A stretch of 20,000 nt of DNA from an uncultured virus (IMG/VR IMGVR_UViG_3300046718_000884) (Duplodnaviria; Heunggongvirae; Uroviricota; Caudoviricetes). The DNA lies in IMG/VR virus record IMGVR_UViG_3300046718_000884; one strand, given 5' to 3'. The translations under genes were made by a program, and so were the position numbers. Below the pieces are notes generated by a model. It was given only the letters and a program-made list of their open reading frames with translations, was not told the origin of the DNA and made no database searches. Positions 1 through 20,000 of this stretch are shown one piece after another (position 1 is the stretch's first letter; the number at the start of each line of letters is the position of its first letter).

Positions 1-1
1 A

Positions 2-340
2 GCGGCGCTGCTGCGCCACGTCACTGGCAAGCGCTCGATCAAGGGCACCAGCCACTGGTCGGTGCGCCGGGCGCTGGCGCTCTGCGGTATCGACACGCTG
101 CCAAACGCGCGGGGCGACTTCCGCCCGACCCTGGCGCGCTGGCACCGCTGGGCACGTGAGGCCGGCCTGTTCGCCGATGACGCGGTCTGGCTGCTCGTCG
201 CCGGCAACCACTGGCAGGCGGTCACCGCCCGCCGCTACGTGTGCGGCAGGATCGGCGAGATCGTGTCGATCCGCGACGAGCGGGTGAAGCGGCGCGCCAG
301 GGTGGACGCCGCCTACCGGGTGACGCTGCTCCCGGCGTGA
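2..340 (+). CDS. Phage hypothetical protein, 5' end outside window (possibly papain/C39 peptidase-like)
   Basis: The frame of ORF 62..340 stays open to the window edge (AALLRHVTGKRSIKGTSHWSVRRAL...). Has a WLLVAGNHWQ strand-His motif and is followed by a terminator. Confidence 0.7.
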   Translation, partial: AALLRHVTGKRSIKGTSHWSVRRALALCGIDTLPNARGDFRPTLARWHRWAREAGLFADDAVWLLVAGNHWQAVTARRYVCGRIGEIVSIRDERVKRRARVDAAYRVTLLPA

Positions 341-346
341 CGGCAT

Positions 347-379
347 GGGGCGATCCTTCGGGGTCGCCCCTTTTCTTTT
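347..379 (+). terminator. Rho-independent terminator
   Basis: GGGGCGATCC-TTCG-GGGTCGCCCC hairpin (cUUCGg loop) followed by TTTTCTTTT. Confidence 0.92.
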
Positions 380-389
380 GGAGAAACTC

Positions 390-420
390 TCTTGACATCT
401 TTTGTCAAGATGATTATATC
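390..420 (+). promoter_or_regulatory. Promoter/operator copy 1
   Basis: TCTTGAC-atctttt-GTCAAGA (390-410). TTGACA 392-397, 17 bp spacer, TATATC 415-420. Confidence 0.85.
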
Positions 421-447
421 TCCTGAAGACAACGGAAGACCCCACCA

Positions 448-642
448 ATGACCACCAAGCCCCAATTGACCACGGCCCAGAAGAAGGCCCTGGCCGCCTA
501 CAACTTCCGACTGAGGGAAGAAGATCGATACCTCGGCTCGGTGTTCGTGACCCCTACGGGTCAGCGGCAGGTCGAGGCCAAGACGAAGGCCGCCTACGAC
601 GCGTGCATCAAGCTCGACATGAGCTGGCAGCACGGACTCTGA
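448..642 (+). CDS. Small phage hypothetical protein (64 aa)
   Basis: First ORF after promoter 1; GC3-rich codons. Confidence 0.75.
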   Translation: MTTKPQLTTAQKKALAAYNFRLREEDRYLGSVFVTPTGQRQVEAKTKAAYDACIKLDMSWQHGL

Positions 643-663
643 CAACCCCAAGGAGACCTACGA

Positions 664-882
664 ATGACGACCCCTACCACCATCGTGGTCCGCTACCGGT
701 CGATCGATCGGTTCAGCAAGACCCGAACCTTCAAGACCCTGGCCGGCGCGCAGACATATGCCCAGCGCTGGGTCGGTGAGTATCCCTCGCTGGGCGGGGG
801 CTACGCGGTCAGCGACGACGGCGTCGGCAAGATCACCGTGACGGGCGCCAGCCTGCGCGACCTCTTCCCGGGAGCGGAGTAA
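664..882 (+). CDS. Small phage hypothetical protein (72 aa)
   Basis: AAGGAG SD at 650-655; lies in the small-gene cluster. Confidence 0.8.
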   Translation: MTTPTTIVVRYRSIDRFSKTRTFKTLAGAQTYAQRWVGEYPSLGGGYAVSDDGVGKITVTGASLRDLFPGAE

Positions 883-889
883 CAACCCC

Positions 890-1228
890 ATGAACGTCAA
901 ACAGAGACAGAACATCGAGCGGAGGATCGTCCGTAAGATCGTCACCGACGCGGTCGGCGCCGGCTACACCATCAGCGTGTTCGACTGTGAGGAGTGGACC
1001 GTCAAGCGCTCGCAGGACATCACCAAGATCATGCGCGCGATCATGACCACCGACGACGACACGCTGGCGTTCCGCGACGCGGACGGGACCCCGGTCGGCA
1101 AGGTTTGGTTGGTGTACGGAAATGACGGTTATGACGTCGTTTGCGACTACACCGCCAATGAGAAGACCGAAACCCTGCTGGCCGGGGCGCTCGCCCTGGC
1201 CGGGAAGCTTGAGGAGCAATACGGATGA
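890..1228 (+). CDS. Phage hypothetical protein (112 aa)
   Basis: GGAG SD overlapping the previous stop. Contains the WLVYGNDGYDVVCDYT motif typical of small early phage proteins. Confidence 0.82.
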   Translation: MNVKQRQNIERRIVRKIVTDAVGAGYTISVFDCEEWTVKRSQDITKIMRAIMTTDDDTLAFRDADGTPVGKVWLVYGNDGYDVVCDYTANEKTETLLAGALALAGKLEEQYG

Positions 1229-1575
1229 CCAACCCCATGCACTGGACCAATGTCGGCAAGACCAACATGGTCGCCCAGGACGACCTGGGCGCCTTCCAGG
1301 CGCGGCTGCAGGCCAAGCTGACCGAGTGGCACGTGCTGTGCCAGCACGTCGGCCCCCCGCCGGAGGTCAGCATCGAGCCGGGCACCAAGTACGCCAGGAT
1401 CGTGGTCACCAGCCTCGGCCCCCAGCGGTCAGCCTACGGCTTCATCGACCTGACCACCGGCGACCTGCTGAAGGCCGATGGCTGGAAGAAGCCCGCCAAG
1501 CACGCCAGGGGCAACATCTACGGCGAGAACCCGCTGGCCGGCTGCGACCAGTATGGCATGCAGTATTTGCGGTAA
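1225..1575 (+). CDS. Conserved phage hypothetical protein (DUF7717-like, from recollection)
   Basis: ATGA overlap with the upstream gene; motif KYARIV...FID..TGDLLKADGWKKPAKHARGNI. Confidence 0.8.
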   Translation: MTNPMHWTNVGKTNMVAQDDLGAFQARLQAKLTEWHVLCQHVGPPPEVSIEPGTKYARIVVTSLGPQRSAYGFIDLTTGDLLKADGWKKPAKHARGNIYGENPLAGCDQYGMQYLR

Positions 1576-1579
1576 ACTC

Positions 1580-1610
1580 TCTTGACATCTCTGGTCAAGA
1601 TGGTTATATT
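1580..1610 (+). promoter_or_regulatory. Promoter/operator copy 2
   Basis: TCTTGAC-atctctg-GTCAAGA (1580-1600). TTGACA 1582-1587, 17 bp spacer, TATATT 1605-1610. Confidence 0.88.
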
Positions 1611-1616
1611 CCCGAT

Positions 1617-1805
1617 GCGGCCCGGAAGGAGTGGCCGCGCCATGACTGACTTTCTCGCCTTGGTGACCACGAAAGAGTTCTTGCTGTTCGTGGCCACCGC
1701 ATTCTCTTCCCTCAGGCTGGCACTCGGCCTGAGCGGACTGAAGCAGTCCCACGGTTTGCTGTTCGCCTGGACAACCAGCGTCGTCTCGCACGTCGTGTGA
1801 CGAAC
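1617..1805 (+). other. Densely structured transcript segment; also contains a 52-aa hydrophobic ORF (1642-1800)
   Basis: Five or more consecutive hairpins begin at the expected TSS of promoter 2. An AAGGAG SD lies in the loop of the first hairpin. Confidence 0.45.
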
Positions 1806-1831
1806 CTCCACCCTAACGAAAGCTGAATGAC

Positions 1832-2017
1832 ATGAGCAAGATCATCAACGGCATCACCCAGCTATTCCCCGGTAAGACCATCACCACCGTGTGCTACGGC
1901 ACCAACATCGACGGACACCCGTTCGTGCTGGTCGCCACGTCCGATGGTGACATCGTCACGCTCGCCGCTGGCGGGCAGGCGGTCGATCCCGAATTTCACC
2001 TGACGGAGGAGGCGTAG
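1832..2017 (+). CDS. Small hypothetical protein (61 aa)
   Basis: ORF in the cluster with GC3-rich codons. Confidence 0.7.
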   Translation: MSKIINGITQLFPGKTITTVCYGTNIDGHPFVLVATSDGDIVTLAAGGQAVDPEFHLTEEA

Positions 2018-2020
2018 GCC

Positions 2021-2218
2021 GTGACCAAGAAGTTTCCCGCGACCCAGTATTCGCCTGACCGGTCGCTCGCGCTGGTCCCCCGGCACAACCCTGACGGCAA
2101 CATCTGGTGGACCCTGCATGTCAGGTCACCGAAGAGCCAGGACTATGTCGCGGTCCAGGGCGGCACCACCGCCTATTGGATGATCGACCTGGGCTTCAAC
2201 CCCTACGCAACGGAGTAA
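2021..2218 (+). CDS. Small hypothetical protein (65 aa)
   Basis: GGAGG SD before a GTG start. Confidence 0.72.
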   Translation: MTKKFPATQYSPDRSLALVPRHNPDGNIWWTLHVRSPKSQDYVAVQGGTTAYWMIDLGFNPYATE

Positions 2219-2223
2219 CCAAC

Positions 2224-2412
2224 ATGGGTAAATTCACCCTGACGATCGACACCGACAACGCTGCCTTCGCCGAGATGGGCGCGCTCTCCGAGGTCGCGAG
2301 GATCTTGCGGGAACTGTCCGATGATCTCGGCGACGACGAGGCCGTCGGCGGAAACCTCTACGACTACAACGGCAACAAGGTTGGTCGGTGGACCAACAAA
2401 GGGAGCAAGTGA
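2224..2412 (+). CDS. Small phage hypothetical protein (62 aa, MGKFTLTIDTDNAAF...)
   Basis: GGAG SD at 2212-2215, ATG at 2224. Motif I.TDNAAF...EVARIL...DYNGNKVG.W is common in phage small genes. Confidence 0.8.
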   Translation: MGKFTLTIDTDNAAFAEMGALSEVARILRELSDDLGDDEAVGGNLYDYNGNKVGRWTNKGSK

Positions 2413-2413
2413 C

Positions 2414-2635
2414 ATGGCCAAGCAACCGACCGCCAAGCAGATCGAGACGGCAAAGCGGAAGCTGGTCGAGCAGATCTACTACAAGAATTGCAGCGGCATG
2501 CAGATCAGCGTCCTGAAGATCGGTGCGTTGTTCAAGCTGGCCGGCAAGATGCTGGACGAGGGCGCCGAGCTGCCGGCGATCGTCAACGCGATGTGGGGGT
2601 TCGCCGAGAACCCCGAGGCCCGGGTCACGGGGTGA
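2414..2635 (+). CDS. Small hypothetical protein (73 aa, MAKQPTAK...)
   Basis: GGGAG SD; the ATG follows 1 nt after the previous stop. Confidence 0.75.
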   Translation: MAKQPTAKQIETAKRKLVEQIYYKNCSGMQISVLKIGALFKLAGKMLDEGAELPAIVNAMWGFAENPEARVTG

Positions 2636-2697
2636 CCCAAGGTCGCCCCTCCACTTCAGACGGAGTAACCTTCGTCGCCTCGAAAGGAGGTGACACT

Positions 2698-2934
2698 ATG
2701 CCCATCGATACCGCGACCCCGTTCTATGCGAACCTTGATGGTCTGCCAGTGCGGGGCAATTACAGCGAGGCGTGGATCTACGCCGACAACAAATGGCAGA
2801 AGACCCACCCCGCCGAGATCAACCACAATGCCCATGTTATGACTCAGGCAGCTTTCGCCGAGATGTTCGGCGAGCTGCCCGATCTGCCAAGTGCGGCGTT
2901 CCATTCCGGTGACAAACTATCCAGCACCGGGTGA
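2698..2934 (+). CDS. Small protein (78 aa), candidate immunity/antitoxin for the convergent RelA/SpoT-like gene
   Basis: Very strong SD AAAGGAGGTGA (2683-2693). Overlaps the 3' end of the minus-strand gene by 91 bp. Function is inference. Confidence 0.7.
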   Translation: MPIDTATPFYANLDGLPVRGNYSEAWIYADNKWQKTHPAEINHNAHVMTQAAFAEMFGELPDLPSAAFHSGDKLSSTG

Positions 2935-3662
2935 TAGAGCGCCATCATCGCTTCAGCCTCGCGCTTGTGCCCCGCGACATCATCCGCCGCCAGTGCCTGG
3001 GCCGCTTGGTAGTGCTTATGGCCGCCCTTCACCTCTTTGGCCTCCAGCATGTCAGGGTGCCATATCTGCACCTCGCCCATCTGGCCGTTGGGGAACTTCA
3101 CCATCAGCTTGCGATCGAAATAGCCGACCGGTGTGGTTGCCCATCCCTCATCAGCGATCGGGAACCGCTTGGCGAACTCTTTGACGATCGCCTCGGCCTG
3201 CTCGGGCTTGGTGACGTTGAACCCGATGCGGGCCGCGTCGGTGATCCTGGCGGGCGTGCGGCCAGGGCGCGCCAGCTTCTCGGCCAGACGTTTGCGCTTC
3301 TTGGCGCCCGGGTTCTTCAATTCGGCGCCGCTCATCTTGCCGATCTCCTCGCCGGCCTTGCCCAGCAGGCCCTGGTTCGTCACAGATGATTCCATCAGGG
3401 CGTCCAGCGTCTTGCAGCATTCTGCCGCCGCCGTGACCCGGTCGCGCCATTCGGTGGCTGCCTTGGGGCCGTGCGCGACGACCCCCGGTTTATCCTCCCC
3501 GCCGCCGCCCTTGGGAGCCTCGCCAGCGGCCTTGCCACCACCGCCGCTACTGGTCCACTCCCCCTTGGGATCGCGCGCCTCAGAGGGGTCGTAGGCGTCG
3601 CGCGCGTAGTTCCTCGACCCGAACAGGATGTCGCGACCCATGCGCGCGCCATACAGTGTCAT
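2844..3662 (-). CDS. RelA/SpoT-like nucleotidyltransferase (small alarmone synthetase-like) with N-terminal DAYDPSEARDPKGEW tag
   Basis: Ordered motifs K..R..EK, ITDAARI, GYFDRKL and GEVQIW parallel the RelA SYNTH domain motifs. Start is likely 3662 or 3641; the listed 3713 start runs through the operator. Confidence 0.78.
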   Translation of the reverse strand: MTLYGARMGRDILFGSRNYARDAYDPSEARDPKGEWTSSGGGGKAAGEAPKGGGGEDKPGVVAHGPKAATEWRDRVTAAAECCKTLDALMESSVTNQGLLGKAGEEIGKMSGAELKNPGAKKRKRLAEKLARPGRTPARITDAARIGFNVTKPEQAEAIVKEFAKRFPIADEGWATTPVGYFDRKLMVKFPNGQMGEVQIWHPDMLEAKEVKGGHKHYQAAQALAADDVAGHKREAEAMMALYHPVLDSLSPEWNAALGRSGSSPNISAKAA

Positions 3663-3673
3663 TGGCAAAATCC

Positions 3674-3694
3674 TCTTGACATCTCGGGTCAGGA
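3674..3694. promoter_or_regulatory. Operator copy 3 between divergent genes
   Basis: TCTTGAC-atctcgg-GTCAGGA; no good -10 box downstream on the plus strand. Confidence 0.8.
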
Positions 3695-3733
3695 TGGTGT
3701 CCAGCTTCGCCACTAAGATAGGGGATAAACACG

Positions 3734-5059
3734 ATGTCTGATCCGGTTACCCGCAAGGAGTTCGATGAATTGGAAGCCCGCGTGGCGGCGCTGGAGGAGG
3801 CGATGGATATCTCCGAGCCGGAGCCGGTGCCGCCGGACCCGACCGAGGGCATCCAGGCCAAACGCGTTGTCGACCTGATCGAGCGGTTCGGGGTGAACAC
3901 GTTCAGCTCGATGGACGCGCACAATGCCTGGGGCAGTTGGCCGGCGGATTATTCACCACCGTCCACCATCGCGGCGTTGAAGTATCTCGTCGGCGACAGC
4001 GGGTTCACCCTGGGCGTTCGCGAGTATCACTATGCCGGTCGCTACGACATGCAGAAGCAGTGGTTTGCGGCGATCCTGACGGAGTTCCCCAGCACGCGGT
4101 TCACCGTCTGCCCTGGCGCCAATGCCAGCGTCGCCGATGTGCCCACCATGCTGCAGTTACCGCACACCTGGGTCGAGGGATTGAACGAGCCGAACACCGA
4201 CTTCGGTTCCGGCGAGGTGCCGTTTGAGACGACCCTCGCCATTCAGGATGCCATCATCGCTGGCGAAGATCATGGCATCATGGGTCCGTCGATCGTGGCG
4301 GGCACACCGCATCCCGAAGGCTGGATAACGGGTTACTGCGGGACACCCGAGAACCTCGCGACGCTCAACGAAAAGCTGGATCTCGGCAACGGACACTATT
4401 ACCCGCCCGCGTCGCCCGACGTGCCCGGCACCGGTTATTCGGTGAACGAGTATGTGGGCGGGCTGTGGAGTGTCTACGGACATGATCTGATCCACCTGAC
4501 CGAGTTCCATCCCACGTTATACAACGCGCGGGGTTTCAAGCCCGACCAGCTCGGCTGGGACGGCGAACGCGACGCGTATTACACACTATGCACGTGGCTG
4601 CGTTGTGCGCAGAACGGCACGCAGGGGCTGTGGTGGTATGCGTTATTCGACTACGGCACCGTCTACAAGTGTGGCCTGTTCCCGCAGAAATACGCCAACG
4701 ATCCACGACCGGCGGCCACGGCGATCCGCAACCTCTGCACGATCTGCGCTGATAAGGGCGACCGGCATGGTTTCGTGCCCGGTGTGCTGGGTATGGAGGT
4801 CACCGGGCTGACCGATGCGATGGACTACGACGTGTATCAGGCGAGCGACGGGCGGTATCTAGTACCAGTGTGGCACGCTGCCGAGGAACTCGGGCAGGGC
4901 GATGCGGTGGCAGTAACTTTCGTATTCGGCACGCCCGTGAAAAGCATCAACCTGTACAACCCGCTCGTCGGTGCCGCTCCGGTCGAGACGCGCCACGACG
5001 TCACGCATACGACGATCGCTATGTCGCCGGATGTGATCGTGTTGGAGATCCATCCGTAA
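3734..5059 (+). CDS. Putative glycoside hydrolase, clan GH-A TIM barrel with C-terminal beta domain
   Basis: FGVNT, EGLNEP (acid/base), HYYP, LTEFH (nucleophile) and WWYALFD motifs in GH-A order. Short N-terminal coiled coil and Pro linker. Confidence 0.72.
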   Translation: MSDPVTRKEFDELEARVAALEEAMDISEPEPVPPDPTEGIQAKRVVDLIERFGVNTFSSMDAHNAWGSWPADYSPPSTIAALKYLVGDSGFTLGVREYHYAGRYDMQKQWFAAILTEFPSTRFTVCPGANASVADVPTMLQLPHTWVEGLNEPNTDFGSGEVPFETTLAIQDAIIAGEDHGIMGPSIVAGTPHPEGWITGYCGTPENLATLNEKLDLGNGHYYPPASPDVPGTGYSVNEYVGGLWSVYGHDLIHLTEFHPTLYNARGFKPDQLGWDGERDAYYTLCTWLRCAQNGTQGLWWYALFDYGTVYKCGLFPQKYANDPRPAATAIRNLCTICADKGDRHGFVPGVLGMEVTGLTDAMDYDVYQASDGRYLVPVWHAAEELGQGDAVAVTFVFGTPVKSINLYNPLVGAAPVETRHDVTHTTIAMSPDVIVLEIHP

Positions 5060-5065
5060 AGGGAA

Positions 5066-5278
5066 ATGACGATGACCAAGATTCGGCGTCCGGCATTCAC
5101 GCACTGTATCCAACATAAGTCTGAGACAGACATCCGCGTGCTATACGGCAATAGGATCATCAGCCGGCACTCGACAGTCGAAGCCGCACGGCTTGCCCTG
5201 GATGCCATCTTCGCAAGTCGAGCGCTAGACCCTACCTCCGATAATCGACGTTGCCGAAAGAACGTGGCCGATGGCTGA
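5066..5278 (+). CDS. Hypothetical protein (70 aa)
   Basis: AAGGGA upstream; fills the gap between genes; codon usage is atypical. Confidence 0.5.
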   Translation: MTMTKIRRPAFTHCIQHKSETDIRVLYGNRIISRHSTVEAARLALDAIFASRALDPTSDNRRCRKNVADG

Positions 5279-5441
5279 CGAGATTGAAGCGCGCGAGGTC
5301 TTTCGCGTGGAAGTGCGCGAGGGGCATCATGTCCGGGTAGTCGTATCCGGCGAGATAGACGAGGGCCTGCTGGCCGGCCTGGAAGATTTCATCGCGTGGC
5401 GGCGGCGGCTGGCGGCAGACGTTCCTACCCGCGACCCATGA
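5271..5441 (+). CDS. Hypothetical protein (56 aa, MADEIEAREVFRVEV...), below the ORF-track cutoff
   Basis: Translated by hand; its TGA overlaps the next ATG (ATGA at 5438-5441). Confidence 0.6.
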   Translation: MADEIEAREVFRVEVREGHHVRVVVSGEIDEGLLAGLEDFIAWRRRLAADVPTRDP

Positions 5442-5677
5442 TCGACGTCACCGCCGTCATCCTGATCGGCCTGAGCGCCATCGCCATCGGGCTGTCGGTC
5501 GGCTTGCTTTGGCGCGAGATGATCCGCATAGACCGGTGGCTGACCAAGCTGGAGCTGGACGTGCGGCGCCTGGAGCGGTCGCCCGGGGTGGCGCAGCGAG
5601 AGTTTGATCTGGACCAGCTCATGGAACGCGCCAAGCGGATTGCAGCTCACGGGGTGAACAATGGCGATCACGAATGA
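5438..5677 (+). CDS. Small membrane protein (N-terminal TM helix plus coiled coil)
   Basis: MIDVTAVILIGLSAIAIGLSVGLLW hydrophobic stretch; ATGA coupling. Confidence 0.65.
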   Translation: MIDVTAVILIGLSAIAIGLSVGLLWREMIRIDRWLTKLELDVRRLERSPGVAQREFDLDQLMERAKRIAAHGVNNGDHE

Positions 5678-7448
5678 CGTTACGATCACGGTCAAGGGCA
5701 GCGTCGACTTCACTGGCGAGGTCGATGCCACGTTCGTCGTGTCATTGAGCAGCCCGACACCGCCCACACCCACGCCGACACCGCCCACACCGACGCCGAC
5801 ACCGCCCACACCAACACCCACGCCGACGCCTCTCCCCACACCCACGCCCACGCCACCGCCAGATCCCGGTCCCGGGCCGACCGCCGAGCTGTCGGTCTGC
5901 GTCGAATACAATGACACCGAGTTTTGGTATCACGCCGACGACGGCATCGACCGGGGCGACTGGATCGATCAGCGCGGCGCGTTCGTGCAGAACCGCCTCG
6001 ATGCCACCAATGCCGAGTTGCCGGAATTGCGGGTGCAGTTCCGCTGCGATCGCGACGGCACGCGCGACGAGGTCGTATTTGAGCTGGGTGACACCACGGC
6101 GGGCACCAAGGCCTACAATATGACCAGCTACACTGCGACGATCTACCGAGGCACCGATGTGCTCGCCACGGTGGATGTGCCGGAGCACTATTGGTATTCG
6201 CGCTGGCGCTGGCAATCGAAACCGCGCCCGATCGTTGCGACCACCTTGGAACTACAGGACGCCGACTTGCTGCCGCACTTCGACATGGAGCTGTCAACCA
6301 CACGCCCGCTGTCGCCGACGCGGGTGTACGAACCGATGGGCTTGGCGGGACTGACCGCCTACGTGCCGAGCACCGGCGAGCGCGACGAGATCGGACTGGT
6401 CACAGAGGCGCAAGCAGAATACCTGCGCGGTGACGCGCCGGTGGACTCGCTCATCGCGCAGGCCGAGGCGAGCGGAACCATGCCGTGGCATTATCGCAAT
6501 GAGGACGGCGGCGCGGTGTTCAATTTCATCGAACACCCGCAGGCGACGCTGTATGGGCCGACCATCCCCTGGATCGCCACGCCGATAACGCTCGACGTCG
6601 CGCATGAGCCTGATCTTGGCTACGTGCCGTTCTTGTTGACCGGCGATCCGTATTACTTGGAGGAACTACAATTCGCGGCAACATATAATGTTCTCGCATC
6701 AAATCCACAATCACGCGGCAACTACTGCATCGGGTTCGCGACCCGCGCGCACGCATGGGCGTTGCGCACTTTGGCACACTGCGCGCGTATGACACCCGAC
6801 AACGCACCCGCTTGGGTGCAGCCACGCGCGTATTGGAAGGACTGGCTTGATGGTAATCGCGACTGGATGTTGAACCGCTATGTGCATCCGACAGCGGCAC
6901 CATTCACCGCGTCGCCTTACACGATACTGCACTACATGGCCGATGCGACCAACTCGCCGGGCAGCAGCACGATGCCGGCGGGCACAGTCTCGCAGCAATG
7001 GATGGAAGATTATGAGGCGGCGGTATTAGGCCATGTCGTGGCGATCGGTTACGGCGATTGGCTGCCGATCCTAGAGTGGAAATTGGCCAACAGCATCGCT
7101 CGCACCAATGGCACAAGCGGCTGGGTGCGCGCCAAACCAACGCCATACAACGTCGCGCTGCGTGCAACGGACAAGTCACCCTACGTCCAAAGCTGGCAGG
7201 AGTCGTGGGATCTGAATGTCACGATGCAGCCGGACATCGCAGAGTTCGATGACCCCGACATCATACCGGCTGGCGACTCTTTGGTTTACGCGTCATACAC
7301 AATGTCCGCGCTGGCGATCGCGGCGGCGCTCGGCATCGAAGGAGCAACCGACTGCTACGAATGGCTGCGTTCGCAGCTCGTCGCGAATAGCGATACCAAG
7401 ACCTACGTCGATCGCAAATGGTCTATGGGATCGCTGGATCACGTGTAA
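5661..7448 (+). CDS. 595-aa protein with Pro/Thr linker and probable alpha/alpha-toroid domain, possibly carbohydrate-active
   Basis: PT linker of about 40 aa; motifs DVAHEP..YVPFLLTGDPYYLEELQF and RAHAWALRTLA; aromatic-rich helical C-terminal region. Confidence 0.7.
   Translation: MAITNDVTITVKGSVDFTGEVDATFVVSLSSPTPPTPTPTPPTPTPTPPTPTPTPTPLPTPTPTPPPDPGPGPTAELSVCVEYNDTEFWYHADDGIDRGDWIDQRGAFVQNRLDATNAELPELRVQFRCDRDGTRDEVVFELGDTTAGTKAYNMTSYTATIYRGTDVLATVDVPEHYWYSRWRWQSKPRPIVATTLELQDADLLPHFDMELSTTRPLSPTRVYEPMGLAGLTAYVPSTGERDEIGLVTEAQAEYLRGDAPVDSLIAQAEASGTMPWHYRNEDGGAVFNFIEHPQATLYGPTIPWIATPITLDVAHEPDLGYVPFLLTGDPYYLEELQFAATYNVLASNPQSRGNYCIGFATRAHAWALRTLAHCARMTPDNAPAWVQPRAYWKDWLDGNRDWMLNRYVHPTAAPFTASPYTILHYMADATNSPGSSTMPAGTVSQQWMEDYEAAVLGHVVAIGYGDWLPILEWKLANSIARTNGTSGWVRAKPTPYNVALRATDKSPYVQSWQESWDLNVTMQPDIAEFDDPDIIPAGDSLVYASYTMSALAIAAALGIEGATDCYEWLRSQLVANSDTKTYVDRKWSMGSLDHV
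5754..5816 (+). repeat. Three 21-bp tandem repeats encoding PTPPTPT
   Basis: CCGACACCGCCCACACC(C/G/A)AC(G/A) x3, followed by degenerate PT codons to about 5860. Confidence 0.9.
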
Positions 7449-7537
7449 TGCTGATCTCGCTCGGCCTCGCCGGCTTAGGCGCCGGCGGCATCATGGTGAT
7501 GGCGTTCGTGCTGGTCTATCTGGTCTCCGCGCGCTAG
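7448..7537 (+). CDS. 29-aa single-TM peptide (MLISLGLAGLGAGGIMVMAFVLVYLVSAR)
   Basis: TAATG coupling to the upstream stop; almost entirely hydrophobic. Confidence 0.5.
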   Translation: MLISLGLAGLGAGGIMVMAFVLVYLVSAR

Positions 7538-7557
7538 CTCCCGCGACGAACAAATCT

Positions 7558-7588
7558 TCTTGACGTTTCGCGTCAGGATAATTATGTT
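7558..7588 (+). promoter_or_regulatory. Promoter/operator copy 4
   Basis: TCTTGAC-gtttcgc-GTCAGGA (7558-7578). TTGACG 7560-7565, 17 bp spacer, TATGTT 7583-7588. Confidence 0.82.
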
Positions 7589-7614
7589 CGCTGCAACATA
7601 ATGGAGCACTGACG

Positions 7615-7851
7615 ATGAAAGATCCCACCGAGGCGGCGCGGCGCCGGATGGTCGAGACCGACGCCCCGGCGCGGGATCTGGCCGCCCATACCGGGGAAAC
7701 CTGGAACACCGAGGAGCTGCGCCGGGATTTCGATGTGATATGCTTCCTGGCGCCGTTCGTGCTGGTGCGACGCAAGGCCGACGGCAAGACCGGTGCCTTG
7801 GAGTTCACCCATCGCCCCCGCGTCTACTTCGACTGGCAGGAGGATCGCTGA
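7615..7851 (+). CDS. Conserved phage hypothetical protein (78 aa)
   Basis: GGAG SD; motif W.TEELRRDF.V..FLAPFV.VRRK.DG..G.LEFTH.PRVYF. Confidence 0.82.
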   Translation: MKDPTEAARRRMVETDAPARDLAAHTGETWNTEELRRDFDVICFLAPFVLVRRKADGKTGALEFTHRPRVYFDWQEDR

Positions 7852-8054
7852 TGGCCACGCTGGACGAGGATCACGTCGTCGGCTTGCTGCGCGCCGCCGG
7901 CATGGAGGTCACCCGGGAAAACTGGATCGGCGCGGCCTACGGCGACGAGGTGCCGGACCCTTGGAGCATGGAGGATGAGCTGAGCCTCCCCGAGGAGCTG
8001 CAGGACTGGTCGAAGGTCGCGACGGACGATGACGAAGGGGTAGAGGGTGCCTGA
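7851..8054 (+). CDS. Small acidic protein (67 aa), candidate immunity/DNA mimic for the portal C-terminal domain
   Basis: AGGAGG SD and TGATG coupling; very D/E-rich; convergent with the 3' end of the portal gene. Function is inference. Confidence 0.72.
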   Translation: MATLDEDHVVGLLRAAGMEVTRENWIGAAYGDEVPDPWSMEDELSLPEELQDWSKVATDDDEGVEGA

Positions 8055-8088
8055 CACTTTGATCTATGACGGGCGCGCATAGCTACAT

Positions 8089-8202
8089 GGCCAGCCTCCC
8101 TAACCGATACGTCCCCCTCAACGGGCCACGGGTTCCCGCTCATTGGACGCCGGCATGGGCAAAGTCAGTCAGGCTGAAAGTGTTTAATGACTAAGGTTGG
8201 CC
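8089..8202 (+). ncRNA. Candidate structured ncRNA
   Basis: Closing stem 8089-8097/8194-8202 with nested helices. Possible promoter TTGATC(8059)-17 bp-GCTACA(8082). Confidence 0.35.
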
Positions 8203-8211
8203 GCGCCCACC

Positions 8212-11200
8212 CTACGCATTCCCCGCCTTCTTCGCCGTCTTCGCCCGCTTGGCGCCGCGCAGCTTGCGCGCGGCCTTGGGCTTAGGCGGCGCCGGCAGGC
8301 CGTCCTCCGGCTTGTCCACGCCACCGGCCAGCTCCCAGATCGCCTGCTGGGTCCTGGCGAGGTCGCGCTCGCCGGCGTGATACTCGCGCCACAGCGCCCG
8401 CACACCGCGCACGGTGTTTTTCGTCATCCGGCTGTCGAATAGCTTACGCTTCATCTCCCAGGTGACCGACTGCAGCACGCGCGGTGCCACGCCCAGCTCG
8501 TCGCCCAGCTCGCGGTAGGCGTCGCCCCAGAGCGGGTAGGTGCCCTGCGAGCCGGTGGTGCCCGAGCCGCTGGCGCCCTCAAATCCGACCTCGCGCTTGT
8601 CCTTCTCCGGCGAGGTCTTGAGCGACTGCGCCACCGAGGTGCTGAGCGAGGTCGACGGGAACAGCAGCGCGGCACCGATCGCGTGGGTGTCCATGGTGAC
8701 GTCGCCGTTGGTCGCGGGCGGGTCGAGGATGTTGTTGTAGAACGAGCGCACCTTGTGCAGGTCGCCCATACTGAGGCTGATCGCCTCGCGGTTGCCGCCG
8801 GATTCCAGCGCGGTGATGGCGTTGCTGATCGAGTTCAGGTTCTGCCACGCGTTCTTGGCGCGCGAGCCGTCGAGATTATACCAGGGGCCGAGCACCTTGC
8901 CGTCCGGCGTCAGCCGGTTGTAGCCCTGCGCCGGATCGTGCGCCTCGTCATACGTCCTGATCCACATCGCCTTCTCGGCGGGCAATTGCAGCTCGCCCAG
9001 GGTCTTGCCCTGGACGCGCGCCAGCAGCGGGGCGTAGTCGGGCTTCGCCCAGATCTTGCGCGCCTTGGCGCTCATCTCCTCGGACCACGCGGTGTCCTGG
9101 TGATGGAAATAGATGTCGAGCAGCGCGTCGCCCTGCTTGACGTTCTGTGCCCACAGCTTCTGCGGTGACAGCGCTGCGTAGACGCCGGCGGCGCTGGCCA
9201 GCGGGATGTCGTATTCCTTCGCCTTGGCGGCGGCGAAGTCATGCGCGCCCTCATACCATTTCGGTCCCTGCTCGCGCAGGCCCGACGGCGCGTGCTCCCA
9301 CAGGAAGCGCAGGTTCGACTTGGCGAGGTCGATCGCCGCGCGCGCCATCTCCTTCGGCGACTTGCCGGCCAGATCGGCCTCGCGGAGCTGCGGATAGGCG
9401 TTGGGGTTCTGCAGCAGCTTCATGTTGGCCTTGAAGACCCGCTCGTCCTCTTCCATGCCCTTGAGGTCGGCGCGGCGGTATTTGTCGCCCTCGACGGCCT
9501 CGACCACGGTCGGGCGGCGCGTGGAGATGGTCGCGGGATGGCTGCCCTCGGCGACCCCGGGCAGCGGCGTGGTGGTCTCTTCCTTGGGATACTCGGTTAT
9601 TTCGAAGGCTTGGCCATAGGTAGGCCGTATGCTTTTCCAGACGTCGGCAACGTCCGGAACCCCAGAGCCTTTAATGATTCTGCCGTAGGCGAGCTGGGCT
9701 TCGTGTCGCTGTTCTTGTCCGGTGGTTCCGGGGTTGTCGCCGACGAGGAACTTGGCGCGTCCGGGTTGGTCGGTGGGGGTTGTGCCATAGCGCTGCGCTG
9801 CCTTCGCGACTGCCTGAGATGTTGCCTCGCCGCTGTCGCCCATGTCGACGGCGTAGATCGTGGCACCCTCTTGTGTGGGAACGATGGTGTGGAATGCAAC
9901 ACCGTCTTCCAGCAGATCCTGATGGATCTTCTCCACCGAGCCGGTGGCGTGGAAGCTGTAGAGGTGCTGGTTGCCCTCGCCCTCTTGGAACACCAAGGCG
10001 TCCTTCTGGTTCGCCAGATGCGCCTTCATCGCGGTGGCGACCTCGATCTGCTCCCAGCTCGCGCCATCCATCTCGGTCATCACGCTGTTCTCGGCGCCGT
10101 CCGACCACGCGCCGATCGCCGGGTGGCTGGTGCTGGTCAGCCCGAGCTTCTGGTCGATCTCGCGCGACGCGGTCTCCAGCAGGCGCTGGCGCTCTGAATG
10201 CAATCCCGCCGAGGCCTGGGAGAGGTCAAGGTGCTCGGCGACCGACGGCGAGTAGAACTCCACCGCATGGTGCGCCGGCGGCGGTGTAGCTGCGACTGTA
10301 GATACCGAACGGATCGGCGTAGGCGTAAATGTGGGCGTAGATGTGGGTGTAAATGTGGGCGTAGATACAGCACGGGCCGCCTCGGTGGCGGTGTGCCGCT
10401 CTGGCGCGGCAGCGGGCGCAGCATGCGCGGGCGCCTCGGCTTTCGGCTTGGCGCCACCCCCACCCGGGCCGAACTCGCCGGCGTTCTCCGGCTGACCGCG
10501 CGGGTGTTTCGACGGGTCCCACTCGGCGTCCTGCGCGTGCTGGGCGCCAAGCCTCTCCCACACCACCTGGGCCGATGGCGCAGCACTGCCGCCCGCCTCA
10601 AATTCGCCGCCACGGTCGCTGAGCGAGTAGTTGCCGGCGTCGAACACCGCGACCTTGCCGCGCCAGACCTCTAGGATCTCGTCCTTGCCGACCGCGCGAT
10701 TGACGCCGATCTCGCTCTCGCCGGTGCCCTTTACCCGGGTCTCGTGCTCTGGGTCGACGCGCTTGGCGACCATGACGTAGCAGGGCTTTTCGAAGGTCGG
10801 CTTGTGCTCCGGTGGCGCAAAGCTGTTGGCGTAGCTCTCCGCCTGATCAGGCTGGGACGACCAGTAGGTCAGGCCTTCCTGGCCGGCCATGTTATAGTCC
10901 GACACCGATTTGATCTGGCCGGTCTTCTGGAAGCTGGCGAACTCGTCGGCATCCATGCCGCGATACATATGCTCGGGGTTGGCCTCGATCGGCAGCTCGC
11001 TCGGCAGATCGCCCTTCACCGTGGCGATCTTGCGCGCGATCAGCGGCTCGTCCGGGTTCAGCGTCTCGACCTCGGCCAGCGCCGGATCGTATTGCGCGGT
11101 GTGCCGGCCCTCGTTGATGGTGACGATGCCCTTGGTCGGCTTGGCGGTGACGATCACCTCGTAGCGGTCACCGGATTCGAAGCCGCTCTTCTTCGCCTTG

Positions 11201-13272
11201 GTCGCGGTCATCTGGTAGCCGCCGCGATCGCTCAGGTTCTTCAGCTCGCGCGGCAGCTTGCCGTCGGGCAGGCCGGTCACACCATGGCCAGCGGTGGTCT
11301 TGGCGGCGCCACCGCCGCCTGGGCCGAACTCACCGGCATTCTCGGGTTGGCCACGTGGGTGCTCGGACGGGTCGAACGCGTCCATGGTGAAATCGATCGC
11401 GCCGTCCTGGCCCATCTTGATATGCGCCCGGTCGTTGCGACCCATATGCACGTGGATTTGCGCGTTCGGGTCGCTCGGGATGACCCTGATATGGCCGCGC
11501 CCCGGCACGTCGCCGCTGAGATCCTCGTCCTCGTCGCGCCCGCCCTTGTTGGGGTTGGGCGGCTTTGGCGATCCCGCCGGGCCGAGCTTGCCGGCACCGC
11601 TGGAAACCGGCCCAGCGCTGCCACCAGCCGGCGCGCTGGTGCCCATGCCGTGCGGGGCCGGGCTACCACCACCACCGGGCGCGCCATGCCCGCCACCGCC
11701 GCCTGGAGGCGGCACGCCGACCCCCTCGCCGCCCAGCGGGTCAGGCTCCTGATTCGGTGGCGGCGGCGCCGGGGTGTCGAGGTCGAGGCCCTGATACGGG
11801 CTGTCAGCCTCGGCGGACAGCCGCTGGCGGATCTCGTCGGGGCTGAGCACGCCGGCGTTGATATAGACCGCGTCGATGTCGGCCTGGGTTTTCTCGGCGG
11901 TGCTCTCCTCTTCCTCCGACAGCTCGCGCAGCGGCTCCCAGGCGTGGGTGATCGACGGATCGATCTCGCCGAACAGGTGAAGCTGCATCACCTTGAGGAT
12001 GGTGGTCAGGTTGGCGTCGTAGAACGACCCCTGGGCCGCGTGGATGAACTGTGCCCAGACCTGCAGCTCGCCCTCGCTGGTGGCGTTCAGCCCGCTGGGA
12101 GAAATCCCCAGCAGAACCACCAGGGGGATACCCACTGCGGACGCCATGTGCTCCTGGCTCTGCGCTTGGAGATGGTCGAGGCCGCCGAGAGGGGCAGATA
12201 CATTTTTGAAGTCCTCCGTGGTTTTGTCGAGGATCATCAGGTTGTTGTTGTCGCGCAGATAGTTGAACAGCGCGGCGCGCATCTTCAGCGAAGCTGCGCC
12301 GCCGGCGTTCATCACCGACCCCATGTTGGTCATCATCACCGGGGTGGAGAACGAATGGATCAGGTCGCTGACCGATTGTCTCGTTCGCAACCAGTTGTCG
12401 ACATAGGGCCGCGCCATCTGCGACAGCGACAGGCCGGCGAACGAATAGGCCGGCTTCAGCATATCCGGCATCTCGCGACCGATGAACGGCAGGATGCGGC
12501 TGCGATGGATCTCCTTGCCCATCACCCACCATGTCTGCGGCAGGTAGAAATCCGCCTTCAGCGGGTCATTGGCGTTGAACGCGTGCGGATAGGCCCACAT
12601 CGGCTCGACCACGCGCAGGCCCTTCAGCCCGCCCCGGATGACCACGCGCGGATCGATCGGCAGCGGCAGCCTGAGCAGATCCTGATCGTCGGTATCGCCG
12701 GTATCGATGTAGAGATGCGCGCGACCGAAGAACCCGTCGAGCAACGCAAGCAGGGTGAATTTTTCCTGCAGCTTGTGGAACTTGATCAGTTCCTCAAGTG
12801 CCTGGATCTTGTCGGTCTTGTCGTCATTGCCGGTTGCTTGCAGACGAAACCATCTACGAGTCATGTCTTTCGCGATGGTCTCGGAAATGCGGCGATATTC
12901 GGTGCGCTGCGACAGCTCCGCCAAATAAGGGAAGCCCGGCCAATACATGCCCTCGGTGATGCGTGAGTAACCCGAGTAGTCCATCGGGTTGTTGAGGCTG
13001 TCCAGCGCGAACCCGTCCGGCACCACGCCCGGCAATGGCTTGGCCGGCGCGAACAGCCGGCGTGCATCCTCGGCAGTGGCCGGGCGCGTGGTGTAGAGCT
13101 GCAGCGGTATGGCGTCGGTCGGCGCGCCGCCGTTCATCCCCATCAGCGCGTCGTAGAGCGCGCGGGCATCCATCTGCGGCGGCCTGGGCTGGTCTGGTGG
13201 TGGCGCCGGCTGCGCGCTGTCGCGCGCCAGCAGCCCCATGAACAGCCCGGTGAGGGTGGTCAGCAGCGACAT
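8212..13272 (-). CDS. Phage portal protein (DUF1073-type) fused to multiple C-terminal cargo domains, about 1686 aa
   Basis: Follows terL; GAGGGG SD before ATG 13272. Portal motifs GFPYLAELSQRTEYR, IHRSRI, WLRTRQSVSDLI, GIPLVVLLGISPSGLNATSEGE span about 11780-13000, followed by about 1190 extra aa. Confidence 0.9.
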   Translation of the reverse strand: MSLLTTLTGLFMGLLARDSAQPAPPPDQPRPPQMDARALYDALMGMNGGAPTDAIPLQLYTTRPATAEDARRLFAPAKPLPGVVPDGFALDSLNNPMDYSGYSRITEGMYWPGFPYLAELSQRTEYRRISETIAKDMTRRWFRLQATGNDDKTDKIQALEELIKFHKLQEKFTLLALLDGFFGRAHLYIDTGDTDDQDLLRLPLPIDPRVVIRGGLKGLRVVEPMWAYPHAFNANDPLKADFYLPQTWWVMGKEIHRSRILPFIGREMPDMLKPAYSFAGLSLSQMARPYVDNWLRTRQSVSDLIHSFSTPVMMTNMGSVMNAGGAASLKMRAALFNYLRDNNNLMILDKTTEDFKNVSAPLGGLDHLQAQSQEHMASAVGIPLVVLLGISPSGLNATSEGELQVWAQFIHAAQGSFYDANLTTILKVMQLHLFGEIDPSITHAWEPLRELSEEEESTAEKTQADIDAVYINAGVLSPDEIRQRLSAEADSPYQGLDLDTPAPPPPNQEPDPLGGEGVGVPPPGGGGGHGAPGGGGSPAPHGMGTSAPAGGSAGPVSSGAGKLGPAGSPKPPNPNKGGRDEDEDLSGDVPGRGHIRVIPSDPNAQIHVHMGRNDRAHIKMGQDGAIDFTMDAFDPSEHPRGQPENAGEFGPGGGGAAKTTAGHGVTGLPDGKLPRELKNLSDRGGYQMTATKAKKSGFESGDRYEVIVTAKPTKGIVTINEGRHTAQYDPALAEVETLNPDEPLIARKIATVKGDLPSELPIEANPEHMYRGMDADEFASFQKTGQIKSVSDYNMAGQEGLTYWSSQPDQAESYANSFAPPEHKPTFEKPCYVMVAKRVDPEHETRVKGTGESEIGVNRAVGKDEILEVWRGKVAVFDAGNYSLSDRGGEFEAGGSAAPSAQVVWERLGAQHAQDAEWDPSKHPRGQPENAGEFGPGGGGAKPKAEAPAHAAPAAAPERHTATEAARAVSTPTFTPTSTPTFTPTPIRSVSTVAATPPPAHHAVEFYSPSVAEHLDLSQASAGLHSERQRLLETASREIDQKLGLTSTSHPAIGAWSDGAENSVMTEMDGASWEQIEVATAMKAHLANQKDALVFQEGEGNQHLYSFHATGSVEKIHQDLLEDGVAFHTIVPTQEGATIYAVDMGDSGEATSQAVAKAAQRYGTTPTDQPGRAKFLVGDNPGTTGQEQRHEAQLAYGRIIKGSGVPDVADVWKSIRPTYGQAFEITEYPKEETTTPLPGVAEGSHPATISTRRPTVVEAVEGDKYRRADLKGMEEDERVFKANMKLLQNPNAYPQLREADLAGKSPKEMARAAIDLAKSNLRFLWEHAPSGLREQGPKWYEGAHDFAAAKAKEYDIPLASAAGVYAALSPQKLWAQNVKQGDALLDIYFHHQDTAWSEEMSAKARKIWAKPDYAPLLARVQGKTLGELQLPAEKAMWIRTYDEAHDPAQGYNRLTPDGKVLGPWYNLDGSRAKNAWQNLNSISNAITALESGGNREAISLSMGDLHKVRSFYNNILDPPATNGDVTMDTHAIGAALLFPSTSLSTSVAQSLKTSPEKDKREVGFEGASGSGTTGSQGTYPLWGDAYRELGDELGVAPRVLQSVTWEMKRKLFDSRMTKNTVRGVRALWREYHAGERDLARTQQAIWELAGGVDKPEDGLPAPPKPKAARKLRGAKRAKTAKKAGNA
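10325..10366 (-). repeat. 12-bp tandem repeat (about 3.5 copies) encoding a TPTF/TPTS linker in the portal fusion
   Basis: GTA(A/G)ATGTGGG(C/T) x3 plus GTAGAT on the plus strand. Confidence 0.85.
10453..11385 (-). repeat. Two copies of a peptide tag (about 10453-10533 and 11308-11385)
   Basis: MDAFDPSEHPRGQPENAGEFGPGGGGA and QDAEWDPSKHPRGQPENAGEFGPGGGGA: near-identical protein, synonymous differences in DNA. Confidence 0.92.
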
Positions 13273-13282
13273 GGCGACCCCC

Positions 13283-14713
13283 TCAATGGAAGGGTTGGGT
13301 ATCCGGCGGCACGTGAACGCCGAGCCGGCGCAATTCGTCTGGGTCAAATCGCATCGGCGGCTGCTGGGCGATGCCGTTGAAGGCACGGCTCGTCGCGTCA
13401 GCGTCGTCGTCGTGCGCGCCGAGCGGGAAGTTTTCCAGCTCGGTGAACCAGCGCTCGTTCCAGCGCCCGCGCAGCACCAGGATGTTGCCGACCTCGGCCT
13501 GCGCCGAGAACGGCCCGAAGCGGGTGATCTTGTCGCCGGACTCGGGTGAGCTGACGGCGGTGTAGCCGGCCAGCAGCCGCACCAGGGCGGCAACCTGGGC
13601 CTTACCCGCCTGTCCCGGGTCCTGCGGCAGGTCGATCGTGCAGTCGAAACCGTCGGCGCTGGCGTAGTTCAGGATGCGCCGCTCGACCTCGGCGGGGGTG
13701 CCGCGAAACGCGTCGGCGTGCAGCACGATCCAGTGGCCTTCATGGGTGAAGCCGAGCTTCACGCACGTGGTCCAGTCGGGATCGGAGTAGTCTTCTTGCT
13801 CGCTGGCCGCGAGATCCCAGCCGCGCACCAGCTTGGTGCAGACCGGCATGATGTCGACCACCTTGCACCACGAGCGGTTGAAATACAGGCCAGCCGACGG
13901 CACGATCTTCCAGTTGCCGTTGAGCAGCCGCTCGCGCTCGACCGCCGGCAGCATCATCAGGTTGCCGACATAGTTCGGATCGGCCCGCGTCAGCGCCGGG
14001 TTGTCGGCCAGCTTGGCCGAGATGAACGTCAGGCTCTTGATGGTGTTCTCGTCCTGCCCGGTCGCCACCATCGCCGCGCGCTTGCTGTCGAACCACATCA
14101 GCTCGTCGGCGGCGCCGCGCACGAAATACCGCACCACGCCGGAGCGCTCGGGCAGCGGGTAGCCGGTGTCGGGATTGATCCACCACTCGATCAACTTGGC
14201 GACCCAGGACGAGGCATCCGCGTTGCAGGTCGCGCGTATATACGGACGTATACCTGAGCGGGAGCGGTTGCGGGAGAACAGATACCAGAACTGGTACTGA
14301 GTGAACGTGGTCAGCTCATCGAAGCCGATGAACGCGCACTGCGCGCCGTGCCAGTCGAGCACGGTGGTCTCGTGCTCCAGATGCGCCATCTTGACCATGC
14401 CGTATTCCGGCCAGACCCATTCAAAGCGGTGGCTGATCGGGATGGCGTCAGAGAGCGGATAGAGCTTCATCGATTCCGCCCACAGCCCGCCAGGGCGGCG
14501 CAGGTCGACGGTCGAGCGGCGGAACACCACGGCGTCGAACCCGGCGACCGTCGAGGCGTAGCGCATCGCCTCCAGCAGCAGCGCGAAGCTCTTGCCCGAG
14601 CCGGCGGCGCCGCCATAGATCACCACGTCAGCCGACGCGGCCAGGAAGGTCTCCTGCGGCCCGGGCTGCGGGCGGATGTCGAGGTCGTCATCGTCGTCCA
14701 GGGCGGCGCTCAT
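13283..14713 (-). CDS. terL: Terminase large subunit
   Basis: PQPGPQ Q-motif, Walker A GGAAGSGKS, Walker B IGFDELT, RATCN; nuclease motifs GWDLAAS and HDDDADATS. Confidence 0.95.
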   Translation of the reverse strand: MSAALDDDDDLDIRPQPGPQETFLAASADVVIYGGAAGSGKSFALLLEAMRYASTVAGFDAVVFRRSTVDLRRPGGLWAESMKLYPLSDAIPISHRFEWVWPEYGMVKMAHLEHETTVLDWHGAQCAFIGFDELTTFTQYQFWYLFSRNRSRSGIRPYIRATCNADASSWVAKLIEWWINPDTGYPLPERSGVVRYFVRGAADELMWFDSKRAAMVATGQDENTIKSLTFISAKLADNPALTRADPNYVGNLMMLPAVERERLLNGNWKIVPSAGLYFNRSWCKVVDIMPVCTKLVRGWDLAASEQEDYSDPDWTTCVKLGFTHEGHWIVLHADAFRGTPAEVERRILNYASADGFDCTIDLPQDPGQAGKAQVAALVRLLAGYTAVSSPESGDKITRFGPFSAQAEVGNILVLRGRWNERWFTELENFPLGAHDDDADATSRAFNGIAQQPPMRFDPDELRRLGVHVPPDTQPFH

Positions 14714-15222
14714 GCCACGTCGGCCTCGCCCTCGATCACCGGCGGCTCAGGCGTCTCTGGGCGGTCCCTGCCGTTCTCCGGCACGTAGAACCGCACCTTG
14801 CGCCCCGCCGTGTCGGACGAGGGGGTGGCGAAGGCGGCGGCCTCGGCGGTGGCGTCCTTGGTGTTCAGCCGCCACTCCGGCCCGCCATGCGTCATCAGCC
14901 AGTAGCGCGCGGCGTTCATGTTGCCCTTCATCGCCTTGCGCAGCACGGATAGCCCGACGCGGGCGACCATGTGCGCCCGGCCATGGGCGATCTCGGCGGC
15001 GTAGTGCCGATCGAGCGTGCGGGTGCCGATGTCGAGCGACAGCGCGATGATGTGGAACGGCACCTGATTGGCCACCAGCATCGCGACGACCTCGCGCTGG
15101 CGCGCGGTGGGCACGTATTTCACCTTACGGCTCAGCGCCGGCCTCAGCACCACCGGTGGCGCGCCCGGCCCGTCGTCCGGTTCGTCGTCCGGTTCGTCGT
15201 CCGGCGCCAGATTTTCATCCAT
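14710..15222 (-). CDS. terS: Probable terminase small subunit
   Basis: ATGA-coupled to terL; HTH-like IIALSLDIGTRTLDRHY, A..GNMNAARYWL and C-terminal FYVPENGR. Start at 15222 has GAGG upstream. Confidence 0.8.
   Translation of the reverse strand: MDENLAPDDEPDDEPDDGPGAPPVVLRPALSRKVKYVPTARQREVVAMLVANQVPFHIIALSLDIGTRTLDRHYAAEIAHGRAHMVARVGLSVLRKAMKGNMNAARYWLMTHGGPEWRLNTKDATAEAAAFATPSSDTAGRKVRFYVPENGRDRPETPEPPVIEGEADVA
15171..15204 (-). repeat. 12-bp tandem repeat encoding PDDE in the terS N-terminus
   Basis: CGTCGTCCGGTT, about 2.8 copies. Confidence 0.8.
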
Positions 15223-15240
15223 CGCGGCCTCATAAAATTG

Positions 15241-15271
15241 TCTTGACATCATCGGTCAAGAGCATTAAATG
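15241..15271. promoter_or_regulatory. Promoter/operator copy 5 at the divergence of terS and the right-hand operon
   Basis: TCTTGAC-atcatcg-GTCAAGA (15241-15261). TTGACA 15243-15248, 17 bp spacer, TAAATG. Confidence 0.82.
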
Positions 15272-15298
15272 TTCCTTGCAACCCCAAGGAATATCCCC

Positions 15299-15931
15299 GT
15301 GACCTACCGTGACTCCCTCGACGCCCTCGCCGCCGCGCTGCCTAAGCTGGGCGCGAAGGACGCCGATTTCGCCAACTCGCTGCTGGCGCAGGCGCAGAAC
15401 CACGCGACCATGCACGGCTACCCACCGCTGTCGGGCAAGCAGTGGTATTGGGTGCGGAAGCTGGCCGAGAAGGCCAACGCCACCGCGCCCGCCGCCACCA
15501 ACGTGGGCGATTTCAGCGCCGTGATCGAGCTGTTCAAGACCGCCGGGGAGCACCTGAAATACCCCAAGGTCAGGCTGCAGCTTGAGGACGGCTCGCCCGT
15601 CGTGCTGTCGGTGGCCGGTCCCGCCGCGAGGCTGCCCGGCACGGTCAACCTGACCGACGGCAAGCCCTACGGCCAGAACACGTGGTTCGGCAGGGTGGAC
15701 CCCGCCACCGGCGCCTGGGAGCCGTCCAGCAAGGTCGACGCCCAGACCACCACGGCGATCACCGCGCTCCTGGCGAACTTCGCCAAGGACCCCGCCAAGG
15801 TCGCCAGCCTCTACGGCCAGCTCACCGGCAACTGCTGCTTCTGCTCCAAGGAGCTGACCGACCAAAGATCCGTTACGGTCGGTTATGGACCTGTGTGCGC
15901 AAAGCACTACTCGCTGCCCTGGGGGGAGTGA
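15299..15931 (+). CDS. DUF6011-domain (Cys4 zinc-binding) protein
   Basis: C-terminal CCFCSKELTDQRSVTVGYGPVCA. AAGGA SD precedes GTG 15299 (alternative ATG at 15269). Confidence 0.82.
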   Translation: MTYRDSLDALAAALPKLGAKDADFANSLLAQAQNHATMHGYPPLSGKQWYWVRKLAEKANATAPAATNVGDFSAVIELFKTAGEHLKYPKVRLQLEDGSPVVLSVAGPAARLPGTVNLTDGKPYGQNTWFGRVDPATGAWEPSSKVDAQTTTAITALLANFAKDPAKVASLYGQLTGNCCFCSKELTDQRSVTVGYGPVCAKHYSLPWGE

Positions 15932-15967
15932 TCCCCCCGCCTGCCCCCAACCCCACGGAGAACCCCG

Positions 15968-16366
15968 ATGACTGATTTCTACGTCGCCGAGTATCGCACC
16001 AACAACCGCATCAGCGGTTACGACGTGCGCCGCGTCGGCACCGGCGAATCGTTCGCGTATTTCGCAGTGTCCGACTGGGGCACCATCGCCGCCCGTGACG
16101 GCGCGGCGCGGCTGCGCGCGCTGTTGCTGACCGCCAAGCTGCCGGACGCGGACGAGACGCCGATGTTCACCCGCGACAACACCGAGGGGTTCAGCGCCGC
16201 CGAGCTGGCCGTGCTGAACGACCGCTATCACCGCGTCCTGCGGCTTGCCCTGTGCGACCTGCCGGGTGGCGCTGAGGGCACCAGCGACGACCTGCTGGCA
16301 CAGATCCGCCAGGGCGTCGCCGAGACCGTCCTGGCCAACTACGTGCCCGTGGAGGAGGCGTCGTGA
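15968..16366 (+). CDS. Hypothetical protein (132 aa)
   Basis: GGAG SD; GTGA overlap with the next gene. Confidence 0.78.
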   Translation: MTDFYVAEYRTNNRISGYDVRRVGTGESFAYFAVSDWGTIAARDGAARLRALLLTAKLPDADETPMFTRDNTEGFSAAELAVLNDRYHRVLRLALCDLPGGAEGTSDDLLAQIRQGVAETVLANYVPVEEAS

Positions 16367-17547
16367 CCGACAAGGCCGAGAAGCGGCGGCCTACCCTGGC
16401 CGATCGCTTCATCCACCGGAAGTTTTCCGACTGGGAGCGCGTCGTCCACCCGAAGACGATCGCCCAGCTCCAGCGCAGCGCGCGGGCCGCCAACCGCTTC
16501 GTGCTCACCGAGGCGGCGACCCTGCGCATCGCTCAGGTGATCGACTCGATCCCCGACCTGCTGATCCGCGAGCAGCGCTTCGCCCGCGCGCCCTACGACC
16601 TGACCTGGATCGAGTTCCCCTCGCACGTGCTGTGGAACTACATGCGCGAGCAGAACCCCGAGGCCTACGAGCACCAGGGCCGGTTCGGCGATCTCGAAAG
16701 CTCGGACCACACGATCGGCTATCTGATCGACCACGAGCGGGTCAACATCGTCGCCGGCGGCACCGTGGCGAACCCCGACAGGGCGCCCAACATCATGCCG
16801 ATCCAATACCGCATGCACACCGAGTGGCGCCCCGAGGAGCGGGCCGAGTTCCGCCGGCTGACCGGCATGCGCCTGGACTGGCATGCCGACGCGTTCCTGT
16901 GCGGCAGCACCTATGACCGGCTGGCACCGTCGGAGCGCGGCGAGCTGGCTGCGCGGCACGCGGTGGATTTCCTGCCGTTCAACCCGCAGCACCGGCTGTT
17001 CGATCGCTACAGCAGCGACGGCGAGTGGCGCGACGCGGCGCGCGGCTCGATCGGCGAGCTGCGCAATATCATCGCGATCATGCTGGTGATGAACCGCCCG
17101 AGCCTGACCAAATACGTCCAGAGCAACCAGGGCGGGCGCGGTTTCCACAAGGGCAAGCTGATGCCCTATCTCAGCCACACCACGGTGACCATCGATCTCG
17201 ACGCGCGCCCGACGCTGCGGCTGATCGGCACGCCGGAAGGCGAGGGGGTGCCGCGCCGGCGCCACGAGGTCGAGGGGCACTTCAAGCACGACGCGACCGC
17301 GCGCGAGTATTCGCGCATCGCCGGCTGCATCCACTCATTCCAGCCGACCCACGGGCCGAAAGACCAGTGGGCACCGTGGCCCGATCCACCGCTCGGCGTT
17401 CCCGGCGAACCCGGCGTGCCGCGCAACTGGGTGTGCTCGGACTGCGGCGGCAAGCGCTGGTGGCAGCGCGAGAGCGAGCGCGGCGACGCCTCGATCGGCT
17501 ACGTCATCAAGGACGGCTACGACGTCGACGTCGGTAAATCATCTTGA
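16363..17547 (+). CDS. Conserved phage hypothetical protein (394 aa)
   Basis: C-terminal RRHEVEGHF...WW...RGDASIG motif seen in many phage proteins; C-x-H...CxxC possible Zn insert. Confidence 0.82.
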   Translation: MTDKAEKRRPTLADRFIHRKFSDWERVVHPKTIAQLQRSARAANRFVLTEAATLRIAQVIDSIPDLLIREQRFARAPYDLTWIEFPSHVLWNYMREQNPEAYEHQGRFGDLESSDHTIGYLIDHERVNIVAGGTVANPDRAPNIMPIQYRMHTEWRPEERAEFRRLTGMRLDWHADAFLCGSTYDRLAPSERGELAARHAVDFLPFNPQHRLFDRYSSDGEWRDAARGSIGELRNIIAIMLVMNRPSLTKYVQSNQGGRGFHKGKLMPYLSHTTVTIDLDARPTLRLIGTPEGEGVPRRRHEVEGHFKHDATAREYSRIAGCIHSFQPTHGPKDQWAPWPDPPLGVPGEPGVPRNWVCSDCGGKRWWQRESERGDASIGYVIKDGYDVDVGKSS

Positions 17548-17573
17548 CATATTTGGTCAGGATGATTTATTCT
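17542..17573 (+). promoter_or_regulatory. Promoter/operator copy 6
   Basis: TCTTGAC-atatttg-GTCAGGA (17542-17562). TTGACA 17544-17549, 18 bp spacer, TATTCT 17568-17573. Confidence 0.82.
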
Positions 17574-17599
17574 CTGGCGTCAACCCCAAGGAGACCCCA

Positions 17600-17836
17600 A
17601 TGAGTTTGCAACTGAGCCGGATCGACGTGATCAACCTCGCGCTCGCGGCGTCCTACGCGGCGAGCGGCGCCTACGTCGAGAACCGGTTGGCCGTGGCCGC
17701 CGCCGACCATGAGCTGGCGGCCAGACTGTGGGCTGAGGCCGGCTACGAGCTGAAGGCCAAGACCCACGCGTCGCTGGTCGAGGCGGTGACCGCCGAGATG
17801 ATCGAGGCGGCGGAAAGCGACGAGGAGGTGGCGTGA
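17600..17836 (+). CDS. Small Ala-rich hypothetical protein (78 aa)
   Basis: AAGGAG SD after promoter 6. Confidence 0.75.
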   Translation: MSLQLSRIDVINLALAASYAASGAYVENRLAVAAADHELAARLWAEAGYELKAKTHASLVEAVTAEMIEAAESDEEVA

Positions 17837-18285
17837 TGTGCAAGATAATCGCGGGGGCCGCGCTGGCGGTTATGCTGTTCAGCGCCGCCGCGCAAGCGAA
17901 TCAATACGACGACATTTACCTGGAGCAGGCGAACGCGGAAATAGAGAACGCAACCAAGGAGGCGATTTCCGAGACTGCGCTTGCCATGTTTGCTGAACAC
18001 TGCCGCGTCATCACCGAAAAACAACTTTTTCGGGTAATCGACTCGGCCTCTGGCGACCTGCTCCATTTTTGGCGTGGGCGGCGAAGCTACGCGGCATGGC
18101 ACGGTCTTCCTCTGCTACCGATGCCGAAATACGTGAACAAAGAACTGCTGTGGAGCGCTGGTCTGGATATGTATGGCGACATTAAAAATAGAGACGACTG
18201 CGCCTTCTTCAGCCGAGAGCACCAGATCGTTTACGAGTTGCTGCAGCGAGCGGGTCCCCGGCGATTGGTCCCCTGGAAGCAATAA
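17833..18285 (+). CDS. Exported protein with signal peptide, lower GC
   Basis: MCKIIAGAALAVMLFSAAAQA-N signal peptide; GGAGG SD; start at 17833 or 17836. Confidence 0.72.
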   Translation: MMCKIIAGAALAVMLFSAAAQANQYDDIYLEQANAEIENATKEAISETALAMFAEHCRVITEKQLFRVIDSASGDLLHFWRGRRSYAAWHGLPLLPMPKYVNKELLWSAGLDMYGDIKNRDDCAFFSREHQIVYELLQRAGPRRLVPWKQ

Positions 18286-18289
18286 CCCG

Positions 18290-18313
18290 AGGGGGCGCGC
18301 GAGCGCCCCCTTT
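18290..18313 (+). terminator. Probable terminator hairpin
   Basis: AGGGGGCGC-GCGA-GCGCCCCCT followed by TT (GNRA loop, short U tract). Confidence 0.7.
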
Positions 18314-18376
18314 GCTATATACGGTGCCCTAAAACGATTCTGCGAGGACACCGTGCCGCAAAGCAACGCGATCGGA

Positions 18377-18733
18377 ATGACCCCAACTCGCTATCGCGAG
18401 GCGCTCACCATCATGAGCATCTCGCAGCGCCAGCTCTCCCAGATCCTGCACTGCAACGTGCGGCTGACCTGCCACTGGGGCCTGGGCAAGGCCGCCGTGC
18501 CGGCGAAGATCGCCGCGTGGCTGGAGCAGTGCATCGAGCTGCGCAAGAAGTATCCCTGGCCGACGCCGCCGCGCGACTGGCGCCAGCGCGATCCGCGCTT
18601 CACCCGCAAGCGCCACCGCGAGCGCGCCGAGGCCGAGGCGCAGGCCAACCTGCTCGGCCAGGGCGCCGCTGCGGGAGCGCGCCCGAAGGCCAGGACGCGT
18701 GCTCAGACGCGCGACGCCTCCGCCAGCCGATGA
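18377..18733 (+). CDS. Cro/XRE-like HTH protein
   Basis: MTPTRYREAL..MSISQRQLSQIL.CNVR...HW..G...VP..IAAWLE pattern; SD is weak. Confidence 0.6.
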   Translation: MTPTRYREALTIMSISQRQLSQILHCNVRLTCHWGLGKAAVPAKIAAWLEQCIELRKKYPWPTPPRDWRQRDPRFTRKRHRERAEAEAQANLLGQGAAAGARPKARTRAQTRDASASR

Positions 18734-18897
18734 CCCTGATTGTCTTCCTCCAACGCCTTGACCAGCACCAGCGTGCGATACGTCGGCGGCAGATCGCGCA
18801 CCGCGAGGCGCACCTGACGCAGCGCCAGCTCGGCACTGTCGGCGCGTTTACGCGCGGCGCGGCGCTCGCGCTCGGCGAGAAGCTCATCATTCTGCAT
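18703..18897 (-). CDS. Small hypothetical protein (64 aa, MQNDELLAER...)
   Basis: GGGGA upstream; helical charged sequence. Confidence 0.45.
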   Translation of the reverse strand: MQNDELLAERERRAARKRADSAELALRQVRLAVRDLPPTYRTLVLVKALEEDNQGHRLAEASRV

Positions 18898-19053
18898 GGT
18901 GCTGTTCCCCACAGGGGCAACGGCGCTATGCGCGCCATGATGGCAAAAGTATTGCCACGGTGGATTGTGCTTTGGCAAGCACATCCACCACCACCGGTAG
19001 GGTGCGCCAAGCCGCGAAAGATCCTCAGACCGCAGGATTTTTTCTATCGTGCA

Positions 19054-19082
19054 TTGCAACGGTGATACGTTTTATGTATATT
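19054..19082 (+). promoter_or_regulatory. Sigma70-like promoter without the palindrome
   Basis: TTGCAA 19054-19059, 17 bp spacer, TATATT 19077-19082, in an AT-rich gap. Confidence 0.7.
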
Positions 19083-19119
19083 GCACAGCACGCAAACACG
19101 GCAAACAGGGAGCAGAACC

Positions 19120-19980
19120 ATGCCGTTCGACACCGCAATACTCGGCGAGGATTTCACGCCGATGAACCACCGCACCGTGCAGCCGATCGGCGCCAAGGCG
19201 CTGAAGATCTTCAATGAGCGCGGCGAAGAGATCGTCGGCTACCATCAGATCGTGCGCGGCGACAACGATGAAACGATCCGCGTGGCACCGGCGACTTACA
19301 CGCTGGTGCAGAATGAAGAGGCGGTCGAGAAGATCGAGGAGGCGCTGAAGAAGAGCCGGCTCGACCTGACCGACGCGCGCTTCGGCTGCGACTACAGCCA
19401 GGACGGTGCCAGGATGTTCGCGCAGTGGCTGCTGCCGGCGCACACCGCGTTCATCCGCCCCGGTGTCGAGGCCTCGCTCAGGGTGATCCTGCTGAACAGC
19501 TACGACGCCACCACGGCGTTGCAGGGGCGTATCGGCTCGTTCAACTGGGCCTGCGCCAATCAGGCGGTGTCGGGCAAAGAGTTCTCCAGCTTTCGTTTCA
19601 CCCACAAGGGCGAGATCGACTTGGGCACCGCGATCGGCAGGCTGACCCTGGCGGCGGAGGAACACGTCGAGGCGGTGCAGCGGCTGGAGCGCTGGCCGGC
19701 GATCCCGCTGTCGGACCAGCAGGCGCGCCGCATCATCGCCTCGCTGCCCAAGGCCACCGAGGCGCTGGTCGACAGCCTCGTCCACGCTTGGCTCAAAGCC
19801 CGCGACGAGGACCCGCTGCAGGGCGGGCCGAACCTGTTCTGTCTGTGGAACGTGCTCACCGCGTGGTCATCCAAGGAGCGCACGGGCGACAACGTCGCGG
19901 TGCGCAACTGGGACCGCCAGACCAAGGTCGCGGCGCTGGTGGAGAGCAAGCTGTGGCAGGACATCGAGGCAACCGGCTGA
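19120..19980 (+). CDS. DUF932/DUF945-family phage/plasmid protein
   Basis: Y.LVQNEE, DGARMF, LLNSYDATTAL..RIG.F.WACAN, F.HKG and NLF.LWN.LT motifs; GGGAG SD. Confidence 0.85.
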   Translation: MPFDTAILGEDFTPMNHRTVQPIGAKALKIFNERGEEIVGYHQIVRGDNDETIRVAPATYTLVQNEEAVEKIEEALKKSRLDLTDARFGCDYSQDGARMFAQWLLPAHTAFIRPGVEASLRVILLNSYDATTALQGRIGSFNWACANQAVSGKEFSSFRFTHKGEIDLGTAIGRLTLAAEEHVEAVQRLERWPAIPLSDQQARRIIASLPKATEALVDSLVHAWLKARDEDPLQGGPNLFCLWNVLTAWSSKERTGDNVAVRNWDRQTKVAALVESKLWQDIEATG

Positions 19981-20000
19981 AATGAATAGCCGGTCGAGGG

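Follow-up and report, generated by a model that had tools for sequence, protein, structure and literature searches.

Why should one short peptide recur in two unrelated genes of the same phage? The window (the whole stretch of 20,000 nucleotides analysed here, from an uncultured virus) encodes a giant portal fusion protein and a small stand-alone protein, and an earlier note had pointed to a peptide shared by both. All three peptides that it named were located at the positions it gave, and x-D-A was seen directly ahead of each (TMDAF, AQDAEW and ARDAY). The portal fusion gene (8212-13272) carries two copies of HPRGQPENAGEFGPGGGGA, namely DPSEHPRGQPENAGEFGPGGGG at 11308-11373 (copy 1) and DPSKHPRGQPENAGEFGPGGGG at 10453-10518 (copy 2). 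The small gene carries a variant, DPSEARDPKGEWTSSGGGG, at 3534-3590. Both genes and all three copies lie on the minus strand.

Tag copies and modules in the window

13283-14713, minus strand: large terminase subunit (TerL); Pfam Terminase_6N/6C, PHROG 979 E 5e-146
8212-13272, minus strand: giant portal fusion gene, from the ORF list and translation; GC3 0.84
12997-13011, minus strand: F-A-L-D-S, candidate maturation site in the portal N-terminal region, from a 13-portal alignment
11869-12927, minus strand: portal domain, Phage_portal_3; ORF residues 223-575, Pfam E 1e-80, PHROG portal families
11302-11388, minus strand: tag 1, TMDAF-DPSEHPRGQPENAGEF-GPGGGGAA; ORF residues 736-764, local HMM E 6e-18
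10549-11295, minus strand: module A; ORF residues 767-1015, homologues in four other tag proteins only
10447-10536, minus strand: tag 2, AQDAEW-DPSKHPRGQPENAGEF-GPGGGGAK; ORF residues 1020-1049, local HMM E 2e-17
9694-10311, minus strand: module B; ORF residues 1095-1300
8215-9693, minus strand: module C, with DUF7178 at 9028-9321 (Pfam E 1.4e-22)
2844-3662, minus strand: stand-alone Tas1-like (RelA/SpoT-fold) nucleotide pyrophosphokinase gene, 272 aa, from profile and fold matches
3609-3662, minus strand: 18-residue N-terminal leader MTLYGARMGRDILFGSRN ahead of tag 3, conserved in 6/7 family members
3528-3608, minus strand: tag 3, short variant, YARDAY-DPSEARDPKGEW-TSSGGGGKA; local HMM E 3e-6
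2883-3497, minus strand: folded catalytic domain of the Tas1-like protein; residues 56-260 of 272, pLDDT above 90

The portal fusion lies in a head-packaging operon, directly downstream of the TerL gene, which ends at 13283. Translation probably begins at the ATG at 13272 (M108 of an ORF opening at 13593). A single ORF of 1,686 aa contains the portal domain and three further modules. The portal is followed by a Gly/Pro-rich linker, tag 1 and module A, then by tag 2, a Pro/Thr linker, and modules B and C. A structural domain is thus joined to at least two modules, as in polyvalent virion proteins. The Phage_portal_3 (PF06381) match scores 271.6 bits against a gathering cut-off of 33.8, and in 826 phage records the match to the fusion is confined to the portal domain. 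A match to PHROG 113 is restricted to the stretch of tag 2. Module A has no Pfam match and no PDB sequence match. Module B is confidently predicted to adopt a double ferredoxin-like alpha/beta fold (AlphaFold2 mean pLDDT 89), and its PDB fold matches are only weak (TM about 0.3). It is the commonest module behind tags and is present in 35 other tag-bearing proteins.

The small protein (P0003) probably starts at M18 of ORF 2844-3713. In a profile search against PDB it matched the Tas1 structure 6ox6_A at E 1.4e-7, and Foldseek matched it to 8vx3 (E 7e-7) and 6ox6_A (E 2e-6, TM 0.71), as well as to the small alarmone synthetases SAS1/2, RelP and Rel; it has no Pfam match at E<=0.01. By sequence and fold it is a RelA/SpoT-homologue (Tas1-like) synthetase with predicted activity, and the identity suggested in the earlier note is borne out. 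Residues 1-55, which include the leader and tag 3, have pLDDT below 50 and are predicted to be disordered, and the remainder is above 90. The note had also placed the variant tag at the beginning of this protein; the tag is present at the site, but it lies about 20 residues after the likely start. Its statement that each tag precedes an enzyme-like domain is verified only for the Tas1-like protein; in modules A and B, the modules after tags 1 and 2, no enzyme family was recognised by sequence or fold searches.

The two portal copies share an identical 19-residue peptide, although 10/19 codons differ, every difference being synonymous, and the longest identical DNA run between them is 11 nt. 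This points to selection on the tag peptide rather than recent DNA duplication. Tag 3 is more divergent. Among six full-length homologues of the small protein, one (P0006) has HPRGQPGNAGEFGPGGGG in place of the ARDPGGKWT form at the same position, and a hybrid between the tag variants occurs in P0138. These swapped and hybrid forms indicate that tag 3 belongs to the same family. DA dipeptides as such showed no enrichment in the portal fusion (13 observed vs 12 expected).

Distribution of the tag among phage proteins

A profile made from the three copies matched 246 protein clusters (representatives) at E<=1e-3 and 26 at E<=1e-10 among 1.84 billion. The tail of the tag is a glycine run, a common feature that could suggest chance resemblance or low-complexity sequence. 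This explanation is practically ruled out by the 26 strong matches and by the back-translated HPRGQPENAGEF pattern, which has two matches in the window vs none in 200 shuffles. An iterated local HMM found 334 tag copies in 172 of the 176 proteins re-scanned, at 1-6 copies per protein, a sample skewed to the long variant because the profile was made from the window's own copies. Conservation is 88-100% at the H, P, R and G positions and at the two aromatic ones. In 82% of tags, D-E stands in place of the D-P bond seen in the window's copies, and short HPRDxxGxF variants are without the Asn of QPxN. The tag was found in genome assemblies from Firmicutes, Planctomycetes, Bacteroidia, CPR and Proteobacteria; no cultured phage carrying it was found.

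The tag lies between domains. No overlap with a Pfam domain was seen for any of 235 tags, though domains span 24% of residues, and all 70 tags of portal fusions are C-terminal to the portal domain. A tag is upstream of 99/110 effector domains and downstream of 50/110, and it falls within the first 60 residues in 68/172 proteins vs the last 60 in 11/172; in some proteins it occupies residues 2-8, the extreme N-terminus. The effector modules behind tags in these relatives comprise ADP-ribosyltransferases (ART), NUDIX, topoisomerase IB, Zeta toxin and Acb1, and module C of the window is DUF7178. A head anchor was found in 49/169 proteins scanned (Phage_portal_3 in 20, Portal_Mu 12, lambda-type portal 4, HK97-type portal 2, DUF2213 10, MuF 3). 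In 29 viral contigs we counted 43 tagged ORFs. Seventeen themselves contain a head domain, 20 are within 6 kb of one, four are at 6-8 kb, and for two the locus contains none. Some loci are arrays of genes that each have their own tag, five ORFs in one (L008) and three in another (L006). Domain positions and the contig census together support the earlier note's view of the tag as a modular element ahead of cargo modules in head-associated proteins.

The peptide might instead be a mere linker and recombination junction, a seam for module shuffling without a signalling role. Its strictly inter-domain position, its Gly-rich tail and the occurrence of the same modules in many orders behind different anchors are consistent with this. 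We consider it quite improbable, however, as the two portal copies, alike in peptide, differ in their DNA and would be a poor substrate for homologous exchange, a passive linker has no need of residues so conserved across phages from very different phyla, and a tag at the extreme N-terminus has nothing to link.

The part of the tag common to all these phages is a core, [W/F]-x-[E/P]-S-x-H-P-R-(G-Q-P-x-N-x)-G-x-[F/W]. Phages whose portals are of the Mu, lambda or HK97 type have it too. DUF2213 was absent from 5/5 tag-bearing genomes tested (including the complete genome G004, as well as G005 and G009) and MuF from 2/5, so no single phage partner explains the conservation of the core. Tentatively, the 17-residue core ([W/F]xES.HPRGQPxNxGxF) could be a universal portable cargo signal, bound by a feature of the head or exit channel regardless of portal or protease family and sufficient for loading or ejection, with lineage-specific protease sites upstream. 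If so, it would be a phage-wide counterpart of the T4 capsid-targeting sequence (CTS) and of encapsulin loading peptides.

A related but rather doubtful explanation is that the core is a cargo-loading peptide that binds a procapsid component (scaffold, inner capsid face, portal or MuF), cleavage being secondary or absent. The stand-alone proteins tagged at or near the N-terminus, the arrays of tagged genes adjoining head genes, and the predicted disorder followed by a Gly spacer, as in the loading peptides of encapsulins and T4, all favour it. However, most tags are inside portal- or protease-anchored proteins, where loading needs no signal. Moreover, portal families vary among tag-bearing phages, and the absences of DUF2213 and MuF leave no candidate receptor family common to all the genomes. 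The core might also act after injection or by its own chemistry, through a universal host factor, as a mark for timed degradation, or by self-cleavage. A near-identical peptide in phages with differing portals and proteases, in assemblies from Firmicutes to CPR, would fit a universal or absent partner. We give this little credence, since the missing Asn in the short variants is against Asn-based self-cleavage and the D-P bond is not retained in most tags; we also know of no host-factor motif that matches the core.

The upstream element and the head-maturation protease

The x-D-A ahead of the core has a narrower distribution. x-D-[AEDSKG] lies 0-2 residues from the core in 35/40 Portal3 tags (the other five have no upstream Asp) and 17/24 DUF2213 tags, and it is by the core in 2/19 tags of Mu-type, 0/5 of lambda-type and 1/4 of HK97-type portals, together 3/28. 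On sequence comparison, the A-x-D-A element is specific to the Portal3/DUF2213 lineage. The core occurs outside DUF2213 phages, where x-D-A is nearly absent, so it is not simply a DUF2213 site. P3 is Ala in 36/62 and P1' is Ala in 29/62 of the upstream elements, and P2 is M, Q or R in the window's tags and mostly M in head proteins.

The same motif recurs in the head proteins of this lineage. Homologues of the capsid protein have an invariant A-[ML]-D-A-Q-P at residues 38-43 (D40-A41 in 113/113), and the capsid protein also has A-[RA]-D-A at residues 8-11. Thirteen divergent members of the window's portal family have [LM]-A-x-D-[SDAN] ahead of their conserved core, and F-A-L-D-S of the window's portal aligns with [LM]-A-[MLQ]-D-[SDAN] of the 12 others. 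The protease-scaffold proteins of the lineage carry the same A-x-D motif. This phage encodes a DUF2213 protease-scaffold outside the window, in a record of the same phage (G002; E 1.7e-46) that overlaps the window over 12,105 nt at 100% identity. In the window and this record, four head proteins making up 24% of residues contain 9 of the 11 MD[ASDN] tripeptides, an enrichment test that is post hoc, as the site pattern was set after looking at the data. In the cultured phage SN, a single AMD[AS] was seen in each of portal, scaffold and capsid protein, against none in the 11 other CDS examined; the portal equivalent is VAMDSA at residues 70-73. BcepNY3 has two such sites in its protease and one in its capsid protein, and the eight other CDS have none.

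In the E217 cryo-EM study, the capsid-protein model starts at residue 66, the 65 residues ahead of it being invisible and described as ones that 'could be cleaved'; the portal is modelled only from residue 97, and the authors allow that the missing N-termini are either disordered or cut (PMC10329688). The capsid model begins right after the AMD site, and the portal model begins after its site at 70-73. All three tags of the window have A-x-D-A/S upstream, the site common to capsid, portal and scaffold. These comparisons back the earlier proposal of x-D|A as a putative head-protease site, and suggest that A-x-D-[A/S] is probably a cutting site of the DUF2213 head-maturation protease.

A proposed header ahead of cargo modules

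We favour, at a probability of about 0.6, the explanation that the peptides form a disordered header of about 25-30 residues ahead of each cargo module, with a DUF2213 site upstream, where a cut frees the modules and the core stays as a handle. The tag would thus probably mark proteins bound for injection into bacteria, as a common signal for their cutting and handling; here we infer cleavage, packaging, delivery and any role of the core. The header would have three parts, namely the upstream A-x-D|A/S element, the universal core and the glycine-rich spacer, and the proteins bearing it would be cargo carried inside the capsid (polyvalent virion proteins). Fused modules would enter the procapsid because they are joined to the inward-facing C-terminus of the portal, and the stand-alone Tas1-like toxin would enter through its own leader and header. 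The maturation protease would then cut at the upstream site, and the freed modules would exit together with the DNA, with the core left at each new N-terminus to serve them all as a handle. Release cannot be the only purpose of the core, since tags at residues 2-8 of a protein have hardly anything ahead of them to remove.

Phages inject proteins besides DNA, including many counter-defence enzymes and toxins. To our knowledge, outside T4 and a few giant phages, the sorting, release and ejection of such proteins are largely unexplained. If the header is what we propose, it suggests a route by which portal-fused enzyme chains leave the head, and it offers a sequence handle for injected effectors in viromes, including family-less modules such as module B, and a candidate portable tag with which reporters might be brought into the capsids of phages. 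Similarly, A-M-D|A/S would be a testable cleavage rule for the DUF2213/DUF2184 head type, which is widespread and includes Pseudomonas PB1-like phages.

The proteins that carry the tag are already known. They are the same as the polyvalent proteins of Iyer et al. 2017 (PMC5512222) and Iyer et al. 2022 (PMC9503650). These are chains of ART, NUDIX, 2H/Acb1, Zeta toxin, InPase and LPD domains anchored to portal, MuF or protease, found in phages and conjugative elements and predicted to be injected, with processing proposed mainly by zincin-like metallopeptidases (PMC5512222, PMC9503650). Term searches of the text of the two papers gave no mention of a conserved inter-domain peptide, and we found no description or model of the tag peptide itself.

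The T4 CTS is a 10-residue N-terminal propeptide that gp21 removes by cutting after Glu in I/L-x-E (PMC9026906). Like the CTS, the present tag is short, stands ahead of diverse cargo and is portable between unrelated cargo; as with the CTS, this cargo would be packed in the head and injected, and the tag would be tied to cleavage by the head-maturation protease. Unlike the CTS, with which it has no sequence similarity, the present core would stay on the cargo, the presumed cut being upstream and after Asp; the element also recurs inside proteins, with as many as six copies in one protein, and is common to phages with different portal and protease families. A T4-type N-terminal CTS does not fit the tag, because tags 1 and 2 lie inside the portal fusion (ORF residues 736 and 1020) and the core is downstream of the presumed cut.

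Polymorphic toxins have pre-toxin boundary motifs, VENN in CdiA and PxxxxDPxGL in Rhs, and a MuF-toxin architecture is also known. Like VENN and PxxxxDPxGL, the tag is a short conserved motif at the border of a constant delivery part and variable toxin modules; unlike them, found once per protein and in bacterial secretion systems, it is repeated before modules and belongs to phage heads. Encapsulin cargo-loading peptides are short, lie on a flexible Gly/Pro/Ala linker and guide varied enzymes into an HK97-fold shell. The tag is likewise a short conserved peptide with a flexible linker on varied enzymes, whereas encapsulin peptides are usually C-terminal and single.

Three copies of one peptide beside the head genes

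ORF translation of the window located the three peptides reported by the earlier note, all on the minus strand. Each tag has an upstream x-D-A element, a conserved core ([W/F]xES.HPR...GxF) and a Gly-rich spacer.

Tag copies in the window
11302-11388, minus strand: tag 1 in the portal fusion, TMDAF-DPSEHPRGQPENAGEF-GPGGGG
10447-10536, minus strand: tag 2 in the portal fusion, AQDAEW-DPSKHPRGQPENAGEF-GPGGGG
3528-3608, minus strand: tag 3 in the Tas1-like protein, YARDAY-DPSEARDPKGEW-TSSGGGG, about 20 residues past the start

The core pattern matched the window twice, and no match was obtained in 200 shuffles. The two portal-fusion copies have the same 19 residues despite differences in 10 of the 19 codons, all synonymous. 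This indicates that the peptide rather than the DNA is being kept. In P0006, one of six full-length homologues of the small protein, HPRGQPGNAGEFGPGGGG takes the place of the short form at the same position, which argues that tag 3 is a true relative of the portal copies.

The window is phage DNA (G+C about 65%), and the tags lie in or near its head genes.

Genes relevant to the tags
13283-14713, minus strand: large terminase gene (Terminase_6N/6C; PHROG 979, E 5e-146)
8212-13593, minus strand: portal-fusion ORF, next after the terminase gene; the likely real start is the ATG at 13272
2844-3662, minus strand: Tas1-like gene (272 aa), about 4.5 kb beyond the portal fusion

The portal-fusion product begins with Phage_portal_3 (E 1e-80, ORF residues 223-575), which is followed by more than 1,100 residues with a DUF7178 region last. 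The family profile of the small protein matches Tas1, a type VI effector and RelA/SpoT-fold enzyme (E 1.4e-7). Its AlphaFold2 model has pLDDT above 90 at residues 56-260 and resembles several small alarmone synthetases, among them an exported one, as well as Tas1 (TM 0.71). The header region, residues 1-55, is predicted to be disordered (pLDDT below 50). The wider genome was taken from two nearly identical records, G001 and G002. The viral contig G002 is 100% identical to the window across 12,105 nt and adds 26 kb (G002 coordinate, L034/L035 = window coordinate + 25916). This extension holds the remaining head module, with a MuF-like gene, a DUF2213 protease-scaffold gene (512 aa, E 1.7e-46) and a DUF2184/PF09950 capsid-protein gene. 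The head module of G002 is in two parts: about 16 kb separate terminase and portal from the genes for the protease-scaffold, the capsid protein and the tail, and divergently oriented small genes, the MuF-like gene and the Tas1-like gene lie in this gap.

Spread of the tag and the proteins that carry it

With fusion residues 700-1300 as query, 29 large proteins were found, many of which aligned over 2-5% of the query with 75-87% identity; these short alignments are the tag alone. Among 1.84 billion cluster representatives, a profile of the three window copies detected 246 proteins at E<=1e-3, of which 26 reached E<=1e-10. An iterated local HMM then gave 334 tag copies, and 172 of 176 proteins were positive. 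Seventy proteins had a single copy, 63 had two, 27 had three, 8 had four, 4 had five and 1 had six (n=173, with the small window protein included twice, as P0002 and P0003). The shared tag of the earlier note is confirmed. In about 99% of copies, column 6 of the profile is one of the aromatics W, F and Y, followed by E (82%; P 11%), H (93%), P (88%), R (97%) and G (89%), then Q (79%), P (82%), N (84%), G (99%) and F/W (98%), and finally Gly-rich residues. The sample is biased to this long form because the profile was built from the window copies. Shorter forms, HPRDxxG[RK]F and DPNEPRDxxGxWTxGGG (the tag 3 type), and hybrids occur among the same proteins.

At the DNA level, a pattern for the exact peptide matched viral contigs at 34 places. 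When the pattern was relaxed, only 15 stretches came up among 185,579 species (one genome each), in assemblies labelled Christensenellaceae, Clostridiales, Gemmata, Pirellulales, Kiritimatiellia, Paceibacterota, Rhizobiales, Gammaproteobacteria and Bacteroidia. A tblastn search of tags of 35-38 residues against 50,697 phage records gave no match. The four-tag protein P0027 matches cultured phages of about 90 kb through NUDIX and adjoining modules (25 records), and in the one record scanned, Yersinia phage fHe-Yen8-01, the matched region had no tag. No cultured tag-bearing phage was found by these two approaches. Pfam, NCBIfam and PHROG have no model for the tag, except for one portal PHROG that happens to include it.

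A Pfam scan of 169 proteins revealed head anchors in 49, namely Phage_portal_3 (20), Portal_Mu (12), HK97-type portal (2), lambda-type portal (4, of which 2 were above the curated cut-off), MuF (3) and DUF2213 protease (10, at either protein end). Recurring modules were topoisomerase IB, NUDIX, three ADP-ribosyltransferase families, Zeta toxin, Acb1, InPase, LPD1/LPD22, 2'-5' RNA ligase-like, GNAT, histidine phosphatase, PI3/4-kinase-like and DUF7178. The tagged proteins are of the polyvalent protein class of Iyer et al., for which packaging into the head and injection were predicted (PMC5512222; PMC9503650). A term search of the main texts of these two papers found no mention of the peptide.

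Tags lie between domains. None of 235 overlapped a Pfam domain, though domains make up 24% of residues, and in portal fusions 70 of 70 tags were C-terminal to the portal domain. A tag was upstream of 99 of 110 effector domains and downstream of 50 of 110; the downstream tags were close to the domain (median gap 22 residues), as would be expected of the header of the next module. A tag was found in the first 60 residues of 68 of 172 proteins vs the last 60 residues of 11. From these positions, the repeating unit is header, spacer, module. Among 43 tagged ORFs in 29 viral contigs, 17 hold a head domain themselves, 20 lie <6 kb from one, 4 lie at 6-8 kb and 2 have none in the locus. Thus, the tag homologues are linked to head genes, where a lack of linkage would have spoken against the earlier note, and the modular header proposed there is borne out by tags that lie ahead of modules and are tied to head genes.

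The further statement of the earlier note, that each tag precedes an enzyme-like domain, holds only for the Tas1-like protein; modules A and B, the portal-fusion regions after tag 1 and tag 2, match no enzyme family. For module A, four homologues were found and no family matched. A BLASTP comparison with ART-PolyVal proteins fell short of significance, and an ART assignment was rejected. Module B (9694-10311, minus strand) is present in 35 other tag-bearing proteins, always directly after a tag. Its predicted fold is a confident double ferredoxin-like alpha/beta domain (pLDDT 89), and its structural neighbours are weak (TM about 0.3; a phage SAM lyase reached TM 0.49 over 117 columns). It is the commonest cargo module of the tag-bearing set and has no family name.

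In some phages, genes that each have their own tag form arrays. The viral contig L008 has five tagged ORFs around the protease gene, four of which carry near-identical short leaders of the type M-V-T-I-D-I-C-Y-L-D-A-P-P-K-F-D-E-S-K-H-P-R and look like a paralogous set of tagged cargo.

L008 2690-3427, 8935-10647, 15802-16434 and 17504-17716: leader genes, …T-I-D-I-[NC]-Y-x-D-A-P-P-K-F… followed by the core

In another record (G003 C1, about 38567-39869; L002 9146-10351), a MuF match lies directly upstream of the tag ORF and overlaps it in another frame, possibly a frameshift or a mis-assembled MuF-tag-cargo fusion.

The upstream x-D-A element and the DUF2213 protease

The earlier note read x-D-A as a prohead-protease site. 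We scored the element as Asp followed by a small or acidic residue, <=2 residues from the core. Phage_portal_3 fusions had it in 35 of their 40 tags and DUF2213 fusions in 17 of 24; among tags of the other portal fusions it was seen in only 2 of 19 (Mu-type), 0 of 5 (lambda-type) and 1 of 4 (HK97-type). The element is lineage-specific. In the Phage_portal_3 and DUF2213 groups, Ala was at P3 in 36 of 62 and at P1' in 29 of 62.

Similar motifs were observed in head proteins of this lineage. The capsid protein of the window phage has G-M-D-A-Q-P at residues 38-43, and among 113 homologues D40 and A41 are invariant (consensus A-[ML]-D-A-Q-P); distant capsid proteins retain the motif, preceded by variable sequence. 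A second motif, A-[RA]-D-A, lies at residues 8-11. The names attached to capsid-protein homologues suggest an alphaproteobacterial host (Alphaproteobacteria) for relatives of the window phage. Thirteen divergent portals of the family have [LM]-A-[MLQ]-D-[SDAN] directly before their conserved core, and the window version, F-A-L-D-S, is a site that the earlier note had listed. Protease-scaffold proteins repeat the motif; that of the window phage has four MD[ASDN], one of which lies where the protease domain ends. In the 37 ORFs of this phage, 9 of 11 MD[ASDN] fall within four head proteins that make up 24% of residues (binomial estimate about 1e-4, for a pattern picked after the data were seen). 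In Pseudomonas phage SN (L052 3291-4439, L052 1248-2642 and L054 1346-3643), AMD[AS] occurs once each in the portal (70-73), the DUF2213-scaffold (397-400) and the capsid protein (62-65); the 11 further CDS examined have none (14 CDS, 3,262 aa in total). Burkholderia phage BcepNY3 (L053) has two in the protease, one in the capsid protein and none in eight other genes. In phage E217, the capsid-protein model comprises residues 66-382, and its authors allow that the 65 residues not visible before it could be either cleaved or disordered; the portal model starts at residue 97 (PMC10329688). A-M-D-[A/S] sits just ahead of the first residues modelled in these cryo-EM structures.

Taken together, the tag, capsid, portal, scaffold, SN/BcepNY3 and E217 results make A-M-D↓A/S (↓, proposed cut) the likely DUF2213 protease site. 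In PB1-like and related phages it is a candidate rule for where the DUF2213 head protease cleaves, with predicted cuts in cultured PB1-like phages at D64↓S65 of the capsid protein and D72↓S73 of the portal. A relaxed copy, A-x-D↓A, lies directly before the core in tags of the window's lineage. On comparative grounds, the protease-site idea is plausible. A complex prediction of the DUF2213 protease domain (1-190) with the Tas1-like N-terminus (1-62) scored 0.02, which is uninformative either way. The literature covered (polyvalent proteins, DUF2213/DUF2184, PB1-like capsid processing, Bcep781, CTS/MuF) states no DUF2213 cleavage site.

The core and a proposed release of cargo

The core is found alongside four portal families. 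DUF2213 was rejected as its universal partner, since 5 of 5 further tag-bearing records lack it, one of which is a complete 113-kb genome; so was MuF, present in 3 of the 5 and absent in 2, and Peptidase_S78 was found in 0 of 5. Therefore, no single phage-encoded partner family explains the near-constant HPRGQPxNxGxF. In Mu-type fusions the residues ahead of the core differ; tags of P0034, P0081, P0083, P0085 and others are without x-D-A, often with P-F-A before the core aromatic. This P-F-A may mark where another head protease cuts, joined to the same core. In some proteins the tag is at residues 2-8, which shows that the core is useful even with nothing upstream to remove. In our reading, modules would keep the core after release, as an N-terminal handle common to them. 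Such a handle may serve in loading, retention, exit order or transit through portal and tail, or may act in the host. A DNA-binding core (AT-hook-like PRGQP) was dropped by judgement, the composition being net acidic. Isopeptide formation or Asn self-cleavage was also dropped, since neither Lys (50%) nor Asn (84%, absent from short variants) is constant.

Portal C-termini face the head interior, so a 1,100-residue chain on each of twelve portal subunits would lie inside the head. The portal barrel of E217 has been described (PMC10329688). Judged from the shared motif, the DUF2213 protease would cut T-M-D↓A (tag 1) and A-Q-D↓A (tag 2) and free module A and modules B-C, would cut A-R-D↓A of the Tas1-like protein and remove its conserved leader, and would likewise trim the capsid protein after D40 and the portal after F-A-L-D. 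The freed proteins would exit with the DNA, as the T4 precedent and the polyvalent-protein literature suggest. The tag is similar in kind to the T4 capsid targeting sequence and to polyvalent proteins, both known. As far as the sources searched show, neither this peptide nor its recurrence ahead of every module nor its range over several head types has been described; in the text covered on polyvalent-protein cleavage, DUF2213/DUF2184, PB1-like phages, Bcep781 and CTS/MuF, no description was found, and literal matches to the motif were unrelated. In summary, the earlier interpretation is partly supported: the modular header is real, the protease site is plausible by comparison, and the neo-N-terminal signal is hypothetical.

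Between the portal gene and the Tas1-like gene are two plus-strand ORFs, 3734-5059 (441 aa) and 5661-7448 (595 aa), with no significant match in Pfam, PHROGs or NCBIfam. Only the 441-aa ORF passed the GC3 filter (0.79), and its product has S-M-D-A at residue 60, which resembles the head-protein site. Given that this ORF sits by the toxin-like gene, an immunity or cargo role is conceivable for its product. At the far window end, a DUF932-family gene (19081-19980, plus strand, E 3e-14) is unrelated to the tag finding. The sole nucleotide-level match in the phage collection is a 62-nt stretch (1439-1500), 90% identical to jumbo Xanthomonas phage XacN1.
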